Source: a virus. Taken from it: a DNA stretch of 64,000 nucleotides. Location: the IMG/VR virus record IMGVR_UViG_3300021225_000468, positions 64,958 to 128,957 of that record; one strand, 5' to 3'. Below, piece after piece: positions 1 to 64,000 of the stretch. The number at the start of each line of letters is the position of its first letter. Within the stretch, counting starts at the first letter, position 1. Made by a program: the position numbers and the translations under genes. Under the pieces are notes generated by a model. That model was given only the letters and a program-made list of their open reading frames with translations, made no database searches and had not been told where the DNA came from.

Positions 1-224
1 ATAATATCAAGTTTATTAAGAAAAATGAAATTGAAAAAAAATGGGATGAGTGTCATTTATGGATTACGGATAATTACGAAATTTTTAATAAATGCCCAAT
101 AGACAAACATGTAATAAAATTTAATACAGAGTACAATGATTTTTTTCATTGTAGTAAAGAAATAAATAAATTATCAGAAATTAATGAAACATGGTTCAAA
201 TTTTCGGAAAAAACTACAGTATAG
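1..224 (+). CDS. Partial (5'-truncated) hypothetical protein
   Basis: Open frame from base 3 to TAG at 222-224 (...WITDNYE...KFNTEYN...), overlapping the next start. Confidence 0.55.
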   Translation, partial: NIKFIKKNEIEKKWDECHLWITDNYEIFNKCPIDKHVIKFNTEYNDFFHCSKEINKLSEINETWFKFSEKTTV

Positions 225-466
225 ATATTGATGAAATTATTCGAGTTTGTGAAACATCTAAAGATGAAGAAACCGAAGCAACCGAAATTAATATTTTCAA
301 ATATGAAATTTTAAAATTTTGTTTAGACAGAGTTTTAAATGATATAGATGGTGAAATTGATGAAGAAATACCAATTTATGCTCAATCAGAGTTATCAGTT
401 TCATTCAAAATCGCATTTAATACATTAATAAAATATAATATTTTAACAGAAGATGAATATGAATAA
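191..466 (+). CDS. Hypothetical protein
   Basis: 91-aa ORF coupled to its neighbours. Confidence 0.7.
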   Translation: MVQIFGKNYSIDIDEIIRVCETSKDEETEATEINIFKYEILKFCLDRVLNDIDGEIDEEIPIYAQSELSVSFKIAFNTLIKYNILTEDEYE

Positions 467-1526
467 TTTAGAAAACATTGAAAAAATTCAAAAAAGTATA
501 GAAAGTTTAGAGAATAATGATAGTGTCATTTATTTTTTAACTTATGATACCAAAGGGTATCCAAAAGCATCAGTCAAATACATTTATGATTTAGCATTAA
601 CATTAAAAGAGAATGGGTTTAGTTCTAAAATTTTAGTTGAAGACAAATCATTTAGTGGAGTATCAAGTTGGTTGGGTGATAAGTATGATTCTTTAGAAGT
701 AGTATCAATAAAGGAAGATAAAATTCAAATCAAGTTTGAGGATATTTTAGTTGTTCCTGAATTGTATTCACAAACATTACAACAGCTTTCAAGTATAAAA
801 TGTACTAAAGTAATGTTAGTACAACAAAAGGATTATATCTTTGAATCTTTACCTATCGGTAGTAAATGGTCAGATTTCGGATTTGATAATGTAATTACTA
901 CAACAAAAAAATCAAAAGAGTATATCTTAGAGTATTTTCCTGAATCATTGACATATATTATTCCACCCATAATTGATGACGTATTTCATAAATCAGAAAC
1001 ACCATTAAAACCATTTATTGCAATCTCTTGTAGAGAAAGAACAACAAGTAGAAGAATCATATCTGAGTTTTATTTGAAGTATCCACAATTGAGATGGATT
1101 ACTTTCAAAGACATGGTTAATATGACTTATGAAGATTTCGCAAATAATTTAAAAGAGTGTATGGTATCTGTATGGGTTGATGATGAATCAACTTTCGGAA
1201 CGTTCCCTTTAGAATCTATGAAATGTGAAGTACCTGTTGTTGGTAAAATACCAAATACGGAACCTGATTGGTTGTCCGAAAATGGTATGTGGACATACGA
1301 TTTAAATAAAATTGTTGAATTGTTATCAACATATGTCCTTGCATATATCGATGGAATTGGATTGACTGATGAAGTATATGATAAAATGAAAGAATCATTA
1401 TTACCATATGATACGGTTGTTACTAAAAACCTAATAGTGTCTGTTTTTAAATCTTTAAACAATTCCAAAATAATCAAATTAAAAAAATTAATAGAAAAAT
1501 TAAACACTGAGGAGGCAGAAAAATGA
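453..1526 (+). CDS. Glycosyltransferase, GT-B fold (GT4-like)
   Basis: VVPE motif and C-terminal EST-FGTFPLESMKCEVPVVG, matching the GT4 E-x-FG-x-P-x-E-A-M pattern. Confidence 0.7.
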   Translation: MNMNNLENIEKIQKSIESLENNDSVIYFLTYDTKGYPKASVKYIYDLALTLKENGFSSKILVEDKSFSGVSSWLGDKYDSLEVVSIKEDKIQIKFEDILVVPELYSQTLQQLSSIKCTKVMLVQQKDYIFESLPIGSKWSDFGFDNVITTTKKSKEYILEYFPESLTYIIPPIIDDVFHKSETPLKPFIAISCRERTTSRRIISEFYLKYPQLRWITFKDMVNMTYEDFANNLKECMVSVWVDDESTFGTFPLESMKCEVPVVGKIPNTEPDWLSENGMWTYDLNKIVELLSTYVLAYIDGIGLTDEVYDKMKESLLPYDTVVTKNLIVSVFKSLNNSKIIKLKKLIEKLNTEEAEK

Positions 1527-2299
1527 AAAATATTACTGTGATATTACCCATCCATAAGATGGACGATTATTATAAAATTATGTTTGATAACGCGGTGTCA
1601 TCATTAAATAATTTCTATAATGATATTGTGTTGATGATTGTACACCCAAAAAAGTTGAAATTAGAATTAGAAATTAATCCTAATATTGAAGTTACATATG
1701 TGACACATAATAATGATTCAGGATTTTGCAGTCAAATTAATGAAGGAATTTCAAAATGTCAAACAGAGTGGTTTTCGATTTTGGAAATAGATGATGAATA
1801 TAGAAAACCTTGGTTATCTTCTATGAACGAATATGTGAAAACATATTCTGATGTCGATGTTTTTTTAACAATAGTCAAAGATATAAATGTTGAAGGTTCA
1901 TTCTTGAGTTTTACAAATGAATCAGTATGGGCATATGGATTCAGTGAAAAACAAGGATTTTTAGATAACGAGGTTCTATTAGATTTTCAGAATTACCAAA
2001 TCAGTGGTGGATTGTATAGAACAAATGTTATCAAAGAAAATGGTATGTTTAAAGACAATATCAAATTAACATTTGGATATGAATTTTTATTAAGATTGAC
2101 ACATAATGGTGTGAAAATTATGACAGTACCTAAAATAGGTTACCAACATGTCAATTTTAGAGAGGATTCACTTTTTTGGTTATACAAAAACAAAGAAAAA
2201 GAAGTCTTATCTGAAGATGAAGTTAAATTTTGGTTAGATACATCTAAAAAAGAATTCTTCTTCAAAAATAAACGTGATATAAATTATGTAAAACAATAA
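1523..2299 (+). CDS. Glycosyltransferase family 2
   Basis: N-terminal ITVILP, INEGI...EWFSILEIDD (DxD region), YEFLLRL. Confidence 0.75.
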   Translation: MKNITVILPIHKMDDYYKIMFDNAVSSLNNFYNDIVLMIVHPKKLKLELEINPNIEVTYVTHNNDSGFCSQINEGISKCQTEWFSILEIDDEYRKPWLSSMNEYVKTYSDVDVFLTIVKDINVEGSFLSFTNESVWAYGFSEKQGFLDNEVLLDFQNYQISGGLYRTNVIKENGMFKDNIKLTFGYEFLLRLTHNGVKIMTVPKIGYQHVNFREDSLFWLYKNKEKEVLSEDEVKFWLDTSKKEFFFKNKRDINYVKQ

Positions 2300-2998
2300 A
2301 TGCCAAGAAAGAGAACCCAAAAGATTTATTTTGGGGAGGCTCAAGAACAAGCGGTGATTGATTATATCAAAACAGAATCCGAAGAACAAAAGAATAAGAT
2401 ATTCAATGAATATTTAAGAGAACCTCTCATTATAATGGTCGAAAGTATTATTAGACGTTATAAACTATATAGGAAAGATTTAGAGTTTGAAGATATACAT
2501 AGTGATACTATGTCATTCTTAATTACTAAGATTAATAAATTTGACCACACAAAAAACCATAAAGCATATTCTTATTTTGGTACAATATGTAAGAATTACC
2601 TTATGGGGACAATACAGAAAGAAAATAAAGAAAAAAATAGAAACATATCTTACGAAGATATTTCTTCAGACTTGGAAGATAATGAAGAACTATCATATAC
2701 TATTGATGACACAATAATTGATTACAGAGATGTTATTATTAAATTCACTATTGAATTAGAAGAGTTTATTACAATAGAAAATTTGAATGAAAATGAAAGA
2801 AAATTGGGATATGCATTAATTGAAATTTTTAACAATTTTGATAAAATATTTCAAATTGGTGACGGTAATAAATTTAATAAAAATTTGATTCTACTTTCAA
2901 TTAGAGAAATGACTTCATTGAACACAAAAGAAATTAGAATATCAATGAAGAAATATAAAAAACTGTATGAGGATATTTTAGGTGGATTTTTAGATTAA
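2300..2998 (+). CDS. Putative late-transcription sigma factor (T4 gp55-like)
   Basis: Sigma region-2-like segment KINKFDHTKNHKAYSYFGTICKNYL resembles the gp55-type FD.....AYFT.I motif; lies upstream of virion genes. Confidence 0.65.
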   Translation: MPRKRTQKIYFGEAQEQAVIDYIKTESEEQKNKIFNEYLREPLIIMVESIIRRYKLYRKDLEFEDIHSDTMSFLITKINKFDHTKNHKAYSYFGTICKNYLMGTIQKENKEKNRNISYEDISSDLEDNEELSYTIDDTIIDYRDVIIKFTIELEEFITIENLNENERKLGYALIEIFNNFDKIFQIGDGNKFNKNLILLSIREMTSLNTKEIRISMKKYKKLYEDILGGFLD

Positions 2999-3006
2999 AT
3001 CTATTT

Positions 3007-3393
3007 ATGGGTATGAGAGATAAGAAAAATATTATATCGTTAGAGGTTGAATCTGCGTTAGCATTGATGCAAGAAATTTATAATGATATTGTCGAACAAA
3101 AAAACTATGCATCAATGATAATGAAAAAGATGTTATCATTTATGAAAGACCAAGAAGATATGAGTACTATTGGTCCTGTAATTAAAGAACAACAAAAAAT
3201 TTTAAATGAATGTACTGAGAAGAAAATATCATTAGTAAAATTACAAGGTATTTTACATAAACAAACCCAAGGTTCTAATAAAAATATGGGAATGGGTAAA
3301 TTAACCTTGAATGAAGAAGAAAGAAAGTTATTAGATGAATTGGTTAAAGATACAAATTTAGATAATAACTCACCTAATTATGAAATGGAATGA
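3007..3393 (+). CDS. Hypothetical coiled-coil protein
   Basis: 128-aa ORF in operon. Confidence 0.7.
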   Translation: MGMRDKKNIISLEVESALALMQEIYNDIVEQKNYASMIMKKMLSFMKDQEDMSTIGPVIKEQQKILNECTEKKISLVKLQGILHKQTQGSNKNMGMGKLTLNEEERKLLDELVKDTNLDNNSPNYEME

Positions 3394-5270
3394 GAAAAGA
3401 TAAAGATATAAAATCGAGAATACAAACTATAAAAACAATTACAGATAATTCTAAGAATTTTTCTGAGAATTTATCTGATAATGTTATTGAAGATTTACCA
3501 ACAACAGACAAATTATTTGGTAAAAAATTAGATGAGTTTGTAGAGAAAAGAAAAAAAAAGAAACAAAACAAAAAGGACATATTTACAAAACTTAATGATT
3601 TAGCAGAAACGTTTATTTCAGATAAAAAGTCACCAAGGAAAGATAAATATGGAGCGAAGAAAAAATTAAAAAAAATTGCACAGGAATCACTAAAGGTCAC
3701 AGTAAATTCCACTAAAGATATCTTATTGTATAATATTACAAATATCTTTTTTGTGGGTGATGGAATTTGTGGTAGAGAATCAACTATGAAAATTGATGAA
3801 ATTACATTGAAACCAAGTGAAATTGATTTTTTAAATGTATTTTCAGTTGACCCTAATAGTGATATTGGTAAAATAGTATATGAACCTGAGTCACCGAACA
3901 TAAATAGACAAAAAGTTAATAGACAATTTTACACAACATTCAATTCGTCAACATATAACTTTGTATCAAATAACAATAAAGTTCTGTTTACAACTAATTG
4001 GGATGTAAATGAACAATCTTTTAAAATTACAGGTCTACAACAAAATACTGCAATAAAAGTAGAAGATTTTTTTTTAGATTATTTTTCTTCAATTGAACTA
4101 CCTGATATTACAGGTATAACAAAAAACGCAATTTTACTAACATTGCAACCTGGCAATAGTGTGAATATTAAGTTCAAAACAGGTTTAAATGACTTAGAAA
4201 AATTAACAAGTAAATTGTTTTCTATTTGTGGTAATTCTACTGATAGAGAAAACATAAGAAATCAAAATCCTGTAAAGTTATTTGATAATACAGATGAAGA
4301 TGAGTCTACATATTTTGATTTTGACTCTACTGAAGGTTTTGATTTTAGTTTGGAAGATTCTAAGTTTAGGAGCGTTTTGAAATTTACTGATTGTGATAAT
4401 TTTGAAATTCCTGTAAATGAAAATATATTAGAAGATTTCGCATTTTTTTCAAGTCAAAAAAATATTGATGATTTAGTTGAAGAAACATTAGAAAAGGCAG
4501 CATCGGATGCATTTGAACAGTCAGATGGAAACATCCCCAAACAAAATTTTAATCAAAATTTATTCAATAACTTCATCATCAATCTACCTAAGGCACTTGT
4601 AATGTCAGTTTTGACACCAAAACTTTTTGTACCTGTTGTTATAATTTATAAAATGTATAAATCATTAACAACACAAGTTTTACAAGTAAAAGATATGATG
4701 AAAAAATTGTATAAACTATTTTCTAAAATTATAAAAGATTTGTTTTGGAAATTTATACAAGAATATTGGAAAAGATTAAAAATTGAATTATTAAAATTTG
4801 TTAAAGAATTAGTTGCGGAAATATTAAAAAGTAAATATAAAAGATACGTTACAATACTAACTGCAATATTCAATTTACTTAAAAAAGTACCAATTAATGG
4901 TATAGTCAATTGTGATAATTTATTTGACTCAATCTCAAAAACATTAGAAACAGTATTAGCATCAAAAGGTGGTTTTCAAGTACCAGGATTTTTATTAGGG
5001 TTTTCTGATAATTTACCTGGATTCAGTAAAGAAGGTGCATTATTAAATGCCATTCAAAGAGTAGAGTCGTTTGGTATACCAACAGGTCCAATATATAACG
5101 AAGACAATAACGTACCTAAGATATTAAAGTCATTATTAGATGGGTTTTTTGAAGAATTAGATAAAAATTCATTTGTTAAAGCGTCCAATAAAGAAATAAC
5201 AATTCCAACTCCAGTTGGACCTATAATTATTCCACCAGGAATTATAAATGTAAGTGGTAAAATATTTTAA
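3390..5270 (+). CDS. Large hypothetical protein, probably virion-associated
   Basis: 626-aa ORF next to a baseplate-like gene. Confidence 0.65.
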   Translation: MRKDKDIKSRIQTIKTITDNSKNFSENLSDNVIEDLPTTDKLFGKKLDEFVEKRKKKKQNKKDIFTKLNDLAETFISDKKSPRKDKYGAKKKLKKIAQESLKVTVNSTKDILLYNITNIFFVGDGICGRESTMKIDEITLKPSEIDFLNVFSVDPNSDIGKIVYEPESPNINRQKVNRQFYTTFNSSTYNFVSNNNKVLFTTNWDVNEQSFKITGLQQNTAIKVEDFFLDYFSSIELPDITGITKNAILLTLQPGNSVNIKFKTGLNDLEKLTSKLFSICGNSTDRENIRNQNPVKLFDNTDEDESTYFDFDSTEGFDFSLEDSKFRSVLKFTDCDNFEIPVNENILEDFAFFSSQKNIDDLVEETLEKAASDAFEQSDGNIPKQNFNQNLFNNFIINLPKALVMSVLTPKLFVPVVIIYKMYKSLTTQVLQVKDMMKKLYKLFSKIIKDLFWKFIQEYWKRLKIELLKFVKELVAEILKSKYKRYVTILTAIFNLLKKVPINGIVNCDNLFDSISKTLETVLASKGGFQVPGFLLGFSDNLPGFSKEGALLNAIQRVESFGIPTGPIYNEDNNVPKILKSLLDGFFEELDKNSFVKASNKEITIPTPVGPIIIPPGIINVSGKIF

Positions 5271-5274
5271 AATT

Positions 5275-5478
5275 ATGGAAAATAATAAAAAAATATTTGA
5301 CATAATAGAAGATGTACAAAATAAATCAAACAATGATTTATTTTATGCTATAAATGAATTACAAGAAGAATTTGAAAAGACTAAAAATTTAATAGTTAAC
5401 TTAACAAGACACTTAGATTCAGTTGAAGAAATGTATAATAAAGTAAATAATGAAATTGGTAAAAGAGTAAAAAAATAA
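5275..5478 (+). CDS. Small coiled-coil hypothetical protein
   Basis: ORF MENNKK..., stop overlaps next ATG (TAATG). Confidence 0.65.
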   Translation: MENNKKIFDIIEDVQNKSNNDLFYAINELQEEFEKTKNLIVNLTRHLDSVEEMYNKVNNEIGKRVKK

Positions 5479-6977
5479 TGAAAATAATTGACTTAGGTAT
5501 TTGTATAGATAATATTGACCCAAAAGGTATCGGTAGAATCAGATGTATTAGATATAATGATTATGTCGGTGAAAAGGAAAAGTCTATAAAATATACTTCT
5601 TGGAGTGATACTGACCCTTTTGTCGCAATACCTTTTTTACCAAATAATATTAACATGATACCTGAAATAGGTCAGGCGGTTAAAATAATTAATTATAACA
5701 CACAAAAGGAATCTGTAAACCAAGAATATATTTCTGGACCCTTTACGTCTATGTACGACTATAATAGTCAACAATTTTCTCTACAGATTGAAGACACGTC
5801 TTATGGTGTTGCAGTAAAAAATAGACCAAACATAAGAAATACAACAGGTGAATATATTCGTCAAACACAAAATGTTTTTGCAAAAGAAACTGACTACGGA
5901 ATATATGGTAAATACGGTTCTGATATTTTATTTACAGAAAATGGACTACAATTAAGAGGTGGTAAATTAAAAACAAAAGAAGCGGCGAATGCACAAGAAA
6001 GATTAAAAATGTTATCAGTACCGTTATATACTGATAACAAAATATCTAAATTGTCATTAAAAAAATTTCCTAAAAAGGGTTTAATAAAAAAGAAAGAAGA
6101 AATTAATCAATCAACAACAGATGCTGTTCTAAAAACAATTGTAGAATATGAAATAAACAGTTTATCAACCGATAACATCACAATAAGTTTTTTTATATAT
6201 AATGTAATATCATCTTTAGGTAACACATACAAAACAAGTTTTTTTAATAGTAACGTTGCATTAGTTAATTCCGCATTAAAATTAATTAATGAAAATAATG
6301 ACAATGTTTCACCGACATATACTGTAACAACCAATTCTCTAAATTATGTTCCAATCATTGTAAGAGACACAATATATAACATTGGACAAAACGGATTATC
6401 TTATTTAAATGGTAATTATAGTACAGAAGATATTCATCCTTTTTATTTTAGACCATCTCAGAATTTTGTTTTTTTGAGTGGAACAGATACTCAAATCAGT
6501 AAGAAAAATGAAATATTAAATAAAGTTATAGTAAACAAAATTGGACCCAAACACGGGTTAATTTGGTCTAAATCAGAGTCTAAACAAAAAAGTACAGAAA
6601 CAAAAAAAGTTGTAGAATATTTTGATGTTGATGAATTTTCAAATGAACAAACATTTGCTTCTTTAACTTCAGACAAAATATATTTAATTTCTACCGACTC
6701 AAACGAATCTAATAAAAAAATTACGTTTGAAAATTTGAACAAATATGAATTAACACAAGAAGACTACATTATTAATATTGACAAAAATACTTATTCTATG
6801 GTTCGAGGAGATAACTTGTTAATCTTTTTGAATAAATTAGTTGAGGTTTTATTAAAACATGAACACAATGTTGTTGGACCATATGTTAAGAATGGATTTG
6901 GTGCACATGATGATTTATTGGAATTATTAAAAAATTTAGAAAATGACGTTTTAAATACTTCTATCAAAATTAATTGA
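5478..6977 (+). CDS. Baseplate hub/spike-like protein (gp5/VgrG-type N-terminal OB fold)
   Basis: N-terminal DPKGIGRIRC...IPEIGQAV motif; C-terminal VRGDNL...HEH. Confidence 0.55.
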   Translation: MKIIDLGICIDNIDPKGIGRIRCIRYNDYVGEKEKSIKYTSWSDTDPFVAIPFLPNNINMIPEIGQAVKIINYNTQKESVNQEYISGPFTSMYDYNSQQFSLQIEDTSYGVAVKNRPNIRNTTGEYIRQTQNVFAKETDYGIYGKYGSDILFTENGLQLRGGKLKTKEAANAQERLKMLSVPLYTDNKISKLSLKKFPKKGLIKKKEEINQSTTDAVLKTIVEYEINSLSTDNITISFFIYNVISSLGNTYKTSFFNSNVALVNSALKLINENNDNVSPTYTVTTNSLNYVPIIVRDTIYNIGQNGLSYLNGNYSTEDIHPFYFRPSQNFVFLSGTDTQISKKNEILNKVIVNKIGPKHGLIWSKSESKQKSTETKKVVEYFDVDEFSNEQTFASLTSDKIYLISTDSNESNKKITFENLNKYELTQEDYIINIDKNTYSMVRGDNLLIFLNKLVEVLLKHEHNVVGPYVKNGFGAHDDLLELLKNLENDVLNTSIKIN

Positions 6978-7001
6978 TTTTGATATTTATTAAATAAAAC
7001 C

Positions 7002-8375
7002 ATGTCATATTTTCGTTCTTACTTTGAAAAGAATAACACAATAATCAAAGACTCCTTAGTAAACACATCAAAAAATCCTACAACTGAAATATTCTACGGT
7101 TTAGGTTTTTCTAAATTTATATTTAAAGTTGATTTTACTGATTTAAAATCTAAAGTAGACAATGATGAATTAATTGTCAACGAGAATACAAAACATTACC
7201 TGAAGTTAACTAACACAATATTTGGTAATGAAACTTTTTTGGGCGCTCGTAGAGGCACAGGTAGAGATAGAGCAACATCTTTCGATTTAATCTTATTTAA
7301 AATTTCAGAAGAATGGGATGAAGGTGTTGGTTTTGATTACGAAGCAACAGAATATGATTTAACTGAAGGTAATAAAACGTATGACGCTAGACCATCCAAC
7401 TGGTATAATAGAACATCGATTAGTGGATGGACAGTACAGGGTATATATAGTACATCTCCTGATATTATTCAAACCATACATTTTGATAACGGTGATGAAA
7501 ATATTGATGTTGATATAACAAATTATGTTAATAGTATTATTGTAAGTGGGTCAACAAATTACGGATTAGGGTTGACTTTTGCTGTTCTTTATGAAGATAT
7601 AAATTTGAATGTGGAACAGTCTGTTGCATTTTTCACAAAGTACACTCAAACATTTTTTGAACCTTTTGTTGAATCAGTATTTGATGATGTCATAAAAGAC
7701 AATAGGTTAGATTTCACAGAAAAAATCACACAAAGATTATATCTGTATGTAACAGAAAATGGTAACTTTTTTAATTTAGATTCAAATCCAATAGTAACAA
7801 TTAAGGACAGTACAAACACACCTATACCTACTTTATCAGGTTTGACAACAACACACATAAAAAAAGGTGTGTATGAAGTTGAATTTGGTTTAAGTGGTAT
7901 CACATGTGATGGTAAAAAGTTCTTTTACGATGAATGGTCAGGTTTGTCAATAAATGGGATATCTATTTCGAATGTCACACAAAAATTTGTTCCTAAACCA
8001 ATTACTTCTCGTTTTTCAATAGGTCAAAATATATCTGAAACAAAAAACTATAAGTTGCAATTTTATGGAATCAAACAAAACGATAAAATAATAAGAGGAG
8101 ACATAAAAAAACTGACTGTTTATTTCAAATCAATAGATAACCCACTAAATCAAGTTTTAGATGAGGTTTATTACCGTGTATTTATACCTGAAGGAAAATT
8201 AAATGTAATTATACATGATTGGACATTAATGGATAAAACAAAAGAAAATTTTGTTTATTTAGATACTTCATTTTATATCCCAAGAGAATATTTTATTGAA
8301 ATAAAGGCAAAACATAATGGTGAGGAAATAAACTACCCTGATTATATTAAATTCGAAATATTAAGTGAAAAATAA
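7002..8375 (+). CDS. Putative virion structural protein (beta-rich)
   Basis: 457 aa, beta-strand-rich, preceded by TATTTAT motif. Confidence 0.55.
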   Translation: MSYFRSYFEKNNTIIKDSLVNTSKNPTTEIFYGLGFSKFIFKVDFTDLKSKVDNDELIVNENTKHYLKLTNTIFGNETFLGARRGTGRDRATSFDLILFKISEEWDEGVGFDYEATEYDLTEGNKTYDARPSNWYNRTSISGWTVQGIYSTSPDIIQTIHFDNGDENIDVDITNYVNSIIVSGSTNYGLGLTFAVLYEDINLNVEQSVAFFTKYTQTFFEPFVESVFDDVIKDNRLDFTEKITQRLYLYVTENGNFFNLDSNPIVTIKDSTNTPIPTLSGLTTTHIKKGVYEVEFGLSGITCDGKKFFYDEWSGLSINGISISNVTQKFVPKPITSRFSIGQNISETKNYKLQFYGIKQNDKIIRGDIKKLTVYFKSIDNPLNQVLDEVYYRVFIPEGKLNVIIHDWTLMDKTKENFVYLDTSFYIPREYFIEIKAKHNGEEINYPDYIKFEILSEK

Positions 8376-8387
8376 ATATTTATACAT

Positions 8388-8870
8388 ATGAACATAGAAA
8401 ATTTAATTAGAAAAAAATTGAGAGAACTTCATGAAAGTCATGGAGGTGGTCACGAAAACTATATGTTTTTCGGTAATCTTCAACAAATGCATAGACAAGC
8501 AGAAATGTTGATGAATGAAGACCATGACAGAATCGATTCAATTTTAAAAGAACATGATTGGGCACAAGACCATATTGCTGAAGCAAAAAGTCTTTTAGAC
8601 CAAGTTTTTGACTTTTTGATGAATGAGACAAAAAGAGAAGAACCCAAAAATATGACAACAGGGTTCAAACCTGATATGGAATCATTCAATATGAACGAAT
8701 CAGAACAGATTGATGAAGGTAAAAACAAACCAACAAATCCTAAATTATGGGCACAATGTTTAGCATGGGCAAGAGCAAGATATAAAGTTTGTCCAAGTGC
8801 ATATTGTAATGGTGCTGCTGCAAAAAGATATAAATCTAAAGGTGGAGGTTGGAGAAAAGCAAAAAAATAA
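8388..8870 (+). CDS. Hypothetical late protein with basic C-terminal domain (DUF5872-like)
   Basis: KPTNPKLW...PSAY...RYKSKGGGWR resembles a domain common in large phages. Confidence 0.55.
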   Translation: MNIENLIRKKLRELHESHGGGHENYMFFGNLQQMHRQAEMLMNEDHDRIDSILKEHDWAQDHIAEAKSLLDQVFDFLMNETKREEPKNMTTGFKPDMESFNMNESEQIDEGKNKPTNPKLWAQCLAWARARYKVCPSAYCNGAAAKRYKSKGGGWRKAKK

Positions 8871-8876
8871 AATATC

Positions 8877-9836
8877 ATGAAAATATTAATCAACGAAGAA
8901 GATTTAATATATGTTGAGGAAGCCATTATGAATGGTTATGTTCTTAAAGAAGACCTTAAAAGATGGTTCAAAGAGAAATGGGTTGATGTAAGCAGAAAAG
9001 TTGGTGGAAAACATCCTCCTTGTGGAAGAAAAGACGCAAGTGGTAAAGCATACCCCAAATGTAGACCATCAAAAAAGGTTTCCAAAGAAACACCAAAAAC
9101 TGCAAGTTCCTATTCAAAAAAAGAAAAGAAATCAATGACTGCTCAGAAAAGAAGAGCAGAAAAAAAGGAACCCAAAGTAGGTACAGGGAATAAACCAACG
9201 ATGACCAAATTTGATGAATCAAAATTAATTGACTTGGTTATTACCGAAATTAATAATGTCAATGGTCCAAAGATAAAATTGAATGAATCCGTTGAAATAT
9301 TGTCTGAGGGTATGATATATCATGTGAATAATGATAAACCGCTCACAGAGAACATTTACAGGGTTTATTCTGATAAATTCTATCAACTATTCAACGAAGC
9401 GAGACAGCTCCATAAACAGGCTGTAATTGAGTTATACGGGGATGATTTGGAATTGATTAAAACCGACATAGGTAAAACAGGAATATACGAAGGAGAAGAA
9501 GTTTATTTAGACGTACCATTTGTTGAAGGAGAAGAAGAATATTTGGTAGAAGCAAAACATAGAGGTAGAAATGTCAAATTGAATAAACCATTTAGAACAC
9601 CAGGTGGACCAAAGAAATTTGCTGTATATGTTAAATCACCTGGTGGCAACATAAAAAAAGTAACTTTTGGCGACCCAAATTTGAAAATTAGAAGTTCAAA
9701 TAAAAAAGCAGCAAAATCTTTTAGAGCAAGACATAAATGTGCGCAGAAAAAAGATAGAACAACCGCAGGATATTGGAGTTGTAATATCTCAAGATATAGA
9801 AAAGCATTAGGTATAAAAAGTTCAAACCCTTGGTAA
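8877..9836 (+). CDS. Multi-domain basic late protein
   Basis: LKRWFKEKWVD...PCGR...YPKCRP module plus C-terminal SFRARHKC...AGYWSC module (DUF6321-like). Confidence 0.6.
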   Translation: MKILINEEDLIYVEEAIMNGYVLKEDLKRWFKEKWVDVSRKVGGKHPPCGRKDASGKAYPKCRPSKKVSKETPKTASSYSKKEKKSMTAQKRRAEKKEPKVGTGNKPTMTKFDESKLIDLVITEINNVNGPKIKLNESVEILSEGMIYHVNNDKPLTENIYRVYSDKFYQLFNEARQLHKQAVIELYGDDLELIKTDIGKTGIYEGEEVYLDVPFVEGEEEYLVEAKHRGRNVKLNKPFRTPGGPKKFAVYVKSPGGNIKKVTFGDPNLKIRSSNKKAAKSFRARHKCAQKKDRTTAGYWSCNISRYRKALGIKSSNPW

Positions 9837-9837
9837 A

Positions 9838-10212
9838 ATGAAAAAAATAGTTATAACAGAATCTCAATTAAAAGCAATAACAAAATTATTGGTAACAGAA
9901 CAGTCAGCAAATATCAACATCGAAGGTAGAAATGGTGAAATATATGATGATGGTACAATATCTTTAGCCAATAAATCAGGTGCAAAAATTAGGATAAGAT
10001 TAAAAACATCAATTTTGGGTGACGTTAATATAGTTAAATTTCAAAAAAATGAAGATGGTGATTATCAAATCCTAACTAAGAAAGGATTAAATAAAGACTT
10101 TCCTTTAGATAAAGTTAAGATGTTAATTAATTTTATAGATTCCCCAAAAACTGTTTCTCCTGCTATTGACAGTTCATTTGCAACAGGAAAATTAACAGCA
10201 CATAAAGTATAA
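9838..10212 (+). CDS. Hypothetical protein with MKKIVITESQL leader
   Basis: 124-aa ORF; leader shared with other late proteins. Confidence 0.65.
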   Translation: MKKIVITESQLKAITKLLVTEQSANINIEGRNGEIYDDGTISLANKSGAKIRIRLKTSILGDVNIVKFQKNEDGDYQILTKKGLNKDFPLDKVKMLINFIDSPKTVSPAIDSSFATGKLTAHKV

Positions 10213-10213
10213 T

Positions 10214-10480
10214 ATGAGTTTACCATTTAAAGAAAACATCATTGATGGATATCATGTAAGAACATTTTCATCATCATTAGATGAAAATGAACTTAAATGG
10301 CATTTTGATGAACAAGACAGGATTGTTGTTTGCGAACACCAAACAGATTGGCAAATACAAATGGATAATGAATTGCCTCAAAAGATAGAAACCAATAAAA
10401 AATATTTTATACCTGAAGGTACATATCATAGAATAATAAAAGGCAATGGTGATATCACTTTTAAAGTGAAAAAGTTATGA
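10214..10480 (+). CDS. Small cupin-like protein
   Basis: WHFDEQDR and IPEGTYHRII motifs. Confidence 0.55.
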   Translation: MSLPFKENIIDGYHVRTFSSSLDENELKWHFDEQDRIVVCEHQTDWQIQMDNELPQKIETNKKYFIPEGTYHRIIKGNGDITFKVKKL

Positions 10481-10540
10481 AAATTTTAAACATACTTAAC
10501 CAATTATAACTTTATTATAAAAATAATGTCAGAAAATAAA

Positions 10541-11242
10541 TTAAGGTCTCCTAAATGGTATACCTCTTAATGCTCTACCTATATCTACCCTACTCATTCC
10601 TAACCTAACCAACTCTGCATAATCTTGAGGTTCACGATACCCTCTTGTTCTAACCATATTAACATAATCAGATGCCGTTGTTGGAGGAGGAGGTGTTATA
10701 TTAGTACTACCTGATGTAGAATTTTGTGAATTCGTAGTTGACCCTGTTGTACTTGAAGGTGTGTTTCTCGAACTTTTAATAGAACTTGGGTCAACATTTA
10801 ATGTTTTACTTAATAATATTTCCATTTGGTCAATAGCATTTGCATATGTTCTAAAAGAATCTTGAACTGTTTTAATACCATACAATAAATCATCTTTTAA
10901 ATCATCCTTTAAATATACACCCTGAATTCTTGTTTCTAAATTTTTTAATTTTAACATTACCCTTTCGTTAGGTTCATCTATTCTTTTTAATTGACGTAAG
11001 ATATTCCTAATCATTACAACAAACGGTAAGAATTTACTTCCTGTACCTGATTTTATTCCTTTGATACCATATTTCAATTTTTGAAAAGGTTCCTTCATTT
11101 TATCCCATATACCTCTTAAATCTTCATTAACTTCTTCATGAATCTCTTTCTTCAAATCTTCACTTATCGGTCGTTTATTTTTTGCTAATTCTTTAACAAT
11201 ATTTTTTAATTGATTTTCATTAATCTTTATAATTTTAGACAT
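10541..11242 (-). CDS. Hypothetical protein with KIIKINENQL leader
   Basis: 233-aa ORF, Ser/Thr/Pro-rich linker, TATTTAT upstream. Confidence 0.7.
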   Translation of the reverse strand: MSKIIKINENQLKNIVKELAKNKRPISEDLKKEIHEEVNEDLRGIWDKMKEPFQKLKYGIKGIKSGTGSKFLPFVVMIRNILRQLKRIDEPNERVMLKLKNLETRIQGVYLKDDLKDDLLYGIKTVQDSFRTYANAIDQMEILLSKTLNVDPSSIKSSRNTPSSTTGSTTNSQNSTSGSTNITPPPPTTASDYVNMVRTRGYREPQDYAELVRLGMSRVDIGRALRGIPFRRP

Positions 11243-11264
11243 ACTATTTTTTAATATATAAATA

Positions 11265-11705
11265 TCAGTAAAATTCTATTTTTACACCACATTCTTCAAA
11301 CATCACTTTAGTTCTAATAGATTCTTCATCCCATTTTTCTCTATTAAAGGTGGTATCCTGTTTTTTACAATATACTTTTACAATCCCTGCATTAATAATT
11401 GCTCTTGCACAATTAGAACAAGGAATACCTGATGTTAAATAGATTGTGGAATTTTTGAGTTTTGTTCCCACCCTTGCAGCATTTAGGATTGCGTTTAATT
11501 CCGCATGTACCATCCAAAAGTATTTTTCAGGTCTTTCCTGACGTTCTTTTATATTATCGTCTATTCCCCTTGGAAATGAATTATAACCCGTAGAAAGTAC
11601 CTCGTTGTCGGTCCCAACGATTACTGCACCAATCTGTGTTGATTGGTCTTTAGATTTCTGTTTTACAGTCTCCGCAATATTTAAAAAATATTCAATCCAA
11701 TTCAT
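11265..11705 (-). CDS. dCMP deaminase
   Basis: STGYNSFPRG, HAELNAI and PCSNC zinc-deaminase motifs. Confidence 0.92.
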   Translation of the reverse strand: MNWIEYFLNIAETVKQKSKDQSTQIGAVIVGTDNEVLSTGYNSFPRGIDDNIKERQERPEKYFWMVHAELNAILNAARVGTKLKNSTIYLTSGIPCSNCARAIINAGIVKVYCKKQDTTFNREKWDEESIRTKVMFEECGVKIEFY

Positions 11706-11757
11706 TTAACAATATTAAATATTTTTTTTTCAACTAAAAAATTAATATATTTTAATC

Positions 11758-12126
11758 ATGGAATTCAATAGTGATTTTCAATATGATTTAAGAATTGGAC
11801 AAGAAGGGGAAAAACAAATTGCATTAATATTTGAAACCCCTGTCGAAAAAATTGAAGTAAAAAGAGACTTGAAAGCATTAAAGACAGGTAATTTATATTT
11901 CGAGTATGAAAGTAGAGGAAAAAAAAGCGGTATTGCAACCACAAATGCTGAGTATATTTTTATAATTGTTGAAGGTTCCTCTGGTGGATTATTTTTTGAA
12001 ACTAAGAAATTAAGAAATGTTCTGAGACCCTTAATACCTACACACACAAAACTTGGTGGTGATAATAACACAAGTAAAGGTATTTTAATCAGTATATCTG
12101 AATTAATGAAACTATATACTATATAA
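11758..12126 (+). CDS. PD-(D/E)XK-family nuclease-like protein
   Basis: GQEGE...IEVKRD...TGNLYFEY...SGI pattern. Confidence 0.6.
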   Translation: MEFNSDFQYDLRIGQEGEKQIALIFETPVEKIEVKRDLKALKTGNLYFEYESRGKKSGIATTNAEYIFIIVEGSSGGLFFETKKLRNVLRPLIPTHTKLGGDNNTSKGILISISELMKLYTI

Positions 12127-12807
12127 TCATAAAATTTTATTTGATTTTGAAATATTTTCAGGTCCCCATAATGGTCTTAAATTTTCTAAAGACCAACATT
12201 TTTTAAATTCATTATCATCAACCGTTTCAAATTCAAAGGAAGTTATTGGTAATATATGGTCAACATGCCACTTGCCATAATTATCCCATGACATATTATC
12301 AATAAACTGTTTTTCTAAATGTTCAATTAATTGTTCAGGAGAATATCCTAATGTATCAAAATAACTTGAATATTTCTTTAAATTATTTTCTTTAAGTACG
12401 GTATATATTGCAGTTCTAAAATTAGCTACTAATTTATATTTCGGGTCAGAATCTTTTCTTTTTTTCTCGTATATACGTTTAGTTTCTTTAATTCTCTCTT
12501 TATTGTTTTCTCTCCACTCTTTTATATATTGTTTTCTATATTCAATGTTTTTAATTCTCCATTTTCTATGTTTCTCACTTGTATGTTCTTTATTCGCATC
12601 TCTCCATTTTTTATCAGCGACTTTTCTTCCGCCATTAAACATTCTACCCGAATTTCTTAATTCAACATTGTTTTCTTTTAAAATTAATAATATTCTTTTT
12701 TTTGGTATTTTATATTTTTCATTTAAGGCATTAGTACTAAGTTTATTTTCTATGTAATCTTTGATAATTTGATTTATTTGGTCTACAGACACATCTATTT
12801 TTCTCAT
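12127..12807 (-). CDS. HNH homing endonuclease-like protein
   Basis: MSWDNYGKWHVDHILP...NLRPLW...N.SKSN; basic helical N-terminus; start set at MRKIDV. Confidence 0.8.
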   Translation of the reverse strand: MRKIDVSVDQINQIIKDYIENKLSTNALNEKYKIPKKRILLILKENNVELRNSGRMFNGGRKVADKKWRDANKEHTSEKHRKWRIKNIEYRKQYIKEWRENNKERIKETKRIYEKKRKDSDPKYKLVANFRTAIYTVLKENNLKKYSSYFDTLGYSPEQLIEHLEKQFIDNMSWDNYGKWHVDHILPITSFEFETVDDNEFKKCWSLENLRPLWGPENISKSNKIL

Positions 12808-12861
12808 AGTTATAAATATACACATATTACACCAAAAAACAAATTGTTCATCAATAAAAAT

Positions 12862-12890
12862 AAAAAACCCCCGAATTTTCGGGGGTTTTT
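12862..12890 (-). terminator. Intrinsic terminator of the capsid operon
   Basis: AAAAAACCCCCGAA-TT-TTCGGGGGTTTTT hairpin just past the major capsid stop. Confidence 0.85.
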
Positions 12891-12912
12891 ATATTTAAGT
12901 AATCTTACGGGA

Positions 12913-14634
12913 TTATCTTAAAGTGTCGAGACTGAATGTTACAAGACCCTTCACATCAATAACGCCAAAGTAGCGATTATTTACCATTTTTTTCGCATAT
13001 CTGGTCATGATACCTTTGATTGGTGTGAAATTGAATGGGTTGAACATTGTTGGGGTTAATTGTAAGGGCACGTATGGTGCGTAAATGTAACCCGCGTCTA
13101 ACAATGATTTACCTTTGTGACCAATGAGGATTTTACCTGCTGGGAAGTATGGGTCACGATATACTTGGTATCTACCTGCGAGAGTACCAATTTTTTCAAT
13201 ACCCATGTTGTATTGGTCTTGCTCAGGATGAGCGTTTGAAACGTGGAAATATTCCAAATCATCGAATACTGCAGATACTTCTGAAGAAACAACAATCCAG
13301 TTTGCTCCACCTCTCAAGGTTGTTTTATGGATTTGAGCGGAAACTTGGTTGATTTTAGTAATCAATGTTTGGTTCCAATCTTTCTGAGTGTAACCAACAT
13401 ATGAGGAACCTTGATTACCATACTTCCATTCGTTGTAATCCCACTTGGTTTTCCATGCTGCACCTTTTCTGAGGTCACGGAGAATTTCCCTATCTACTTC
13501 AGCAGCGATTTGCTCAGAAAGTAATGCGGTTAATTCAGCCTCAGCGTCGATGTTATGGAATGCACTAACGTCTTGTGCTAATTCAGGTGACCATGTTGCT
13601 CTGAGTTTTCTTTCAGTAACAGAAACTGTAACTGATTCGAGGTCGAAAGAAACTTCACCGATAGCATCTTCAAATTCGAGAGTGTCATACTGACGATATG
13701 TGATTACAAAGTCAGAACCTGCTAATGCAGTTGCACCACTCCAAGTTGAAAAACCTGCAGTTGGTGAGTATGTTTCTAAATCAATGTTAAGATACATTGT
13801 ACCTTCTTCATCACAAATATCTTGGAAAAGGTTACCGTTAGTACCTGCAGATTTTTGACCGTATTGAACGATACCTTTACCATATTTCTGTGTAACCACA
13901 TTAAATGGTAATGATGCTCCTGATTGTACTTTTGATGTTGATACCTGTAAAGATGCAAGGAATTCTTCAGTATCCATTTCGTTACCATCAGGACCTGCGA
14001 TTTTACCTTGACCATTTTTAGAGAAACCTGAAACAGCCAAAATCACTGATGAAGTACTTGTACCTGAAGCAACAGTAGTTGTTGATGCAACACCTGAAGC
14101 AAAAGTAACAAGAGTCCATCCTGTTAAAGATACTGTTTGATAATCACCCTTAGAATAATCGAAGAGACCTGAAGATGCGTCATCACTTGTCTCATAGAAA
14201 CGGTCATAAAGGTTAATACCTGTGTAACCTGTAGCAGGATTAGTACCACCAGCACCACCAGGAATTCCATAAGGAGAATAGTGTGAACCGTTGTTTCTGT
14301 CCTGAATTTTAGGTACAAAATAGAACAATTTACCAATTGGTAAGTTCATTGCTTGTACTGATACGATATCGTTTGCTAACAACTTAGAGAAAACTCTTCT
14401 GATGATTGGGAAAACAACAGTTTCGAATGAACCTGATGCATCTGCAACCGCAGCTTCGTTAATTAAGTATGAAGCTTGGTTTTCATACAATTGTGCAATG
14501 TTATCTTTTTGATGACCCTCTAAACCTTCGAGGAATCCGAGGTCATCCCACTTTCTGATGGTATCTTCTTTGATAACACGGAGGTGCTTGAGACCTATGT
14601 TACCAACCATACCTGAATCTAATAATGCTCCCAT
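12913..14634 (-). CDS. Major capsid protein (T4 gp23-like)
   Basis: IVSVQAMNLP.G, RKLRATWSPELAQD..AFHNIDAEAEL, YAPYVPL, GIMTRY. Confidence 0.96.
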   Translation of the reverse strand: MGALLDSGMVGNIGLKHLRVIKEDTIRKWDDLGFLEGLEGHQKDNIAQLYENQASYLINEAAVADASGSFETVVFPIIRRVFSKLLANDIVSVQAMNLPIGKLFYFVPKIQDRNNGSHYSPYGIPGGAGGTNPATGYTGINLYDRFYETSDDASSGLFDYSKGDYQTVSLTGWTLVTFASGVASTTTVASGTSTSSVILAVSGFSKNGQGKIAGPDGNEMDTEEFLASLQVSTSKVQSGASLPFNVVTQKYGKGIVQYGQKSAGTNGNLFQDICDEEGTMYLNIDLETYSPTAGFSTWSGATALAGSDFVITYRQYDTLEFEDAIGEVSFDLESVTVSVTERKLRATWSPELAQDVSAFHNIDAEAELTALLSEQIAAEVDREILRDLRKGAAWKTKWDYNEWKYGNQGSSYVGYTQKDWNQTLITKINQVSAQIHKTTLRGGANWIVVSSEVSAVFDDLEYFHVSNAHPEQDQYNMGIEKIGTLAGRYQVYRDPYFPAGKILIGHKGKSLLDAGYIYAPYVPLQLTPTMFNPFNFTPIKGIMTRYAKKMVNNRYFGVIDVKGLVTFSLDTLR

Positions 14635-14660
14635 TTTTGTTTTTATTTAATTTTTATTTT

Positions 14661-15836
14661 TTATTTTATTTTTGTCATCAATTCTTTCATTCTTTTAAAC
14701 TGTGGATTCTCATATGCTTTCGCTTCTGATAATACATTTTTAGAAGATGAGGATTTAGACGTTGAAGTGATTTTATCTACTACTGTTTCAGTCACTGGTT
14801 TTTTAGTGTCTAATTCAGATTTGATAGTGTTGTACAATGTTTTTGATTCATTCATTGTAGAAATTGAATCAAATCTCTTCAAAATATTCAATTTCTCTTG
14901 TTTAGTTGTTGAGTGTTCAGTAAAAAGACGAGTAGCGTATGCAAGATTTGCGTTGAATACTGCGACTTCATTAAGTTTATCTTTGAAAAGAACAAGTGCT
15001 TTTTTGTATTCTTCATTTTGTTTTTTCAACTTGTCAAACTCTTCATTGACAACTTTAGAACCAGAACCTGCTTTGAACATTTTTTTGTTCTTTAAACCTG
15101 CTCTGTCAGAACCACCTTTATCTCCATGAGGATTCCATTTAGTTCTTGCCGCTTCAGTTGCTTCAACTTTTTTCTCATCATCTTCTTCTTTAACCTCTTC
15201 ATCAGACTCTTCATCTAACTCGATTTCATAGACAGTTTCTTCTTCATTTGACATATCATCTCCTTCAGTCATGTCTTTTTCAGTCATTTCTTCTTCGGAC
15301 ATTTCCATATCATCAGAATCTTCTAAATCATCAAGTTTGATAATATATTCATCTCCTGATACATCGATTTGAAGATTATTACCATCCTTCTTTACTATGA
15401 TACCATCATCAGGTTTCATTGCTTTAAATACTTTCAACACTTCTTCATCTGACGCATTTGTCATGTCTAAAGTGTCGGGTTCTTCCATAGAAGGAGTTTC
15501 ATCATCCATAGAGGACATATCGTCATCCATAGAGGGAGTTTCATCTTCGTCATCCATTTTTGATGAGTCATCCATAGATTCATCATCATCCATTTCACCA
15601 TCTTCAGATGATTCGTCTTCAGTTTTTGATTCTTCATCACCTACTGTATCTTCAGTTGGTACATCTTCTTCCGCTTCTTTTGATTCTTCTTCAGAATCCA
15701 TATTCTCTTCTTCAAGCAAATTTTTCAGTTCCGTTTTCAATGTTGCAGAAAGTATACCTTTTGAATTTTGCTTCATCGCTTCTTCGAGATTTTCCATCTG
15801 AAGTAAAGCTTCTTCTAAAATAGATTTTTGAGCCAT
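14661..15836 (-). CDS. Prohead core scaffolding protein (gp22-like)
   Basis: Very acidic, coiled-coil C-terminus, lies between protease and capsid genes. Confidence 0.75.
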   Translation of the reverse strand: MAQKSILEEALLQMENLEEAMKQNSKGILSATLKTELKNLLEEENMDSEEESKEAEEDVPTEDTVGDEESKTEDESSEDGEMDDDESMDDSSKMDDEDETPSMDDDMSSMDDETPSMEEPDTLDMTNASDEEVLKVFKAMKPDDGIIVKKDGNNLQIDVSGDEYIIKLDDLEDSDDMEMSEEEMTEKDMTEGDDMSNEEETVYEIELDEESDEEVKEEDDEKKVEATEAARTKWNPHGDKGGSDRAGLKNKKMFKAGSGSKVVNEEFDKLKKQNEEYKKALVLFKDKLNEVAVFNANLAYATRLFTEHSTTKQEKLNILKRFDSISTMNESKTLYNTIKSELDTKKPVTETVVDKITSTSKSSSSKNVLSEAKAYENPQFKRMKELMTKIK

Positions 15837-15914
15837 TTTTTTAATTTTACTTTTATATAAATATTATTGAATTAGAAAAAATTTCAGATACAATATAAAA
15901 TAATTAATATTTTT

Positions 15915-16601
15915 TTATTTAGATAAAAAATTATTTAACTTACCCATCAAGTTTTTCATTTTATCGACATCTACATCTTTCTCTTCGATAGATTCTTGAT
16001 ACTGTTCTCTATCTTTTAAATCTGAAAAAATGTAAGCACCTGGTGTAGAGGGTGATGAGACTAAATCAAAACATACAAGTTCAAAATCATCTTGTACCAC
16101 GTTTTGACCTTTTATTTGTTTTAAGGAACCGACACCTCTTGATGATATACCAAGGGTCGCACCATTCATAAGTAAATATGCAGCTTGGTCTCCTTTTGTA
16201 GAGACAATACCCATTTTTTGCCAACCAGGTGTTAAGTAAATTTTGATTTTACCCATCAAAATTTTACCATCCCACCAAGTTTCAAGAATTGAATGTGATA
16301 CTCTATCTAAATCGATAAGAGACGATGTTGGGTGGTTTAATTCATTGAGTGCCCCACCCTTCTTAATTATTGATTGATACTTATCAACTTCTCTTTTTAA
16401 TATAACTTCAGGATATAATCTACCATTCTTGTTTGGTGTATCGTACTTTTGTAAAACAGCATAAAGAATCAAATCTTTACTAAAATCTAAGTCTTTCATT
16501 TCTTTGATGATAGTTTTATTATCATCATAAGAGATGTAACCAGCGTCATACTCAATCAAAAATCCACGTTGATTATAATCATTTGGACCTAATATCTTCA
16601 T
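15915..16601 (-). CDS. Prohead core protease (gp21-like)
   Basis: NKNGRLYP, ELNHP, VSH, GISSRGVGS, DLVSSPSTPGA. Confidence 0.92.
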   Translation of the reverse strand: MKILGPNDYNQRGFLIEYDAGYISYDDNKTIIKEMKDLDFSKDLILYAVLQKYDTPNKNGRLYPEVILKREVDKYQSIIKKGGALNELNHPTSSLIDLDRVSHSILETWWDGKILMGKIKIYLTPGWQKMGIVSTKGDQAAYLLMNGATLGISSRGVGSLKQIKGQNVVQDDFELVCFDLVSSPSTPGAYIFSDLKDREQYQESIEEKDVDVDKMKNLMGKLNNFLSK

Positions 16602-16636
16602 TTATAGTTTTTATACTATAAATACATCGATATTGA

Positions 16637-17062
16637 TTAATTTTTAGTTTTATTGAAATTGAATAAAGTTTTATCTTGCAGACATGTGTCTATAATATTT
16701 TTAATTATATTTTTAATTAATGATTTATATTCACTATCTTTGATGTCGAATGGTTGATTTACAAATAATGTGATTTCTAAATTCATAAAAGATTTTTTAG
16801 ATGATTTGATACCATTAATTTTGATATCTAAATCAACAATACTTTCTTTTTTAAAATTAGAATTATTTAGTTCGTAAATTAAATTTTTAATTTTTCTTCT
16901 CGATGATAAAACAATCAAATCATATTCAGTCTCATCATTCAACGGTAATAACCATGAATTTAATTTAAGATAAACAGTTTTCAAATTTCTAAAATCTACC
17001 GTACCATATCCAATCTTTACATTCTTATAATTTCCTAATTCTATAAATTTACCAGCCTTCAT
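16637..17062 (-). CDS. Hypothetical protein in head module
   Basis: 141-aa ORF. Confidence 0.7.
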   Translation of the reverse strand: MKAGKFIELGNYKNVKIGYGTVDFRNLKTVYLKLNSWLLPLNDETEYDLIVLSSRRKIKNLIYELNNSNFKKESIVDLDIKINGIKSSKKSFMNLEITLFVNQPFDIKDSEYKSLIKNIIKNIIDTCLQDKTLFNFNKTKN

Positions 17063-17162
17063 TCAAAACATGTTAAAAAATATTAATGTTATTAATAAAT
17101 TATAAACAAAATTTATTTTTTTTCAAAAAAAAAGTATATATATTTGTAAAAAAGAATTAAAT

Positions 17163-17354
17163 ATGATTATAATCAATGTATCAGAAGAAAAAAATATCGA
17201 ATCAGCATTAAAAACCTATAAGAATAGAGTACAAAAATCTAAACAATTGTTGATTCTAAAAGATAAACAGACGTATATTAAACCGTCAGTTCAAAAAAGA
17301 GAAAAAATACAGAAAGCAAAATATAGTCAAAAAATAAAAAATGGTCTTGATTAA
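17163..17354 (+). CDS. rpsU: Ribosomal protein bS21
   Basis: 63 aa, basic; I.V....NIESALKTYK...YIKPSVQKR is the bS21 pattern; located among head genes as reported for bS21 phages. Confidence 0.85.
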   Translation: MIIINVSEEKNIESALKTYKNRVQKSKQLLILKDKQTYIKPSVQKREKIQKAKYSQKIKNGLD

Positions 17355-17370
17355 TCAAGACCATTTTTTA
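17335..17370. terminator. 36-bp perfect palindrome, probable bidirectional terminator overlapping two stop codons
   Basis: TAAAAAATGGTCTTGATT|AATCAAGACCATTTTTTA centred on the shared TTAA. Confidence 0.7.
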
Positions 17371-18097
17371 ATTGTGTTAATTTGTAATAATTGTATTTAG
17401 TTGGTGAACTATTAATTACTTGTTCTTTTGTGTTATTTAGTTTATCAGTTAATTCGGAATCTTTAGATTCATTTAAAAGACTATCTAATTTATTTAATAA
17501 TTCATTTTTTATTGAGTCAATTTCATTTATAATTTGTTCATTGTTTAATGATGCTATTTTTTTAAATTCTTGTTTTTCTTCTTCGGACATTAATTTTTGA
17601 AAATTACTGTTAAAATTGTTTGTTAAAACCGCGGATAATAATTTAGTATTTTCTGTAAAAATATTTGATGGTTCTTCTTCTAATTCTTTCTCTTTTTTAG
17701 TTTTAATATATTGAATTAGTTTGTTTTTGGCGATAACCTTTTTTTCTAAATTTAACAAAGTAGTATTTTCTGATAATATATCTATACATTCATAAATTTC
17801 ATTGTTTTGAACATTTACGTCTGATAACTTTTCACTCATAGTTTCTAACATGGGTTTTACTTTCTTAATCTTTTCAATTAAAAAAGGTTCCATATTTTCT
17901 ACATATAATTTTGCGGTGGCATCATCATTTAATTGTATATTTTCTATATTTTCATAGAATAAATATAATTCTTTAAAATCATCATTACTTTTTATTTCCT
18001 TCAATAGGTTTTTTAGTTCGCTTTTATTTTCATTTTCATATAAATTAACTAATTTATTTATGATAGATGATTTTAATTGTCCAAATGTTTTTTTCAT
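17351..18097 (-). CDS. Hypothetical helical protein downstream of portal
   Basis: 248-aa ORF coupled to the portal gene. Confidence 0.75.
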   Translation of the reverse strand: MKKTFGQLKSSIINKLVNLYENENKSELKNLLKEIKSNDDFKELYLFYENIENIQLNDDATAKLYVENMEPFLIEKIKKVKPMLETMSEKLSDVNVQNNEIYECIDILSENTTLLNLEKKVIAKNKLIQYIKTKKEKELEEEPSNIFTENTKLLSAVLTNNFNSNFQKLMSEEEKQEFKKIASLNNEQIINEIDSIKNELLNKLDSLLNESKDSELTDKLNNTKEQVINSSPTKYNYYKLTQLKNGLD

Positions 18098-18099
18098 TT

Positions 18100-19941
18100 T
18101 TAATCGTTTAGTATATCTTTTATTTTCTTTTCCATTTCATAAATATTTTGTTGAGCCTTTTTTATATCAAATAAATCGTCTAATTTTAGATTTTCTTCAT
18201 TTACTCCCAAAAAAATACGTTTTTTTGACTCACTCAATGGTGGTTCACCACCCGCAGGTGCTGAAGGTTCTGACATAGGTGCAGGTGCTCCACCACCAAG
18301 TGCACCCATATCACCACCAGATTCTCCACCTTCACCTGATGTTGCTGCTTGTTCTTGTTTCTTCCTTTCTTCCTCAGGAATACCATACTTTGAATCTACC
18401 TCATCGAATATCCTTGTTCTTTTAATTATATTCTGTGTATTAGTCAATTCAACACCAATCGCTCTTTCAAGTCTTTGTTGTTGTAAATCAAGAACGACTT
18501 CGCTATCACTCATTCCAAGGATATTTTTCTTTGCCCAAGTGTGTGATACAGGTAAAATACCTAATTGAGATTGGTCAGAAGTTGCGTCTTTATATAATGT
18601 GATTTTTTCTTTCCACTGTTCTATTCTTAATAGGTCAGATTGTGCAGATGGATTTGTTAGAGATAATGAAAAATTATTTAATTCATCTTCTAATCCTAAC
18701 AAGTATAAATGAACTAACGCAATTTTGTTTAATTCTTGAATTAATGACTTTTGAATTCTATTGATAGTTCTTGCAAAACGAATATCCATCAATGCTAATT
18801 GTTTACCTTCTCCAACAACGTCCTCAAATCCAAGAAACGCTTTAGGTATCCTTAATGCTGCTAACATTTTCTTCTGAATATATTCAATATCTGCAATCTC
18901 ACCTAAATTTTGTGCACCTGGTAGTGTCTCAATAGGGTTAGTTTGTGCAGGGTCTCTTACAGCAATGAAATAATCTTGGTCTACCGCCATTTGATTATAT
19001 CTCATATCAACTTGACCATTCTTTGGGTCTTGTATTTGGTCTCTTTTAAATTTGTTTGCAACACGTTGTACATACGCCTCAACATCTTTATCATCCATGT
19101 TACCTACAAATATTTTGAACACTCTTCTTTCAGGTGCTCTTGATGTTCTATATATCAACATAGCATCTTCAGCGAGAAGAAGTTGTTTCCATATTCTTCT
19201 AATTTTATCTAACATAGATGTACCGTATGGTAACTTTCTATCATCACCTAATAATCTAAAATGAGCAATTTCCCATGACTGAAATTCCATTTCCTTATTA
19301 CTCCATTTGAATCGAAGTTCACGACTTGGAATATGAAATTCTTTTTGATTGACAGTTGCAGATGGTGTTCCTTCCCATCTTTCTATTTCAATGTTTGGTA
19401 ACTGTTGACACCCAATAATACCTTCTTTTGGGTCAATTTTTAAATACACAAAATCATCACCATACTTACACAATCCTCTTGTCCACATCTGAAGATTAGT
19501 GTTTATATCTAATCTATTTACAAATAAATCGTGTAATATATTTTTTACTCTATCAGATTCAGAAAATATAGTTAAGATTTGACCTTGTTCTGAAAGAGTT
19601 GTAGATTCTTCCGCATATATGTCTAATGCAGCAGATATTTCAGGAGTAAACTCCATACTTTCATAATCATAATATGCTGCTAACCTATTTGGTTCATAAT
19701 AAACCGACTGATTATATAGTGATTGGTCAAGTTTTACCCATTTGTCTGATAGATATTGTGATTGTTGAGACTGAAGTAACGCTTTTTCATATTCTTCTTT
19801 ACTACTTGTCTTTAATAATTCGTCTTTTGAAAAGTTAAACTTTGGGGTATTGTCTTGTTTTATGTCTTCAGGTTTCGTTTCACCAGGAAAACCAAAAACT
19901 TTAGTTAATTTTTGAAATATTGTTAAATTCTTTTCTGCCAT
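18100..19941 (-). CDS. Portal protein (T4 gp20-like)
   Basis: EDAMLIYRTSRAPERRVF, QDYF, IETLPGAQNLGEIADIEY...ALRIP. Confidence 0.95.
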   Translation of the reverse strand: MAEKNLTIFQKLTKVFGFPGETKPEDIKQDNTPKFNFSKDELLKTSSKEEYEKALLQSQQSQYLSDKWVKLDQSLYNQSVYYEPNRLAAYYDYESMEFTPEISAALDIYAEESTTLSEQGQILTIFSESDRVKNILHDLFVNRLDINTNLQMWTRGLCKYGDDFVYLKIDPKEGIIGCQQLPNIEIERWEGTPSATVNQKEFHIPSRELRFKWSNKEMEFQSWEIAHFRLLGDDRKLPYGTSMLDKIRRIWKQLLLAEDAMLIYRTSRAPERRVFKIFVGNMDDKDVEAYVQRVANKFKRDQIQDPKNGQVDMRYNQMAVDQDYFIAVRDPAQTNPIETLPGAQNLGEIADIEYIQKKMLAALRIPKAFLGFEDVVGEGKQLALMDIRFARTINRIQKSLIQELNKIALVHLYLLGLEDELNNFSLSLTNPSAQSDLLRIEQWKEKITLYKDATSDQSQLGILPVSHTWAKKNILGMSDSEVVLDLQQQRLERAIGVELTNTQNIIKRTRIFDEVDSKYGIPEEERKKQEQAATSGEGGESGGDMGALGGGAPAPMSEPSAPAGGEPPLSESKKRIFLGVNEENLKLDDLFDIKKAQQNIYEMEKKIKDILND

Positions 19942-19994
19942 ATTAAATAAATATTAATATAAATAATACCATAAATTTATTTATGTTTAAATGT

Positions 19995-21773
19995 TTATCT
20001 TGGTTTCCCAAATAACCATGAATATTCTTTATAAACTTCTTTAGGATGATTTAGTGGGTTGTTTTTATGAAACACATTAGTACCATTAGTATGCATGGAT
20101 GCAATTTGGTCTAATGTCTGTCCATATGAATAATACGACTTATTTACTTCATATGTTCTTTCAGATAATGTCCAAGATTCGATAATTGATTTATTTAAAT
20201 TCTCGGCTCTTTCTAATTGACTAAAAGAAATATCACCAACATATAAGGCAATTGAAATACTCATAATGGAATCATCATGAGCTCCTTTCATATGGTCAGG
20301 TCTGCCATTGATGTACACAAAAGTGTTCAATTCATTTAATAATCTATTAGAACGAATTGCAAATCCTTTTCTTACTTGTTCCTCAAACGCAGCAATTATT
20401 TGTGTTCTTTTATTATTAAAATTTATCCCTGGAATTTTATCTAACGCATTTTTCTTATACTCCCAAATGTTTTGAACGTTGATACCATCGATATATAAAT
20501 TTTTATATCCCATTTCAACCAACTTTCTTGATGTTGCAACACCCATACCACCTGTAATATCTATCGCAATAAACGCATTACCGTATAGTACACCCCATTT
20601 GTATGCTATTGATGCTAAGTCATCAGGAGGTATTTTACCTACATATTCAACCACTTGTTCCCTTTCATCAAAATCTATTATATTCATTGATGAAAAATCT
20701 TCACTATCTCCTCTACTAACATCTAAACCCATAACATAACGATGACCATTTATAGGTTCTTTCCATTGCCATAAAGTACCCTGCATAAATTTTTCTATCG
20801 GTACTCTAATTAGGTTTTTAGCAATGTTTTCTTGTATGTCATTTGGAATAACACCATCACCTGAACCTAAGAAATCACATTCAAGTTCTTGTGCAATCTT
20901 ACGTCTATCATATTTGAATTTTTTCGACATAGATTCAAACCATGATGAAAATGGTTTATATCCCTGTTCTTCATATTCTTTATATTTGTTAATGTCAAAA
21001 TCATAAAGAACTACTTCATCATCATTATATTGTTCTCTGTTTAACATATAATGTACAATATCTTGACATTTTACCCACCTCAAATCTTTTGTGTATCTTG
21101 GGTCTTTAAACCATCTTAAATCGGTAATATGAAAGTCATTTAACTTACGTATCGCTTGGTCATAAACACCATAATAAATTGGGTCATAACCATTAGGTGT
21201 TGATATTAATATAATTTTACCACCTGTTGACAAAGATGCCATAGATGCAGCCCAAAAATCTTCACCTGCTTCGATATATGCAGCTTCATCAAATACAAGT
21301 ATTGTTGGTGTATAACCACGTAGGGCATCCGCAGATGTTGCAACTGCTTTTACTTCACAACCATTATTTAATTTAAATCTACTTTCTGAGTTTTTATCAG
21401 GTGAAAATCCTACATTAATCCATTCTGGCCATTGGTCTAAAAAATTCCTGATTTTATTTGCCATTTCTATTGCGGTATCTCTTTTATTCGCAATAATCAA
21501 AACTCTTTCAGGATTTTCTCTTTTTGCTGTTTGTAATTTTTTCGAAATCCAAGCAGCAGTCACAGTTGTAACACCTGCCTGTCTATATTTACGGGTAATA
21601 TTTTCATTATATATCTCGTAGTCTTTTATTAACTGAACTTGGTCAGGAAATAATTCTAATGGGACATATCTTTTTTGTGTGTTATCATATGTTTGTAAAT
21701 AAGTTCTTAGTGCATATGGTGCATCTTTAATTATTTTAGCGTATTCTTTTAATTGTTCTATTTTTCCACTCAT
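19995..21773 (-). CDS. Terminase large subunit (gp17-like)
   Basis: KYRQAGVTT Walker A, VFDEAA Walker B, ISTPNG, QELECDF, GLDVSRG, HDDSIM; start set at MSGK. Confidence 0.95.
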   Translation of the reverse strand: MSGKIEQLKEYAKIIKDAPYALRTYLQTYDNTQKRYVPLELFPDQVQLIKDYEIYNENITRKYRQAGVTTVTAAWISKKLQTAKRENPERVLIIANKRDTAIEMANKIRNFLDQWPEWINVGFSPDKNSESRFKLNNGCEVKAVATSADALRGYTPTILVFDEAAYIEAGEDFWAASMASLSTGGKIILISTPNGYDPIYYGVYDQAIRKLNDFHITDLRWFKDPRYTKDLRWVKCQDIVHYMLNREQYNDDEVVLYDFDINKYKEYEEQGYKPFSSWFESMSKKFKYDRRKIAQELECDFLGSGDGVIPNDIQENIAKNLIRVPIEKFMQGTLWQWKEPINGHRYVMGLDVSRGDSEDFSSMNIIDFDEREQVVEYVGKIPPDDLASIAYKWGVLYGNAFIAIDITGGMGVATSRKLVEMGYKNLYIDGINVQNIWEYKKNALDKIPGINFNNKRTQIIAAFEEQVRKGFAIRSNRLLNELNTFVYINGRPDHMKGAHDDSIMSISIALYVGDISFSQLERAENLNKSIIESWTLSERTYEVNKSYYSYGQTLDQIASMHTNGTNVFHKNNPLNHPKEVYKEYSWLFGKPR

Positions 21774-21851
21774 AACAAATCTATATTCATAAATACAAAA
21801 AAAGTGGTCAAATTTGACCACTTTAATTTTTATTGATTTTTTATTTCAAAT

Positions 21852-22490
21852 TTATTTACTTAATTTAGTTTTAATTAAACTTAAAATTTCACCTTTTGAG
21901 GTAAATGGATGGTATTCCGATTCTACAATATTGTTTAACCATTCTTTTACTTCAGTACTTTCATTTTTTTGTGAATCGTCTTTTTTAGATTCTCTTTTAA
22001 TATTTTTCCACATTGCTGCTCCCGCGACCGCTTTTGGATTATCGGCTCCCGATTCTTTCGCTTTTTTCTCTATTTCTTTAAATCCTTTACCTTTTTTTCC
22101 AATATCCTTACCTGATTTCGCTGATTTTACAACTTCACTTTTCTTTTCTTTTGATAATCCTGTAGATGGTTTTTCTTCACTAACTTCTTTTTTCTTTTGA
22201 CCTTTAAGAATTTTAAAATCTTGTGCGTCAATTTTACCGTTATGATTTTTATCTAATTTTTTTTGATTACCTTTTAATTCTTCTTTCATTTCTTCTTCAT
22301 AGGTAACAAAATTTTGTTTAGTCTTCTTGGCTTGGTCTATTGCCACTTTATTATCCTTAGAAACATTTAAAACTTGTTCTCCTAACATTCTTTTTGATAA
22401 TGCAAATATTTGTTCGTCACTAAAATTGACTAATGTTTTTTCAGATAAACCTTCCTGAATTAACATTTTTATCATATCTAATCTTTTCAT
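21852..22490 (-). CDS. Hypothetical late protein with EF-hand-like loop
   Basis: LDKNHNGKIDAQDF motif and Lys-rich segments. Confidence 0.65.
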   Translation of the reverse strand: MKRLDMIKMLIQEGLSEKTLVNFSDEQIFALSKRMLGEQVLNVSKDNKVAIDQAKKTKQNFVTYEEEMKEELKGNQKKLDKNHNGKIDAQDFKILKGQKKKEVSEEKPSTGLSKEKKSEVVKSAKSGKDIGKKGKGFKEIEKKAKESGADNPKAVAGAAMWKNIKRESKKDDSQKNESTEVKEWLNNIVESEYHPFTSKGEILSLIKTKLSK

Positions 22491-22888
22491 ATGTTCTTAA
22501 ATTTAATTTCTTGATTTAATAAAAAATATTTTCTCTGTTTCAGTTTTTTTGAAACAGAATCAATTGTTTCACCAAACCTGAAATAAAGACGCTCATTCTC
22601 GGATTCATTGTTGTATTTTTCCCAACCTAAAGATATGATTCCATCAACGGCATCTATTATACCGAAGTAATCTGAATTTTGTATTAATTCTAAATCTAAA
22701 TCACTATCTTTTAACAAACCGACCATGTCTATAAATTCTATGTCAGGAGATTTGGAATTAATAGAAGAAGACGCAGGTATTGTAAACCATTCATCATTAC
22801 TTAATTCTTCAGATTCACTAAAAATGAATTCGTATTGTTTTTGTCCTTTAAAATCAACACCAATTTCATTTATATAAATGAGTTTCAC
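22487..22888 (-). CDS. Hypothetical protein
   Basis: 133-aa ORF (GTG start) in operon. Confidence 0.65.
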   Translation of the reverse strand: MKLIYINEIGVDFKGQKQYEFIFSESEELSNDEWFTIPASSSINSKSPDIEFIDMVGLLKDSDLDLELIQNSDYFGIIDAVDGIISLGWEKYNNESENERLYFRFGETIDSVSKKLKQRKYFLLNQEIKFKNI

Positions 22889-22896
22889 TTTGAATA

Positions 22897-23907
22897 TTAG
22901 ATTTTATCAAAATATTTATTCAAAATATCACTAACACTTTTATTTACACTACTTTTTATTTCGTCTAAATCTAATTCGACTATTTCGTCATTATCTTCAC
23001 CTAACTCACTAATATCCCAAGATTCAAAATCTTCTAAGGCTTTCATACCCTTATCATATTCAGACATTTCTTGAGATTTTTCTGTATCCATTTCAGGTTC
23101 TGGTGTTTCATCACCCATATCAGGTTCAGGAGTTTCATCAGACATTTCAGGTTCTTTACCCATATCTGACTCTTCATCACGTTCAAATTTCTTACCGATT
23201 TCTTCTAAATCTTCAAATTCTAATTTATCTAAATCAACGGCAGAAATAATCATGTTAAGAACATATTTTATATCATCACTTTCTAATCTTTCTTTTTGGT
23301 CTCTCAATTCCTGTCCGAGTTTACCTGCAAATTTTTGAATTTCCGCCATGTAATCTGAACGTTTTTGTGATGAATCGTCACCACCCATATCAGGAGTATC
23401 ACCCATGTCAGGTGTGTCCATTCCTTCAGGAGATGGTGTATCACCTGTTTCAGGTGACATCTCACCACCCATATCAGATGGTGGAGGTGGTGGTATAGAT
23501 TCTCCTGATGGTTCTGCATCCATGGGAGGAGGAGGTGGTGTTTCAACTTCATTTTGTTTTGACTTCTGTTTCAAAACATATTTTGTTGCTTCTTGGATTT
23601 CTTCTTGACCTTTCAACAATTCTAATCTTTTCAATGCTTCAGCATATGAAGAAAATTTATTCTTATTTTTCATGAATAATCCACCGATATAATCTAAAGA
23701 CGATTCATTTAATCCTCTTTTAACATAATATCCGTCTTTTTCTTTGACAATACCATAAATGCCACCTGCTTTAGATTCTTTCACTAATTCAGGTTTAGTT
23801 TCCTTGTTACTTATGTTTTTTGAATTGTAATATGTTAATTCGAGAATTCTTTTTAATTTCTCGTCACTACTCAATTTTTCACTTCCAAGTGGTTTAATAT
23901 CTGCCAT
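22897..23907 (-). CDS. Acidic/Pro-rich hypothetical head-associated protein
   Basis: 336 aa with short D(T/E)TP(E)(P)DMG repeats; TATTTAT upstream. Confidence 0.7.
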   Translation of the reverse strand: MADIKPLGSEKLSSDEKLKRILELTYYNSKNISNKETKPELVKESKAGGIYGIVKEKDGYYVKRGLNESSLDYIGGLFMKNKNKFSSYAEALKRLELLKGQEEIQEATKYVLKQKSKQNEVETPPPPPMDAEPSGESIPPPPPSDMGGEMSPETGDTPSPEGMDTPDMGDTPDMGGDDSSQKRSDYMAEIQKFAGKLGQELRDQKERLESDDIKYVLNMIISAVDLDKLEFEDLEEIGKKFERDEESDMGKEPEMSDETPEPDMGDETPEPEMDTEKSQEMSEYDKGMKALEDFESWDISELGEDNDEIVELDLDEIKSSVNKSVSDILNKYFDKI

Positions 23908-23978
23908 TTTTTTAAAATTAAATAAACTTATTCTTAATCTATAAATACATAGATAAAATAAAAAATTTTAATTGTGAA

Positions 23979-24722
23979 TCATTCTATTGATAATTTCTTA
24001 TCAAGAAGAGTACTTTTTAAGTCTAATAATTTTTTTATAGAACCATTTCTTCTTAATAACTTGAATGTCAAATTCTCGAAAGAATATTCACCACCTTTAT
24101 CTAAACCTGTTTGTCTAAAATTTTTGATTTTTTTATATATTTTTTTTAGGTCATCCATCACATCATGTTGCTGTGATTTTTTTACTAAATCATCAATTTT
24201 TTTTGTGTATTCATCAGATTTAGATAGTATTTTTTCATCATCAATCGATATTTTTTGTTTTACAGGTTTTGTGACCCATTTATCTTTTAAAATTGAGTAT
24301 ATACCTGTAGAAGTTGCTTTTTCATTTAAATCTTGTACATAAATTTCAACATCATAATTTTTTATTTTGATGTCATGTTTACTTTTCCATGCCTTTTCTT
24401 TGGCATCAAAAAATTCTTTCATGATGTCTACACTATATTTTTGGTCTTCAAAATCAACTATTATGTGTAAATCTATATCAGAATAATTGGACCAATTATA
24501 ATTTGCTAAAGAACCCGTAATTACAATATCATGAATAAAAAATTCAATACCGATAAAATCTATGTATTCATTTGATATATCGATTAATTTTTTTCTGATT
24601 TCAGAGTGCATTTTTGATTCGTCTTCAAAAATAACATCTGATAGAGAATCTTTTGGTATGAAAGAGTCAACTATTTTTTCATCCTCTTTTGTATATTCAT
24701 TAATATCGTAATTGTTTATCAT
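23979..24722 (-). CDS. Nucleotidyltransferase (Pol-beta superfamily)
   Basis: ITGSLANYNWSNYSDIDLHI and VEIYVQD catalytic signature. Confidence 0.8.
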   Translation of the reverse strand: MINNYDINEYTKEDEKIVDSFIPKDSLSDVIFEDESKMHSEIRKKLIDISNEYIDFIGIEFFIHDIVITGSLANYNWSNYSDIDLHIIVDFEDQKYSVDIMKEFFDAKEKAWKSKHDIKIKNYDVEIYVQDLNEKATSTGIYSILKDKWVTKPVKQKISIDDEKILSKSDEYTKKIDDLVKKSQQHDVMDDLKKIYKKIKNFRQTGLDKGGEYSFENLTFKLLRRNGSIKKLLDLKSTLLDKKLSIE

Positions 24723-24964
24723 TGAATTTTTTTATATGTATAATTTTTAGATATATTAGTATTGAAATATTTTCCTTGAGATTCTGACATTCTAAATCTT
24801 GTAAATACTTCCCAAGGAACTCCTTTGTATTCATATACACTGTTATTGTTGAAAGTGATTTCCAAATCTTTAGATTCTGTATTATATTTCGCAGATTTAA
24901 GATTAGAGGAATTAATCTCAACTATAATTAACTTCCCTTCAATTTTTTCTGTAATAATACCCAT
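24719..24964 (-). CDS. KTSC domain protein
   Basis: SSNLKSAKY...LEITF...VYEY.GVP...S.GKYFN.NI. Confidence 0.88.
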   Translation of the reverse strand: MGIITEKIEGKLIIVEINSSNLKSAKYNTESKDLEITFNNNSVYEYKGVPWEVFTRFRMSESQGKYFNTNISKNYTYKKIQ

Positions 24965-24995
24965 ATATTTTTTTAATAAATATAAAAAAAATAAA

Positions 24996-25018
24996 ATCCC
25001 CCACAAAATGTGGGGGAT
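24996..25018 (-). terminator. Intrinsic terminator after hsp20
   Basis: ATCCCCCACA-AAA-TGTGGGGGAT hairpin with flanking A-tract. Confidence 0.75.
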
Positions 25019-25022
25019 AAAA

Positions 25023-25403
25023 TCAACTAATTGTTATTAGTTTTTGTTTTAATTTTTCTTTATCCTTGGGTATTTTTATTGTACATACACCATTTTTAAC
25101 TGTAGCATCTATTTTGTCTACCAAAACATCTTTTGGAAGTTTATATTTCTTTTCAAATTTTTGAATAAAGATATGTTTAGATTTTTCATCTTTTTTTGGT
25201 TCATGGTTGATAATAATTAAATCATTGTCAACCATAATACTCAAATCATTTTTAGTCAAACCAGGTACTGATAGATGTATTTGATAATCATCATCAGTTG
25301 TTTGAATTTTATAATCACCATACCATTCTGATTTTTTGTAATCAGATAAAAATTCGTCAAAATACGAATCTAAAAGATTGTTAAAGTAAAATGTTTTGTA
25401 CAT
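25023..25403 (-). CDS. Small heat-shock protein (Hsp20)
   Basis: VPGLTKNDL...FEKKYKLP...IDATVKNGVCTIKIPK. Confidence 0.88.
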   Translation of the reverse strand: MYKTFYFNNLLDSYFDEFLSDYKKSEWYGDYKIQTTDDDYQIHLSVPGLTKNDLSIMVDNDLIIINHEPKKDEKSKHIFIQKFEKKYKLPKDVLVDKIDATVKNGVCTIKIPKDKEKLKQKLITIS

Positions 25404-25505
25404 AGTATTATAAATTTTTACAAAATATTATCAAAATATTTACCAAAATAGTATATCTGTTATAATTACATACTAAAAATGATATTAATGTCATTTTGAC
25501 ATTAT

Positions 25506-25536
25506 TTTGTTTTGTTGTTTGACTTTTGTATATTTG
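25506..25536 (+). promoter_or_regulatory. Bacteroidota-type sigma-A promoter for clpC
   Basis: TTTG(25506)-N19-TATATTTG(25529). Confidence 0.6.
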
Positions 25537-25547
25537 ATATATAAATT

Positions 25548-27563
25548 TTGTCACCTATGTCTGTAGACTATTTTGAAGAGAACCAACCATTAAATCCTAA
25601 GAAAGTCAAAAAGGGGTCTAATACACCTATATTAGATAATTTTTCGAGGGATTTAATCAGATTGGCAGAAGAAGGTAAAATTGACCCTGTTGTCGGTAGG
25701 GAAAATGAGGTCAAAAGAATCGCTCAAATCTTATCAAGAAAAAAGAAAAACAACGCGGTCATTGTTGGAGATGCTGGTGTGGGGAAATCAGCATTAGTTG
25801 AAAAATTAGCCTTGATGATAAGTAAGGGTGATTGTCCAACAAATCTTTTGGATAAAAGAATAATGTCTTTAGATTTGACTTCATTGGTTGCGGGAACAAA
25901 ATACCGTGGACAATTTGAAGAAAGGATTAAAGCAATATTGAATGAATTACAGGAGGCACCTAATGTGATTGTTTTTATTGATGAATTACACACGATGGTT
26001 GGTGCAGGAAACGCCAGTGGTTCTATGGATGCTGCAAATATTTTAAAACCTGCTTTGGCAAGAGGTGAAATCCAATGTATTGGTGCAACAACGTTTGACG
26101 AATTCAAAAAACATATTGAAAAGGATGGTGCGTTAGTTAGGAGATTTCAAAAAATAATTTTGAAAGAACCTACAATACAAGAAACTATCACTATATTAAA
26201 TAATTTGAAAAGTTCTTATGAGGACTATCATAGAGTTAGTTATGAAGAAAATGTTATTGAATCTATTGTAAAATTATCTCACAGGTATATTACTGATAGA
26301 CAATTTCCTGATAAAAGTATCGATATATTAGATGAATTGGGTAGTGAAAAAAGAGTGTCAAATAAAATACCTGATTATATAGAAAAATTAAAGAAAAAGG
26401 CGGATGATTTAAAACTGAAAAAAATTAAGGTAGTAGAAAAACAAGATTATGAAGTTGCTGCAAAATTAAGAGATGAGGAAAAAGAATCTCGAAAAAAATA
26501 TGTAACAGAAAAAGAAAAATGGGAAAAAAGTTGTTTAGAAAATAAGATACCTGTCACTGTTGAAGATGTTTATGAAATCATTTCACAAATGACAGGGGTT
26601 CCAATCAGTAAATTAGATAATAAAGAAGTTCAAAAACTTTTAGATTTAGAAAATATTTTGTCAAAAAAAGTTATTGGACAATCTGAAGCCATTTCATCGA
26701 TATCTAAAGCAATTAGAAGAAATAGAGTAGGAATCAAAGATGCTAATAAACCCATCGGTTCATTTATATTTTTAGGTTCAACAGGTGTTGGTAAAACATT
26801 TTTGGCAAAATGTTTAGCTAAAACATTATTTGATGATTCTGAAAAAATAATCAGAATTGACATGAGTGAATACATGGAAAAACACAATGTATCTCGTTTA
26901 GTAGGTGCACCTCCTGGTTATGTGGGATATGATGAAGGTGGACAATTAACAGAGAAAGTAAAAAATAATCCGTTTTCAGTAATTTTATTTGATGAAATAG
27001 AAAAGGCACATAAAGATGTCTATAATATTTTGTTACAGATACTTGATGAGGGACATTTAACAGATTCGTTTGGTCGAAAAATTAATTTTACAAATACTTT
27101 GATAATCATGACATCAAATGTCGGAGCAAAAAAAGTATCTGAATTTGGTAATGGTATTGGATTTGCAACATCCTCAGAACAAAAATATGATGTCAAAAAA
27201 AGTATCATTCAAAAATCTTTAAAACAACAATTTAATCCTGAGTTCTTGAATAGAATTGACGATATAATTTTATTCAACAAATTGGATGACGAGACACTAA
27301 AAGTTATTGTTGAAAATGAATTGAAAAGTCTTCAAAATAGACTGAAAGACAAAAATTACACAATAACTTTTGATAGTTCAGTGATAAATAGAATTTTAGA
27401 ATTGAATAAAGAAGAAGAATACGGTGCTAGACCAATTAAAAGAATAATTCAAAATCTTATCGAAGATTTTATTAGTGAAGAAATTTTGAAAAGTAATATT
27501 GTAGAAAATGGTACTTACTTATTGAAGTATAAAGATGAAAATTTAAAAATTATAAAAAAGTAA
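25548..27563 (+). CDS. clpC: ClpC-like AAA+ ATPase lacking the N-terminal Clp repeat domain
   Basis: Two AAA modules (GDAGVGKS/FIDELH; GSTGVGKT/FDEIEKAH), UVR-like M domain (QDYEVAAKLRD), IGF loop, YGARP. Confidence 0.88.
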   Translation: MSPMSVDYFEENQPLNPKKVKKGSNTPILDNFSRDLIRLAEEGKIDPVVGRENEVKRIAQILSRKKKNNAVIVGDAGVGKSALVEKLALMISKGDCPTNLLDKRIMSLDLTSLVAGTKYRGQFEERIKAILNELQEAPNVIVFIDELHTMVGAGNASGSMDAANILKPALARGEIQCIGATTFDEFKKHIEKDGALVRRFQKIILKEPTIQETITILNNLKSSYEDYHRVSYEENVIESIVKLSHRYITDRQFPDKSIDILDELGSEKRVSNKIPDYIEKLKKKADDLKLKKIKVVEKQDYEVAAKLRDEEKESRKKYVTEKEKWEKSCLENKIPVTVEDVYEIISQMTGVPISKLDNKEVQKLLDLENILSKKVIGQSEAISSISKAIRRNRVGIKDANKPIGSFIFLGSTGVGKTFLAKCLAKTLFDDSEKIIRIDMSEYMEKHNVSRLVGAPPGYVGYDEGGQLTEKVKNNPFSVILFDEIEKAHKDVYNILLQILDEGHLTDSFGRKINFTNTLIIMTSNVGAKKVSEFGNGIGFATSSEQKYDVKKSIIQKSLKQQFNPEFLNRIDDIILFNKLDDETLKVIVENELKSLQNRLKDKNYTITFDSSVINRILELNKEEEYGARPIKRIIQNLIEDFISEEILKSNIVENGTYLLKYKDENLKIIKK

Positions 27564-27674
27564 TAATAAATATATGAATTTTTGTTTTTTTTCATATATT
27601 TATATATGAAGGTAACTTTTGTCAGATACCTTTTCGTTTTTTAGATTCAGGGTTGAACCTGCTTATGACCTTAT

Positions 27675-27708
27675 AAAACCCCAACAACTTGTTGGGGTTT
27701 ATTTTTTT
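27675..27708 (+). terminator. Intrinsic terminator
   Basis: AAACCCCAACAA-C-TTGTTGGGGTTT followed by a T-tract. Confidence 0.75.
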
Positions 27709-27752
27709 TATTGTCTTTTTTTTATTATTTTTAATTTACAAATCATTTGTAA

Positions 27753-28055
27753 ATGAAGAAAAAACTCCTGTTTGAAGAAGACTATTCTGACTTCGCAGAT
27801 TTTTATGATGAGAATAAACACATTATTTATTCTGAAATTGTCGAACTCTTTTCTGAATTTCAAGAAGTCAGAATAAAAACAATCAGTTTAGTTGTTGTTG
27901 CAAAAATCCAAAACATGGATTGGAATACTGAAATAAAATTTGATAGGAAAAATATTAAAATACTTAGTAATGAAATTCTAAAATATTTTGAAAGTATTGA
28001 TGATTATGAATCATGTCAAAAAATCGTAAAACTATATAATGACTTGACAATATAA
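27753..28055 (+). CDS. Hypothetical protein
   Basis: 100-aa ORF. Confidence 0.65.
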   Translation: MKKKLLFEEDYSDFADFYDENKHIIYSEIVELFSEFQEVRIKTISLVVVAKIQNMDWNTEIKFDRKNIKILSNEILKYFESIDDYESCQKIVKLYNDLTI

Positions 28056-28110
28056 AAAAAATATCCTATATATTCATTATCGATTATATATCTCTATTAT
28101 TTTTGTCAAC

Positions 28111-28139
28111 AACCCCTGTGTTTCTACATAGGGGTTTTT
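28111..28139. terminator. Terminator between convergent genes
   Basis: AACCCCTGTG-TTTCTA-CATAGGGGTT hairpin. Confidence 0.65.
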
Positions 28140-28425
28140 AATTTATAACATCATCTTCAGAATAATTACTGTCTTGTGAAGATTGTGAATTTGAATCAGG
28201 TTTTTTTGAGTTTATATACTTGTCCACAGATGCAATTCCAAACGAACCTAAAGTTATGATAAGAAACGAATTAAATATAAATTCATTAACAACCAAATCT
28301 TTACCAAAATACCCTGTCACTATATCTGCAATTGCAAAAATTATCATTATCAAAAATGCGGCAAATCCTATTACAGATTTTTCATTTATATGATTATCAT
28401 CTGAAAACAATTCTTTAAAGTTCAT
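28138..28425 (-). CDS. Two-TM membrane protein (possible holin)
   Basis: Two hydrophobic segments and a polar tail. Confidence 0.55.
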   Translation of the reverse strand: MNFKELFSDDNHINEKSVIGFAAFLIMIIFAIADIVTGYFGKDLVVNEFIFNSFLIITLGSFGIASVDKYINSKKPDSNSQSSQDSNYSEDDVIN

Positions 28426-28458
28426 AAAATATTATTTTTGTCTATCTATAAATATTAT

Positions 28459-28839
28459 TTAATATAAGACTTGTTTATTCTTATCTAATATTATTTTACC
28501 ATAATCAATTCTTGAAATAATTTGAGGTATAGAAAAATCAACAATCTCTACTATTTGATTTATTAAATCATTATCACAACCAATAATCTTACTATTATCA
28601 TCAAAATAGATATATTTTTGTTTTTCAAAAATATCTAACATTTTATTATGTGAAACCTTAAAATCATTTAGTTCATGTAATATTTTTTCTAAATTTAAAA
28701 AATATGGAGATAGATTTTTTATATAAAATGATTTATCAACCTTTTGAAGGTATGCAAATAAAACATATTGTTTATGTTCAAAATCTATAGGTGGTTCTAT
28801 GTACCATGTGACGGGTAAAATATCCTTACTCATACCCAT
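28459..28839 (-). CDS. Hypothetical protein
   Basis: 126-aa ORF (PIDFEHKQYVL.AYLQ). Confidence 0.65.
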   Translation of the reverse strand: MGMSKDILPVTWYIEPPIDFEHKQYVLFAYLQKVDKSFYIKNLSPYFLNLEKILHELNDFKVSHNKMLDIFEKQKYIYFDDNSKIIGCDNDLINQIVEIVDFSIPQIISRIDYGKIILDKNKQVLY

Positions 28840-28924
28840 ATATATTTTAAAATATATTTTATTTTATATAAAAATTATTTATTCAATTTACTATTTATAA
28901 TTGACACAAATCTGAGAAAAATAC

Positions 28925-29992
28925 ATGAATCCATTGAAATTGCTATTTTTATTGAAAAGAAGACACGACTATAATTCTGAAAAACATATTAATTTAAATA
29001 TTAGTACGGGTTTATACAATTCAGCGTTTTTTATGTACGACATGTTAAATGATTTAGGTATTGAGTCTCATATTTCAGTAGTTATAGATAATAATTGTAT
29101 TGATAGAGAAGTTTCGAAATATAAACCAACCCACGTTGTAATAGAAGCACTATGGGTTATACCGTCAAAATTTCAAGTTTTAACTAAATTACATCCAAAT
29201 GTAAAATGGATAATAAGACTTCATAGTGAAATACCATTTTTAGCTAACGAGGGAATGGCATTTGATTGGATTGGTGATTATGTGATGTTTGATAATGTTT
29301 ATGTTGCGGCAAATTCTGAATACGCGTTAGACGATGTCAGGTCGTTTATTAAAAGTAAAGTCCCTCAATGGCATTATACGCACATAAATAAAAAAATAAT
29401 ATACTTACCTAATTTTTATCCTCAAGAATTTAAATCAAAAAAATTTGATAAAAATAAGGATTATATAGACATTGCTTGTTTTGGAGCTATTAGACCTTTG
29501 AAAAACCATATAATTCAATCAATCTCAGCTTTAAAATTTGCAGATAAAATAAATAAAAAATTGAGATTTCATGTTAATATTGGTAGGGTAGAACAAAAGG
29601 GAGATTCAATTTTGAAAAACTTACAATCTATATTTTCACATGTAGAAGATTCAGGTCATCAATTAGTTGGTCATGTATGGTCACCAAGAGAAAAATTTTT
29701 AGAGATTTGTGAAACTGTTGATATTGGAATGCAAGTCTCAATATCTGAAACATTCAATATTGTTGCCGCAGATTTGGTAACAAATGGTATACCTGTAGTC
29801 TGTTCAAATGAAATACCTTGGTCCAATCCAATTTTTAGTGCAGATTCTACAGATATGCAAAATATTTATGATAAATTGTTGTTGACATATAATTTTCCTT
29901 TTATAAATTATAAATCACATCAATTTTTACTAAGAAGATATACAAATAAAACCAAAGAAGTGTGGTATAATTACTTCACAAATAAAGTATGA
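28925..29992 (+). CDS. Glycosyltransferase, GT-B fold
   Basis: FGAIRPLKNH and SETFNIVAAD...GIPVV motifs. Confidence 0.72.
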   Translation: MNPLKLLFLLKRRHDYNSEKHINLNISTGLYNSAFFMYDMLNDLGIESHISVVIDNNCIDREVSKYKPTHVVIEALWVIPSKFQVLTKLHPNVKWIIRLHSEIPFLANEGMAFDWIGDYVMFDNVYVAANSEYALDDVRSFIKSKVPQWHYTHINKKIIYLPNFYPQEFKSKKFDKNKDYIDIACFGAIRPLKNHIIQSISALKFADKINKKLRFHVNIGRVEQKGDSILKNLQSIFSHVEDSGHQLVGHVWSPREKFLEICETVDIGMQVSISETFNIVAADLVTNGIPVVCSNEIPWSNPIFSADSTDMQNIYDKLLLTYNFPFINYKSHQFLLRRYTNKTKEVWYNYFTNKV

Positions 29993-30177
29993 GTAAATTA
30001 AAATTAACAATCTCTCATTGGAATAATGGTATTTGGGGAAATAGAAACTATTTTTTCAAAACTCTTATAGATGCGAAAAATGAAGCAAAAAAACACAAGG
30101 GTAGAATTAAAATATATAATGAACAAAAACAAGTAATTTTATCTGAAGAAAACGAAAATAATGGAGTATATTCGTAA
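29989..30177 (+). CDS. Hypothetical protein
   Basis: 62-aa ORF with ATGA overlap. Confidence 0.55.
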   Translation: MSKLKLTISHWNNGIWGNRNYFFKTLIDAKNEAKKHKGRIKIYNEQKQVILSEENENNGVYS

Positions 30178-30186
30178 TCAAAAAAT

Positions 30187-31083
30187 ATGAAACTTTTATC
30201 ATTACTTTTTGAAAATAATAGTTACAAAACATCATACACAGGTGTCATTTTAGATAAGAATTCTACAAATAAAATATTAGAAATTGTCGATGTTCCGACA
30301 GGATGGAAACCTATCGCTCATCATATGACGATATCTTTAGGTGGAATACCTGAACAATTCAAAGATTTGTTAGGGAAAAAACAAACTTTACGAATCACTA
30401 AATTGGGTAAATCCGATAAAGCAATTGCATTAGGTGTTGATTCCAATCTAAGTTTGAATAAAATACCACACATAACTGTTGCAATTAATACCTCAATAGG
30501 GGCTAAAGCAAAAGATAGTAATGAAATCACAGAATGGGAAGAAATTGAACCATTTGAAGTGATAGGTTATGTAGAAGAAGTTCTATATCAACCACCATTT
30601 AAAACATCAGGTACACCAAAAGTATTAAACGTATTCGATTTTGACGGAACACTCATGGATTCACCAACACCTGAAGTTGGTATGCCATTATATAAAAAAT
30701 TAACAGGTAATGATTGGCCGTACAAAGGATGGTGGGGTAGATTGGAAAGTTTGACATCTTTTGATGTTAAACCTTTAGAGAAAACTAAAGAATTATATGA
30801 AAAATATACTTCAATACCTGATTCAGTAAATGTTTTGATGACAAATCGTATCGCTAAATTTGAAAATGTAGTAAAAGACAAACTCAAAGATTATTATGTT
30901 TTTGATTATTACGACTTCAAAAACGACCAAAGAGAAAAACCTGACAGAATATCTGAAATCTTGAAAAACAATCCCACAATACAACAAGTCAACATATTTG
31001 ATGATATGGAAGAACAAATAATTAAGTTCCAAAATTTCAAAGAAAAACACCCCGAATTGGAAATAAACATCTTTAAAATATAA
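30187..31083 (+). CDS. RNA-repair-type fusion: 2H phosphoesterase plus HAD phosphatase (HAD_SAK-like)
   Basis: HHMTI and PHITV (two HxT motifs); FDFDGTL..SP, GWW, LMTNR, IFDD. Confidence 0.75.
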   Translation: MKLLSLLFENNSYKTSYTGVILDKNSTNKILEIVDVPTGWKPIAHHMTISLGGIPEQFKDLLGKKQTLRITKLGKSDKAIALGVDSNLSLNKIPHITVAINTSIGAKAKDSNEITEWEEIEPFEVIGYVEEVLYQPPFKTSGTPKVLNVFDFDGTLMDSPTPEVGMPLYKKLTGNDWPYKGWWGRLESLTSFDVKPLEKTKELYEKYTSIPDSVNVLMTNRIAKFENVVKDKLKDYYVFDYYDFKNDQREKPDRISEILKNNPTIQQVNIFDDMEEQIIKFQNFKEKHPELEINIFKI

Positions 31084-31174
31084 CAGTATTATTTTTTTTA
31101 CTACAAACAGTTTCTATATAAAAAAATTTTGTTTATGTGTATTTCTTTACTACATTTACAAAAAATTGATAGAA

Positions 31175-32257
31175 ATGAAGACAATTAAAGATTTTACCCC
31201 CGAAATTAAGGCGAAGATTCCCGACTACATCTCAAGAGCAAAGGATGACCTTTATTCAGGTGTTGAAGCGGCAAATTGGAAGAAAGAAGATACCATAGTC
31301 TATCTTAATAAAGTCTATCAGTACAGTCAAAAGGAATTACCCGCAGTTGTTGTTGCCAATAACCCTGAGGAATATAAAATGTTTTTCGATTTGCTTTTTA
31401 ATGGCAAGAAGAACAAAAAATTTGAAAAAACCATTGAAAAGATTGTTGAAGACAAGAACAATGGGAAAGAATCTAAAGAGGAGTTGAACATCGAAGAAAC
31501 TCTTCGCAAAACAAAATGGAATTCAGGAAGTGCTATTGAGGCGAAATATGATTATCTGTTTCTTACCTCTGAATATGCCCGTGTTTATTTGATGTGGTAT
31601 CGGTTCATCCACAAGGAATTTGATATTCCTTTCTCAAAATCCGAAGACCTCGAATGGTTCTATCAACATATTAATCAAGCGTCCATTTCAAGGTGTTATT
31701 TCACTGAAAAAATTTGTTTGGTTCTGCGAATGCCAAGCAAGATAATCCGAAATGAGGTTGGTTTCCATTCAATTCATGAACCTGCAATTCAATTTGTTGG
31801 TGGTTTCGGTGCATATTATTTGAACGGAAGGAGAGTACCAAATTGGGTTTTTGAAAACTTTGAAAATGGTACACTCACGTTTGATATGTTGAACAATGAA
31901 AAGAATGAAGATATCCGTGCGTCAATTATCACATTGATAAAAGAAAGAAGTGGTAACGAAGGATTGATGAAGTTCTTGAATGCCACACTTGTCGATGAGA
32001 AAAAGGTTGAACATGAAAATGGGTACAGTGAAACCTTGAGAATTTGGAAAACCAAACAGAAATATTCTTTCTTGGTTGACAGCAAAGGAAATACCAATGT
32101 ACCATACGCTTGGATTGAAATGATATGTCCTTCAACAGGTCAGACATATCTGATTGATACCTGTCCAACATTCAAAGACGCAATCGAATGTGCGAAATGG
32201 CACAGACCGAAAATGGTACCAAGTTCTGTACCTTACGTTTGGCAATCAGCAAATTAA
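31175..32257 (+). CDS. DUF6745-like protein lacking the internal tetrapeptide repeat
   Basis: N-terminal FTPE...IP.Y...VY......P.VVVANNP; C-terminal ICLVLRMP..I....GFHS..EPAIQF..G...YYLNG, N.DIR, M.CPSTG..Y. Confidence 0.72.
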   Translation: MKTIKDFTPEIKAKIPDYISRAKDDLYSGVEAANWKKEDTIVYLNKVYQYSQKELPAVVVANNPEEYKMFFDLLFNGKKNKKFEKTIEKIVEDKNNGKESKEELNIEETLRKTKWNSGSAIEAKYDYLFLTSEYARVYLMWYRFIHKEFDIPFSKSEDLEWFYQHINQASISRCYFTEKICLVLRMPSKIIRNEVGFHSIHEPAIQFVGGFGAYYLNGRRVPNWVFENFENGTLTFDMLNNEKNEDIRASIITLIKERSGNEGLMKFLNATLVDEKKVEHENGYSETLRIWKTKQKYSFLVDSKGNTNVPYAWIEMICPSTGQTYLIDTCPTFKDAIECAKWHRPKMVPSSVPYVWQSAN

Positions 32258-32276
32258 TAACCAAAAAATCAATCAA

Positions 32277-32320
32277 TGTCCTGTTCAAAGAATGTACTCT
32301 TTGGGCAGGACATTTTTTTT
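32277..32320 (+). terminator. Intrinsic terminator or attenuator between the DUF6745-like gene and the mini-gene array
   Basis: TGTCCTGTTCAAAGA...TCTTTGGGCAGGACA followed by T8. Confidence 0.75.
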
Positions 32321-32323
32321 AAT

Positions 32324-32509
32324 ATGAAAAATATATTTTTTGAAATGTATCGTTTAGATACTGATGAGATTGAAACTAATCTGAGTAATTCTTTTGATGA
32401 AATTTCTATTATCCATGTAAGTGATGAATTGAATACATTACTTTATACAAATATCACACAAGAATTTTGGTTTGAACTTAAACAAGAAATTAATGAATAT
32501 TTACTCTGA
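32324..32509 (+). CDS. Array mini-gene 1 (diverged)
   Basis: MKNIFFE...ELKQEINEYLL. Confidence 0.65.
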   Translation: MKNIFFEMYRLDTDEIETNLSNSFDEISIIHVSDELNTLLYTNITQEFWFELKQEINEYLL

Positions 32510-32672
32510 AACTTTCAAATATAATTTATATTCAAATATCACAGATATATTCCAACAACGTGAATATTTTACACTCATTTATTGTAAATTAGTCAGTCAT
32601 TTAGATGACGTATTATTCATTCAACTTCAAGAAGAATTGTGTAATGAAATAAATTCATTGATAGATGGGTAA
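32493..32672 (+). CDS. Array mini-gene 2 (diverged)
   Basis: MNIYSE...EELCNEINSLIDG. Confidence 0.65.
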   Translation: MNIYSETFKYNLYSNITDIFQQREYFTLIYCKLVSHLDDVLFIQLQEELCNEINSLIDG

Positions 32673-32859
32673 TATTATAGAAAAACTAAGGACAGAACTT
32701 CGTTCACAACTTTTGTTAGAAATTGATTTAATACTTTGGTTAGTACTACAGTCAGAACTTGATTCAAAACTTCGTTCACAACTTTTGTCAGAAATTTTTT
32801 CAGAATTTGGTTTAGACCTTGAAAGAGAAATAAATTCAATTGTAGATGAATACAATTAA
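32665..32859 (+). CDS. Array mini-gene 3
   Basis: MGNIIEKL...EREINSIVDEYN. Confidence 0.75.
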   Translation: MGNIIEKLRTELRSQLLLEIDLILWLVLQSELDSKLRSQLLSEIFSEFGLDLEREINSIVDEYN

Positions 32860-33010
32860 AGAAGAATTTTGGTCAGAACTTTTGTCAGAACTTGATTCAG
32901 AACTTCATGCAGAACTTTGGTCAGAACTTTGGTCAAAACATCGGTCAGAACTTGATTCAGAATTTGATATAGAACTTGAAAGAGAAATAAAATCAATGAT
33001 TGATGGATAA
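32846..33010 (+). CDS. Array mini-gene 4 (not in ORF track)
   Basis: MNTIKEEFWSELLSELDSEL...EREIKSMIDG, 54 aa. Confidence 0.75.
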   Translation: MNTIKEEFWSELLSELDSELHAELWSELWSKHRSELDSEFDIELEREIKSMIDG

Positions 33011-33173
33011 AAATAGAAAAGAACTTTCGTCAGAACTTGATTCTAAACTTAATTCTAAATTTCATTCAGAACTTGATTGGAAACTTCATTTAGACCTTTG
33101 GTTGGGATTTGATTCAGAACATTATATACAACTTCAAAGAGAAATAAATTCAATAATAGATGGCAACTATTAG
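33003..33173 (+). CDS. Array mini-gene 5 (not in ORF track)
   Basis: MDKNRKELSSELDSKL...QREINSIIDGNY, 56 aa. Confidence 0.75.
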   Translation: MDKNRKELSSELDSKLNSKFHSELDWKLHLDLWLGFDSEHYIQLQREINSIIDGNY

Positions 33174-33342
33174 AGAAGAACTAAAGACAGAACTTGATTC
33201 AAAACTTAATTCTAAATTTAAGTCAGAACTTGATGAAATTCTTAATTTAGACCTTTGGTTTGGACTTGGTGTAGAACTTACGTCAGAACTTAATACAGAA
33301 CTCAGACCAGAAATAAAATCAATGATTGATGGACAACATTAG
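33160..33342 (+). CDS. Array mini-gene 6
   Basis: MATIREEL...PEIKSMIDGQH. Confidence 0.75.
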   Translation: MATIREELKTELDSKLNSKFKSELDEILNLDLWFGLGVELTSELNTELRPEIKSMIDGQH

Positions 33343-33538
33343 AAAAAAACTTGGTTGGGAACTTCGGTCAGAACTTGATAGAGAACTTGGTTTAGAACTT
33401 CGTCCAAACCTTCATGCAGAACTTTGGTCAGAACTTGATTGGGAACTTATTTCTGAAATAAATTCAATGATAGATGAAAAACATAAGAGAAGAACTTGTT
33501 TCAAAACTTGGTTCAGAATTTTATTCAGAACTTCATGA
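33329..33538 (+). CDS. Array mini-gene 7 (stop lost, C-terminal extension)
   Basis: MDNIRKKL...SEINSMIDEKH plus extra residues. Confidence 0.7.
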   Translation: MDNIRKKLGWELRSELDRELGLELRPNLHAELWSELDWELISEINSMIDEKHKRRTCFKTWFRILFRTS

Positions 33539-33680
33539 AGAACTTGATAGAAAACTTCATTCAGAACTTTGGTCAAAAATTCGTTTAGAAATTCGGTCAG
33601 AACTTCGGTCAGAACTTTATTTAGAACTTTATTTAGAACTTGAAAGAGAAATAAAATCAATGGTAGATGAAAAACGATAG
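33474..33680 (+). CDS. Array mini-gene 8
   Basis: MKNIREEL...EREIKSMVDEKR. Confidence 0.75.
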   Translation: MKNIREELVSKLGSEFYSELHEELDRKLHSELWSKIRLEIRSELRSELYLELYLELEREIKSMVDEKR

Positions 33681-33849
33681 AGTTGAATTACAATTAAAAT
33701 TTAAATCAGAAATTTATGCGGAATCTAAAGAAAAAATTTGGTTGCCATTTAGAATAGAACTGAGGAGAAAACTTATATTAGTATTATTTGTCGAATTTAG
33801 AGAAGACCTTCGTTCAGAAATAAATTCAATGATAAATGGACAACATTAG
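33667..33849 (+). CDS. Array mini-gene 9
   Basis: MKNDRVEL...SEINSMINGQH. Confidence 0.72.
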   Translation: MKNDRVELQLKFKSEIYAESKEKIWLPFRIELRRKLILVLFVEFREDLRSEINSMINGQH

Positions 33850-34012
33850 AGAAGAACTAAAGACAGAACTTGATTCAACACTTAATTCTAAATTTAATTC
33901 AGAACTTGATGAAAAACTTAATATAGACCTTTATTTAGTACTTTGGTTGAGACTTAGTTCAGAACTTGATTCAGAACTCAGACCAGAAATAAAATCAATG
34001 ATTGATGAATAA
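33836..34012 (+). CDS. Array mini-gene 10 (not in ORF track)
   Basis: MDNIREELKTELDSTL...PEIKSMIDE, 58 aa; close paralogue of gene 6. Confidence 0.75.
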   Translation: MDNIREELKTELDSTLNSKFNSELDEKLNIDLYLVLWLRLSSELDSELRPEIKSMIDE

Positions 34013-34193
34013 CATTAGAAAAGAACTTTTGTCAGAACTTGATTCAAAACTTTGGTCAGAACTTCATCCGAAACTTTACTCAAAAGTTGATGTAAAACTT
34101 CGATTAGAACTTGATACATTTTTTCATTTAGAACTTTATACAGAATTTGATTTAGAACTTAATAGAGAAATTTATTCAATGATATATGAATAA
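34005..34193 (+). CDS. Array mini-gene 11
   Basis: MNNIRKEL...REIYSMIYE. Confidence 0.75.
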   Translation: MNNIRKELLSELDSKLWSELHPKLYSKVDVKLRLELDTFFHLELYTEFDLELNREIYSMIYE

Positions 34194-34410
34194 CATTAGA
34201 GAAGAACTTCGGTCAGAACTTGATTCAGAACTTTGGTCAGAACTTCATACAGAACTTCGGTCAGAACTTGGTTCAGAACTTTGGTCAGAACTTGGTTCAG
34301 AACTTGATAGAGAACTTCGTTCAGAACTTTATTCAGAACTTTGGTCAGAACTTGATTCAGACCTTAATTCTGAACTTCAAAGAGAAATAAATTCAATGAT
34401 AAATGAATAG
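34186..34410 (+). CDS. Array mini-gene 12 (longest, purest SELx repeat)
   Basis: MNNIREELRSELDSELWSEL...REINSMINE. Confidence 0.78.
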   Translation: MNNIREELRSELDSELWSELHTELRSELGSELWSELGSELDRELRSELYSELWSELDSDLNSELQREINSMINE

Positions 34411-34585
34411 CTTAAAAGAAACACTAAAGACAGAACTTCATTCAAAATTTCGTTCACAACTTGATTCAGAACTTTGCACAAAACTTTGGTCAGAACTTCG
34501 TTCAGGTCTTTATTCAGAACTTTGGTCAGAACTTGTTTCAGAACTTCAAAGAGAAATAAATTCAATGATATATGAAAAACATTAA
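34403..34585 (+). CDS. Array mini-gene 13
   Basis: MNSLKETL...REINSMIYEKH. Confidence 0.75.
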   Translation: MNSLKETLKTELHSKFRSQLDSELCTKLWSELRSGLYSELWSELVSELQREINSMIYEKH

Positions 34586-34706
34586 TGAAGAACTAAAGAC
34601 AGAACTTCATTCAGAACTTTATTCAGAACTTTATTCAGAACTTGATTTAGAATTTCATTCAGAACTTGATAGAGAAATTTATTCAATGATATATGAAAAA
34701 CATTAA
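34572..34706 (+). CDS. Array mini-gene 14 (shortest; not in ORF track)
   Basis: MKNINEELKTELHSELYSEL...REIYSMIYEKH, 44 aa. Confidence 0.72.
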   Translation: MKNINEELKTELHSELYSELYSELDLEFHSELDREIYSMIYEKH

Positions 34707-34905
34707 TGAAGAACTTCATACAGAACTTCGGTTAGGACTTCGGTCAAAACTTGATTCAGAACTTCTGTCAAAACTTGATTCAGAACTTTGGTCAGAACTT
34801 GATAGAGAACTTCATTCAGAACTTGATTTAGAACTTTATTCAGAACTTGATTTAGAACTTCATTCAGAACTTGATAGAGAAATTTATTCAATGATTGATG
34901 AATAA
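34693..34905 (+). CDS. Array mini-gene 15
   Basis: MKNINEEL...REIYSMIDE. Confidence 0.75.
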   Translation: MKNINEELHTELRLGLRSKLDSELLSKLDSELWSELDRELHSELDLELYSELDLELHSELDREIYSMIDE

Positions 34906-35080
34906 CATTAGAAAAGAACTTTGGTCAGAACTTTGGTCAGAAATTTATTCAGAACTTCGGTCAGAACTTCTTTCAGAACTTCGGTTAGGACTTCGGTTAG
35001 GACTTCGGTCAAAACTTGATTCAGAACTTTGGTCAGAACTCGGAGCAGAAATAAATTCAATGATTGATGATGAACAATAA
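34898..35080 (+). CDS. Array mini-gene 16
   Basis: MNNIRKEL...AEINSMIDDEQ. Confidence 0.75.
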   Translation: MNNIRKELWSELWSEIYSELRSELLSELRLGLRLGLRSKLDSELWSELGAEINSMIDDEQ

Positions 35081-35273
35081 AATAATAACCAACACTCTTA
35101 CGGATACATATCCACCATATCTGTACGAAGTTTTATATAGAACTTTGGACAATGAAACTTATTTATATCTCAGTCCTTTTTTATTTTCAAAATTAAGTAG
35201 GGAAATGAATGATTTTTCTAACCATTTAAGATTTGAATTACAATTTGCAATAAAAGAAATGTTAGATGAATAA
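35067..35273 (+). CDS. Array mini-gene 17 (diverged)
   Basis: MMNNKII...ELQFAIKEMLDE; junctions conserved, repeat eroded. Confidence 0.65.
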   Translation: MMNNKIITNTLTDTYPPYLYEVLYRTLDNETYLYLSPFLFSKLSREMNDFSNHLRFELQFAIKEMLDE

Positions 35274-35442
35274 CATAATAGATAATATTAAAAAAGAAAT
35301 TTATTTTGAATTTCAGATAAAATTATGGTCCGAAATTCGGTCAAACATTGATATAGAATTTAGTTTAAAACTTGATTCAGAACTTGATTCAGACTTTTAT
35401 TCAGAACTCAGTACAGAAATAGATTCAATGATATATGGGTAA
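35266..35442 (+). CDS. Array mini-gene 18 (not in ORF track)
   Basis: MNNIIDNIKKEIY...TEIDSMIYG, 58 aa. Confidence 0.72.
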   Translation: MNNIIDNIKKEIYFEFQIKLWSEIRSNIDIEFSLKLDSELDSDFYSELSTEIDSMIYG

Positions 35443-35641
35443 AATAAAAATAGAACTAACGACAGAATTATATTTAAAACTTTATTCAGAATTTGGGACA
35501 GAACTTTTTTTAGAAATTGATTTAAAACTTCTGTTAGAACTTCTGTTAGAACTTGAATCAGAACTTCGGTCAGAACTTCATTCAGAACTTGATTCAGAAC
35601 TCAGACCTGAAATAAATTCAATGATAAATGAAAAACATTAG
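35435..35641 (+). CDS. Array mini-gene 19
   Basis: MGKIKIEL...PEINSMINEKH. Confidence 0.75.
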   Translation: MGKIKIELTTELYLKLYSEFGTELFLEIDLKLLLELLLELESELRSELHSELDSELRPEINSMINEKH

Positions 35642-35810
35642 AACAAGACTTAAATCAGAACTTTATTTAGAACTTCGGTCAGAACTTAATTCAGAACTTG
35701 ATTCAGAACTTTGGTCAGAACTTGATTCAGAACTTGATTTTGACCTTGATTCAGAACTTTGGTCAGAACTTGATAGAGAAATTTATTCAATGGTATATGA
35801 AAAACATTAG
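35628..35810 (+). CDS. Array mini-gene 20
   Basis: MKNIRTRL...REIYSMVYEKH. Confidence 0.75.
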   Translation: MKNIRTRLKSELYLELRSELNSELDSELWSELDSELDFDLDSELWSELDREIYSMVYEKH

Positions 35811-36003
35811 AGAAAAACTTTGGTCAAAAATTCGTTTAGAACTTCGGTCAGAACTTGAATCAGAACTTCGTTCAAAACTTGATTTAGAACTTGAATCAGA
35901 ACTTTATTTAGAACTTGAAATAGTACTTTATTCAGAACTTCGGTCAGAACTTGATTGGGAACTTTGGTCAGAAATAAATTCAATGATTGATGAAAAACAT
36001 TAG
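35797..36003 (+). CDS. Array mini-gene 21
   Basis: MKNIREKL...SEINSMIDEKH. Confidence 0.75.
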   Translation: MKNIREKLWSKIRLELRSELESELRSKLDLELESELYLELEIVLYSELRSELDWELWSEINSMIDEKH

Positions 36004-36160
36004 GGAAGAACTCGCAGAAAAAATGCACACAATCACCCTATCCATTGATTTGGAACACAAACAACATATGGATGAATTATTATATAAGAATGTGTACATC
36101 AATTTAATTGATGATGACCATGCCATAGATATGATAAATTTACAAACTATAATTCCTTAG
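35990..36160 (+). CDS. Array mini-gene 22 (terminal, diverged; not in ORF track)
   Basis: MKNIREEL start, then non-repeat sequence, 56 aa. Confidence 0.6.
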   Translation: MKNIREELAEKMHTITLSIDLEHKQHMDELLYKNVYINLIDDDHAIDMINLQTIIP

Positions 36161-36253
36161 TTTTAAAACGATTTTCACAATATTTATAAAAAAAGACCAC
36201 AAAATTTTTTTATATCAATAATAACTCTTACTTTTACTAATAAATCAACAATT

Positions 36254-36628
36254 ATGAAATTCAAAAACAGTAACTTCCATCAAGGAGACACCCAATGGTT
36301 CGCCATCAACGCCATCCCCAAAGATGCAAAAAAGATTGAAAAACAATTCATCGCAGCATCCGAAAGGTCAGGGTCCTTCCACGCACTCTTCGGAAACTAT
36401 GACATGTACGAAGTAGAAGACGGGTTCGTAATCGATGCAAAAGAAGAATGCATCCTGAACCACTCACTGAAAGAAGTACTCCAAAATACAGGAGTATCCC
36501 TCAGTGAAGCCAAAGTCCTCCCCAAAAAAGACCACAGACATACCGTAATCCCCAAAGGAATCCACTTCGTTGGTATCCAACAACGCTTCGACCCCCTCAA
36601 AGGTCTGAAAGAAAAAGTTCGTGACTAA
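36254..36628 (+). CDS. DUF6745-associated partner protein (QGD / His motif family)
   Basis: HQGD...IAASERSGSFH...DH....IPKG....IQQRFDP....VRD resembles the RQGDV / GE.TGH.H / H..I.LP.G / Q.EYDP...V.D protein usually adjacent to DUF6745 genes (from recall). Confidence 0.68.
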   Translation: MKFKNSNFHQGDTQWFAINAIPKDAKKIEKQFIAASERSGSFHALFGNYDMYEVEDGFVIDAKEECILNHSLKEVLQNTGVSLSEAKVLPKKDHRHTVIPKGIHFVGIQQRFDPLKGLKEKVRD

Positions 36629-36683
36629 TTTGGTTTTTATGCGTAAGTTTGTTATCTTTGTAATAGATTAACGTTCTTTGACA
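36629..36683 (+). promoter_or_regulatory. Bacteroidota-type promoter plus boxA-like element heading the tRNA cluster
   Basis: TTTG(36629)-N20-TATCTTTG(36653); CGTTCTTTGACA at 36672. Confidence 0.65.
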
Positions 36684-36728
36684 TACAAAAACAAAAACAT
36701 CAGTCTGACAGTCTTGTTGGACTGAGAT

Positions 36729-37012
36729 GCTCCGATGATGGAACTGGGAGACATGAAGGACTTATACAATTTGAGTGCTTAGGAGGAAACTCCTAATGTA
36801 GAATTCCGTAAATTCGGTGAACCCTGAAATGGGAATACCGAGCCAAGCCTTAGAAATAAGGAAGGTGTAGAGACTAAACACGGAACACCTAAATCGAAAG
36901 ATATGGTGAAGATATAGTCCAGACCACAAACAGAGATGGTAGCGAAAGCTATAGTGGTAAGAAAATCCTTTTCGCAGTAATGTGAGTGCGGGTTCGAATC
37001 CCGCTTGGAGCA
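36729..37012 (+). tRNA. trnL: tRNA-Leu(UAA), intron-containing (exons 36729-36763 and 36962-37012)
   Basis: Acceptor GCTCCGA/TTGGAGC-A; spliced anticodon arm AAGGA-CTT^AAAA-TCCTT; long variable arm; GGTTCGAATCC. Confidence 0.9.
36764..36961 (+). mobile_element. Group I intron (198 nt, no ORF) in the tRNA-Leu anticodon
   Basis: Follows U and ends in G; core elements AAATTCGGTGAA (P), AATACCGAGC (Q), GTAGAGACTA (R), AAGATATAGTCC (S). Confidence 0.88.
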
Positions 37013-37049
37013 CTTTAACACTGTTTCTTTGAAAAAAAGGAGTATAAAA

Positions 37050-37328
37050 ATGGATATATTATCATTTGTTTTAGGAATTGGAGCAGTAGTGGTTGTAACT
37101 GGAAATATAGTTGCTATTGTTTCTTTTGTTAAGGTGAATAATCAAAGAACAGAATTAGAAAGTCTAAAAGAATCTATGTCACGAAGAGCCGATGAATTTG
37201 AGTTTTCAATTTCTCGTCAATTTGAAAATGAACATAGAGATAGAGAAAGTATAGTTCACGAAATTTATAGAACTATAGATTCCAGACTTGATAAACTTGA
37301 AAATAAACTTAAAGGCGAAAAGCCATAA
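37050..37328 (+). CDS. Membrane-anchored coiled-coil protein
   Basis: N-terminal TM helix followed by coiled coil. Confidence 0.65.
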   Translation: MDILSFVLGIGAVVVVTGNIVAIVSFVKVNNQRTELESLKESMSRRADEFEFSISRQFENEHRDRESIVHEIYRTIDSRLDKLENKLKGEKP

Positions 37329-37391
37329 ACAATAAATAAAAAGTTTAAAGAAATAGTGTTAAATTAGGGGGGACAACAATTCCCCCTTTTT

Positions 37392-37465
37392 GGTCCCGTA
37401 ACTCAGATGAATAGAGTGCAATCCTTCTAAGATTGAAGTCACAGGTTTGAATCCTGTCGGGACTA
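37392..37465 (+). tRNA. tRNA-Arg(UCU)
   Basis: GGTCCCG/CGGGACT-A; CAATC-CTTCTAA-GATTG; T-loop TTTGAAT. Confidence 0.88.
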
Positions 37466-37586
37466 CTGATTCAGTTTGCCCGTGGTAACGACCCGTTAGG
37501 AGAAATTCTAACGGGTTTCTGTAATCAAAATCCAAGCGATGTCTCACTGTTGTTTGGGCTAAATGTGAGGAAAAAACGGGATGTTT

Positions 37587-37657
37587 AGTCAGGTGGTGTA
37601 ATGGTAGCATAACAGACTTTGACTCTGTTTGTATAGGTTCGAATCCTGTCCTGACTG
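37587..37657 (+). tRNA. tRNA-Gln(UUG)
   Basis: AGTCAGG/CCTGACT-G; ACAGA-CTTTGAC-TCTGT; GGTTCGAATCC. Confidence 0.82.
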
Positions 37658-37744
37658 CTAGGTAAGTTCCATGTAAAATGTCAGGGTCTATGAACATGGT
37701 GACCACTAGAAAGAGAGTTGACAGCTGGAAACGAGACAGCAAAT

Positions 37745-37857
37745 AGTCAGGTGGCGGAATTGGTAGACGCTATGGTTAGACTGGATAGCAACCAGCATAC
37801 GGCTTTGTAACAAGCACCGAAGGTAGCACCATACAGGTTCAAATCCTGTCCTGACTA
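37745..37857 (+). ncRNA. tRNA-like RNA A (anticodon loop replaced by a multi-hairpin domain)
   Basis: AGTCAGG/CCTGACT-A, D-arm GGCGGAATTGGTAGACGC, ATGGT/ACCAT stem enclosing three small hairpins, T-arm ACAGG-TTCAAAT-CCTGT. Confidence 0.75.
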
Positions 37858-37887
37858 CATACATTTAAAAATCAAAAAACGATTAAA

Positions 37888-38043
37888 ATGTTAAACATTA
37901 CAATCAAAACAGAAAACGGCTCACGTTCTTTAGGCTTCAGCCAAATTTTAGTAGATTATATTACTAAAACTGAAAGATGGAATTATGTATTCGATTGTTT
38001 AGTTAATGGAAATAGAATAGACAAAACTAATTGGGATTATTAA
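37888..38043 (+). CDS. Small hypothetical protein between tRNA-like RNAs
   Basis: 51-aa ORF (MLNITIKTEN...) filling the spacer. Confidence 0.5.
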   Translation: MLNITIKTENGSRSLGFSQILVDYITKTERWNYVFDCLVNGNRIDKTNWDY

Positions 38044-38048
38044 AATAC

Positions 38049-38149
38049 AGTCAGGTGGTGAAACAGAGCAGACGCAGCTAACCGATGGCAGATTGATACG
38101 TTCGGAAGGCGGTAAATCAATCGTACAGGTTCGAATCCTGTCCTGACTA
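38049..38149 (+). ncRNA. tRNA-like RNA B
   Basis: Same acceptor and T arm; shrunken GCTA-ACCGA-TGGC arm; long GATTGAT/ATCAATC arm. Confidence 0.72.
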
Positions 38150-38194
38150 CTATGGGTTGGTTCACACTATACAACGAATAGAGGAAGTGTAAAC

Positions 38195-38306
38195 AGTCAG
38201 GTGGCGAAATTGGTAGACGCTAACGTCCCGTGTAAGAGTGTCAGGTATGCATGGTTAGCCGAAAGGTAAAGATACTCACTTACAGGTTCGAATCCTGTCC
38301 TGACTA
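38195..38306 (+). ncRNA. tRNA-like RNA C
   Basis: Same acceptor, D and T arms; about 60-nt non-canonical centre with a CC-GAAA-GG hairpin. Confidence 0.72.
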
Positions 38307-38314
38307 CTAAATAC

Positions 38315-38420
38315 GGGGTGAGTTCTTGTTTGGGTTAGACTCCCAAGTATCGGTTGTAACCGAGAGGAATATCGGAATAAAAGGTCGCTCCTTAAATGGG
38401 TTCGAATCCCATCCACCCCA
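38315..38420 (+). ncRNA. tRNA-like RNA with a different acceptor stem
   Basis: GGGGTG/CACCCC-A, T-arm ATGGG-TTCGAAT-CCCAT, hairpins TTGGG/CCCAA and TCGGT/ACCGA; no 7-nt anticodon loop. Confidence 0.55.
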
Positions 38421-38432
38421 CAAAATAGTATT

Positions 38433-38567
38433 ATGATGAGACGAGTTGTAAAAAGTAAAATAGGGTATTTTTCAATACTAAATCCAACCAAAGTTATCAG
38501 AGCATGGAACAAGCACAAAGCAGCTAAAAAACTTAAAACAGAAATTAACAATATAAGAGAGAAATAA
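38433..38567 (+). CDS. Small basic hypothetical protein
   Basis: 44-aa ORF filling the spacer between tRNA-like RNAs. Confidence 0.4.
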   Translation: MMRRVVKSKIGYFSILNPTKVIRAWNKHKAAKKLKTEINNIREK

Positions 38568-38572
38568 AATTT

Positions 38573-38721
38573 GGTCAGGTGGCGAAACTGAGCAGACGCT
38601 GTGAGAGTATGTGTATGACTCCGTTAGGTTCGTGTATCGATATTAACGAGAATTAGTAGATGAATTCAAAGATAAAAGCACATACAAAATCTACATACAG
38701 GTTCGAATCCTGTCCTGACTA
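38573..38721 (+). ncRNA. tRNA-like RNA D (longest insert)
   Basis: GGTCAGG/CCTGACT-A; insert of about 95 nt closed by GTATGTG/CACATAC; canonical T arm. Confidence 0.72.
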
Positions 38722-38736
38722 CAAAAAATAAAAGTT

Positions 38737-38946
38737 ATGTTGGAAAAAGATTTAGAAGTATACGATGTATGGGAGTCTCCAAATGGTAACCTTTTTATCA
38801 AGGTTTGTGATGAATTTTCAATTGCCATTGGTGCTAAAGGGAATCACGCACCTAACTTTGAATTGAGAGAGTTGGAGAGAAGTCAATACGTTAAATCAAG
38901 CGATGTCGTACCAGTAAAAAAAGTAGGGAAGATAGTATTTGATTAA
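38737..38946 (+). CDS. Hypothetical protein
   Basis: 69-aa ORF filling the spacer. Confidence 0.6.
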   Translation: MLEKDLEVYDVWESPNGNLFIKVCDEFSIAIGAKGNHAPNFELRELERSQYVKSSDVVPVKKVGKIVFD

Positions 38947-38950
38947 AAAC

Positions 38951-39060
38951 AGTCAGGTGGCGAAATTGGTAAACGCTATCCTCGCAAGGGAAATGGAGAA
39001 GCCTACTAAGTAAAGTCCTGTGGTAAAAGTCCAATGCAGGTTCGAATCCTGTCCTGACTA
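38951..39060 (+). ncRNA. tRNA-like RNA E
   Basis: AGTCAGG/CCTGACT-A; TCCT-CGCAA-GGGA arm; TGGA/TCCA-closed extra domain; T arm. Confidence 0.72.
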
Positions 39061-39073
39061 CAAAAATGATATT

Positions 39074-39256
39074 ATGAAATACCATCAAAGGTTTATTGAA
39101 TCTCAACGAAGAATTGATTGGTATATTGATGGATATCATGTACATTGCATACCACATACGGTATTCAAAAACATGCCGACTGAAAGAATTGTTGAACTTT
39201 ACAATGTTGATATGTCTTATTTTAGACCAATAAATTGCTCTTGTCCTGACTACTAA
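39074..39256 (+). CDS. Hypothetical protein ending in a tRNA 3'-end remnant
   Basis: 60-aa ORF whose last codons are TGTCCTGACTAC. Confidence 0.5.
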   Translation: MKYHQRFIESQRRIDWYIDGYHVHCIPHTVFKNMPTERIVELYNVDMSYFRPINCSCPDY

Positions 39257-39385
39257 CAAATAAACAAAAATGGACTATTGTTATTTATAAATAAAAATAT
39301 TAGACAAACCCACGCTTCCCATCTCGAAGGATAATGAAGAGAATAATACGTCTCCTAAGGTTTGTCTTCTTTTAAACTAAATAAT

Positions 39386-39583
39386 ATGAGCAAAATTCCT
39401 ATTGGCAGATATGAAGATGGTAGCATTAAACATTGCTACTTTCGGAGGAGTAAACACAATCGAATTAAACGAAATGGATTTAGTAAGATTAGATATAGAA
39501 TGTTTATTGCAGGTTGGATTAAACAAGAATCTGCAACTGACAGATACATAGAAAGACAAAAAACAAATAATCATGATAAATGA
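39386..39583 (+). CDS. Small basic hypothetical protein
   Basis: MSKIPIGRY... ORF overlapping the next gene. Confidence 0.5.
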   Translation: MSKIPIGRYEDGSIKHCYFRRSKHNRIKRNGFSKIRYRMFIAGWIKQESATDRYIERQKTNNHDK

Positions 39584-39824
39584 AGTAACAAAAGTATTCT
39601 CTGACATGACTGATTTGGAATTGTCACATGCTATCAGAGAAATGAAAGAAGATGGACCTAAGGGTATTATTCGTGAAAACGGTGTTGTTCGTGAAAAGTG
39701 CAAAATGGTACAGATAATTACTGGTGCAACAACTGCTTATGAACATCTTATGATGACTCAGTTTTCAATCTTACAAGAAGCTGCATATCGGTTTACACCT
39801 AACTTAGATTTACTACATAAATGA
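39573..39824 (+). CDS. Hypothetical protein
   Basis: 83-aa ORF. Confidence 0.6.
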   Translation: MINEVTKVFSDMTDLELSHAIREMKEDGPKGIIRENGVVREKCKMVQIITGATTAYEHLMMTQFSILQEAAYRFTPNLDLLHK

Positions 39825-39938
39825 AGTTTATGCAAAAATTCATAACACATATTCTATATCCCTTTCTGTCAGTAATGGCGATTTTTGCCTTTTGGTTAAT
39901 CGCCATAGAAATACAAAAAATGAGAAAGACTAAATAAT

Positions 39939-40030
39939 GGTCAGGTGGCGCAGGGGTAGCGTATTGGTGAGTAATCCGTTTCATCGGAACCAAAAGACAA
40001 GGGTCACAGGTTCGAGTCCTGTCCTGACCG
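39939..40030 (+). ncRNA. tRNA-like RNA F
   Basis: GGTCAGG/CCTGACC-G (compensatory G1-C72), D-arm GCGC/GCGT, TTGGT/ACCAA stem extended by a bulge and TCCG/CGGA hairpin, T arm. Confidence 0.72.
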
Positions 40031-40105
40031 CTTAAAATATTATTGACAATTTTTTTGTTAATAATTTTTATTTTTGTACATTTAACTATTAAACAAAATT
40101 CAAAA

Positions 40106-40426
40106 ATGCAAAAGGTTCTTTTTTTATTTACATTAATGCTTATCGCATTTTCGTCATGTGTTTCTGAACAAAGTGACGATTTGGTACAAACACCAAACAG
40201 GAACAATTCAATTGAAGTCAAAATTGAAGTAATCCATCAAGGTAATTTGGATATTCTCAAGACAACTAAAGATGTTTGGGTAAAAAATACCTTAAAACAT
40301 TCATACGTTAATTTTGATACCATGCCTACCCTTGGTGATACTGTGACAATGGTTCAAGATGAAAAGGGAGATGATAAGTATGTAAGATTACCAAAAGATT
40401 ACGAAATTTATATAACAGTTAAGTAA
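40106..40426 (+). CDS. Putative lipoprotein
   Basis: Signal peptide with lipobox-like AFSSC. Confidence 0.65.
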   Translation: MQKVLFLFTLMLIAFSSCVSEQSDDLVQTPNRNNSIEVKIEVIHQGNLDILKTTKDVWVKNTLKHSYVNFDTMPTLGDTVTMVQDEKGDDKYVRLPKDYEIYITVK

Positions 40427-40427
40427 T

Positions 40428-40760
40428 ATGAAAAAGAGCAAAATCGTAAATTTAATTCTGATAACATCTGCTCTCGCATCTTGTCATCAGAAACAAGAAA
40501 AAAAGAAGAATGTTTACATGAGAGGTGATTCTACCGCTTCATATTCAAGAAGTCATGGTGGTAGTAATGCCTTATTGTGGTATTATGCCTTCAGACCATA
40601 TGGACACTATGAAAATGGTGCATATCATAGAGCAGGGTACTACAACAATGCAATTCCCGCAACATCAAATTTCGGTAGGAATACATACAAAACACATAGT
40701 TCAACTCATCGTGGTGGGTTTGGAGGACGTTCAAGTAGTTCATTCAGAGCGACATCATAA
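40428..40760 (+). CDS. Lipoprotein, YgiB/DUF1190-like partner of GSP synthase
   Basis: LASC lipobox, C-terminal RGGFGG.S tail, directly upstream of the GSP-synthase-like gene. Confidence 0.65.
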   Translation: MKKSKIVNLILITSALASCHQKQEKKKNVYMRGDSTASYSRSHGGSNALLWYYAFRPYGHYENGAYHRAGYYNNAIPATSNFGRNTYKTHSSTHRGGFGGRSSSSFRATS

Positions 40761-40765
40761 ATAAC

Positions 40766-41899
40766 ATGAAAAGGGTAAAGATAACACCAAGAAATGGTTG
40801 GCAGAAGAAGGTTGAATCTCTCGGATTCGGATTTCATTCAACCAATGTTCCATATTGGGACGAATCTGCATACTATCAATTTAGTATGGATGAAATACTT
40901 GCTATTGAAAAAGCAACCGAGAATTTATGGGAAATGTGTTTGAATGCTGTTCAATATGTCATTGATAATGACATGTATGATAAGTTCAAGATACCATCAT
41001 GGATGATACCCATGATTGAAAAATCTTGGAACGAAGACCATCCCTCAATCTATGGTAGATTTGATTTGGCAGTAAAAAATGGTCAAATTAAAATGCTTGA
41101 GTTCAATGCCGATACACCAACAAGTCTATATGAGACAGGTATTGTGCAATGGTTTTGGCTCCAAGATTTTGATAAAGACAAAGACCAGTTCAATTCCGTT
41201 CATGAAAAGTTGATAGCATATTGGGAATATCTCAAAGATTATCTTTACAAACACAAAGTTCATTTTGCATGTGTTAAGAAAAGTCTTGAAGATTTAACCA
41301 CGGTTGAATACATGAGAGACACCGCCATGCAAGCAGGATTGGATACCAAACTTTTATTTATTGATGATATTGGATGGGATTCCGATAGAAGAGTTTTTGT
41401 TGACATGGAAGAGGAGGATATCAAAAACATATTTAAACTTTATCCATGGGAATGGTTGGTTGAAGAACAGTTTGGTAGAAATATTGAAATTGATTCAAAT
41501 CGAGCATTGTGGATTGAACCATCATGGAAAATGATTTTGTCAAACAAAGCGATTCTTCCAATTTTATGGTATCTCAATCCTAACCATCCACTTCTTCTCA
41601 AGTCATATTTCGACCAAGGTGATTTGGTTGATTATGTCAAAAAACCAATTCTTTCAAGAGAAGGTTCAAATATCCAAATCGTTAAAAACGGTGAGGTCAT
41701 TGAAAAGACAGGTGGTGAATATGGTAACGAAGGGTTCATCTATCAAGAACTTTTTGAACTTCCTGAATTTGACAACAACCGAGCATTAATCGGAAGTTGG
41801 GTAATCGGACAAGAACCTGCGGGTATGGGAATACGTGAACAAGAATCACTCATCACAGGAAATCTATCAAGGTTTGTACCACATCTAATTCAAGATTAA
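40766..41899 (+). CDS. Glutathionylspermidine synthase family ATP-grasp ligase (YgiC/YjfC-like)
   Basis: YWDESAYYQF, YGRFDL, EFNADTPTSL.E, FKLYPWE, SNKAILP, KPILSREG.N, GIRE. Confidence 0.92.
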   Translation: MKRVKITPRNGWQKKVESLGFGFHSTNVPYWDESAYYQFSMDEILAIEKATENLWEMCLNAVQYVIDNDMYDKFKIPSWMIPMIEKSWNEDHPSIYGRFDLAVKNGQIKMLEFNADTPTSLYETGIVQWFWLQDFDKDKDQFNSVHEKLIAYWEYLKDYLYKHKVHFACVKKSLEDLTTVEYMRDTAMQAGLDTKLLFIDDIGWDSDRRVFVDMEEEDIKNIFKLYPWEWLVEEQFGRNIEIDSNRALWIEPSWKMILSNKAILPILWYLNPNHPLLLKSYFDQGDLVDYVKKPILSREGSNIQIVKNGEVIEKTGGEYGNEGFIYQELFELPEFDNNRALIGSWVIGQEPAGMGIREQESLITGNLSRFVPHLIQD

Positions 41900-41900
41900 T

Positions 41901-42302
41901 ATGGAAATCAAAACTAAATTTGATTTAGGACAAAGAGTTTATATTATTCAAAAATCAGGACAACTTATAAAACGACATTGTCCTGCTTGCAACGGTAATG
42001 GAAATATCGTAAATGAAAAAAATTTTGTATTTCATTGTGAAAACTGTCAGGGTTCTGGTATAACAGAAACGTGGTACAGCACCAATTGGCAAATAGCATA
42101 TGAAAAAGCCAAAATAGGTAGAGTTGGTGTTGAATTATACAGAGAAACCTTTATAAATAGAGGTTCTGAGAAGAATCGTATAACATATATGGTGGATGAA
42201 ACAGGTGTCGGTAGTGGGAGTCTTTGGAACGAAGATGATATTTTTGCAACTAAAGAAGAAGCATTGGAAGAATGTGAAAAGAGAAATTTAGTTCTTCAAT
42301 AA
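41901..42302 (+). CDS. Protein with DnaJ-type CxxCxGxG zinc finger
   Basis: CPACNGNG and CENCQGSG. Confidence 0.7.
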   Translation: MEIKTKFDLGQRVYIIQKSGQLIKRHCPACNGNGNIVNEKNFVFHCENCQGSGITETWYSTNWQIAYEKAKIGRVGVELYRETFINRGSEKNRITYMVDETGVGSGSLWNEDDIFATKEEALEECEKRNLVLQ

Positions 42303-42311
42303 ACACAAAAT

Positions 42312-42578
42312 ATGATAAATTTTATAAAGAAACTCATTCCTGTTGAGATTAAAATAAAATCTTTATACTGGAAACAGAAAGAAAGAGAAATGGAATCTGA
42401 TTTGATTAAAATATATCATAAATTGGATATTGATGAATATGATGGTGTACAGCAAATGATTGATGAATTTCATCAGAAATGGGACGGAATGAAAATGCCA
42501 TTATGGTTGGGTCTCAAATCTGCAGAAATATCAAGAGCACAATCAATGTATGTTTTTTTAACCGCAGAAATGGAATAA
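42312..42578 (+). CDS. Hypothetical protein
   Basis: 88-aa ORF in operon. Confidence 0.6.
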   Translation: MINFIKKLIPVEIKIKSLYWKQKEREMESDLIKIYHKLDIDEYDGVQQMIDEFHQKWDGMKMPLWLGLKSAEISRAQSMYVFLTAEME

Positions 42579-42579
42579 C

Positions 42580-42798
42580 ATGAGAATTTTAGAACTTCAA
42601 AAGTACGCTGAAGATAATGGTTTTGATTCTGTAAGATTCAAATTTATTGGACCAACAGGAAAAACAGTAATCTGTCAATGGTTGGATGCGTACATGGGAT
42701 TATTCAAAATAGATGGTGTTAGTGGTTTTACAACTGTTAACAGTTTCATTAATCATTTTGGAATGGATACTATTGAATTTGAACTTATTGAAAATTAA
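42580..42798 (+). CDS. Hypothetical protein
   Basis: 72-aa ORF in operon. Confidence 0.6.
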   Translation: MRILELQKYAEDNGFDSVRFKFIGPTGKTVICQWLDAYMGLFKIDGVSGFTTVNSFINHFGMDTIEFELIEN

Positions 42799-42825
42799 AA
42801 AAAAATTTCGTATATTTGATTTATA

Positions 42826-42902
42826 GGACCCTTATCGGCTCTCGCTCATAACGAGTTGAAACCGTAGCTGGTTACACGCAGGTTCGAACCCTGCAGGGTC
42901 CA
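42826..42902 (+). tRNA. Atypical tRNA(CAU) lacking a D-arm
   Basis: GGACCCT/AGGGTCC-A, CTCG-CTCATAA-CGAG, GCAGG-TTCGAAC-CCTGC; only about 8 nt where the D-arm should be. Confidence 0.55.
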
Positions 42903-42909
42903 CTAAAAT

Positions 42910-42982
42910 GTCTCCTTAGCTCAATGGTTAGAGCATTTCACTGTTAATGAAGAGGTTCTTGGTTCGAGTCCAAGAGGGGACG
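42910..42982 (+). tRNA. tRNA-Asn(GUU)
   Basis: GTCTCCT/AGGGGAC-G; TTTCA-CTGTTAA-TGAAG; canonical D and T arms. Confidence 0.9.
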
Positions 42983-43176
42983 CAATGATTATAAAATTAT
43001 TTTACCTATTAATAGGGTTAATTTATAGTTTTGGGATTCCATTAATAATGTTAGATATTGGTATTTGGTTTTCTGAAAAAAATGAAAAAAATATATGAAA
43101 TTAATTATCATTATGTTGTTTATTTTGTTTATAATTGTAAAGGCGATGCCTTTATTTATAGACAAAAAAGATAACA

Positions 43177-43794
43177 ATGGAGAACAATTATGATTCCTCT
43201 GCAGAAACATTAAAACACATTCGTAGGGTTAACGATTTAATTATTGATGTTTGTTACGAATTACTGCAAAGAGCGAAAAAACATGACCAATCAAAGTTGG
43301 AGGAACCTGAAAAGTCCACTTTTGATGAAGTAACACCACTCCTGAAAGATTTAAAATTTGGTTCAGAAGAATATACTGAAGCCACAAGGAGAATCAAACC
43401 AGCATTAGACCATCACTATTCCGTTAATTCCCATCATCCACAACATTATAAGGATGGGATTAACGGAATGAATTTATTTGATATAGTCGAAATGTTTTGT
43501 GATTGGAACGCTGCAGGTGAAAGAACAAAAGATGGTAACATTTATAATTCTATTGAAGTTAATTCAGAAAGATTTGGTATATCAAAACAACTCAAAAAAA
43601 TATTAATTAATACTGCAGAAATAATAAAATCAAGAAAAACTATTGATAGAGAATTAACTTATAAAGAACGATATGATATATGGTTTTCAAATAACTATGA
43701 AACAGGAATGGAAAAAAATTATGATATTGTTCCTGACTTTGATAATCCATTTTACACTCCAACTCCAAAAAAAATAAAAATAACATATGAGTAA
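43177..43794 (+). CDS. HD-like protein (DUF5662-like) with C-terminal extension
   Basis: HIRRV, HDQSK, HHY..NSHHPQH, EMFCDW. Confidence 0.7.
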   Translation: MENNYDSSAETLKHIRRVNDLIIDVCYELLQRAKKHDQSKLEEPEKSTFDEVTPLLKDLKFGSEEYTEATRRIKPALDHHYSVNSHHPQHYKDGINGMNLFDIVEMFCDWNAAGERTKDGNIYNSIEVNSERFGISKQLKKILINTAEIIKSRKTIDRELTYKERYDIWFSNNYETGMEKNYDIVPDFDNPFYTPTPKKIKITYE

Positions 43795-43987
43795 CAAATT
43801 TAAAATTGGCGACAAAGTTTATAAACCAAAAGGATATAAATTTCCTGGAACAGTGGTTTCTATTTTTCAAACAACATCGGGAGACACAAGAATTGTAGCA
43901 GAAATGAGAGATAATGGTATGCTACATATTTTTAATGAAAATCAATTAGAATTGGAAATTGACAAACCAAAAGAAACAATTTATTGA
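43787..43987 (+). CDS. Small SH3/KOW-like protein
   Basis: KFKIGDKV.K..GY.F.G.V...HIFNENQL. Confidence 0.6.
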   Translation: MSNKFKIGDKVYKPKGYKFPGTVVSIFQTTSGDTRIVAEMRDNGMLHIFNENQLELEIDKPKETIY

Positions 43988-43988
43988 T

Positions 43989-44231
43989 ATGGCAAAAGCA
44001 ATTCTTGAGTTTGATTTAAACGAACCTGATGATGTTATTGCACATAAACGTGCGGTGATGTCTTATGAATTAACCGCAGCATTATTGGATATTGAACAAT
44101 ATCTTAGGAGTCAAACTAAGTATAATGATAACTTGTCAAAAGAAGCATATGACGCTTTGGATGCAACAAGAGAACAATTTTATAACATACTTAGAAATCG
44201 AAATATATCCTTTGATGAATTAATAAATTAA
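43989..44231 (+). CDS. Hypothetical protein
   Basis: MAKAILEFDL... ORF. Confidence 0.65.
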   Translation: MAKAILEFDLNEPDDVIAHKRAVMSYELTAALLDIEQYLRSQTKYNDNLSKEAYDALDATREQFYNILRNRNISFDELIN

Positions 44232-44234
44232 ACT

Positions 44235-44438
44235 ATGAATCTACAAGAAGCTAAACTTGTCCTTGATTGGGCAAAACAAAAATTAGATTATGCAAATGGG
44301 TCAAAACATTCAGACCCCGAAAGTTATCAAAAAAAATTTGATAAATATAAAATGATTCAAATTTTATATGACAAAATGTGCGAAGATTGGATTGAAAATA
44401 ATATTGAAAATAAACAATTGAACAACCCAAGTTTATGA
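44235..44438 (+). CDS. Hypothetical protein
   Basis: 67-aa ORF. Confidence 0.55.
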   Translation: MNLQEAKLVLDWAKQKLDYANGSKHSDPESYQKKFDKYKMIQILYDKMCEDWIENNIENKQLNNPSL

Positions 44439-44848
44439 ATAAAGAAAGATACAATCAGCTTATTGATGAGGCGTATGAGAATTATTCCAAAGAATACGAA
44501 AAAGATAATTCAGTAGGTACGACTTTACTTATTAAAAGAGTAGATGGGAAATCAGTCTATCGTAAACCTGACAGAGAAATGTTCATAGCTATGCGCACCT
44601 ACGATAAAACATTCTCAGAAAGGTGGGGACTGAAGATTGAGGAAAGAGAGTTGAGTGAAAGTGAAATATGGGATTATATACACAAAAATGATATTAAAAT
44701 CAAACACCAACATGCGGTATTATACAGTCATGAAGTTGGAAGTGAATTGAGAAGTTCGTTTGTACAAACCTTAAAAGAAAATTATAACATCCCAACCAAA
44801 CTAATTACAGTCACATATAAAAATGAAAAAACAGAAATTTATGAATAA
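44435..44848 (+). CDS. Paralogue family 'MNKERYNQ' member 1
   Basis: Blocks MNKERYNQ.IDEAY / WGLKIEERELS / IPTKLITVTY..EK.EIYE. Confidence 0.75.
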   Translation: MNKERYNQLIDEAYENYSKEYEKDNSVGTTLLIKRVDGKSVYRKPDREMFIAMRTYDKTFSERWGLKIEERELSESEIWDYIHKNDIKIKHQHAVLYSHEVGSELRSSFVQTLKENYNIPTKLITVTYKNEKTEIYE

Positions 44849-45056
44849 TATGGATAAAAAAATAGAAGAAGCCGCAGAATTGGCTAAAAAATTTGAAGAA
44901 CAAACTAATCAAATTTTAAATGACAATAACACACCACAGGAATTAAAAGATATCATATTGGATACAAGAATTCCTGATAATAAAATTATTGATTTGTCTG
45001 GAGGTAAAAGAATAAAAAGAATAAACCCTGATACATTTGAAATCGAATATGAATAA
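44841..45056 (+). CDS. Hypothetical protein
   Basis: ORF coupled by ATGAATAA overlaps at both ends. Confidence 0.55.
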   Translation: MNNMDKKIEEAAELAKKFEEQTNQILNDNNTPQELKDIILDTRIPDNKIIDLSGGKRIKRINPDTFEIEYE

Positions 45057-45459
45057 AGAAAGATACAATCAGATTATTGATGAGGCGTATAAGAATTACG
45101 CATATAGTCATTGGACCCCACCTGAAAATCCTAATAGTAAATTATTAGCACCTCAATTATGGTCGTTAATACCGATGCAACATAATAAAGAGTCATTCAT
45201 ACATGAAATAAAAACCAATGCAGAGTTCTCAGAAAAATGGGGATTGAAGATTGAAGAAAGAGAGTTGAGTTTGGAAGAAAGATATGAAATACGATGTAAA
45301 AAGGAAAATATTAGAAATGATTGGGAACAATTTTATTCAACATTCGGTGGTTACAAAAATGAAATGGACTCATTGAAAAAATCATTGAATGGTAATAACA
45401 TCCCAACCAAACTAATAACCGTCACATATAAAAATGAAAAAACAGAAATTTATGAATAA
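45049..45459 (+). CDS. Paralogue family 'MNKERYNQ' member 2
   Basis: Same three conserved blocks. Confidence 0.75.
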   Translation: MNKERYNQIIDEAYKNYAYSHWTPPENPNSKLLAPQLWSLIPMQHNKESFIHEIKTNAEFSEKWGLKIEERELSLEERYEIRCKKENIRNDWEQFYSTFGGYKNEMDSLKKSLNGNNIPTKLITVTYKNEKTEIYE

Positions 45460-45661
45460 AAAAATAACAGAGATATTTGTTATTATTTCGATTATTCTTA
45501 TGTGTATAACAATATTACTATTCGTTATTGGTATTTGTTTTTTTGACACAAATGAATTATTAGTGACTATTGTTAAGTTATCTATTGTTGGTACAGTAAT
45601 CTCATTTTCTGTTTTTTTTATTTTGTGGGCATTTGATGTATTAATAAATCAAAAGTTATGA
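45452..45661 (+). CDS. Two-TM membrane protein
   Basis: Two hydrophobic helices. Confidence 0.6.
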   Translation: MNKKITEIFVIISIILMCITILLFVIGICFFDTNELLVTIVKLSIVGTVISFSVFFILWAFDVLINQKL

Positions 45662-45876
45662 ATAACGAATTTCAACCAAGAAAAGGACTATCTGAAAGAT
45701 ACAGTAAAAATTCTTTTAGTCCTGAAGAAATAGAAAATGCGAAAGATGTTATCAAGTTGAAAAATGAACTTATTCAAAAGTACTTGGACAAAGGATATAC
45801 ACAAGAGCAGGCAGAGGTAATAACTTATAGGGTTATGTACATACCAGGATTTAGTGGACCAACATTTGTAGATTAA
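45658..45876 (+). CDS. Hypothetical protein
   Basis: 72-aa ORF. Confidence 0.55.
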   Translation: MNNEFQPRKGLSERYSKNSFSPEEIENAKDVIKLKNELIQKYLDKGYTQEQAEVITYRVMYIPGFSGPTFVD

Positions 45877-45879
45877 TAT

Positions 45880-46290
45880 ATGAACAACGAAAGATACAAC
45901 CAAATCATTGATGAGGCGTATGAGAATTATAAAAAAATCTCTAATAATTTTCAATTAGAGAATCCTATTGATGATTTAATTATCAAAACTCTAAAAGGTG
46001 AAATGATTAAAATTGAAACTGAAGATGGTGACGATTATAGAATTTTATCAAAAGAAGAGTTCATCAACAAATGTAAAACCGACCCAGAGTTATCAAAAAG
46101 GTGGGGATTGAAGATTGAGGAAAGAGAGTTGAGCACGGAAGAAAGAAATCAATGGTTTCATATTAATCGGAATGCGAACAATCCATTAATGAAGGCAGAT
46201 TGGAAATTTTATGAATTGGACCAACAAAATGTGCCGACTAAATTAATCACTGTTACATATCAAGAAAACAAAATAGAAATTTATGAATAA
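45880..46290 (+). CDS. Paralogue family 'MNKERYNQ' member 3
   Basis: Same three conserved blocks. Confidence 0.75.
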   Translation: MNNERYNQIIDEAYENYKKISNNFQLENPIDDLIIKTLKGEMIKIETEDGDDYRILSKEEFINKCKTDPELSKRWGLKIEERELSTEERNQWFHINRNANNPLMKADWKFYELDQQNVPTKLITVTYQENKIEIYE

Positions 46291-46531
46291 AAGAGTTTAT
46301 AAACAATGGGAAGACATTTATCCACTAACCTTAATTAATCTACGGTATGGTGGATATGTTGCATTTAATGCTGAAGAAGATGCTGGTTTCGTTCAGGATG
46401 TAAACACAGAGGAAGTTAGTTATCATTTAGAAGCATGGTTAGAAGAAAATGTTGACCCTTGTCCGTATGGTGTTGGTGAAACAATAATGGACGCAATGAA
46501 TAACCTTTTAGAAACAATGAATAAAATTTAG
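46283..46531 (+). CDS. Hypothetical protein
   Basis: 82-aa ORF. Confidence 0.6.
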   Translation: MNKRVYKQWEDIYPLTLINLRYGGYVAFNAEEDAGFVQDVNTEEVSYHLEAWLEENVDPCPYGVGETIMDAMNNLLETMNKI

Positions 46532-46661
46532 ATATGAATAGCATTACCGATATCAACCAATCACAAGTAAAACAGTCATCACCGCAAATGTTATGTGAAG
46601 CTTGTTATAAAGAAAATTGTTGACATCAAAAATTAATAAATTGGTTAAAAAAAATTAAATT

Positions 46662-46922
46662 ATGAATAACGAACCAAAGTTTCAAATAGTCACGCAAGAG
46701 ATATTAGAAACAATGCATTTAAAGTATTATTCATCAGGTAAAAAATTAAAAGAAGGTGACTTAATAATACCTGGTCTTACAATATCATATGCAAATATAA
46801 ATGGACATGCTCCACAAAATTTATATAGTCACGATGACGCATCTTCTTTAAACCTTAATATATTTGTTTGGGATAAAGAAAAAAATTCACTATCTCAATT
46901 ATATAGCATAGTAGAAAAATAG
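46662..46922 (+). CDS. Hypothetical protein
   Basis: 86-aa ORF. Confidence 0.55.
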   Translation: MNNEPKFQIVTQEILETMHLKYYSSGKKLKEGDLIIPGLTISYANINGHAPQNLYSHDDASSLNLNIFVWDKEKNSLSQLYSIVEK

Positions 46923-46928
46923 AAGTTT

Positions 46929-47183
46929 ATGAATATCGGAAGACACCAAGCATCTTGGAACGCATGGATAGAATCACCTAAATCTGATAATATAGAAATT
47001 CAGATAAGACAGTGGGCTACTCTTAATAATGTCAATATAATATCACTGTATTCAAAAGATTGTCACCGAGACTTTTTTGATAAATTGCTTGGAATAAAAA
47101 GAGAAACCATATTTTTTCATATAGAAGGTGATTTTGAAAAATTGAACGAATTGAAAAACATTTTTATGGAACGAGTTAATTGA
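46929..47183 (+). CDS. Hypothetical protein
   Basis: 84-aa ORF. Confidence 0.55.
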   Translation: MNIGRHQASWNAWIESPKSDNIEIQIRQWATLNNVNIISLYSKDCHRDFFDKLLGIKRETIFFHIEGDFEKLNELKNIFMERVN

Positions 47184-47202
47184 AAATGTAAAAAATAAAA
47201 TT

Positions 47203-47496
47203 ATGAAATGGAAAATTAGAAAACCAAATGTGAAACCAATCCCATCTGAGCCAAATATTGGCGACACAAAAGTTATTAAGAAGTTTGCTTGGCTACCAAA
47301 AAAACATAAGAGCTATCAATACTGGTTGCAGTTTTATCAGGAAGTTTATGAATGGAAAACATTTGATTATTGGGAAAGAGTCCCAAATGAAAGGTTTGAT
47401 ATTGAAGGCGGCTGGAATCAATGGGCAATAGAAAAGTATGGTGTCTTGAAAAAGTTCACAAAAACTGATTGGAAACTGATAGAAACTAGATTTTAA
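47203..47496 (+). CDS. Trp-rich hypothetical protein
   Basis: KKFAWLP...WLQFY motif. Confidence 0.6.
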   Translation: MKWKIRKPNVKPIPSEPNIGDTKVIKKFAWLPKKHKSYQYWLQFYQEVYEWKTFDYWERVPNERFDIEGGWNQWAIEKYGVLKKFTKTDWKLIETRF

Positions 47497-47500
47497 AATT

Positions 47501-47689
47501 ATGCAAAAAGTAGAAATTGACATTGAAACTTTAAGAGGGATATTTTTGATACTCTGTGGTGTTCCGTATAATCACAGTGGTGCTGAAGTTAATAAAAATG
47601 CAATACCTCTAATGGAAAAGTCTCACAAAGAAATTATTGAACTAGGAAAAAAAATGGGATTTGATATCCGTGGATATGACATAAAATAA
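47501..47689 (+). CDS. Hypothetical protein
   Basis: 62-aa ORF. Confidence 0.5.
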   Translation: MQKVEIDIETLRGIFLILCGVPYNHSGAEVNKNAIPLMEKSHKEIIELGKKMGFDIRGYDIK

Positions 47690-47696
47690 TAAAATC

Positions 47697-48332
47697 ATGA
47701 GATATACAAAATCAGAAGTATTAGATATTATAAAATCTTGTTGCTCAGAAGATGCTGAGACAATTCTTATCAATTGGGAAAGAAAAAAAAGTAACACACT
47801 TTTGGACCTTGAAAAATATCCATATCCTTTATTTGTTTACTCTTTTCCCTTAATTATAGAGAGTGAAGAAGTGGCAACAATCACACTTGTTGATTTATAT
47901 TATGGTGGAAATTTAGAGAAATCAGAAATGTTTTTAATGCCAAAGTATTTTGGTATTGAAGAATATGAAAAATCTTGGAAAGATTTTTCTCATGATACTT
48001 TAAAATTTTGTTATCTAACAATTCATAAAAAATTTAAATTAACTGAAATTGTAGAAGGATTTTTTGCAGGAACATATAAGTCAGTGGATGCTGAAGGTGA
48101 AGAATTTGAATTTAGAATATCTTATGGTTATCCTGAAAAAGAAAATGATGGATACATGTACGAGTCTTATGTGGATAAGGCTTATCGTTTCGATAATGAT
48201 GTGAATATTCAATTTTTAAATGGACCAAAAAATGGTTGGTCATTGGGTAAAAAAATAAATGAAAGAATAAACGAAAGATTAAAAAATATGAATTATGATA
48301 ATATTAGTAAAACAACCGACATTTCTAATTAA
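47697..48332 (+). CDS. Hypothetical protein
   Basis: 211-aa ORF. Confidence 0.7.
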   Translation: MRYTKSEVLDIIKSCCSEDAETILINWERKKSNTLLDLEKYPYPLFVYSFPLIIESEEVATITLVDLYYGGNLEKSEMFLMPKYFGIEEYEKSWKDFSHDTLKFCYLTIHKKFKLTEIVEGFFAGTYKSVDAEGEEFEFRISYGYPEKENDGYMYESYVDKAYRFDNDVNIQFLNGPKNGWSLGKKINERINERLKNMNYDNISKTTDISN

Positions 48333-48486
48333 TTTAAATAATCCAACTGAAATTAGTTACGAACCGAAAGAAGGTAAATGGAAAACAATAGTATCTCAAA
48401 CATATCAATTTGGTATTCCTGAACCAAAAGAAAACGAGATTCTATATAAATTTTCAGATAAAAGAGGTTATATTTACAAAAAATAG
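48244..48486 (+). repeat. Direct repeat copy 1 (about 240 nt; copy 2 at 49785-50027)
   Basis: Shared AAAAAATAAATGAAAGAATAAACGAAAGATTAAAAAATATGAAT...CAGATAAAAGAGGTTA. Confidence 0.85.
48295..48486 (+). CDS. 63-aa hypothetical protein, duplicate 1
   Basis: Paralogue of 49836-50027. Confidence 0.65.
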   Translation: MIILVKQPTFLINLNNPTEISYEPKEGKWKTIVSQTYQFGIPEPKENEILYKFSDKRGYIYKK

Positions 48487-48492
48487 AAGTAT

Positions 48493-48753
48493 ATGAATAA
48501 ATTACCTGAAAAGATAAAATTAAATGGTTATGGAGAAACAGTTGAGTTTTCTTTGAGCGAAAAACGAGAAATAAAATATTACGGCAAAACAAAAACATCA
48601 AATGAAAGTTTATGGAGAACAGAGAAGTTAAAAGATAATGAAGTATTCTATCAAACCGAATGGGGTTGGGGTGTTTTTGTTAATACTGATAAAATGGAAA
48701 CAATTAATGATGGCAGTGAATGGGAAAAACAAAAAATAGAAGTTTATGAGTAA
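48493..48753 (+). CDS. Hypothetical protein
   Basis: 86-aa ORF ending KIEVYE. Confidence 0.6.
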   Translation: MNKLPEKIKLNGYGETVEFSLSEKREIKYYGKTKTSNESLWRTEKLKDNEVFYQTEWGWGVFVNTDKMETINDGSEWEKQKIEVYE

Positions 48754-48955
48754 AATAATAATAAACGATGGTGCTGCGCTTTTACAACATTTATCTTTTT
48801 GGCATAACAAAACAGACGATGAATGCGCTGAATTAGCAAAAGATGAGAATGGTAACCTTGATGCTGAACAAGCATTAATAAATATGTTAGAAAGAGATTT
48901 TTGTACGAGCATAAATAATAATGTTGTTGAGGAATTAAAAAAACAAAATAAATAA
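48746..48955 (+). CDS. Hypothetical protein
   Basis: 69-aa ORF. Confidence 0.55.
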   Translation: MSKIIINDGAALLQHLSFWHNKTDDECAELAKDENGNLDAEQALINMLERDFCTSINNNVVEELKKQNK

Positions 48956-48956
48956 T

Positions 48957-49571
48957 ATGAAAGAAATAAAAACTAAAGAACCAACCTTTGAAGAGATAGC
49001 AGTAATCGAAAAAGCTACAGGTGGTAAAATAGGTACTTACGAGTGGTGGGTAGTTAGGGGAGTAACTGAGAGTTTTACAACCAATACAAAACCTTCTCAT
49101 GAAGATGACATTATCTATCACGGTGTTTTAGAAAACTCATTTATGAGCCAAGGTGGCGAATACATCGGTAATTACGATAAGGCTAAATGGTATTTGGAAA
49201 CACGCTTAAAGGTTTACGAGCCATATGCGGCAGGTGTTGCAATATCAATTGATGAGAATGGAAATATAGACGGCTATGTTGGCTATACACATAGAGGTGG
49301 AAGTATTTTCAAACTAGGAGAAAAGCTGTTTGATGCCTCATATGAGCCTAAAGAGGAAGACTACACCCCAGAAGAGTGGAAATCTTATATGGAAAAATAC
49401 GATAGAAAATTAGCCGAAGCAGAGGTTGAGGGTGATGAATGGTGGATAAATGATGTTAAGACTGACGGTATAAGAGCTGTTATCCCTTTTAAAAAGAGAG
49501 GTTCAAAGCTAATTGAAAATTGGAATGATGCTATTCAGGCAGCTATAAATATGAGTAAATACTTAAGCTAA
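48957..49571 (+). CDS. Hypothetical protein
   Basis: 204-aa ORF (GYTHRG...FKLGEKLF). Confidence 0.7.
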   Translation: MKEIKTKEPTFEEIAVIEKATGGKIGTYEWWVVRGVTESFTTNTKPSHEDDIIYHGVLENSFMSQGGEYIGNYDKAKWYLETRLKVYEPYAAGVAISIDENGNIDGYVGYTHRGGSIFKLGEKLFDASYEPKEEDYTPEEWKSYMEKYDRKLAEAEVEGDEWWINDVKTDGIRAVIPFKKRGSKLIENWNDAIQAAINMSKYLS

Positions 49572-49639
49572 ATCATTAAATGTTTATCCATTCGGTTCAA
49601 GAGAAATTATTGTTCAAGAATTTTACAAAATAGAGGGGT

Positions 49640-49873
49640 ATGAACCACAACAAGATTAACGAATCGGGATACAACGAAGCACCTAAATTTGGTCCTTCAC
49701 CGAATAATCCACCAATAGTAAAACTATCATTTAGAGAAAGATGTAGGTTAGGTAATTATACACCTTTTAATATTGAGAATTTAATGGGTGAAAAAATAAA
49801 TGAAAGAATAAACGAAAGATTAAAAAATATGAATAATGATAATAACAGTAAAACAACCGACATTCCTAATTAA
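49640..49873 (+). CDS. Hypothetical protein sharing its C-terminus with 47697-48332
   Basis: Ends KINERINERLKNMN.DN.SKTTDI.N. Confidence 0.45.
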   Translation: MNHNKINESGYNEAPKFGPSPNNPPIVKLSFRERCRLGNYTPFNIENLMGEKINERINERLKNMNNDNNSKTTDIPN

Positions 49874-50027
49874 TTTAGATAATGCAACAGAAATTAGTTA
49901 CGAACCAAAAGAAGGTAATTGGAAAACAATAGTAGTATCAACGTATAACCATGGAATACCTGAAATAAATAAAGATGAAATTCTTTATACGTTTTCAGAT
50001 AAAAGAGGTTACATTTACAAAAAATAA
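49785..50027 (+). repeat. Direct repeat copy 2
   Basis: Near-identical to 48244-48486. Confidence 0.85.
49836..50027 (+). CDS. 63-aa hypothetical protein, duplicate 2
   Basis: Paralogue of 48295-48486. Confidence 0.65.
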   Translation: MIITVKQPTFLINLDNATEISYEPKEGNWKTIVVSTYNHGIPEINKDEILYTFSDKRGYIYKK

Positions 50028-50031
50028 AATT

Positions 50032-50292
50032 ATGAAACAAATTTATGAACAAATAAAAAGGGAGAGCCAATTACCTGTTGCACTTTTAACATACACATAC
50101 AAAGATTTTGATGGTGTGTTACATCCATTTGGTAGTATTACTATAAATTTTAGAGATAGCGATGAAAAAAACATTGAACAAATGGAAAAAATAAAAAGTA
50201 AGTACGGAGAATTTTTTATGTTTTTTAATAATAGCACAGAAGGAAAAGAATTTTGGAAAAATAACCCAATAACAATAACACAGAAAAAATAA
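50032..50292 (+). CDS. Hypothetical protein
   Basis: MKQIYEQ... ORF. Confidence 0.55.
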   Translation: MKQIYEQIKRESQLPVALLTYTYKDFDGVLHPFGSITINFRDSDEKNIEQMEKIKSKYGEFFMFFNNSTEGKEFWKNNPITITQKK

Positions 50293-50296
50293 AATT

Positions 50297-51475
50297 ATGA
50301 ACCAAATAGATATTGATTATCAAAATTTAGTAAGAGACATTCTTGAGAACGGGCATAAAAAAAATGACCGTACAGGTACTGGGACTATAAGTGTCTTTGG
50401 TAGAACTATTAGACATTCTATGAAGGACGGATTTCCGCTTCTCACTACAAAGAAGATGGCGTGGAAAACAATGGTGACGGAGTTGTTGTGGTTCTTGCGT
50501 GGTGATACAAACCTTAGGTTTCTTGTAGACAGAAATTGTCACATTTGGGACGGGGACTGTTATCAAGCATATCTTAAAGAAACTAATCGTGAAATTGAGT
50601 TGAATAACGCTATGCAAAGCCATCCTCACTATGGATTATCACAAGAAGAGTTCATCAACAAAATCAAAACCGATGATGAGTTTGCAAAGAAGTGGGGTGA
50701 GTTAGGTCCAATCTATGGTAAACAATGGAGAAGATGGACACAATATGAAATAGATATGCCAGGTTTTGATGCTCATTTTAATGAAACAGAAACAGACCAA
50801 ATCCAAAACCTAATTAACGAACTTAAAACAAATCCCGATAGTCGAAGGATGATTGTGAACGCTTGGGCAGTTCACGATTTGGAAAAAATGGTACTGCCAC
50901 CATGTCACATGATGTTTCAGTTTTATACGAGGGAGTTGAGTTGGTACGATGACTTAGATAAAATTAAAGAAACATACGTTGATTGGAGTTTATCAAAACC
51001 TTCTGGTGGTTACGCTGGTGATATTAAGGCAGACACTATTGAATCAGCTAATCAGATATTTGTTAACGGGTGGCAAAAATACAAAGACCCATTCACAGGT
51101 AATCCTTTAATTGAACTTGAATGCTTTTCATCCATCCCTAAACGAGCAATCTCTCTACGATGGGACCAACGCAGTGTTGACGTTGGATTGGGTCTTCCAT
51201 TCAACATAGCAAGTTACGCTCTGCTATTGGAGATAATCGCAAAACAAGTAAACATGGTTCCTGAAGAACTGATTGGTGATTTAGGTGATTGTCATATCTA
51301 TAACAATCATATTGATGGACTGAAGGAGCAGTTAGATAGAATACCGTATGAGCTACCTAAGTTAGATATTCATCCAGGTATTTTAGATTATGATTTGGAT
51401 AAATTAGAAAAAGATATGTTTACTATTGAAAACTATCAATCACATCCTTCTATAAAACTTCCACTTTCAAATTAA
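50297..51475 (+). CDS. thyA: Thymidylate synthase
   Basis: DRTGTGT, FPLLTTKK, ELLWFL.G, GPIYGKQWR, DSRR, LPPCH, QRSVD..LGLPFNIASY, GDCHIY. Confidence 0.96.
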   Translation: MNQIDIDYQNLVRDILENGHKKNDRTGTGTISVFGRTIRHSMKDGFPLLTTKKMAWKTMVTELLWFLRGDTNLRFLVDRNCHIWDGDCYQAYLKETNREIELNNAMQSHPHYGLSQEEFINKIKTDDEFAKKWGELGPIYGKQWRRWTQYEIDMPGFDAHFNETETDQIQNLINELKTNPDSRRMIVNAWAVHDLEKMVLPPCHMMFQFYTRELSWYDDLDKIKETYVDWSLSKPSGGYAGDIKADTIESANQIFVNGWQKYKDPFTGNPLIELECFSSIPKRAISLRWDQRSVDVGLGLPFNIASYALLLEIIAKQVNMVPEELIGDLGDCHIYNNHIDGLKEQLDRIPYELPKLDIHPGILDYDLDKLEKDMFTIENYQSHPSIKLPLSN

Positions 51476-51480
51476 AAATA

Positions 51481-51645
51481 ATGGAAAAGAACACATTTAA
51501 AGTAGAGTACGATGACCAACCATTTTTTGTCATTGAAGACATCAATGCGATTTTAAAAGAATCATTTGGGATTCAAATTGAATGTGTATCACCTGAAGAT
51601 TCTGAAACATTAGAATATAAAATTTCAATTATTAAACCAAAATAA
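51481..51645 (+). CDS. Small hypothetical protein
   Basis: 54-aa ORF MEKNTFKVEY..., tightly packed. Confidence 0.5.
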   Translation: MEKNTFKVEYDDQPFFVIEDINAILKESFGIQIECVSPEDSETLEYKISIIKPK

Positions 51646-51646
51646 A

Positions 51647-51826
51647 ATGAACAATTACTTTACGCATTGGTACAAAACAATTATCAGAAATGGACTCAAA
51701 TCAATTAAGTTAGTTTTAGGATTAGGTATTTCATTTGGTGTTGGAACATCTGTAAATCTAATTCTTGGCATTCTAATTTTCGGATGGGTACTTGTTGATT
51801 CGTTGATTACTAAAACAGAACAATAA
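51647..51826 (+). CDS. Small membrane protein
   Basis: 59-aa hydrophobic ORF MNNYFTHWY... Confidence 0.5.
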   Translation: MNNYFTHWYKTIIRNGLKSIKLVLGLGISFGVGTSVNLILGILIFGWVLVDSLITKTEQ

Positions 51827-51827
51827 T

Positions 51828-51858
51828 TTTGTGATTATATAAAAAATTCTTACTTTTG
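51828..51858 (+). promoter_or_regulatory. Bacteroidota-type sigma-A promoter
   Basis: TTTG(51828)-N19-TACTTTTG(51851). Confidence 0.6.
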
Positions 51859-51874
51859 GTCAAAATTCACCAAA

Positions 51875-52159
51875 ATGAAAGTAATTTGTTCAACCACAGA
51901 GTATTATGTCGATGAAAATGGTAATCCTTCATCACATATCAGTGTACGTAAGGGTTCTGTTTATAATGTTATAAACGTTATAGATTCAAACGAATTTAAA
52001 AATGAATTTATTTCAAAACACAAAAGACCCCCTGCGGAAGGAAAATGGTATGAACTATTGGAAATAGTTGGTTTGCACCATGAAAGTAAGTTTGTTGAAT
52101 TACCTGATTACTTGTTTGAAGATAATGTCGAAACAAAAGAGAAAATAAATACTATATGA
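51875..52159 (+). CDS. Hypothetical protein
   Basis: 94-aa ORF. Confidence 0.6.
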   Translation: MKVICSTTEYYVDENGNPSSHISVRKGSVYNVINVIDSNEFKNEFISKHKRPPAEGKWYELLEIVGLHHESKFVELPDYLFEDNVETKEKINTI

Positions 52160-52407
52160 AATTAGAACTATTAAATAGTGAAGGACCGATTTTAACTGTT
52201 GTAAAAATAAATGAGGATAATACCGTATATAAATTGATTGACCAGTATAAAAAAGAATCAATAATTTCAAAACAAGATTTGTTAGATTTTATAGATGGTA
52301 AAATAAGTATAACAGACAGTAAAAATAAAACTTGGCATTATCCTTCTGAATCAGACGGAATGAAACAATCGTTGCATAAAATAAACGAATTTTTGAATAA
52401 ACTTTGA
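52156..52407 (+). CDS. Hypothetical protein
   Basis: 83-aa ORF with ATGA overlap. Confidence 0.6.
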   Translation: MKLELLNSEGPILTVVKINEDNTVYKLIDQYKKESIISKQDLLDFIDGKISITDSKNKTWHYPSESDGMKQSLHKINEFLNKL

Positions 52408-52453
52408 AATGTAAATAATTTTGTTTATATTTATAAAATCATTATTTGTTTGT

Positions 52454-52525
52454 GCCCCTAAAGCATATATGGTGATGCACCTGACTTGTAATCAGGAGAA
52501 ACAGATTCGAGTTCTGTTGGGGGCT
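52454..52525 (+). tRNA. tRNA-Thr(UGU)
   Basis: GCCCCTA/TGGGGGC-T; CCTGA-CTTGTAA-TCAGG. Confidence 0.88.
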
Positions 52526-52537
52526 CTCTTAAAATAT

Positions 52538-52612
52538 CGGGTAATGGGCTAACTGGTAAGCCTCCACGTTTGGGACGTGGACATCATGGGAGTTCGAATC
52601 TCTCTTACCCGA
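52538..52612 (+). tRNA. tRNA-Pro(UGG)
   Basis: CGGGTAA/TTACCCG-A; CCACG-TTTGGGA-CGTGG. Confidence 0.9.
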
Positions 52613-52703
52613 CAGTTGAATTTTACGTTCTAAATCAAAAAAATAAATATCATACCTCAAAAGGTATGATATTTGTATTTATTATAATACAAAAAAAATT
52701 ACT

Positions 52704-53156
52704 ATGAAAATTTTATTATTTATTTTTACTTTTTTATTAATCAATATTAATACGGGTATGATTTCACCTATGAAATCATTAACACATGAAAATTTATATG
52801 AACTATTGGTTGAATATGATGTAAAATATCCTGATATCGCATTTGCACAAGCATTGTTAGAAACAGGTAATTTCTCATCAAAATTATGTAAAACACAAAA
52901 TAATCTATTTGGTATGAAAGTACCATATAGAAGGGAGACAACTGCAATCGGTAAAAATAAAAGTGGTTATGCAAAATATAGTTCTTGGCACGATAGTGTG
53001 GAAGATTATGTTTTATTCCAAAAATTTGTTATGAGAAAAAAAGATATGACAAAAGAAGAATATATGTCATATATCGGTAAACATTATGCGTCAGATAAAA
53101 AATATCTAATCAAAATCAAACAAAAAATTAAAGAGTATAAATCACTATTTATTTAA
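52704..53156 (+). CDS. Glucosaminidase (GH73-like) cell-wall hydrolase
   Basis: AQALLETG, NNLFGMK, Y.SW.DSV.DY, YASD..Y; N-terminal signal. Confidence 0.85.
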   Translation: MKILLFIFTFLLININTGMISPMKSLTHENLYELLVEYDVKYPDIAFAQALLETGNFSSKLCKTQNNLFGMKVPYRRETTAIGKNKSGYAKYSSWHDSVEDYVLFQKFVMRKKDMTKEEYMSYIGKHYASDKKYLIKIKQKIKEYKSLFI

Positions 53157-53165
53157 AATAAAATT

Positions 53166-53423
53166 ATGGTCAACAAAAAAAACTATTTAGCAACAGTAAT
53201 TACTTTAATTATCTTTTGGGGATTATCATTTCTTGTGTATTTTCATTTTGAAAACATTAAGAGACTTCAGAAAGATTACACAGAAAATAAAAGAATTGTC
53301 GATAGTTTAATGGGTGAAATAACGTATAAAGATATTGAAATTGGTAGGTATGAAATAATATTAGATAGGATACAAACTAAAAATCCAACTTTATTAGAAG
53401 AGGTTATTCATGATATAGAATAA
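53166..53423 (+). CDS. Membrane-anchored coiled-coil protein (possible spanin-like)
   Basis: N-terminal TM helix, next to lysin. Confidence 0.55.
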   Translation: MVNKKNYLATVITLIIFWGLSFLVYFHFENIKRLQKDYTENKRIVDSLMGEITYKDIEIGRYEIILDRIQTKNPTLLEEVIHDIE

Positions 53424-53457
53424 AAAAAAAGGGTGACATAAAATCACCCTTTTTTTT
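53422..53457. terminator. Bidirectional terminator
   Basis: A9-GGGTGA-CATAAAA-TCACCC-T9. Confidence 0.8.
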
Positions 53458-53468
53458 GTATATGTGGT

Positions 53469-53645
53469 TTATTCACTTACTGATTTTTTCTTTACAATTA
53501 CAGACCATACAGCACCTACTAAAGTGACAACCGCACCCATAACTTCTTGTACCATATCTACGTCCATCAACCCTTTGGTGACTAACAAACCACCAACAAA
53601 AGTTAGACCGTGTCTAACGATACCTAATACTTGTTCTTTACTCAT
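53469..53645 (-). CDS. Small two-TM protein, putative holin (not in ORF track)
   Basis: MSKEQVLGIVRHGLTFVGGLLVTKG...GAVVTLVGAVWSVIVKKKSVSE, 58 aa; TATTTAT upstream. Confidence 0.7.
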   Translation of the reverse strand: MSKEQVLGIVRHGLTFVGGLLVTKGLMDVDMVQEVMGAVVTLVGAVWSVIVKKKSVSE

Positions 53646-53711
53646 AATTTTTAATTTTAAATTTGTTTATTTACAATAAATATCTTATAATTATGAATAT
53701 AAGTCAAAACT

Positions 53712-54092
53712 ATGTTCAGTTTATTCTTTGAATTACTATCCAAAATTGTTGAAATAATAAAAAACAATTCTGAAATGGATAGAACTAAAAAACTTGATAT
53801 ATCAGGAATACTAAGTGACATATCTTCAATTTTGTTAGATACTTCGGTGAAATTAAGTGAAGATAAGTATCCCCATAATAACTGTCAAATTATGGAAAAT
53901 TTGAGTCATGCTTTACATGAATCATTAGATGGATATGTTGACAATGACACAAGAAATAAAATTAAAGAGTTATTGGTTGAGTCTTCTCAATTAGAAAAAT
54001 TATACCAATTAAGAGAAAACAAAGAAATTATACGTGATTTAATGAGAATATCTGGCGAGTTTAAAGCAATGTCTATTTTAATTAAACTATAA
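53712..54092 (+). CDS. Hypothetical protein
   Basis: 126-aa ORF. Confidence 0.65.
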   Translation: MFSLFFELLSKIVEIIKNNSEMDRTKKLDISGILSDISSILLDTSVKLSEDKYPHNNCQIMENLSHALHESLDGYVDNDTRNKIKELLVESSQLEKLYQLRENKEIIRDLMRISGEFKAMSILIKL

Positions 54093-54095
54093 TAT

Positions 54096-54560
54096 ATGGT
54101 TAACAAATTTAGAACACTAAACGGAAGACACATTCCAAATATTGTTGAATATATCAAAGACTATTTGAAAGATAGAGATGATGTTGAATTATTAATCGGA
54201 GCAGATTCTCAGTCATTCAGTAATAGTATAACTAAATACGGTATTGTTATCGCCATGTATTCAAAAGGTAAAGGTGCACATGTTGTATGTACAAGAGAAA
54301 CATTACCTATCGAATGGAATACACAAACAAGACTGTTAAATGAAGTTTGGAAATCAATTGAAGTTGCAGAATTTTTAAAAGAAAATGGTTTACCTAAACC
54401 ACGATATATTGATGTCGATTTGAATCCCGACCCAAGATATAAATCAAATTCAATTTTAAGACAAGCGGTCGGAATGATTGAAGGCATGGGGTATAAAGCA
54501 AGATATAAAAAAGTGGGAGCATTAATACAATATGCAGCAAATCATTTAGTAAGAATTTAA
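54096..54560 (+). CDS. RNase H-like YkuK family protein (DUF458)
   Basis: IGADSQ, GKGAH, RLLNEVWKSIEVA, IDVDLN, AANHL. Confidence 0.78.
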   Translation: MVNKFRTLNGRHIPNIVEYIKDYLKDRDDVELLIGADSQSFSNSITKYGIVIAMYSKGKGAHVVCTRETLPIEWNTQTRLLNEVWKSIEVAEFLKENGLPKPRYIDVDLNPDPRYKSNSILRQAVGMIEGMGYKARYKKVGALIQYAANHLVRI

Positions 54561-54570
54561 AACTATAATT

Positions 54571-54822
54571 ATGAAATGTTTAAAAGCAATCAGAGAAAGT
54601 AAGTCATCAAAAATTGGTGATATTGTCAGAGTATCAAATAATGATGCCGATGAAAGGGTATCAACGGGTTATTGGATGTATGTCCCAAAAAAAGAATGGA
54701 AGGAATATACAAGAAAATCTGTAGAAACATCAAAAGAAACCACTAAAACGTTAGAAGTCAAACAAAAAAAGGAAGTAAAAGGTAAAAAAGAAAAAAAAGA
54801 TAAGAAAAGTTTGGATAAGTGA
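54571..54822 (+). CDS. Basic hypothetical protein
   Basis: 83-aa ORF (I.RVS...A...V..G.W.Y.PK.EWK). Confidence 0.65.
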   Translation: MKCLKAIRESKSSKIGDIVRVSNNDADERVSTGYWMYVPKKEWKEYTRKSVETSKETTKTLEVKQKKEVKGKKEKKDKKSLDK

Positions 54823-54902
54823 TTTGGTTAGCTTAATTTTATATTCATATCGGAAACGATATTAGTTCTTTAAAAAAAAGTTAGAAAAAAAGTCAAAAAA
54901 TA

Positions 54903-54965
54903 TTTGTTATTTCGATTTTCTTTCTTACCTTTGTTAAAGAATCAGAAACGATAAGTTCTTTGAAA
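54903..54965 (+). promoter_or_regulatory. Bacteroidota-type promoter plus boxA-like element upstream of the large ncRNA
   Basis: TTTG(54903)-N19-TACCTTTG(54926); AGTTCTTTGAAA at 54954. Confidence 0.65.
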
Positions 54966-54970
54966 ATAAA

Positions 54971-55790
54971 TACGGGCGGTCTATAGTCCATTTCCCTCGC
55001 AAGAGGGGATAAAGATAAACCATGAAAGTGGTATAAAGTGACTTGTTTTGGTTAAGACAGGTTGCGGTTCATCGAAAGATGAACTTGAGTAGAAAAGCGA
55101 GATATCATTAGACCTTGATTACCGAGGGTGACACTGTAGGGAAAGTGGTTTGATGACCAAGCGATGTGGGTCGTTTGGTTGAGGTGGGAACACCAATAAG
55201 AATAACTCGTAGAACTGTTGCAAGAAATATGGTCATCCAACCACATAATTGCGGAGTTCAATATTAAGGTGGTCTTAAAACCGAAAGGTAAGACTTCGTA
55301 CAGGTGGTGCTGTTGTGGTCCTTATCAAACACCTACCAAGGTGTTAGATATGAAGACAACCTAAAATATGGAGACAGGGATGTCTCAGAGAGTAGTTGTG
55401 TATTTTGTGGTTCAAAAGACTGCAAAGCACTGGTGACGGACCACTACTTTCATAATCCACAAACCAAAAACTTGCATTGTTATTGCAAAATAAAAATCAA
55501 GGAAAAGCGTCCGTCAGTTGTAATCGACAGGTCACTACTTAGTTACGAGATGTTCGTAGCCGTGAAAGGTCCCAAGCCTAACACGATTTTTATGAAAGTT
55601 CTCTAATCTCGCAAGGATTAATTGGGGAGGCATCCTCGAAGAGTAACAATTAGTAAGAGAGTGGTTTACAACTCAAGGATTGGTTAATCTAATTGACCGT
55701 GACTGAGGATTACTTCTCAAAAGGAAGTGGATATGAAGGGAACCAATAATCCTTCTAAAGATTCTCAATAAAACTTGTAATCTCAGAGTT
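54971..55790 (+). ncRNA. Large structured ncRNA, probably GOLLD-like (boundaries approximate)
   Basis: About 820 nt, GC-richer than its flanks, many hairpins (CCCTC-GCAA-GAGGG, ACCAT-GAAA-GTGGT, GTTCATC-GAAA-GATGAAC, ACC-GAAA-GGT), own promoter and terminator; size and phage/tRNA context fit GOLLD. Confidence 0.68.
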
Positions 55791-55803
55791 TTTTCAAATT
55801 ATT

Positions 55804-55830
55804 ACCCAACCCAAAAAGTTGGGTTTTTTT
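55804..55830 (+). terminator. Intrinsic terminator of the large ncRNA
   Basis: ACCCAAC-CCAAAAA-GTTGGGT-T6. Confidence 0.8.
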
Positions 55831-55862
55831 GTGCATATATATATTTATTATTATTAGACCAT

Positions 55863-56321
55863 ATGAATAAAAATAAATCTTCAAAATTTAATGATATGTT
55901 ATCCAAATTAGGTGAATATATTTTGTTTATTAGTGCGTCCTCATTTATTATTTATTTTGTTTTCAAATTTTTGTTTGGTACACCTATACAACAAAAATCA
56001 AATCATGATAACATTGTACAAGTACTTAATCAAGTTGATACAATAAAAGCCATGGAATCATTTAACATGGATGGCATTTATAGTATTAAAGACACATTAA
56101 GTCAAATGGTAATTTCGATAAATGAATTAAATCAAACAGTACAAAATCAAACACAAGAGATTAATAACATGAAAAAAGTTGTTAATCAAAAAATACAAAC
56201 CGCAAATCGAATTATTAATATAAATGGACCAAAGGATACTTCATCAACTAATTATAATTCAAATAAAAACGAAAAATTAGATAGTTTTTTTAGAGCGAGA
56301 TATAATATAAAAAATAAATAA
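55863..56321 (+). CDS. Membrane-anchored coiled-coil protein
   Basis: TM helix followed by coiled coil. Confidence 0.65.
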   Translation: MNKNKSSKFNDMLSKLGEYILFISASSFIIYFVFKFLFGTPIQQKSNHDNIVQVLNQVDTIKAMESFNMDGIYSIKDTLSQMVISINELNQTVQNQTQEINNMKKVVNQKIQTANRIININGPKDTSSTNYNSNKNEKLDSFFRARYNIKNK

Positions 56322-56322
56322 T

Positions 56323-56769
56323 ATGAAAAGATTAATATTATTATTTTTAATTTTTAATATTAATCATCTTTTTTCTCAAGATTTCATAAAAGAAAAAAAA
56401 TATCAAGGAGACCCTTTATTTGATTTTGTTACCGAATGGTGGGGTGTTAAATACCGTTATGGAGGAGAAACAAAAAAAGGAATAGATTGTAGTGCATTCA
56501 CATTAAAGTTATTTGATAAAGTTTATAACGTAAAATTACCAAGAACAGCATCAGAACAATATAGATTAACATCAAGAATAAAAAAAGAAGAATTAAAGGA
56601 TGGTGATTTGGTTTTTTTCAGAACAAATTATATGTCCACTTGGCATGTTGGTGTTTACTTAACAGATGGGTGGTTTATACATTCAAAAGGAAGAGTTGGG
56701 GTAACATTTGATAATTTGGAGAATCCCAAATATCAAAGACTTTATTATGGTGCAGGAAGAATTCAATAA
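56323..56769 (+). CDS. NlpC/P60 peptidoglycan endopeptidase
   Basis: YRYGG...GIDCSAF, LPRTA..Q, GDLVFF, HVGVY, FIHS; signal peptide. Confidence 0.92.
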   Translation: MKRLILLFLIFNINHLFSQDFIKEKKYQGDPLFDFVTEWWGVKYRYGGETKKGIDCSAFTLKLFDKVYNVKLPRTASEQYRLTSRIKKEELKDGDLVFFRTNYMSTWHVGVYLTDGWFIHSKGRVGVTFDNLENPKYQRLYYGAGRIQ

Positions 56770-56867
56770 TTAGTTGACTTTAATTAAAAAAATAATTATA
56801 TTATTATTGTTTCCTTGTTTAGAAAAATTAGGTGGTGGAACTGTGACCTTTGCTGGTCAACCCAATA

Positions 56868-56896
56868 AAAAACCGAGATAAAACTCGGTTTTTTTT
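56868..56896. terminator. Bidirectional terminator
   Basis: AAAAAACCGAG-ATAAAA-CTCGGTTTTTTT. Confidence 0.8.
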
Positions 56897-56897
56897 A

Positions 56898-58367
56898 TTA
56901 TATCAATTTTTTCATCATCTGTTTAATCTCATTTATTTGTGAATTGACTTTTGTATTCTTTGCAATTTCAATTGCTTCGTCATAAGTTAAATTTGGATTT
57001 TCATAATATGCATCTTCAACTGCCGCAAGTGCAACTCCAATATCTTTTCCAGGTTTGAAACCAATATTTATTAAATCTTTACCATTTATGGGAAATTTTG
57101 GTTTTTTTGCGTCTATTTGCTGATTTAATTTATTTAATCTATCTCTAACAATTACAATTTGTTCAGGCATTGATGAATGTTCACTATGTGCAATATTATC
57201 CGCATGAATCAAATCTAAAATGTCTTCCAAGTTATCACCAACTGTAACCATAAATTTTCTGAGAGTTTTATCAGAAACATTTGATGCATCAGGTCCACCA
57301 TGTTTCAATTTCATGTGTTGTTTTACTCCCATAACAACAGCATCAATCAACTCGTTTGGATATTTTAGTCGTTGCATTATTTTCTTTACCATATCCGCAC
57401 CAACATCTTCATGTCCATAGAAATGTACAGTTCCCTCAGGTGATATTGTTTTGGTTAATGTCTTACCAATATCATGAAATAACCCCATTAATCTCGTTTT
57501 CAAATTTGCAGGTGTTTTTGACAAAACATCCATACTATGCATGAAAACATCATCTTTATGATGTACATTTTGTTTCATACCAACAGCATCATTGAATTCG
57601 CCAACTATATGTGATAATAATCCCGTTGCTTTTAATAATCTAAAACCTTTTTTAGGGTCAGGAGATACTAATATTTTATCAATTTCATCACGAATACGTT
57701 CTGAAGAAATGTTATTGATTAAATCTGCATGTTTTTTAATACTTTTTAGAACTTGTGTGTCAAACTCAAAACCATATTTACAGGCAAATCTAATCGCCCT
57801 CATCATTCTTAGAGCATCCTCCTTGAATATGACTTCAGAGTCCTGTGTTGTCCTTATTATTCCGTTTTTAATGTCCTCTATACCCTTACCACTAATATCT
57901 AATATTTCTCCCGTGGAAACGTTTTTAAGAAGACTGTTGATTGTTAAATCGCGTCTGTAAGCATCATCTTCAATATCCCCCGCAGTAACCATTGGTTTTC
58001 TTGAACCATGTAGATACACTTCTTTTCTTGGTGCAACAAACTCTAATTCTAATGGTGGTAAATTTTGATTATTATTATTTAATGATAATTTTGCAGTACC
58101 AAATTTTGGATAAACAACAGGATTACTTTCATTTTTGAAATTACCCAATGATTTTGCTAACCATGTTGCAAAATTTATACCCGCATCCAAACTACCAATA
58201 ATTGTAAAATCTAAATCTTTGGGGGTTTTTCCCATTATTTCATCACGGACAGCTCCACCTGCAAGAAACACTTTATTTTCCCATTCTGTACCTTGAATTT
58301 TGTTTTTCAAAAATTCTAAAACAGTATATTCATCTGTTGATTCTAATAACAAATTTTTTAATCTCAT
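56898..58367 (-). CDS. cca: CCA-adding tRNA nucleotidyltransferase with HD domain
   Basis: LAGGAVRD...DLDF, DAYRRDLTINSL, EDALRMMRAIRF, ERIRDE, FHDIGK, FYGHE. Confidence 0.9.
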   Translation of the reverse strand: MRLKNLLLESTDEYTVLEFLKNKIQGTEWENKVFLAGGAVRDEIMGKTPKDLDFTIIGSLDAGINFATWLAKSLGNFKNESNPVVYPKFGTAKLSLNNNNQNLPPLELEFVAPRKEVYLHGSRKPMVTAGDIEDDAYRRDLTINSLLKNVSTGEILDISGKGIEDIKNGIIRTTQDSEVIFKEDALRMMRAIRFACKYGFEFDTQVLKSIKKHADLINNISSERIRDEIDKILVSPDPKKGFRLLKATGLLSHIVGEFNDAVGMKQNVHHKDDVFMHSMDVLSKTPANLKTRLMGLFHDIGKTLTKTISPEGTVHFYGHEDVGADMVKKIMQRLKYPNELIDAVVMGVKQHMKLKHGGPDASNVSDKTLRKFMVTVGDNLEDILDLIHADNIAHSEHSSMPEQIVIVRDRLNKLNQQIDAKKPKFPINGKDLINIGFKPGKDIGVALAAVEDAYYENPNLTYDEAIEIAKNTKVNSQINEIKQMMKKLI

Positions 58368-58416
58368 ATTTTGATAAATATTTGGTTAATTTATATTTTT
58401 TTCATATAATTTATAT

Positions 58417-59175
58417 ATGAGACTCGTTTGTATATCTGACACACATACACACCACAAAAAGATGAAATATAATCTTAATGATTATATTGACAAAAACAAT
58501 TATAATGTCTTAATTCATAGTGGTGATATTTCAAGTAGGGGTTATCAGCATGAAGTAACCGATTTTGTATATTGGTTACAAAGTTTAGAAGGATTCGATA
58601 TGAAGATTTTCATATCGGGCAATCATGACTTTTGTTTTGAAAAGATTAATCAACCACATCATCAAGGCGATTATGATTGGTTTAATAATTTGATTAATGA
58701 AGAAAACTTAATGCAATCTGATTGTGTTTATCTTGAAGATAACGGTGTAAATTTATTGACACCTGAGTTCAGTAGACCAATTAAATTTTATGGTTCACCT
58801 TGGCAACCTGAATTTCATAATTGGGCATTTAATCTACCAAGAAATGGTGAGGAATTACAAGAAAAATGGAATAAAATACCCAATGATATTGATGTATTGA
58901 TAACTCACTCACCACCTTATGGTATTGGTGATTATACACTCAGAAATGAAAGAGTTGGGTGTGAATTATTAATGTCGAGAGTCGAAAACATGAATTTACT
59001 TGTCCATACATATGGACACATTCATGAAGGTCATGGTGTTTCAGTAAGAAACAATACGATTTTTGTAAACTCATCAATTTGCAATATTAGATATCAACCA
59101 ATTAATGAACCTCAAGTAATTGAATTAAAAGAATACGATGGAGAAATTATCGCAACCCACATCTACTCAGAATAA
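58417..59175 (+). CDS. Calcineurin-like metallophosphoesterase
   Basis: ISDTH, HSGD, GNHD, ITHSPP, GHIHE. Confidence 0.9.
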   Translation: MRLVCISDTHTHHKKMKYNLNDYIDKNNYNVLIHSGDISSRGYQHEVTDFVYWLQSLEGFDMKIFISGNHDFCFEKINQPHHQGDYDWFNNLINEENLMQSDCVYLEDNGVNLLTPEFSRPIKFYGSPWQPEFHNWAFNLPRNGEELQEKWNKIPNDIDVLITHSPPYGIGDYTLRNERVGCELLMSRVENMNLLVHTYGHIHEGHGVSVRNNTIFVNSSICNIRYQPINEPQVIELKEYDGEIIATHIYSE

Positions 59176-59836
59176 TGCATTATCTGTTGTTATTTCAACA
59201 AGAAACACCGAAAATGTTAGTTTGAAACATTTAATAGAAAGATTCGCACATCCAAAAACAGAATTTTTGATTTATGAAAATAATAATCAATATTCTTTAA
59301 GTGAACTCTACAATAAAGGATTGTCAGAATCAAAAAACGACATTGTAGTTTTTATGCATGATGACATTATTATTGAAACACCAAGTATAACGAGAAAAAT
59401 AATTAAATTATTTCAAAATAACCCTGAATATGGTATTATTGGTCTTGCAGGTACAGATACCCTTGTAAGCGGAATGTGGTGGGAAAAACGGGATAGAATG
59501 TTTGGACAGGTCAAACATCAACACGAAGGGAGAACGTGGAAAAATACCTATTCTGGTGGGTTTGGAGACAATTTAAAAGAGGTTGTATGTGTTGATGGGT
59601 TGTTTTTTGCTGTCCATAAGAAAAGATTAAAAGAAAACTTTGATGAAGATTTCAAAGGATTTCATTTCTACGATATTCCATTTTGTGTTGCAAATTATTT
59701 AGAAGGTGTGAAAATTGGTGTTACAACTAAAATTATGGTAGTTCATAAATCAATTGGAATGGTAAATAAGCAATGGGAAAAAAATAAATTATTTTTTGAA
59801 GCCAAATATGGTGAAAAGTTGCCATTGACAATTTGA
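59138..59836 (+). CDS. Glycosyltransferase family 2-like protein
   Basis: YNKG...VFMHDD, GLAG, VDGLF, FDE.F.GFHFYD. Confidence 0.8.
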   Translation: MEKLSQPTSTQNNALSVVISTRNTENVSLKHLIERFAHPKTEFLIYENNNQYSLSELYNKGLSESKNDIVVFMHDDIIIETPSITRKIIKLFQNNPEYGIIGLAGTDTLVSGMWWEKRDRMFGQVKHQHEGRTWKNTYSGGFGDNLKEVVCVDGLFFAVHKKRLKENFDEDFKGFHFYDIPFCVANYLEGVKIGVTTKIMVVHKSIGMVNKQWEKNKLFFEAKYGEKLPLTI

Positions 59837-59869
59837 ATAATATTTATTATTTATATACAAAAAGAAATT

Positions 59870-60067
59870 ATGTTCAAGAAAGTTTTAGATTTCATTAGTT
59901 CAACATTCAAAAAATCACCTGTATCAAGTTCTGTTGTTGAAGAAGTAGTGACATCTTCTGAATCATCTACTGTACCTGTAGAAGTAGAACCTGTTGTAGA
60001 AAAAAAGAAAAGAGGTAGAAAGAAAAAAGATGAGTTGGATGACCAAATGTCAGAGTTAATAGATTAA
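59870..60067 (+). CDS. Small hypothetical protein with basic KKKRGRKKK motif
   Basis: 65-aa ORF. Confidence 0.55.
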   Translation: MFKKVLDFISSTFKKSPVSSSVVEEVVTSSESSTVPVEVEPVVEKKKRGRKKKDELDDQMSELID

Positions 60068-60081
60068 TATCAAAATAAAAA

Positions 60082-60487
60082 GGGGGTGACAGGAATTGAT
60101 TGACGTATAGGTGGTAAATGGGCACGTAGTCGGAAATCATCTACGACTTTAATAAATGGTGATAAATACAAATGGCGAAGTTTATCGCAACATGGAAGTA
60201 GCAGGTCTCCTCGCAACTTCTAAGGTCTCTGCCTGATTGGTGGACACCTAACGGGTCGATGGACACATAACCTTGGAACAGAAGTCCCTACGGTGTAATA
60301 CCACCAGTTAAGAGTGTTAAGGTGCTGTTAGGGGTGCTACCGACAAAAGTGAACTCCCCACAGTTGTAGGTTTTAATGGAAAAATAAAAACCTTCTATTT
60401 GTCAGTTGAGAACTAACTGAATAAACGTGTAGTCCATTTATTAGTTTGCGGACAAGACTTGGCTCTCAGATGCCAACACCTCCACCA
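60082..60487 (+). ncRNA. ssrA: tmRNA
   Basis: 5' GGGGGTG pairs with 3' CACCTCC-ACCA giving G3.U70; TAAATGGGCACGT/ACGTGTAGTCCATTTA long-range helix; tag ORF 60174-60236; 406 nt. Confidence 0.88.
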
Positions 60488-60492
60488 CATTA

Positions 60493-60524
60493 AAAAACCC
60501 CATCGATTTCGATGGGGTTTCTTT
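60493..60524. terminator. Bidirectional terminator after tmRNA
   Basis: AAACCCCATCGA-TT-TCGATGGGGTTT. Confidence 0.8.
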
Positions 60525-60525
60525 A

Positions 60526-60795
60526 TTATCTGAAAGGTAATTCTTCTTCGGGCATTTCAGGTTCATCACCATAATGTTTGTCTAACATTCTGATAAATTC
60601 CGATTTTTCTAATCTACCTCCACGCATTTCTTCAATTTGGTCTAAACAACTAAAAAACATTTTTTCAATTTCTTCATCCATAGAAGTATCGTAATTTGAC
60701 ATCTCATCGGGATTGTCAATTTCACCACCATCGTACATTTCATTAATTCCGTAAAGTTTTTGTATTCTTTCTTTTTCCTCTTTTAAAATTTTCAT
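60526..60795 (-). CDS. Acidic hypothetical late protein
   Basis: 89 aa, MKILKEEKERIQKLYGINE leader. Confidence 0.6.
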   Translation of the reverse strand: MKILKEEKERIQKLYGINEMYDGGEIDNPDEMSNYDTSMDEEIEKMFFSCLDQIEEMRGGRLEKSEFIRMLDKHYGDEPEMPEEELPFR

Positions 60796-60929
60796 ATTAT
60801 CTTTTTAAATAAATATCCATAAAACAACAAAGGTCCGAAGACCTTTGCCGAGATTGAGAATACCCCCTTTTCGTTTTTATTGATTTATTGTTTAGTGGCG
60901 ACCAAACCAACTAAACTCTTATATAAATA

Positions 60930-61868
60930 TCACTTAACTACTTTTTGTGCAATTGCTTTTAAAGCAAAAATTCCTAAACCTGTACCTAACAGACCAAGTA
61001 GAAAATTTGAACCACCACTCTTAGAATTATCATTACCCATATATTCATTCATTTCATCTTCACTCATGGTGTTTCCCAATAATTGTGTTGATAATGGATG
61101 TTGTGAAAATTTGTTTGCAAAATCATCACTTGTTGTTAAGTTTTGTATGAAATCTTCTACAGATGGTAAATTTGCCCATTCTAACAATCTATTAGTTTTT
61201 ATAAACCACCTTACCCACATTCTTCTATCTCTGTATGGAATATATTTTGTGCGCCAGAATTTAAAAAATCCTTTCAATTGACTCGCATCTTTTCCATTTT
61301 TTTTCATCCAATTAGCTAAACTTTTTTCTCTTGAAAAACCTTTAATTGCTGTAGATATTGGTTTACTAATTTTAGGGTTCATTACATTTTTTGCAATTGC
61401 AGTACCATAACCACCTAAATCTTGTAAAATGCTCGATAATTTTTTACCTAATCTACTAATCAAAGGATTTTTCATTGTAGATAATTGGGCTGCGGTTTCG
61501 ATGACTTTTGGGTGTTTAGCCAACTCACCTATTTTTTTCATTTTGTCCATAGGAATTACTTTTGCCAAATCATCTGCAGATTTTAATCCGATTTTAGATG
61601 TTCCTTTCAATCCTCTCAAAGTTTTAATTATCGGGAAAGCAATAACATCACCAACTGTTGGTATTAATGCAATACATGTTAAAACAGCATAAATATATTC
61701 TTTTCTATACAAATAATAACATATCAATGCAATATCAGCGATTTCACCAATTACAGGTACAAATCCTAATACCAATGCAATATTTTCAAACCATCTCCCA
61801 AACCATGACCTATCATCTTCTTCAGATAATATTTGTTTTTTCGTTAATACTAAGACATTTTCTTTCAT
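60930..61868 (-). CDS. Hypothetical protein with pre-toxin-TG-like hairpin motif
   Basis: LGFVPVIGEIAD...IALIPTVGD. Confidence 0.6.
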   Translation of the reverse strand: MKENVLVLTKKQILSEEDDRSWFGRWFENIALVLGFVPVIGEIADIALICYYLYRKEYIYAVLTCIALIPTVGDVIAFPIIKTLRGLKGTSKIGLKSADDLAKVIPMDKMKKIGELAKHPKVIETAAQLSTMKNPLISRLGKKLSSILQDLGGYGTAIAKNVMNPKISKPISTAIKGFSREKSLANWMKKNGKDASQLKGFFKFWRTKYIPYRDRRMWVRWFIKTNRLLEWANLPSVEDFIQNLTTSDDFANKFSQHPLSTQLLGNTMSEDEMNEYMGNDNSKSGGSNFLLGLLGTGLGIFALKAIAQKVVK

Positions 61869-61879
61869 TTGTAATCATT

Positions 61880-62500
61880 TTATGATTTATGCAACATAGG
61901 ACATACCTTTTTTGCAATTATTTCACCTGTATCGGTTTTTTGTATTATTGAACCTAATTCGTTACCTAATCCAACAGATAATATTTGTAACCAAGTTTCA
62001 TTTTCAGGTTTTGCTCCTGTCACTTTTTCCATAAAATACCTACCAGCAACTTCTAAAATACCATCAATTAATTCTGGACCATATTTGTTACAATATTCTA
62101 AATTTTTAAAAGGTCTCAATAACATAAATGGAGTAATATTGGTCAAAATTCTCGAAATGTTCATTGCTGTAGATTTATCCATATTTTTAAATATAAATGT
62201 CAAAATCCAATACACAGACATTTCCTTTATAGTTTCCCATAATGTACCTTCTAATTCACCAAAATAGTCAAAATTTTTAAATTTATCTAATATTGCTTCT
62301 TGTTCATTTAATTGTTCGTGTATCTCATTGATTTTGTACCCTTCCCTCATTAATTTTGCAGTAGTTTCTATATAGGTTTCAATCAATTGTTTACCCTCTT
62401 TATTGTGCAATATATTTAAAGACTCTTTTAATTTCTCTCCTCTCGTTTGTTGCAAATTTTTATTAACAACTTCTTTGAGTGTTAAATTAATTTTATTCAT
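61880..62500 (-). CDS. Hypothetical protein
   Basis: 206-aa ORF. Confidence 0.65.
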   Translation of the reverse strand: MNKINLTLKEVVNKNLQQTRGEKLKESLNILHNKEGKQLIETYIETTAKLMREGYKINEIHEQLNEQEAILDKFKNFDYFGELEGTLWETIKEMSVYWILTFIFKNMDKSTAMNISRILTNITPFMLLRPFKNLEYCNKYGPELIDGILEVAGRYFMEKVTGAKPENETWLQILSVGLGNELGSIIQKTDTGEIIAKKVCPMLHKS

Positions 62501-62506
62501 ATAATT

Positions 62507-63190
62507 TTATTTTAATGGATTTGCTTTACCTCTTTTTAATGTACTACCGACAATGTCTGACCATTTTGTAAGACCTATTTGATTACCAGGTCCTCTTGTG
62601 ATACCACTCTCCCATTTTCCTACTTGTGGGTATGCTGAACTTGTTGAACCACCAGAACTACTCGTAGACGATGTTGATGATGTTGATGAAGTTGTTTCTT
62701 GTTCATTCATATCCTCTTCATCGTTAAATAAATGACCAATAAAGTCATTTCCATAACCACTTGATGATATATCTTCAATACTAACTTCTATTGGGTCTAT
62801 ACCCCTATCTTGTTCTTTATAATCATCTAATTTTTCTGCACTTGTACCTACATACCAAACGATAGGTTTACCGTTTATAATTTTAGATGCGATTAATTTA
62901 TCAATTTTTACTTTCCAACCTTCTTCTTCTGATTCTCTGTATGCTGCTTCTAATGGTGTTTCATTTTTTTCAACCTTACCTCCTGGCAAACCAATTTTAT
63001 GTTTTTTAGATTTTTCATATGGTCTTGTTGTAGATGCAATTTTACCATTAGGTAATTTCACAACAACAAAAGATGCATATGCGTTTTCTTCATCCTCTTC
63101 AGATAATTCTCTAAATGGTGATTTCTCTAATTCATCCACTCTTTTAGACACTAACTTCTTTATTTGTTCTTCAGTTAATACCAAATTCAT
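62507..63190 (-). CDS. NUDIX hydrolase with leader and C-terminal RG.AN tail
   Basis: Nudix box GGKVEKNETPLEAAYRESEEEG. Confidence 0.85.
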   Translation of the reverse strand: MNLVLTEEQIKKLVSKRVDELEKSPFRELSEEDEENAYASFVVVKLPNGKIASTTRPYEKSKKHKIGLPGGKVEKNETPLEAAYRESEEEGWKVKIDKLIASKIINGKPIVWYVGTSAEKLDDYKEQDRGIDPIEVSIEDISSSGYGNDFIGHLFNDEEDMNEQETTSSTSSTSSTSSSGGSTSSAYPQVGKWESGITRGPGNQIGLTKWSDIVGSTLKRGKANPLK

Positions 63191-63201
63191 ATTTATGTAT
63201 A

Positions 63202-63420
63202 TTATTCATCATAAATCTTATCGTTTATTTTACTATTTTGTATATATTCATAACTCCAAAAAAAACCACCTGATGATTTAAATGATTTGTAATTATTACA
63301 CACCTTACTTATATGATTTATATTTAAACACTTTTGTGCATCATTTATCGAATTCCATTTTTTTATAAATATTCTATCTAATGTATACTGATAAACAACT
63401 TTTTTAGTTAATATCATCAT
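63202..63420 (-). CDS. Stand-alone NUMOD1-like DNA-binding domain (homing endonuclease remnant)
   Basis: KVVYQYTLD..FIKKWNSI.DA...ISKVC...KSSGGFFWSY. Confidence 0.6.
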   Translation of the reverse strand: MMILTKKVVYQYTLDRIFIKKWNSINDAQKCLNINHISKVCNNYKSFKSSGGFFWSYEYIQNSKINDKIYDE

Positions 63421-63784
63421 ATAATGAATCGTTTAATTTGGAATATTTTCTTATGTAAAAACCTGCTAATGCATGTGCTTCATTTTCTATTTCACTACCA
63501 TCTGCACCGTCCTCTATTGAATTTTTTAATCTACCTTGTTCAAATTGTTTATGGTGCACGAGTTCGTGTGCAATACTTCTCAATATGTCAACTAATGCAC
63601 GATTTTTACCACATACTTTTACGATTTTATTCTCTTGTCTATAATCATAATTTGCAGTCGTCTTCAAACCATTTCTATTATTTTGGATGACAATAGTTGG
63701 AAGTTTTTCTATATCAAGTTCTTTTTTAACAAACTTGATAAAATCGTTCAATATTTCTTTCTTCTCAGGTGACAAAAATTCCAT
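63404..63784 (-). CDS. Zincin-like metallopeptidase domain protein
   Basis: AHELVHHKQ (HExxH) plus downstream E.EA. Confidence 0.7.
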   Translation of the reverse strand: MEFLSPEKKEILNDFIKFVKKELDIEKLPTIVIQNNRNGLKTTANYDYRQENKIVKVCGKNRALVDILRSIAHELVHHKQFEQGRLKNSIEDGADGSEIENEAHALAGFYIRKYSKLNDSLYDDIN

Positions 63785-63795
63785 AATAATAAATA

Positions 63796-64000
63796 TCACA
63801 ATAATCTTTCTTCGGGATAATTATTTTCACCAAAATATTCAATTAAAAGTTCAGAAACAAAGAAATCATCTATATCATACATATCATTTCTATTGATTAA
63901 TGATGGTGAATAATATTCTATTTCTTTAAATGTTAATGAGACCGTCCTGTATGTATTATCGTCATCATCAGACAATGTAAATTCTACCGTTAATGTTTCG
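63796..64000 (-). CDS. Partial (5'-truncated) hypothetical protein
   Basis: Open frame ETLTVEFTLSDDDD...ERLL-TGA from the window end. Confidence 0.5.
   Translation of the reverse strand, partial: ETLTVEFTLSDDDDNTYRTVSLTFKEIEYYSPSLINRNDMYDIDDFFVSELLIEYFGENNYPEERLL

Follow-up and report, generated by a model that had tools for sequence, protein, structure and literature searches.

Proteins of the DUF6745 family (Pfam PF20530) of phages and prophages are known only as database entries, and literature searches for DUF6745 and PF20530 found no paper. Some of these proteins carry an internal tetrapeptide tract between an N-terminal part and a C-terminal domain. Mycobacteriophage Tweety gp54, together with Che8 gp57 and PMC gp51, is a phage accessory protein in which a very G+C-rich 12-nt/tetrapeptide repeat (Ala-Ala-x-x, 15–48 copies) lies between unique N- and C-terminal parts. 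Third codon positions are invariant, whereas first and second positions of the variable residues change, which the authors read as selection for variation (PMC2884959). Changes in repeat number let the phage escape the Phrann gp29/gp30 defense, a counter-defense activity known only from genetics in mycobacteria (PMC9262239). The central conserved (dimerization) region of Type IC restriction specificity subunits—HsdS of EcoR124I/II and EcoDXXI—features TAEL repeats, in which a 12-bp unit codes for a 4-residue, roughly one-turn helical repeat ending in Glu-Leu. HsdS has only two to three repeats, flanked by two DNA-recognition domains, and the copy number sets the spacing of two domains and, hence, the specificity (PMC3874165). 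In prochlorosin-type peptide libraries, many paralogous small precursor genes with constant ends and a hypervariable middle lie next to one shared protein that serves them.

The locus described here belongs to an uncultured freshwater phage (IMG/VR record IMGVR_UViG_3300021225_000468) and was analyzed within a window of 64,000 nucleotides, positions 64,958 to 128,957 of the record. It consists of a core gene, 22 chained mini-genes of 44–74 aa, and a partner gene, all at the positions listed in the table. The original prediction had described a 360-aa gene, a terminator-like hairpin, 22 overlapping ORFs with constant ends and a hypervariable (S-E-L-x)n core, and a 124-aa HQGD/His-motif gene, and this observation is confirmed. 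Its interpretation—a DUF6745 system whose variable module was moved out of the protein and amplified into a cassette library acting in trans—is partly supported. Literature searches found no description of this arrangement.

Coordinates of the features of the locus within the window (all on the + strand)
Feature	Position	Length	Description
Core gene	31175–32257	360 aa	Repeat-less DUF6745-like protein; predicted N-terminal helical part, short Lys-rich helical hairpin (about residues 81–112) where relatives carry the tetrapeptide tract, and C-terminal α/β domain
Hairpin	32275–32314		Terminator-like; 17 pairs, 6 of them G-C; loop of 6; followed by a T run
Mini-gene 1	32324–32509	61 aa	Non-repetitive core, family-like ends
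Mini-gene 2	32493–32672	59 aa	Non-repetitive core, family-like ends
Mini-genes 3–16	32665–35080: 32665–32859, 32846–33010, 33003–33173, 33160–33342, 33329–33538, 33474–33680, 33667–33849, 33836–34012, 34005–34193, 34186–34410, 34403–34585, 34572–34706, 34693–34905, 34898–35080		SELx-type cores
Mini-gene 17	35067–35273	68 aa	Non-repetitive core inside the array, degenerate C-terminal cap
Mini-genes 18–21	35266–36003: 35266–35442, 35435–35641, 35628–35810, 35797–36003		SELx-type cores
Mini-gene 22	35990–36160	56 aa	Family N-terminal cap, non-repetitive body, no C-terminal cap
Partner gene	36254–36628	124 aa	Predicted all-β protein; conserved neighbor of the core gene

All 22 mini-genes start with ATG, which lies inside the tail of the previous mini-gene. 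The overlaps measure 8 nt (8 junctions), 14 nt (11 junctions), 17 nt (1 junction), or 65 nt (1 junction). Every overlap equals 2 mod 3, so the frame shifts by +1 at each junction without exception. The mini-proteins keep a 4-residue register from residue 2 to the C terminus, and Tandem Repeats Finder reports a 12-nt periodicity, for example, 69.5 copies over 34203–35040. Some details of the original prediction need correction: 18 of the 22 mini-genes, and not all of them, feature the SELx-type core; the C-terminal motif was found by our pattern in 19 of 22; and mini-gene 1 most likely starts after the hairpin, not at 32276. In addition, mini-gene 7 has lost its stop and runs 17 residues on. 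The four mini-genes with non-repetitive cores keep the size and the junctions, and mini-gene 2 is matched by the profile of the SELx mini-proteins at an E-value of 3.2e-6 (97450–97626 of the record). Near-identical contigs cover mini-gene 17 in three DNA runs of three studies (35066–35432). In total, 20 of the 22 mini-proteins are acidic, with a net charge of −2 to −15.

In 187 core tetrads of 18 ORFs, the variable codon never reads as a stop, whereas about 12.5 stops are expected from its own base frequencies (Poisson P of 3.6e-6; this value is too optimistic because the units are related by duplication). The variable codons include 22 TGG and 20 TAT, each one step from a stop. The caps keep their residues through synonymous change: Ile is encoded by ATA 15/ATT 4 and ATA 10/ATT 6, and Leu by CTT 9/CTA 6/CTC 2/TTA 1. 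The tract codons are frozen by descent and not by codon preference. Glu is GAA 127 times and GAG 0 times, and CTT makes 143 of 153 Leu codons in the tract, against 15% GAG and 12% CTT in 19 large genes; CGG makes 16 of 33 Arg codons at x, against 1 of 270 elsewhere. A search of the 128,957-base record—estimated to be 41% complete—for a reverse transcriptase, which a diversity-generating retroelement would require together with a template repeat, returned no RVT_1 match, and the variation is not limited to positions expected from adenine mutagenesis, as TGG and CGG make 38 of the 187 x codons.

The core protein scores 15.8 bits (E-value 0.009) against PF20530, with residues 177–252 on profile positions 45–119 of 206. 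This is below the cut-off of 27 bits, and, hence, the protein is a distant relative and not a formal Pfam member. Of the 20 members of the core alignment, 4 match the profile at E ≤ 0.01, the best reaching 25.7 bits. However, the protein is clearly homologous to proteins carrying the domain: 10 of its 120 homologues have a precomputed PF20530 hit, at E-values of 2e-67 to 3e-57 to the window protein, and the three nearest Atlas clusters are named DUF6745 (scores of 0.94–0.95), with 80 to 98% of their members carrying PF20530. The structural model of the core has a pLDDT of 90.8. The premise of the original prediction, namely that DUF6745 proteins usually carry such a repeat in cis and sit beside the partner gene, passed a direct test: 31 of the 120 homologues carry a tetrapeptide tract (SELx, SQLx, or xQVx), among them SELx forms at 59 to 60% identity. 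The tract lies at the aligned site where the window protein—in which no period-4 segment was found—has about 20 non-repetitive residues. This site is about 30 residues after the S/N-P motif, not directly after it as originally claimed.

The partner gene was found in 26 of 44 related loci. It lies within 123 nt downstream of the core in 22 of them, 1.3 to 2.3 kb downstream in 3, and upstream in 1; in the window, it lies 4 kb downstream with the array in between. The structural model has a pLDDT of 88.5, and an alignment of 21 sequences features invariant D12, Q14, H43, N69-H70, D93-H94, Q109, and D124. A search for homologues returned 532 representative clusters at E ≤ 0.001, but no Pfam, PHROG, NCBIfam, or PADLOC family matches the partner. 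No known fold was found for the core or the partner, and no family gives a function for either.

Related loci show intermediate states. Locus L018, with a core 74% identical, has 5 mini-genes upstream and at least 6 downstream of the core. Locus L021 has one free-standing 509-aa repeat ORF between core and partner plus 3 mini-genes after the partner, and locus L023 has 12 non-repetitive mini-genes in the same gap. Loci L027, L028, L036, and L037 have repeat-less cores with xQVx mini-genes several kb away. On a tree of 91 cores, the cis/none state needs at least 10 changes, 7 of them forced by starred branches, and detached mini-genes recur in at least three separate clades, with different repeat flavors.

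A model of the complex docks mini-protein 21 on the core with an ipSAE of 0.71 (median of three runs), whereas the best of three controls reached 0.00. The runs share at least 91% of contacts, and the mini-protein chain has a pLDDT of at least 77. The mark was reached by 58 of 80 solved complexes and 2 of 110 mismatched pairs; these counts hold only roughly, since our own alignments were used. All tetrad position-3 residues (Leu or Ile) of the mini-protein are among the contacts, while most position-1 (usually Ser) and position-4 (x) residues are not. The docking is a prediction expressed as a model's confidence and not proof.

Among 40 listed population differences—73 more were left out of this count—12 of 12 in core and partner are synonymous, while the mini-genes have 14 amino-acid-changing and 7 synonymous positions. 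This gives no sign of strong purifying selection on the mini-genes and fits relaxed constraint as well as diversifying selection; some of these differences may also be misplaced paralogues. A one-tetrad (12-nt) deletion in mini-gene 12 is seen in one virome contig. The one RNA-library run gave contigs only on the core and partner genes, and DNA carry-over cannot be excluded.

The locus is best explained, with only modest confidence, as a split form of a phage accessory module built on a DUF6745-like protein and its small partner. In relatives with the cis form, a slippage-prone tract of 12-nt/4-residue units (x-[E/Q]-[L/V]-x) lies between the N-terminal part and the C-terminal domain. In this view, the tract has collapsed to a short helical hairpin in this phage lineage, and free-standing copies of it, each with an N-terminal cap (M-x-N-I-R-x-E-L) and a C-terminal cap (E-I-N-S-M-I-D), are encoded as translationally chained mini-genes. 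That the module has been moved out and amplified is well supported by comparison, whereas its action in trans rests on the one complex model. Each acidic mini-protein would be a helix that docks on the core through its caps and its Glu-Leu face, with the Ser-x face—x being mostly D, R, W, Y, or H—pointing outward. One core could then be loaded with any of about 22 alternative surfaces, and new surfaces would arise by 12-nt slippage, unit shuffling, and point changes in the x codon. By analogy only, the variable surface may meet a fast-changing target in phage–host or phage–phage conflict, as the tract of Tweety gp54 does in counter-defense; this analogue is not a homologue. The anatomy, the homology, the series from cis through long trans to mini trans forms in relatives, and the codon patterns are established by the analysis; the docking is predicted; and translation of the mini-genes, the role of the partner, any target, and a function as specificity subunits or decoys remain inferences.

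A further reading, not excluded but unlikely on present evidence, is that the phage keeps a germline-encoded repertoire. One DUF6745-like scaffold with its small His/Asp-rich partner would be loaded in trans with any of about 22 capped helices, whose outward Ser-x stripe is rich in Asp, Arg, Trp, Tyr, and His—the residue set typical of binding sites. This combinatorial set of recognition surfaces, renewed by slippage and shuffling, would serve to neutralize or evade variable host defenses or rival phages. The split into mini-genes would let the phage express many variants at once, instead of one tract length per genome as in Tweety gp54.

Other explanations are less likely. The mini-proteins may be real but act on their own as acidic helical proteins that bind or mimic something else—for example, as decoys for cis-tract DUF6745 proteins of competing phages or as mimics of the tetrapeptide coiled-coil spacer of Type I specificity subunits—with their place next to the core only recording their origin. 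Their acidity, the strong terminator-like hairpin between core and array, and the distance of the mini-genes from the core in L027, L028, L036, and L037 are in line with this unlikely reading. In addition, SELx and SQLx tracts match the central part of the PADLOC model of the Type I specificity subunit (PDLC03131): mini-gene 12 with an E-value of 2.3e-9 on profile positions 155–216 of 439 and the 509-aa ORF of L021 with 2.1e-39. However, this match is limited to the periodic tract and absent for xQVx tracts, for Tweety gp54, and for non-repetitive mini-genes, and may, hence, reflect periodicity alone. The complex model passes against its three controls, the caps resemble—by eye only—the residues flanking the cis tract, and in the window, L018, L021, and L023, the mini-genes sit at the core or between core and partner.

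The array may also be a near-neutral by-product, in which an excised and duplicated slippage-prone tract persists as expressed or unexpressed small ORFs without a specific function. The ratio of about 2:1 of amino-acid-changing to synonymous differences is close to neutral expectation, one member has lost its stop, changes at constant tetrad positions are mainly G/C to A/T as plain mutation pressure would give, and array position and content differ even from L018. This reading is improbable given the ATG, frame, and +1 junction kept in 22 of 22 mini-genes, the lack of stops in the x codon, the cap residues kept with synonymous change, the recurrence of detached mini-genes in separate clades, and the non-repetitive members being near-identical across runs of three studies. 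It is very unlikely that the region is no set of genes at all but a non-coding 12-bp repeat (protein-binding iterons, an origin, or a centromere-like site) or one long protein made by repeated programmed frameshifts or an altered genetic code. The repeat does leave several frames open on both strands, so that ORFs arise mechanically, and L021 shows that a single long repeat protein is possible. However, the variation is aligned to the codons of the SELx frame, with an entropy of 1.3 to 1.9 bits at the three x-codon bases and 0.1 to 1.3 at the other nine. Only the + strand SELx frame has an ATG in every unit, whereas antisense ORFs are listed for about half of the units and start with TTG or GTG. 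The 21 regular junctions, each with its own ATG, would need 21 frameshift events; reading on after the stop runs into another stop within a few codons; and other genes of the window read as long ORFs under table 11.

Compared with the described systems, the locus shares with Tweety gp54 the 12-nt/tetrapeptide repeat of a phage accessory module. However, gp54 is a single protein with a different repeat in cis and no mini-gene array; it has no Pfam hit, and hhalign of the core profile against it gives a probability of 0.2% (E-value 0.28). With HsdS, the resemblance is one of working principle and not of membership: the mini-proteins match the tract region alone (profile positions about 141–261 of 439) and have no recognition domains. 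Like prochlorosin-type libraries, the array features many paralogous small ORFs with constant ends and a hypervariable middle next to a shared protein, but no modifying enzyme family was recognized in the core or the partner, there are no Cys-rich cores, and the mini-proteins are homologous to a segment of the neighboring protein's relatives, which is not known for such libraries. The closest relation is to the DUF6745 proteins with an internal tract, for example, the homologues P0014, P0019, P0032, P0067, and P0103. Their N-terminal part and C-terminal domain are 45 to 60% identical over 61 to 69% of the query, the tract uses the same 4-residue unit at the aligned site (SELx in P0014, P0019, and P0032), and the same partner gene lies directly downstream. 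Here, the tract is absent from the core and is encoded instead as 22 separate capped mini-genes, so that one protein core may take many exchangeable parts.

The window derives from a large uncultured tailed phage, comprises bases 64958-128957 of a 128,957-base IMG/VR record estimated by CheckV to be 41% complete, and has a G+C content of 30%. It encodes a major head protein, a portal, and a large terminase, and, in addition, six tRNAs called by ARAGORN, a GOLLD RNA, and a group I intron. The phage further encodes an ATP-dependent protease (phrog_4871, E 3.8e-240), a glutathionylspermidine synthase homologue (phrog_6215, E 3.6e-127), and a tRNA nucleotidyltransferase (phrog_2244, E 1.1e-63). 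The GOLLD RNA is full length (Rfam RF02032, 318 bits against a gathering score of 150, model positions 1-416) and lies in a region with tRNA genes. The group I intron (Rfam RF00028, 61 bits) is located about 125 nt downstream of the partner gene at a position where ARAGORN calls no tRNA, and a 66-nt stretch within it is 94% identical to Pelagibacter phage HTVC120P. Three Rfam tRNA matches of about 110 nt (36-40 bits) are not called as tRNAs by ARAGORN and may be tRNA-like RNAs with inserts or introns. Stretches of the region occur in 19 DNA runs of 10 studies at 0.42-0.55 of sampled words; the run labels are freshwater, wastewater, wetland, aquaculture, aquatic, and groundwater metagenomes, a viral metagenome, and two unlabelled runs.

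Coordinates of the features of the module, its surroundings, and its relatives
Feature	Sequence	Position	Strand	Description
Gene upstream of the core	window	30187-31083	+	298 aa, directly upstream of the core
Syntenic counterpart of this gene	L018	8033-8929
Core gene	window	31175-32257		360 aa, DUF6745-like
Terminator-like hairpin	window	32275-32314		17 pairs, T run
Mini-ORF array	window	after the hairpin, up to 36160	+	22 mini-ORFs of 44-74 aa
Shared contig joints	window	32881-33641 and other places in the array		32881 to 33610 with 4 extra letters; 33641 back to 32923
Partner gene	window	36254-36628		124 aa
Group I intron	window	36754-36942	+	RF00028
Match to Pelagibacter phage HTVC120P	window	36811-36876		66 nt
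Rfam tRNA match	window	37745-37857	+
Rfam tRNA match	window	38195-38306	+
Rfam tRNA match	window	38951-39060	+
GOLLD RNA	window	55388-55789	+	RF02032
ATP-dependent protease	window	25548-27563		phrog_4871
Glutathionylspermidine synthase homologue	window	40766-41899		phrog_6215
tRNA nucleotidyltransferase	window	56898-58367		phrog_2244
Free-standing repeat ORF	L021	11060-12589	+	509 aa, between core and partner
ORF in the core-partner gap	L020	11101-12033	+	310 aa, in place of an array

The anatomy of the locus is as described by the original prediction, and its observation is real: a core gene, a hairpin, a run of chained mini-genes, and a partner gene follow each other. Every mini-ORF starts with ATG inside the tail of its predecessor, with overlaps of 8 nt (8 junctions), 14 nt (11), 17 nt (1), and 65 nt (1). 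All of these equal 2 mod 3, so each gene is read one base further on than the last, without exception. The 65-nt overlap arises because mini-gene 7 has lost its stop and reads 17 residues on. Of the 22 proteins, 20 are acidic with a net charge of -2 to -15, and they keep a four-residue register from residue 2 to the end, caps included. The core is of the SELx type in 18 of them, whereas numbers 1, 2, 17, and 22 have non-repetitive cores; mini-gene 2 is still matched by the profile of the 18 at E 3.2e-6. No copy lies elsewhere in the record.

Whether these ORFs are genes was analyzed on 187 core tetrads of the 18 repeat-type ORFs, leaving out the four non-repetitive ORFs, the first two tetrads, and the C-terminal cap. 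Position 1 is Ser 106, Leu 35, and Thr 13; position 2 is Glu 127 and Lys 30; position 3 is Leu 153, Phe 18, and Ile 12; and position 4 (x) is Asp 45, Arg 33, Trp 22, Tyr 21, His 15, Asn 10, Gly 8, and others. The variation follows the codons of this frame, with an entropy of 1.94, 1.30, and 1.36 bits at the three bases of the x codon against 0.13-1.27 at the other nine. The x codon is never a stop, although TGG (22) and TAT (20) are each one step from one; about 12.5 stops would be expected from the column frequencies, which gives a P of about 3.6e-6—an upper bound on significance because the units are related by duplication. In the caps, the residues are held while the codons vary: Ile is ATA 15 and ATT 4 in one column and ATA 10 and ATT 6 in another, and Leu is CTT 9, CTA 6, CTC 2, and TTA 1. 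This argues for constraint on the protein. Antisense ORFs exist for about half of the units only, begin with TTG or GTG, and are taken as by-products of a repeat without stops.

The population data, in contrast, speak against strong constraint. Among the 40 best-supported differences between the window and contigs of three DNA runs, 10 of 10 in the core and 2 of 2 in the partner are synonymous, whereas in the mini-genes 14 positions change the residue and 7 do not. Two adjacent pairs, read together, give G to E and L to K, not a stop. This 2:1 ratio is near neutral expectation and fits diversifying selection or relaxed constraint equally, and in a repeat some differences may come from misplaced paralogues. 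The tract codons are frozen by descent rather than chosen: GAA is 127 and GAG 0, and CTT makes 143 of 153 Leu, whereas in 19 large genes of the window GAG is 15% of Glu and CTT 12% of Leu. CGG makes 16 of 33 Arg at x against 1 of 270 elsewhere. Changes at the constant positions are mainly G/C to A/T, as AT-biased mutation would give. A 12-nt deletion in mini-gene 12 occurs in one virome contig. Contigs of three DNA runs from three studies share the same joints inside the array, which are either a common mosaic allele of a mini-gene or an assembly artefact in repeats and are treated as a hint only. One metatranscriptomic run gave contigs on the core (31331-31483) and the partner (36289-36639) and none on the array; as absence of cover over a repeat in contigs proves nothing and DNA may be present in that library, no conclusion on expression is drawn from it.

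The core protein features only a sub-threshold Pfam match to DUF6745, with 15.8 bits against a cut-off of 27 (E 0.009). A word-indexed search found 120 homologues at E <= 0.001, ten of which carry a precomputed PF20530 hit, and the nearest Atlas clusters are named DUF6745. The core is hence a distant relative of the family, not a formal member. The decisive point is that 31 of the 120 homologues carry a period-4 tract of 19-229 residues, with flavors including SELx, SQLx, xGQL, xQVx, and NELx. The alignment places this tract between the conserved KN at about residue 95 and the Y-x-F-L at about residue 127, where the window protein has about 20 non-repetitive residues. The premise of the original prediction—that DUF6745 proteins carry such a tetrapeptide repeat in cis—is therefore correct. 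In the AlphaFold model of the window protein (pLDDT 90.8), this stretch is a short helical hairpin formed by helices 81-95 and 101-112. The gene directly upstream of the core has weak matches to the HAD domain of "Swiss Army Knife" RNA repair proteins (E 3.8e-5, just below the cut-off) and to a tRNA-ligase phosphodiesterase domain, and it is syntenic in the closest relative, the related viral locus L018.

The partner has no family in Pfam, PHROGs, NCBIfam, or PADLOC. Ten further partner relatives had no Pfam family either, apart from a 1487-aa Sel1-repeat protein that is taken as a spurious hit. Relatives of the partner were found in 26 of the 44 related viral loci: in 22 of these 26 the gene lies within 123 nt downstream of the core, in 3 it is 1.3-2.3 kb downstream, and in 1 it is upstream. 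Of the 18 loci without it, several end at a contig edge and the rest have cores only 24-32% identical. A profile search of 1.84 billion representatives gives 532 clusters (50% identity) at E <= 0.001, nearly all of them stand-alone proteins of about 100-135 aa. The alignment shows invariant D12, Q14, H43, N69-H70, D93-H94, Q109, and D124. The predicted structure is all-beta (pLDDT 88.5); a metal or catalytic site is a guess only.

Known folds were not recognized for either protein. Foldseek against the PDB gave nothing for the partner (best E 0.32) or the core (best E 0.14), and a wide VIA-align search gave a best Z of 3.8 for the partner (rmsd 2.8, 44 residues aligned) and of 5.2 for the core (rmsd 3.5, 71 residues aligned, residues 269-351 only). 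Both are in the range of chance arrangements, and new folds are not claimed. Sequence profiles against PDB chains yielded none for the partner and one at E 0.07 for the core. Among deposited phage genomes, tblastn of the core and of the partner found no match, one homologue of the core (P0088) gave one weak match, and megablast of 12 kb gave only the 66-nt match to the Pelagibacter phage. A search for related loci with the single core protein returned no relative, whereas the profile built from the alignment of the core then found the 44 loci. A DNA pattern of three consecutive exact SEL-x units gave 9 loci in viral contigs, all unrelated simple repeats inside other contexts and none with a mini-gene array.

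The related loci show the intermediate steps, with the tract in cis, as one long detached protein, or as many mini-genes. L018 has a core that is 74% identical and the same three upstream genes, and carries 5 mini-genes upstream and at least 6 downstream of the core before the contig ends; their caps are diverged (M-D-x-I..., ...E-I-N-Q-M-I-D-N-G), and they have the same +1 chaining. L021, on a 327-kb phage contig, has one free-standing repeat ORF made almost wholly of xELx-type tetrads and, in addition, three mini-genes after the partner. L023 has 12 non-repetitive mini-genes of 53-74 aa in the same gap. L020, on a 325-kb phage contig, has in the gap an ORF with motifs that appear, by eye only, LAGLIDADG-like, and L019 and L022 have no array in the gap. 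L027, L028, L036, and L037 have repeat-less cores of 317-318 aa with xQVx mini-genes several kb away. A tree was built of 91 cores, for which proteins under 300 aa or without the C-terminal motif were dropped and 15 locus cores were added. The window sits in a clade of 12 repeat-less cores (SH-aLRT 95). The cis/none state needs at least 10 changes, 7 of them forced by well-supported branches, whereas shuffled labels give a mean of 22.8 and 0 of 500 shuffles were as low. The tract is therefore gained, lost, or detached repeatedly.

Docking of a mini-protein on the core was predicted in one complex model of the core and mini-gene 21. The median ipSAE was 0.71 against 0.00 for the best of three controls; the runs share at least 91% of contacts, and the partner chain has a pLDDT of at least 77. 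The mark was reached by 58 of 80 solved complexes and 2 of 110 mismatched pairs—counts that hold only roughly here, since custom alignments were used for both chains. Both caps touch the core in the model: the N-cap touches residues 47-53, 126, and 176-178, and the C-cap touches residues 64, 133, 172, 184-190, and 205. All position-3 residues (Leu or Ile) of the mini-protein are in the contact list, whereas most position-1 and x residues are not. In the model, the variable stripe therefore faces outward. This supports binding but does not show it.

The architectural reading is right: this is a DUF6745-like core that has lost its tetrapeptide tract, its conserved partner, and 22 chained mini-genes that are detached, capped, diversified copies of that tract. 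The interpretation of the original prediction is supported in part: its architecture is well supported by comparison, whereas binding in trans is predicted from a model only, and translation of the mini-genes, their target, and any function remain matters of inference. A module loaded in trans is favored with moderate confidence. It is possible, though unlikely, that the mini-proteins act on their own; a near-neutral by-product is less likely still, and the reading that the ORFs are not genes at all is very unlikely. A DGR finds no support within the record, which has no reverse transcriptase match but is estimated to be only 41% complete, and a RiPP-type library is not supported, as no enzyme family was recognized. 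An alternative genetic code or a frameshifted polyprotein was rejected.

If the mini-proteins do load onto the core, this would be a simple, wholly genome-encoded way for a virus to field many alternative binding surfaces on one scaffold. It would also give the first experimental handle on two large uncharacterized phage families, namely the DUF6745 family and its partner. The array is, in addition, a practical warning for annotation: gene callers rarely call such mini-genes, and only 19 database proteins match the mini-protein profile at E <= 1e-5, none of which carries an informative name. Literature searches on DUF6745, on PF20530, and on hypervariable tetrapeptide repeats of phages found no paper on this arrangement, although most subscription journals and supplements lay outside their scope.

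Slippage-variable tetrapeptide tracts are already known to tune specificity in two settings, Type I restriction enzymes and one phage counter-defence protein. The latter, Tweety gp54, features a 12-nt/AAxx tract between unique ends with invariant third codon positions, which its authors read as selection for variation (PMC2884959), and changes in repeat number let Tweety escape the Phrann gp29/gp30 defence (PMC9262239). It is not a homologue of the core, as judged by an hhalign probability of 0.2% and the lack of a Pfam hit. The TAEL repeats of Type IC HsdS subunits are a 12-bp, one-turn helical unit whose copy number sets domain spacing and specificity (PMC3874165). SELx and SQLx tracts match that part of the PADLOC specificity-subunit model, at E 2.3e-9 for mini-gene 12 and at E 2.1e-39, in 7 stretches, for the repeat protein of L021, whereas xQVx tracts, gp54, and the non-repetitive mini-genes do not; this is read as likeness of a periodic helix, not membership. 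In the present phage, the same kind of tract has been cut out of its protein and multiplied into a chained library of 22 genes next to the tract-less protein.

What the first reader, a model, noticed from the sequence alone, without database searches (positions are those of the whole stretch)
32665..36003. Strict 12n+1 geometry: each core mini-gene starts in the +1 frame inside the previous gene's tail
Seen: start-to-start distances for the 18 core genes are 181, 157, 157, 169, 145, 193, 169, 169, 181, 217, 169, 121, 205, 169 and, after the diverged gene 17, 169, 193, 169, 193. All equal 12n+1. The next ATG always lies 19 nt after the conserved GAA of E-I-x-S. Length changes occur only in whole 12-nt units, and the SELx frame has no internal stop. 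Variation concentrates in the fourth codon (GAT, TGG, CGG, CGT, CAT, TAT, AAT). Inference: slippage and unequal crossover generate diversity while selection keeps each short ORF intact. Coupling would give stoichiometric expression, and a +1 frameshift at junctions could give concatenated products.
Basis: seen in the sequence. Interest (0 to 1): 0.72.

Follow-up and report, generated by a model that had tools for sequence, protein, structure and literature searches.

The report
Detached tetrapeptide-repeat mini-gene array
A large uncultured phage carries 22 tiny overlapping genes, each one helix built from a four-amino-acid repeat that related phages keep inside a single unstudied protein; the neat 12n+1 spacing follows from that build, and what the set does is still unknown.

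Summary
All 18 listed start-to-start distances are 12n+1, and the next ATG lies 19 nt after the conserved GAA in 18 of 18 genes. The spacing is arithmetic: each gene from its ATG to its C-terminal cap is in a four-codon register (MxNI, then x-S-E-L units, then xSMI), and the next ATG starts one base into the following codon.

The array is 22 overlapping mini-genes (32324-36160). It lies between a repeat-less DUF6745-like gene (31175-32257) and a conserved 124-aa partner gene (36254-36628). Relatives of the DUF6745-like gene carry the same tetrapeptide tract inside the protein. Of the best 150 hits of the mini-protein profile, 88 also match the profile of that gene.

Related loci with the internal tract lack mini-genes, and 14 of 17 repeat-less ones have them. 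A complex model supports docking (score 0.67, best control 0.01).

Nothing supports +1 frameshifting. Function is unknown. The nearest studied analogue, not a homologue, is mycobacteriophage Tweety gp54.

This scan has already reported the same system on other DNA.

The parts
31175..32257 (+). Repeat-less DUF6745-like 'core' gene (360 aa)
   Evidence: 120 homologues at E<=0.001; some carry an internal tetrapeptide tract. Pfam DUF6745 scores 15.8 bits, below the cut-off of 27. AF2 pLDDT 90. No solved fold matched. It is the only copy in the record.
32275..32314 (+). Terminator-like hairpin with a T-run, between the core gene and the array
   Evidence: 17-pair stem followed by TTTTTT.
32324..32509 (+). 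Diverged mini-gene 1 (MKNI head, no regular repeat)
32493..32672 (+). Diverged mini-gene 2 (ends ..EINSLIDG)
   Evidence: 17-nt overlap with the gene before it.
32665..32859 (+). Mini-gene, 64 aa
32846..33010 (+). Mini-gene, 54 aa
33003..33173 (+). Mini-gene, 56 aa
33160..33342 (+). Mini-gene, 60 aa
33329..33538 (+). Mini-gene, 69 aa; usual stop lost, with a 17-aa out-of-register tail and a 65-nt overlap
33474..33680 (+). Mini-gene, 68 aa
33667..33849 (+). Mini-gene, 60 aa, irregular interior; orthologues at 70-94% identity in other metagenomes
33836..34012 (+). Mini-gene, 58 aa
34005..34193 (+). Mini-gene, 62 aa
34186..34410 (+). Mini-gene, 74 aa, the most regular; used for the fold and the complex model
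   Evidence: AF2 gives one helix over residues 2-73, pLDDT 91.7; complex model.
34403..34585 (+). Mini-gene, 60 aa
34572..34706 (+). Mini-gene, 44 aa (the shortest)
34693..34905 (+). Mini-gene, 70 aa
34898..35080 (+). Mini-gene, 60 aa
35067..35273 (+). Diverged member ('gene 17'), 68 aa; only the C-cap resembles the family
   Evidence: hhalign aligns 16 columns at the C-terminus, probability 6.7%.
35266..35442 (+). Mini-gene, 58 aa
35435..35641 (+). Mini-gene, 68 aa; orthologue P0128 at 73.5% identity
35628..35810 (+). Mini-gene, 60 aa
35797..36003 (+). Mini-gene, 68 aa
35990..36160 (+). Last member, 56 aa: family head MKNIREEL, non-repeat body, no C-cap
   Evidence: hhalign aligns 14 columns at the N-terminus, probability 58%.
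36254..36628 (+). Conserved 124-aa partner gene of the core
   Evidence: A homologue lies downstream of the core in 30 of 32 viral loci, usually within about 100 nt.

Best explanation
The stretch is a tandem array of 22 small protein-coding genes: 18 regular and 4 diverged. It sits in the accessory-gene block of a large tailed phage.

Each regular gene encodes one long alpha-helix. The helix is made of a four-residue head (MxNI), 9 to 16 further tetrads of the form x-S-E-L, and a conserved C-terminal cap (..EREI-NSMI-DE).

The genes are free-standing copies of the tetrapeptide tract that many relatives of the neighbouring DUF6745-like protein carry between their N- and C-terminal domains. This phage's copy of that protein lacks the tract.

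The 12n+1 spacing is a consequence of three things:
1. The whole gene is in tetrad register.
2. Gains and losses occur by whole 12-nt units. Replication slippage or unequal exchange is the inferred cause.
3. The next ATG is formed one base into the Asp-Glu codons after the cap. The next gene's codons 2-5 also supply the upstream gene's stop, giving an 8- or 14-nt overlap.

I infer that the genes are translated from one transcript by termination-reinitiation. I also infer that each mini-protein binds the repeat-less core through its conserved C-cap and lays a helix of variable length and variable x-stripe along the core. One scaffold, with its 124-aa partner, could then take about 20 alternative helices.

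By analogy only with mycobacteriophage Tweety gp54, the likely arena is phage-host conflict, such as tunable counter-defence or host takeover.

Shown: the anatomy, the register, the family links and the complementary distribution. Model-supported: the helix and the docking. Inferred: slippage, coupling and function.
For: Anatomy:
- 22 ORFs in one frame series. 21 of 21 junctions overlap: 8 by 8 nt, 11 by 14 nt, one by 17 nt and one by 65 nt.
- The register is kept in 18 of 18 core genes.

Link to the core family:
- Homologues P0014, P0020 and P0032 carry internal (xSEL)n. P0067 and P0072 carry (xSQL)n. P0103, P0108 and P0116 carry (xxQV)n. In each the tract lies between the same N- and C-domains.
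- The mini-protein profile, searched over 1.84 billion representatives, gave 377 hits at E<=0.001. Of the best 150, 88 also match the core profile at E<=1e-5 (77 of the 87 that are 300-720 aa long). Sixteen are free-standing proteins of 70 aa or less that match the profile end to end or nearly so.

Complementary distribution in 32 viral loci:
- 0 of 13 loci with an internal tract have 3 or more mini-ORFs.
- 14 of 17 loci with a complete repeat-less core have 3 or more.

Synteny:
- The order core, small-ORF array, partner recurs in L005 (13 small ORFs).
- Mini-genes flank the core on both sides in L001, whose core is 74% identical to the window's.
- The partner gene is present in 30 of 32 loci.

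Fold: AF2 predicts one helix over residues 2-73, pLDDT 91.7.

Docking:
- Complex score 0.67 (runs 0.80, 0.67, 0.57); best of 3 controls 0.01.
- The mark was reached by 58 of 80 solved complexes and 2 of 110 mismatched pairs.
- The runs agree in at least 0% of their contacts, and the partner's pLDDT is at least 64.
- The model supports binding but does not show it.
- The lowest-error contacts join the mini-protein's conserved L64, E67, I68, M71 and I72 to core residues 184, 187, 190 and 205. L64, E67 and I68 are invariant in A1. P187 is invariant and I190 and I205 nearly invariant in A2.

Diversification pattern:
- The x codon has 30 codon types and 17 residues.
- The four-fold sites of Ser and Leu are nearly fixed: TCA 102 of 109 and CTT 152 of 169, against genome usage of 39% and 11%.
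- The same argument was made for Tweety gp54 (PMC2884959, passages read).
Against: - No expression or protein data exist for the mini-genes.
- The complex score is a model's own confidence. Long amphipathic helices are easy to lay on a partner, and my own alignments were used, so the calibration holds only roughly.
- A Leu stripe with a period of 4.0 winds around a straight alpha-helix (100 degrees per residue, established geometry). A 70-residue straight helix therefore cannot keep one face on a partner.
- The mini-protein caps do not obviously resemble the tract borders in the fused proteins (reading).
- The loci in the complementarity count are not independent. L015, L016 and L020 give the same core and partner matches and share the same two mini-ORFs, L027 and L028 give identical results, and L010, L017 and L018 look closely related.
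- The filter passes some chance ORFs (for example 2 of the 3 in L002) and misses the diverged L005 array.
- 7 of the 13 fused loci lie at a contig end, so only one flank was seen.
- The core scores below Pfam's DUF6745 cut-off.
- Tweety gp54 is not a homologue (hhalign probability 0.3%), so the functional analogy rests on build alone.
- In L004 the detached tract is one 509-aa ORF, not mini-genes, so small size is not essential to the system.
Confidence: 0.6

Rival explanations
1. The mini-proteins work on their own and are only genomic neighbours of the DUF6745-like gene. They could be self-associating amphipathic helices, or decoys or inhibitors that bind host proteins directly. The shared repeat would then reflect common descent or DNA exchange, not a physical partnership.
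For: The isolated protein is predicted as a single helix. In L009, L010, L011, L017 and L018 many mini-genes lie 2-8 kb from the core. L004 has a 509-aa free-standing tetrad protein.
Against: Mini-genes are distributed complementarily to internal tracts. Conserved residues on both sides sit at the modelled interface, with score 0.67 against a best control of 0.01; the mark was reached by 58 of 80 solved complexes and 2 of 110 mismatched pairs; run agreement was at least 0% and partner pLDDT at least 64.
Confidence: 0.22
2. The array is read as one or a few long products by programmed +1 frameshifting at each junction. The mini-genes would then be modules of a polyprotein.
For: Every junction moves to the +1 frame. 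A relative, L004, encodes a single 509-aa protein made of the same kind of tetrads.
Against: - Known +1 sites (prfB, Ty1, antizyme; established knowledge) need a P-site codon that re-pairs in the +1 frame. The codons before the stops here are CAT, GAA, GGA, AAT and TAT, followed by TAG or TAA, and they do not re-pair.
- Each module keeps its own ATG and stop.
- Related arrays use other junctions: 12n+4, 12n+5 with a 4-nt overlap in the other frame, and no overlap in L031.
- The L004 protein is an ordinary in-frame ORF.
- Gene callers elsewhere record free-standing proteins of 46-67 aa.
Confidence: 0.04
3. The stretch is mainly a DNA- or RNA-level repeat, such as a binding-site array or a structured transcript, and the ORFs are incidental.
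For: A 9-nt core (TCAGAACTT) is kept at synonymous sites and uses codons that are rare in this genome. 77 of the 80 + strand copies of CAGAACTT in the record are in the array.
Against: - Conserved ATG, caps and stops occur at fixed places in 22 units.
- The same protein pattern is written with other residues and codons in relatives: xSQL, xxQV, xNSV and xNTL.
- Variation falls on first and second codon positions of one residue.
- No Rfam family matches inside the array.
Confidence: 0.04
4. The regular geometry is an assembly artefact of a short-read metagenome: chimeric joins inside a 12-nt repeat.
For: No contig of four public runs spans the array, and 26 conflicting joints were reported. Joins through shared in-register words would keep the 12-nt phase, so the geometry itself cannot vouch for the assembly (inference).
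Against: - Contigs from runs of three studies cover single genes and bridge junctions with few differences: X1 32628-32817, 32998-33198, 33309-33565, 33657-33850 and 35066-35394; X2 31175-32692; X5 32840-32974, 33136-33338 and 35990-36718. One of these runs may be the window's own source.
- The genes differ from each other by about 17-40% at the DNA level.
- L001 and database proteins show the same build independently.
Confidence: 0.05

Closest known systems
Internal tetrapeptide tract of DUF6745-like (Pfam PF20530) phage and prophage proteins, e.g. P0014, P0020, P0032 (xSEL), P0067, P0072, P0163 (xSQL), P0103, P0108, P0116 (xxQV)
   Same: The four-residue unit is the same: a variable residue, a small residue, E or Q, then L or V. 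The alphabet at x is the same (D, R, W, Y, H, N, G). The gene family next door is the same. 88 of the best 150 hits of the mini-protein profile are such proteins.
   Different: There the tract is one uninterrupted segment inside a protein of 400-720 aa. Here it is split off into about 20 separate genes of 44-74 aa, each with its own start, caps and stop, and the core has no tract. No paper in the held library mentions DUF6745.
Mycobacteriophage Tweety gp54 (with Che8 gp57 and PMC gp51)
   Same: An N-domain, 15-48 tetrapeptide repeats and a C-domain. The DNA unit is 12 bp. Third codon positions are invariant while first and second positions of the variable residues change. Copy number differs between phages (PMC2884959, passages read). 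Escape mutants with more or fewer repeats overcome the Phrann gp29/gp30 defence (review PMC9262239, one passage read).
   Different: There is no sequence relationship to the core (hhalign probability 0.3%) and no Pfam family. The repeat is AAxx in a high-G+C tract. It is one fused gene, not a gene array. The primary paper (Dedrick et al. 2017) is not held and the supplements are closed.
Free-standing long tetrad protein in a related phage (L004 9060-10589, 509 aa)
   Same: It sits between a repeat-less core and the partner gene, and is built of xSEL and xxEL tetrads.
   Different: It is a single in-frame ORF without internal caps, starts or stops.
Variable region 2 of Bordetella phage BMP-1 gene bbp36
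   Same: A short in-frame DNA repeat whose copy number differs between isolates. It was named as reminiscent by the Tweety authors (PMC2884959 passage).
   Different: The unit is 24 bp in one gene. It was not examined here.
Diversity-generating retroelement targets
   Same: Variation is focused on a few codons of a phage accessory protein.
   Different: No reverse transcriptase (PF00078) is found in the record, which is only 41% complete. No template repeat was seen. Variation comes together with unit copy-number change.

Membership tests
DUF6745 (Pfam PF20530), for the core gene 31175-32257 | Score at or above Pfam's gathering cut-off (27 bits) | tested here: not met
   15.8 bits, E 0.009. 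Homologue P0088 also falls just short at 25.7 bits.
DUF6745 (Pfam PF20530), for the core gene 31175-32257 | Clear homology to proteins that carry the family's precomputed annotation | tested here: met
   Twelve hits in the list carry precomputed PF20530.4; for example P0077, P0088, P0092, P0102 and P0107, with E values from 3.2e-57 to 2.0e-67.
Tetrapeptide tract of DUF6745-like proteins, for the mini-genes | The repeat profile finds the internal tract of core-family proteins | tested here: met
   88 of the best 150 profile hits also match the core profile at E<=1e-5.
Tetrapeptide tract of DUF6745-like proteins, for the mini-genes | The tract lies inside one protein, between the N- and C-domains | tested here: not met
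   The genes here are free-standing and the core has no tract.
Tweety gp54 family | Sequence similarity of the flanking domains | tested here: not met
   hhalign of A2 against gp54 gives probability 0.3%.
Tweety gp54 family | A 12-nt unit with fixed synonymous sites and variable first and second positions | tested here: met
   compared with the PMC2884959 passage.
Tweety gp54 family | Counter-defence activity tuned by repeat number | not testable with these tools
   Needs a host and a defence system.
Diversity-generating retroelement | A reverse transcriptase and a template repeat near the variable region | tested here: inconclusive
   No PF00078 match in the record, but the record is a fragment, 41% complete.
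Programmed +1 frameshift site | A P-site codon able to re-pair in the +1 frame next to a slow or stop codon | tested here: not met
   The junction sequences listed; the rule itself is recalled from the prfB, Ty1 and antizyme cases.
Translationally coupled operon | The start codon overlaps or abuts the upstream stop | tested here: met
   21 of 21 junctions overlap by 8-65 nt. Coupling itself was not tested.

The most novel reading that the evidence does not exclude
The phage runs a combinatorial library in trans. One scaffold (the repeat-less DUF6745-like protein plus its 124-aa partner) accepts any of about 20 co-expressed helical subunits. The length of each subunit changes in four-residue steps by 12-nt slippage, and one stripe of each (x) is under diversifying selection. 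A single infection would then field many specificities against host targets such as defence proteins. This would be the split, multi-allelic counterpart of the repeat-number tuning seen in Tweety gp54.
Probability: 0.22. Interest if true: 0.85.

Novelty: new variant of a known kind. Interest (0 to 1): 0.62.

Why it matters
Phage proteins with hypervariable tetrapeptide tracts are known from one studied case, Tweety gp54, where repeat number tunes escape from a prophage defence. Here the same kind of tract has been taken out of its protein and multiplied into about 20 separately encoded, overlapping mini-genes next to a core that has lost it.

If the mini-proteins dock back onto the core, this would be a new way for a virus to hold many variants of one functional part at once. 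It would also give a handle on the function of DUF6745, on which the held library has no paper.

For annotation, it shows that runs of 44-74-aa ORFs in repeat DNA can be real genes. The same build is present in several other viral loci (at least 10 of the 32 fetched with the core profile).

The '12n+1 law' itself is only book-keeping.

Tried and rejected
Family and sequence searches that led nowhere:
- Pfam and PHROGs on mini-proteins gave nothing above a cut-off. The best was phrog_22707, of unknown function, at E 4.5e-6.
- Scans of viral contigs with the mini-protein alignment and with the single core protein found no relative. The core alignment then found 32 loci.
- tblastn of the core against isolated-phage records found no match.
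- blastn of 30001-38000 against the same collection matched only the tRNA and intron region, plus one 108-nt low-complexity hit.
- A single mini-protein searched against 5.8 billion proteins gave 1 hit. The profile gave 40 hits at E<=1.
- The longest profile hits examined (P0162 at 3048 aa and P0168 at 1064 aa) are Ig-domain proteins with unrelated tetrapeptide runs, so they are low-complexity false positives. None of the 14 listed hits longer than 720 aa matches the core profile.

Structure searches:
- Fold searches of the core model found no convincing match. Foldseek's best E was 0.21 and VIA-align wide's best Z was 5.0. This does not show that the fold is new.

Regulatory and RNA scans:
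- The promoter and terminator scan found fewer sigma-70-like sites than shuffles (13 against a mean of 25). The only clear terminator-like site is at 32275-32314.
- The Bacteroidota-type box TANNTTTG is not enriched (98 against a mean of 113) and is absent from the + strand inside the array. Neither result is informative on transcription.
- No Rfam family matches in the array.
- No reverse transcriptase is in the record.

Public sequencing runs:
- 20 runs of 11 studies hold part of the stretch.
- In the 4 runs that were laid, contigs break up inside the array and none spans it.
- 26 joints were reported. They may be strain variants or graph tangles, and I could not tell which.
- The RNA-library run X20 gave three contigs, on the core gene (31331-31483) and the partner gene (36289-36639). 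It gave no cover in the array. Contigs cannot show absence, and DNA may be present in that library.

Not available:
- Paper supplements are closed, so the Tweety Supplementary Tables S1 and S2 were not seen.
- Dedrick et al. 2017 is not held. Its claims are taken from one passage of the review PMC9262239.

Literature searches for prior description:
- 'DUF6745' is held by 0 papers.
- 'tetrapeptide repeat' + phage + tandem + 'small genes' (3 of the 4 terms required): none of the 20 listed papers held the phrase 'tetrapeptide repeat'.

Full report
**What is there.**
Window 32324-36160 (+ strand) holds 22 short ORFs in series. Eighteen are regular. Their starts are 32665, 32846, 33003, 33160, 33329, 33474, 33667, 33836, 34005, 34186, 34403, 34572, 34693 and 34898, then 35266, 35435, 35628 and 35797.

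Printed in groups of four residues, each regular gene is a head MxNI, then 9-16 further units x-S-E-L, then the cap ..(E/Q/D)REI-(N/K/Y)SMI-DE. The fourth residue of every unit is hydrophobic.

Four members keep a cap but not the repeat: 32324, 32493, 35067 and 35990.

The record is a 128,957-base virus contig, rated 41% complete. It has a major head protein, portal and large terminase on the - strand at 12.9-21.8 kb. The array lies in a + strand block of accessory genes and tRNAs.

**The observation.**
The one exception is 199 across the diverged gene 35067. The next ATG lies 19 nt after the conserved GAA in 18 of 18 genes.

The reason is simple. From the ATG to the codon before the final Asp, every gene is a multiple of 12 nt (asserted and passed), and the next ATG begins at the second base of that Asp codon (GATGAA).

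The junction is dual-coding. The next gene's codons 2-3 (AAT AAC) or 4-5 (ATT AGA) provide the upstream TAA or TAG. This gives an 8-nt overlap at 8 junctions and a 14-nt overlap at 11 junctions. Where Ile is ATA instead of ATT (gene 33474), the upstream gene loses its stop and runs on for 17 residues.

Given the forced 3n+1, 18 of 18 at 12n+1 has a chance of about 1.5e-11 if lengths were free in codons (my arithmetic).

**Variation.**
I analysed 223 internal units.
- The x codon carries almost no information (0.00, 0.62 and 0.50 bits) and shows 30 codon types and 17 residues.
- Ser is TCA in 102 of 109 units, Glu is GAA in 157 of 157, and Leu is CTT in 152 of 169.
- In 63 long ORFs of the same record, CTT is 11% of Leu (TTA is 61%), TCA is 39% of Ser, and CGG is about 0% of Arg. 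CGG occurs 17 times at x.

So four-fold degenerate sites are nearly fixed while first and second positions of one residue vary freely. This fits young units spread by slippage, with selection or a mutational bias for change at x. The same argument was made for Tweety gp54 (PMC2884959, passages read).

The genes are not near-identical copies. They are about 60-83% alike at the DNA level.

**What it belongs to.**
The gene just upstream (31175-32257, 360 aa) has 120 homologues at E<=0.001. Several longer ones have, between the same N-terminal part of about 100 aa and the same C-terminal domain, a long run of tetrapeptides:
- xSEL in P0014, P0020 and P0032;
- xSQL in P0067 and P0072;
- xxQV in P0103, P0108 and P0116.

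Twelve homologues in the list carry the precomputed Pfam family DUF6745. The window's own protein scores 15.8 bits against a cut-off of 27.

The reverse search agrees. A profile of the 18 mini-proteins, run over 1.84 billion representatives, gave 377 hits at E<=0.001. Of the best 150, 88 also match the core profile (77 of the 87 that are 300-720 aa long). Sixteen are free-standing proteins of 70 aa or less that match the profile end to end or nearly so. None of the 14 hits longer than 720 aa matches the core profile, and the two I read are unrelated low-complexity proteins.

**Relatives.**
The core profile found 32 viral loci.
- A homologue of the 124-aa gene 36254-36628 lies just downstream of the core in 30 of 32.
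- Thirteen loci have a core with an internal tract of 7 or more like tetrads. Seventeen have a complete repeat-less core. Two are cut and ambiguous.
- I applied a simple filter: ORFs of 30-130 aa, hydrophobic at 75% or more of every fourth position and at 30% or less elsewhere. With it, 0 of the 13 fused loci and 14 of the 17 repeat-less loci have three or more mini-ORFs.

Caveats on that count: several loci are close relatives of each other, the filter has false positives and misses, and 7 fused loci sit at a contig end.

Individual loci:
- L001 (core 74% identical) has at least 12 mini-genes on both sides of the core. Its caps are MDNI.. and ..EINQMIDNG, its overlap is 8 nt, and its spacing is mostly 12n+4.
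- The QV-type arrays (L009-L011, L014, L017, L018) are often spaced 161, 185, 209 or 221, which is 12n+5.
- L005 has 13 small ORFs between core and partner.
- L004 has one 509-aa all-tetrad ORF there.
- L003 has a 310-aa ORF there that I read as LAGLIDADG-like by eye.
- Nine loci in cellular genome contigs are all from Bacteroidota, Ignavibacteriota or Chlorobiota. Four of the eight I could classify have an internal tract, and none has mini-gene arrays.

The register is looser outside the window. It is kept in 7 of 11 L001 genes and in 10 of 17 foreign database proteins with a recognisable cap. One of those 17 is a fragment and one has an uncertain start.

So '12n+c' is a family tendency, and its strictness here is local.

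**Structure and binding.**
AF2 gives the 74-aa mini-protein as one helix (residues 2-73, pLDDT 91.7). It gives the core as a confident two-part fold (pLDDT 90) with no convincing solved relative.

The complex model supports binding but does not show it:
- Score 0.67; best of 3 controls 0.01.
- The mark was reached by 58 of 80 solved complexes and 2 of 110 mismatched pairs.
- The runs agree in at least 0% of their contacts, and the partner's pLDDT is at least 64.
- My own alignments were used, so the calibration holds only roughly.

The lowest-error contacts join the conserved C-cap residues L64, E67, I68, M71 and I72 to core residues 64, 184, 187, 190 and 205. L64, E67 and I68 are invariant in A1. 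P187 is invariant and I190 and I205 are nearly invariant in A2.

A period of exactly four makes the Leu stripe wind round a straight helix. The geometry of a long interface therefore remains doubtful.

**Mechanism, with odds.**
- Separate, coupled mini-genes that are detached copies of the DUF6745-type tract: about 0.85.
- That they dock on the core: about 0.5.
- That the module acts in phage-host conflict, as Tweety gp54 does: about 0.25.

In Tweety, escape mutants with changed repeat number overcome Phrann gp29/gp30 (review PMC9262239, one passage read). Tweety gp54 is not homologous to the core, so this is an analogy of build only.

Frameshifted concatenation, a non-coding repeat and an assembly artefact each get about 0.05 or less, for the reasons given under the rivals.

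**Assembly and expression.**
Twenty public runs of 11 studies hold parts of the stretch. Four runs were laid; contigs of the three DNA runs, from three studies, cover single genes and bridge several junctions with 0-11 differences. None spans the array, and many conflicting joints appear. One of those runs may be the window's own source.

An RNA-library run has contigs on the core and partner genes only, which proves little.

**Novelty.**
The held library has no paper that mentions DUF6745, and I found none describing such mini-gene arrays. This scan has already reported the same system in at least eight other genomes.

I reached the same reading here from this window's own data. The lead to DUF6745 came from a note on this stretch, and the lead to Tweety came from those earlier notes.

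Noticed in passing
window 33329-33538: This mini-gene has lost its usual stop. The next gene's Ile codon is ATA instead of ATT, which turns the upstream TAG into AAG. The protein gains a 17-residue out-of-register tail and overlaps the next gene by 65 nt.
   Followed up: partly
window 32275-32314: A strong terminator-like hairpin (17 pairs, then a T-run) sits between the core gene and the first mini-gene, whose ATG follows at 32324. The array may therefore need read-through or its own promoter, and none was recognised.
   Followed up: partly
window 36754-36942: Rfam reports a group I catalytic intron (61 bits, gathering cut-off 50) just after the partner gene. The same region gives blastn hits to 595-735-kb uncultured phage records and to Agrobacterium phage Atu_ph07.
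   Followed up: partly
window 37745-37857, 38195-38306, 38951-39060: Three Rfam tRNA matches span 110-113 nt for a 71-position model. They are tRNA-like elements with long insertions, and ARAGORN did not call them.
   Followed up: no
window 34769-34876: A blastn hit (75.5% identity, E 3e-6, 3 places in the record) to ORF42 of a Nitrosopumilaceae spindle-shaped virus record. It may be a similar 12-nt repeat or only low complexity.
   Followed up: no
L004 9060-10589: In a related phage of about 327 kb, a single 509-aa ORF made almost wholly of xSEL and xxEL tetrads lies between the repeat-less core and the partner gene. This is a third build, beside the fused tract and the mini-genes.
   Followed up: partly
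L003 9101-10033: A 310-aa ORF lies between core and partner in another relative. I read it by eye as a LAGLIDADG-type homing endonuclease, and this was not tested.
   Followed up: no
window 39939-40031: ARAGORN calls a 93-nt tRNA-Thr (anticodon AGT), which is unusually long for a tRNA.
   Followed up: no

Follow-up and report, generated by a model that had tools for sequence, protein, structure and literature searches.

Genes for RNAs with a tRNA Frame and Unrelated Inserts in Place of the Anticodon Arm in an Uncultured Freshwater Phage

Introduction

The tRNA-like and stable RNAs of phages T4 and T5 have been known for decades (about 50 years), and no function is known to have been assigned to them. 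The closest known counterparts of the RNAs described here are RNA1 and RNA2 of phage T5 and rnaC of phage T4. RNA1 (144 nt, 30501–30644) and RNA2 (125 nt, 32959–33083) are encoded inside the tRNA island of the T5 genome (NC_005859). Both are absent from Rfam and are annotated as "tRNA-like stable RNA with unknown functions", so that no explanation of mechanism can be taken from them. The tRNA cluster of the T4 genome (NC_000866) includes, at 70908–71171, rnaC (species 1, 139 nt), annotated as "small, stable RNA", and rnaD (species 2), both adjoining phage tRNAs.

The same architecture has been built by hand. In the tRNA scaffold of Ponchon and Dardel for recombinant RNA (PMC3753655), a structured RNA of foreign origin takes the place of the anticodon arm, and the chimera is reportedly processed and stabilised like a tRNA. 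This scaffold follows the same principle as the elements reported below, but it is man-made and uses one frame. Among bacterial RNAs, the YrlA-type Y RNA joins an effector-binding module to a tRNA-like one that has acceptor, D, and T arms; the YrlA of M. smegmatis is cleaved by RNase P and receives CCA, and the authors proposed that the tRNA fold protects against nucleases (PMC4201824).

Here we describe six genes for RNAs with the outer frame of a tRNA and unrelated inserts (cargos) replacing the anticodon arm in an uncultured freshwater phage. The window analyzed was a stretch of 64,000 nucleotides, positions 64,958 to 128,957 of IMG/VR record IMGVR_UViG_3300021225_000468.

tRNA Island and Constant Frame

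The elements belong to a tRNA island, which also comprises tRNA-Leu (intron-bearing), tRNA-Arg, and tRNA-Gln genes at 36729–37658 (Table 1). The 10-base 5' motif RGTCAGGTGG had seven matches, all on the plus strand and each at the start of one of the seven elements of Table 1; the shuffle mean was 0.03, and none of 100 shuffles reached seven. For the 24-base 3' end, 0.00 matches with up to three mismatches were expected and eight were obtained. One of the eight belongs to tRNA-Arg, where it covers the T arm and the acceptor (37442–37465); each of the other seven has a 5' motif as its partner. The AGUCAGG/CCUGACU acceptor with the ACAGG T arm occurs in the window in five exact copies and two variants. 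Thus, the seven elements with common tRNA ends anticipated by the original prediction were recovered.

Table 1. Features of the tRNA island and related genes in the window
Feature	Position	Strand	Evidence
Canonical tRNA-Gln(UUG), 71–72 nt, acceptor stem and T arm shared with the cargo elements, discriminator G	37587..37658	+	ARAGORN; RF00005, 66.1 bits
tRNA-framed RNA, 113 nt, Leu-type D arm, A73, cargo 37771–37832 (62 nt)	37745..37857	+	End motifs; RF00005, 37.7 bits, 38-nt insertion skipped
tRNA-framed RNA, 101 nt, GG-less D loop, A73, cargo 38076–38124 (49 nt)	38049..38149	+	End motifs
tRNA-framed RNA, 112 nt, Leu-type D arm, A73, cargo 38221–38281 (61 nt)	38195..38306	+	Relatives, alignment A1, RNAalifold
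tRNA-framed RNA, 149 nt, G1-U72, GG-less D loop, A73, cargo 38600–38696 (97 nt)	38573..38721	+	Relatives
tRNA-framed RNA, 110 nt, Leu-type D arm, A73, cargo 38977–39035 (59 nt)	38951..39060	+	RF00005, 40.5 bits, 43-nt insertion skipped
tRNA-framed RNA, 92 nt, G1-C72, non-Leu D arm with GG, discriminator G, cargo ~39963–40005	39939..40030	+	End motifs
Canonical class II tRNA-Leu(UAA), group I intron of ~198 nt in the anticodon loop	36729..37012	+	RF00028 at 36754–36942, 61 bits; tRNA-end scanner
tRNA-Arg(UCU), 3' T arm/acceptor strand three positions off the shared 24-base end	37392..37466	+	ARAGORN, Rfam
Remnant of the frame 3' end: 12/12 acceptor 3'-strand bases and flank	39238..39253	+	Direct reading; ORF list
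CCA-adding enzyme, 489 aa: PolyA_pol head, RNA-binding, HD, and tRNA_NucTran2_2 domains	56898..58367	-	Domain matches

A 7-bp acceptor stem and a 5-bp T stem with a UUCRANY loop were present in all seven elements. An anticodon arm with a stem of 5 bp and a loop of 7 nt (U33, purine 37), on the other hand, was found solely in the element at 37587. RF00005 matched the elements at 38951, 37745, and 38195 at 36–40 bits, skipping an insertion of 38–48 nt at the site of the anticodon arm; no RF00005 match was obtained for those at 38049, 38573, and 39939 even at E ≤ 1. The ARAGORN and RF00005 results confirmed that the element at 37587 is the single canonical tRNA and that the other six (92–149 nt) have no anticodon arm. 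ARAGORN forced a 93-nt "tRNA-Thr(AGT)" on the element at 39939, the anticodon stem of which has, by eye, one mismatch and two G-U pairs; the folding z of the whole element was -2.42.

The frame retains the 7-bp acceptor stem, the D stem, the T arm, U48, and a conserved base at position 26. Discriminator A73 occurs in five of the six cargo-bearing elements, as had been claimed, but the Leu-type D loop ascribed to the same five was present with its G18G19 only in three (37745, 38195, and 38951); a GG-less variant loop was found at 38049 and 38573, and another type of D arm at 39939. The compensatory G1-C72 pair noted earlier in one element was correct and belongs to the last of these. Five small ORFs lie on the same strand between the elements (37888–38043, 38433–38567, 38737–38946, 39074–39256, and 39362–39937). 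The remnant at 39238–39253 now codes for the final codons of the fourth of them.

The inserts could be introns removed to yield normal tRNAs, and the same island does contain a real group-I-intron tRNA-Leu(UAA). This gene served as an internal control: both exon halves were recovered with the anticodon stem and the variable arm intact, and its acceptor stem is unlike the shared frame. In the array, however, no intron family matched 37300–40100 at E ≤ 1, and at 43–97 nt the inserts are smaller than introns of group I or group II. Their removal leaves no anticodon stem or loop, so that splicing could not restore one. No insert-less joint was seen in the contigs; the joints that were seen have different inserts flanked by the same frame ends, and this was so in a DNA run too. 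We therefore give the splicing explanation virtually no weight.

Comparison with Known RNAs

Like the stable RNAs of T5 and T4, the elements lie in a tRNA island and carry tRNA-like ends around a non-tRNA interior. T5 RNA1 resembles the frame in its acceptor-like helix, T arm, an interior of ~80 nt in place of the anticodon arm, and a Leu-type D arm differing by a swapped D-stem pair. T5 RNA2 and the frame have an unbroken stretch of 17 bases in common, in the T arm and the strand after it, and the T-loop-like hairpin in the interior of RNA2 has parallels in some family members. Unlike the elements, both T5 RNAs have other acceptor sequences and interiors and are single genes rather than an array on a constant frame; blastn detected no similarity. 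T4 rnaC has, at its end, a canonical T arm with a 3' strand after it, whereas neither rnaC nor rnaD has an evident Leu-type D arm or any sequence in common with the elements; rnaD further differs in encoding its own CCA and in lacking a T arm.

tmRNA also combines a tRNA-like acceptor and T-arm domain with a large insert and has no anticodon, but the elements contain neither a tag reading frame nor G3-U70. ARAGORN with the -m option found six tRNAs and no tmRNA in the whole record, and Rfam found no tmRNA in the window. As regards YrlA, the ends of that RNA form the Ro60-binding stem and its gene lies within 4 kb of a Ro60 gene (PMC4201824), whereas the ends of the window elements form the acceptor stem. 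No TROVE gene was found in the record, which is 41% complete. The Ro-related motif GNCGAAN0-1G showed no enrichment in the family cargos (4 of 105 versus 2.15 ± 1.36 expected) and occurred in one of the five window cargos tested (the one at 39939 lay outside the set).

Conserved Cargo of the Element at 38195

The cargo at 38195 consists of a small 5' hairpin, a 7-bp helix (38236–38242 with 38271–38277), a conserved internal region that includes a palindrome of six bases, and a hairpin with a GNRA cap. It recurs in marine and freshwater phages, in the same frame type in loci L150, L156, L159, and L158, and in a different frame in L154, L157, and L160. The second frame is Cys-like with U73, and its acceptor and T arm are common to a phage tRNA-Cys(GCA).

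Six sequences from IMG/VR, Tara, and other metagenome contigs were aligned (alignment A1; two further loci, L156 and L160, are identical copies). With a structure over frame and cargo that was partly derived from the same six sequences, and with the second frame represented by two rows, all 168 of 168 cells were paired, and both sides had changed in 14 of 28 pairs. Compensated pairs occurred in the cargo helix (4/7), the acceptor (5/7), the D stem (2/3), and the T stem (3/5). None of 500 shuffles reached the observed values on four of five measures; the fifth, "further pair types", was reached by 492 of 500. Slid controls had 24–37% of cells paired, and RNAalifold predicted the same cargo helix from the alignment. 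The cargo is a conserved base-paired module, and a frame of different sequence and discriminator carries it as well. Since such a module is found in different tRNA frames, the insert, and not decoding, looks like the working part.

The frame helices covary where the frame sequence changes, both here and in the relatives of the element at 38573. This bears on the explanation that the copies are DNA-level repeats, i.e., decaying tRNA-Leu pseudogenes, recombination hot spots, or small mobile elements with acceptor strands as terminal inverted repeats. Several dispersed copies with identical ends, the 3'-end remnant fused to an ORF, and the homing endonuclease genes in the tRNA islands of T4 and T5 speak for it. 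Against it, the helices are maintained via G-U pairs and compensatory changes that make sense only in plus-strand RNA, conservation extends to the nucleotides that make tRNA tertiary contacts, all seven copies have the orientation of the genes around them, and the constraint on the frame is stronger than that on a pseudogene would be. We consider this explanation very improbable.

Other Cargos

Of the six cargos, five were searched for relatives, and these were found for two. The cargo at 38573 has a long predicted closing helix and is ~93% identical in its three relatives (L164, L165, and L166). No compensatory change was found in the cargo helices of these relatives, and three predicted pairs were broken. 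Covariation of inserts in related phages was therefore obtained for the cargo at 38195 but not for that at 38573. In the frames of the same three relatives, G7-C66 is replaced by A-U, pair 1-72 varies, and A73 is replaced by U73. An 11-nt motif of the cargo at 38049 is common to an element of L121 and was also found in a stretch of L152 outside any frame. An 18-mer scan of IMG/VR gave no relatives of the cargo at 37745 and one match for that at 38951, which was unrelated or due to chance.

When the five cargos of the Leu-type frames were folded alone, z was -1.36 (38049), 0.08 (38951), 0.37 (38195), 0.34 (37745), and -1.99 (38573); four of the five fold no better than shuffles as single sequences. 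The inserts had been described as apparently base-paired, which is weak by single-sequence folding and has comparative support for one cargo (38195).

Wider Family

The exact 24-base 3' end was found in at least 120 IMG/VR contigs. At least 168 distinct elements of 69–289 nt were collected, comprising the seven of the window and at least 161 from elsewhere (read-throughs of adjacent copies account for two of the 161). A scan of 185,579 species genomes placed the 24-mer in 18 contigs, all from metagenome-assembled genomes (MAGs), and in no isolate genome. Sixteen of the 18 gave 20 elements, and each of these sixteen carried cargo-bearing elements and no host tRNA. The family is very large and is seen in phage contigs and MAG contigs only.

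A recognisable Leu-type D arm was present in 101 elements among the matches listed, and this arm is nearly constant though outside the search pattern; in 94 of the 101 the cargo begins with T or A, and in 91 it ends with T. A T immediately precedes the 5' end of 154 of 190 elements, and the A-rich 3' flank is conserved. C follows the discriminator in 185 of 190 elements, but the next base is C in merely 8 of 190; therefore, CCA is not encoded. Of the tRNA-Leu genes called by ARAGORN in the loci listed, 29 of 37 have other acceptor stems and look canonical by eye, and the window has an intron-bearing tRNA-Leu(UAA) of its own. The elements are thus unlikely to be degraded copies of the tRNA-Leu genes of these phages.

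In a set of 211 long tRNA-like elements, 22 cargo clusters were distinguished, five of which, including one probable artefact of parsing, occur in at least two frames. The mean folding z of the cargos was -0.65 (n = 93, t = -6.6), and GUAA was enriched (48 of 105 cargos versus 32.8 ± 4.4 in shuffles). A closing helix common to the cargos was not found (2.31 versus 2.17 ± 0.10), and crude counts of cargo hairpins were the same as in shuffles. No accompanying protein family was found near the elements, the largest being present in 17 of 121 sources in the loci listed.

Elements separated by ORFs might act as processing punctuation, their folds recruiting RNase P and a 3' nuclease, cutting a polycistronic transcript, and freeing the mRNAs of small ORFs. 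The five intervening ORFs, the conserved U at -1 and A-rich 3' flank, and the few terminator-like sites within the array are in line with this. For this purpose a minimal frame would do, yet cargos of 43–97 nt are kept, one of them with covariation in other phages. Moreover, the five intervening ORFs that reach the 50-aa cut-off of the clustering have no homologue in the other 120 loci listed, and many elements of other phages lie between closely spaced tRNA genes with no ORF in the gaps. The processing signals proposed earlier are conceivable but do not account for the conservation of the cargo, and we regard punctuation as quite unlikely to be the main role.

Proposed Function

The six elements are probably non-decoding, tRNA-framed small RNAs of the phage tRNA island, with the frame as the carrier and the cargo as the working part. 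Natural tRNA-scaffold RNAs, the core of the original prediction, fit all the tests: the frame helices covary, the anticodon arm is missing, and one covarying cargo occurs in two frames. The best reading of these comparisons is that the elements would be a natural counterpart of the engineered tRNA scaffold, securing tRNA-type maturation and stability for portable RNA modules. The elements would be transcribed together with the neighboring tRNAs and cut at the 5' end by RNase P, for which U at -1 is favored. The 3' end would then be trimmed and CCA added by the host enzyme or, in this phage, by its own. The latter is encoded here, as predicted, but as a family trait it fails, being present in one of 49 other carrier records and one of six near-complete genomes. 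The tRNA fold would confer nuclease resistance, and the cargo, placed where the anticodon and variable arms should be, may act in trans on a host or phage factor. Cargos would turn over and be exchanged between frames and between phages.

Bacterial leucyl-tRNA synthetase (LeuRS) is not known to read the anticodon. The frame itself could be the active part, charged by LeuRS or binding EF-Tu, RNase P, the CCA enzyme, or defence toxins that target tRNA ends (as an aminoacyl carrier or decoy), with the cargo as filler that removes the anticodon. Most members keep the Leu-type D arm, U48, and A73, the near constancy of the D arm outside the search pattern points the same way, and the tRNA-like module of M. 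smegmatis YrlA is cut by RNase P and receives CCA (PMC4201824). We nevertheless find an active frame unlikely. One cargo occurs in both Leu-like A73 and Cys-like U73 frames, two window elements have no G18G19, and neither compensatory pairs nor near-invariant blocks of 60 nt would persist in filler from marine to freshwater phages. A73 is not kept throughout: U73 was found in the second frame of the 38195 cargo and in the 38573 relatives, and this switch in the latter makes leucine charging unlikely as the purpose. With neither discriminator nor frame type constant for a given cargo, the role of aminoacyl (Leu) carriers suggested previously is unlikely. That of anticodon-nuclease decoys found no support: the cargos contain no anticodon-loop mimicry, with two hairpins bearing anticodon-like 7-nt loops versus 3.25 ± 1.8 in shuffles, and in the wider family 4 of 83 first hairpins have 7-nt loops. 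Antisense matches to the phage's own genome and a dependence on GOLLD were not supported either.

Returning to cargo-carrying scaffolds, a bolder version is possible, although on balance we doubt it. Interchangeable frames (Leu-like, Cys-like, and others) might form a plug-and-play RNA display carrying a large, fast-turning library of structured modules, namely trans-acting effectors that bind protein or RNA and serve host takeover or counter-defence. On this view, the tRNA machinery would mature an arsenal of six different effectors from the array, and the orphan stable RNAs of T4 and T5 would be the first known members. If the cargos are effectors, they would represent a new class of phage regulatory or counter-defence RNAs and a natural precedent for the RNA scaffolds of biotechnology.

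Such tRNA-like RNAs make up a modular family of very large size among uncultured phages, and what is new here is that the insert can be a conserved folded module moving between tRNA frames. This movement suggests that the insert is what functions, and it opens the old T4/T5 question to experiment, with RNA1 and RNA2 of T5 as tractable models and conserved cargos such as that at 38195 as defined baits for partners. Family members and a few exact pieces of the region also occur in contigs X18–X20 from RNA libraries; such libraries can contain DNA, and contigs give neither the ends nor the levels of an RNA. In two related loci, L067 and L076, tmRNA genes adjoin family members.

The tRNA-framed array and its genomic setting

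The tRNA-framed feature at 37587–40030 is real: the predicted array was confirmed in the window. In its elements, named here by their start positions (37587, 37745, 38049, 38195, 38573, 38951, and 39939), the acceptor stem, D arm, and T arm of a tRNA (the frame) enclose an insert (the cargo) in place of the anticodon arm; element 37587 is a tRNA-Gln. The 5' motif RGTCAGGTGG had seven matches in this region, all co-oriented, against a shuffle mean of 0.03, and none of 100 shuffles reached seven. The common 24-base 3' end (T arm and acceptor strand) was matched eight times with at most three mismatches (0.00 expected), the eighth match lying in the preceding tRNA-Arg. The coordinates, lengths, G1–C72 pair, and discriminator bases of the original prediction were all correct on checking. 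Leu-type D loops, assigned there to all five elements with discriminator A73, were present with GG in three of them, whereas 38049 and 38573 had a GG-less variant.

Element 37587 was identified by ARAGORN as tRNA-Gln(UUG) and scored 66.1 bits with the Rfam tRNA model. ARAGORN forced 39939 into a 93-nt tRNA-Thr(AGT) and left the remaining five elements uncalled. Elements 38951, 37745, and 38195 matched the Rfam model at 36–40 bits, only with 38–48 nt skipped at the anticodon-arm site; 38049, 38573, and 39939 had no matches to this model even at E ≤ 1. Splicing of the inserts to give normal tRNAs is excluded by anatomy, because the insert-less form would have no anticodon arm. True spliced-gene anatomy was found next door, in the intron-bearing tRNA-Leu(UAA), from which the cargo-bearing elements differ; both exon halves of this gene were recovered, and its design is known in cyanobacteria and plastids.

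The IMG/VR record of the window is 128,957 bases long and is estimated to be 41% complete. A tRNA island consisting of tRNA-Leu(UAA), tRNA-Arg(UCU), and then tRNA-Gln lies directly upstream of the array (Table). Small ORFs between the elements had no Pfam or PHROG matches. The GOLLD RNA is flanked by tRNA-Thr and tRNA-Pro on one side and by the CCA-enzyme gene on the other.

Table. Features in and around the array (window positions)
Feature	Position	Strand	Remarks
Class II tRNA-Leu(UAA)	36729–37012	+	~198-nt group I intron in anticodon loop; missed by ARAGORN
Group I intron, Rfam match	36754–36942		within tRNA-Leu(UAA)
tRNA-Arg(UCU)	starts 37392		
Common 3' end in tRNA-Arg	37442–37465		eighth match
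Spacer preceding tRNA-Gln	37492–37586	+	
TTGACA-like box and hairpin	37716–37744	+	small hairpin, GAAAGA-type loop
Motif of the 38049 cargo	38095–38112		11-nt motif
Palindrome of the 38195 cargo	38246–38251		6 bases
Extra tRNA-like element	38316–38421	+	between two frame elements
Small ORF	39074–39256		
Frame 3'-end remnant	39238–39256	+	last six codons and stop of the small ORF
Glutathionylspermidine-synthase-like gene	40766–41899	+	Pfam E 2e-149; directly downstream of array
tRNA-Thr and tRNA-Pro	52454–52613		
GOLLD RNA	55388–55789	+	318 bits, whole 416-position model
CCA-adding enzyme	56898–58367	−	489 aa

Several smaller features accompany the array. The extra tRNA-like element differs in its acceptor helix, which contains one mismatch. 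It has a canonical T arm and lacks a D arm, and its interior forms three hairpins, one with a 7-nt loop; a search for its relatives gave none beyond the T arm. From its sequence, the small ORF ending in a frame remnant looks as if it has replaced most of a frame element. The TTGACA-like box and hairpin immediately 5' of frame element 37745 have counterparts in seven related loci (L008, L016, L027, L041, L063, L076, and L078); they directly precede a frame element in the window and in all of these loci except L016. The hairpin stem covaries across the loci, and the unit may be a promoter or processing motif. The spacer preceding tRNA-Gln was also found in contigs of two RNA libraries, and in one relative it runs straight into a Leu-type frame element with no tRNA-Gln; thus, leader and frame combine modularly.

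Contigs with family members, together with a few exact pieces of the window region (e.g., 39038–39359 in contig X18), were found in three RNA libraries; their ends, strand, and level are not readable and DNA is possibly included, so that they give no verdict on expression. Among the joints listed for these contigs, none was insert-less.

Family size, distribution, and constant parts

The exact 24-base 3' end occurred in at least 120 IMG/VR contigs. Its pairing with the 5' motif yielded 168 distinct elements of 69–289 nt, seven in the window and 161 elsewhere, two of the latter being read-throughs of adjacent copies. ARAGORN forced tRNA calls on 40 of the 168, many of them odd-looking by eye. 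A scan of 185,579 species genomes located the 24-mer in 18 contigs, every one a MAG contig; elements (20 in all) were recovered in 16 of these, each of which holds cargo-bearing elements, and none is a host tRNA. The family is large, and all its observed members come from phage or MAG contigs. ARAGORN made 37 tRNA-Leu calls in the family loci, and 29 of these tRNAs, canonical by eye, have different acceptor stems and do not use the shared one; therefore, the frame elements did not arise by decay of the tRNA-Leu genes that these phages carry.

The builders of the tRNA elbow and core were all retained in the family. Among 101 elements with a Leu-type D arm, the base 3' of the D stem was T or A in 94, and a T directly before the T stem, at the place of U48, was found in 91. 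The base preceding the 5' end was T in 154 of 190 elements. A C followed the discriminator in 185 of these 190 elements but stood at the next position in just eight, which indicates that CCA is not encoded. The retained elbow and core would be consistent with RNase P, 3' nucleases, and the CCA enzyme recognising the elements. Maturation by the phage's own CCA enzyme had been suggested; this enzyme is indeed encoded in the window, but it is not a family trait, being present in only 1 of 49 other carrier records and in one of six near-complete genomes. A few members carried an additional D-loop hairpin where residue 17 would lie.

A cargo shared between two frames

Short segments of the 38195 cargo, used as scan queries, revealed relatives in IMG/VR (locus L150, and L149 with its start cut off) and in metagenomes (L156, L158, and L159, a Tara record included). 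The same cargo was found in a second frame (L154, L157, and L160) with other acceptor, D-stem, and T-stem sequences and with U as the discriminator; the acceptor and T arm of this frame are common to a phage tRNA-Cys(GCA) in L161. The homologous block starts at the D stem and ends at the T stem; the moving unit is thus the anticodon-plus-variable region.

Six sequences were aligned, L156 and L160 being identical copies of included rows. With a structure named by us and partly derived from the rows themselves, and with the second frame represented by two rows, 168 of 168 cells were paired, and 14 of 28 pairs had changed on both sides. On four of five measures, none of 500 shuffles attained the observed value; on the fifth, further pair types, 492 of 500 did. 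In slid controls, just 24–37% of the cells paired, and RNAalifold independently gave the same helices. Within the cargo, four pairs of a 7-bp helix were compensated, and the GNRA-capped hairpin showed a G-U to G-C change in one row. In the frame, compensation affected 5/7 acceptor, 2/3 D-stem, and 3/5 T-stem pairs. These data support the core of the original prediction, that the elements are natural tRNA-scaffold ncRNAs: the 38195 cargo covaries and sits in two frames. The portability of one window cargo across frames, together with the negative association tests described below, is what is new in this analysis.

The palindrome of this cargo was invariant in the six aligned relatives, in both frames, which is partly ascertainment, since the scan pattern contained it; such a sequence could mediate RNA dimerisation.

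Other cargos

Relatives were also found for the 38573 cargo. Its 97 nt were ~93% identical in three relatives (L164, L165, and L166), with no compensatory change and with three changes disrupting predicted pairs; absence of conservation or covariation in relatives, which would have spoken against the tRNA-scaffold reading, was thus countered, among the six window cargos, in full by the 38195 cargo and by half here. Across the frames compared, G7-C66 changed to A-U and the 1-72 pair took all three pair types; the D loop of L164 contains GG, and A73 is replaced by U73 in L165 and L166. No relatives were found for the 37745 cargo or for the 38951 cargo, the latter with one chance match. The search with the 38049 cargo returned one chance match in coding sequence and one motif outside any frame. 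The motif of this cargo is also present in a frame element of L121; outside a frame, it recurs as a longer 18-base match downstream of a tRNA-like gene (L152:13600–13660). When the region was compared with GenBank phages by blastn, only its tRNA-Gln matched (six records).

Cargo length ranged from 17 to 140 nt, with a median of 55. Cargos folded slightly better than their dinucleotide shuffles (mean z −0.65, n = 93, t = −6.6); five window cargos were singly unremarkable (z of −1.36, 0.08, 0.37, 0.34, and −1.99). GUAA was enriched (48 of 105 cargos vs. 32.8 ± 4.4), and a general closing helix was rejected (2.31 vs. 2.17 ± 0.10). Of 211 distinct long tRNA-like elements from all fetched loci, 156 had cargos without a relative within the set, and the remaining 55 formed 22 cargo clusters. 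Two or more frames occurred in five of the 22, one of the five probably being a parsing artefact; two more cargo bodies recurred with other acceptors by eye. Rfam families were absent from the cargos of the window region at E ≤ 1, and in 20 related loci, with 62 elements between them, Rfam gave only tRNA and tmRNA.

Functional readings

The functions suggested in the original prediction were mostly weakened. If the elements were decoys for anticodon nucleases, anticodon-like hairpins would be expected in the cargos; they numbered 2 vs. 3.25 ± 1.8, and this reading was rejected. An aminoacyl-carrier role had been proposed; for a given cargo, Leu-like A73 alternates with Cys-like or plain U73, so that the amino-acid identity of the frame is not kept per cargo and a role dependent on leucine charging is unlikely. 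The interpretation left standing is that the frame serves to carry RNA modules with a function.

Tests of other associations and modes of action also gave no support. GOLLD was found in 4 of 49 other carrier records (L042 left out) and in none of six near-complete genomes and is therefore not required. No dedicated neighbor protein emerged, the largest ORF cluster occurring in only 17 of 121 sources. The glutathionylspermidine-synthase-like gene had no adjoining tRNA-like array in its two closest IMG/VR relatives (61–65% identity). Ro60-binding cargos (Y-RNA module) were rejected by test. As for antisense pairing with the phage's own genome, the longest complementary runs were 10–13 nt, against shuffled means of ~11 and maxima of 13–16, which is no more than chance gives.

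Relation to known RNAs

Word searches of open-access text found no paper on phage RNAs that combine variable cargos with an unchanging tRNA frame. The family is a variant of known but unexplained phage tRNA-like stable RNAs. RNA1 and RNA2 of phage T5 ("tRNA-like stable RNA with unknown functions") and rnaC and rnaD of T4 ("small, stable RNA") are annotated within tRNA clusters, and none of the four is in Rfam. T5 RNA1 has the Leu-type D loop of the family, with one D-stem pair swapped and an interior of ~80 nt; T5 RNA2 has 17 T-arm bases in common with the family frame, and the 3' end of T4 rnaC is a canonical T arm. In bacterial YrlA RNAs, the tRNA-like module can be cut by RNase P and given CCA, and it may shield the attached effector-binding module; YrlA-like RNAs in 22 phages are listed there, which might bear on an overlap with the family (PMC4201824). 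GOLLD and ROOL are reported close to phage tRNA islands (PMC12286853). In our loci, tmRNA genes (~69 bits) were found adjoining frame elements in two such islands (L067:553–939 and L076:5724–6218).
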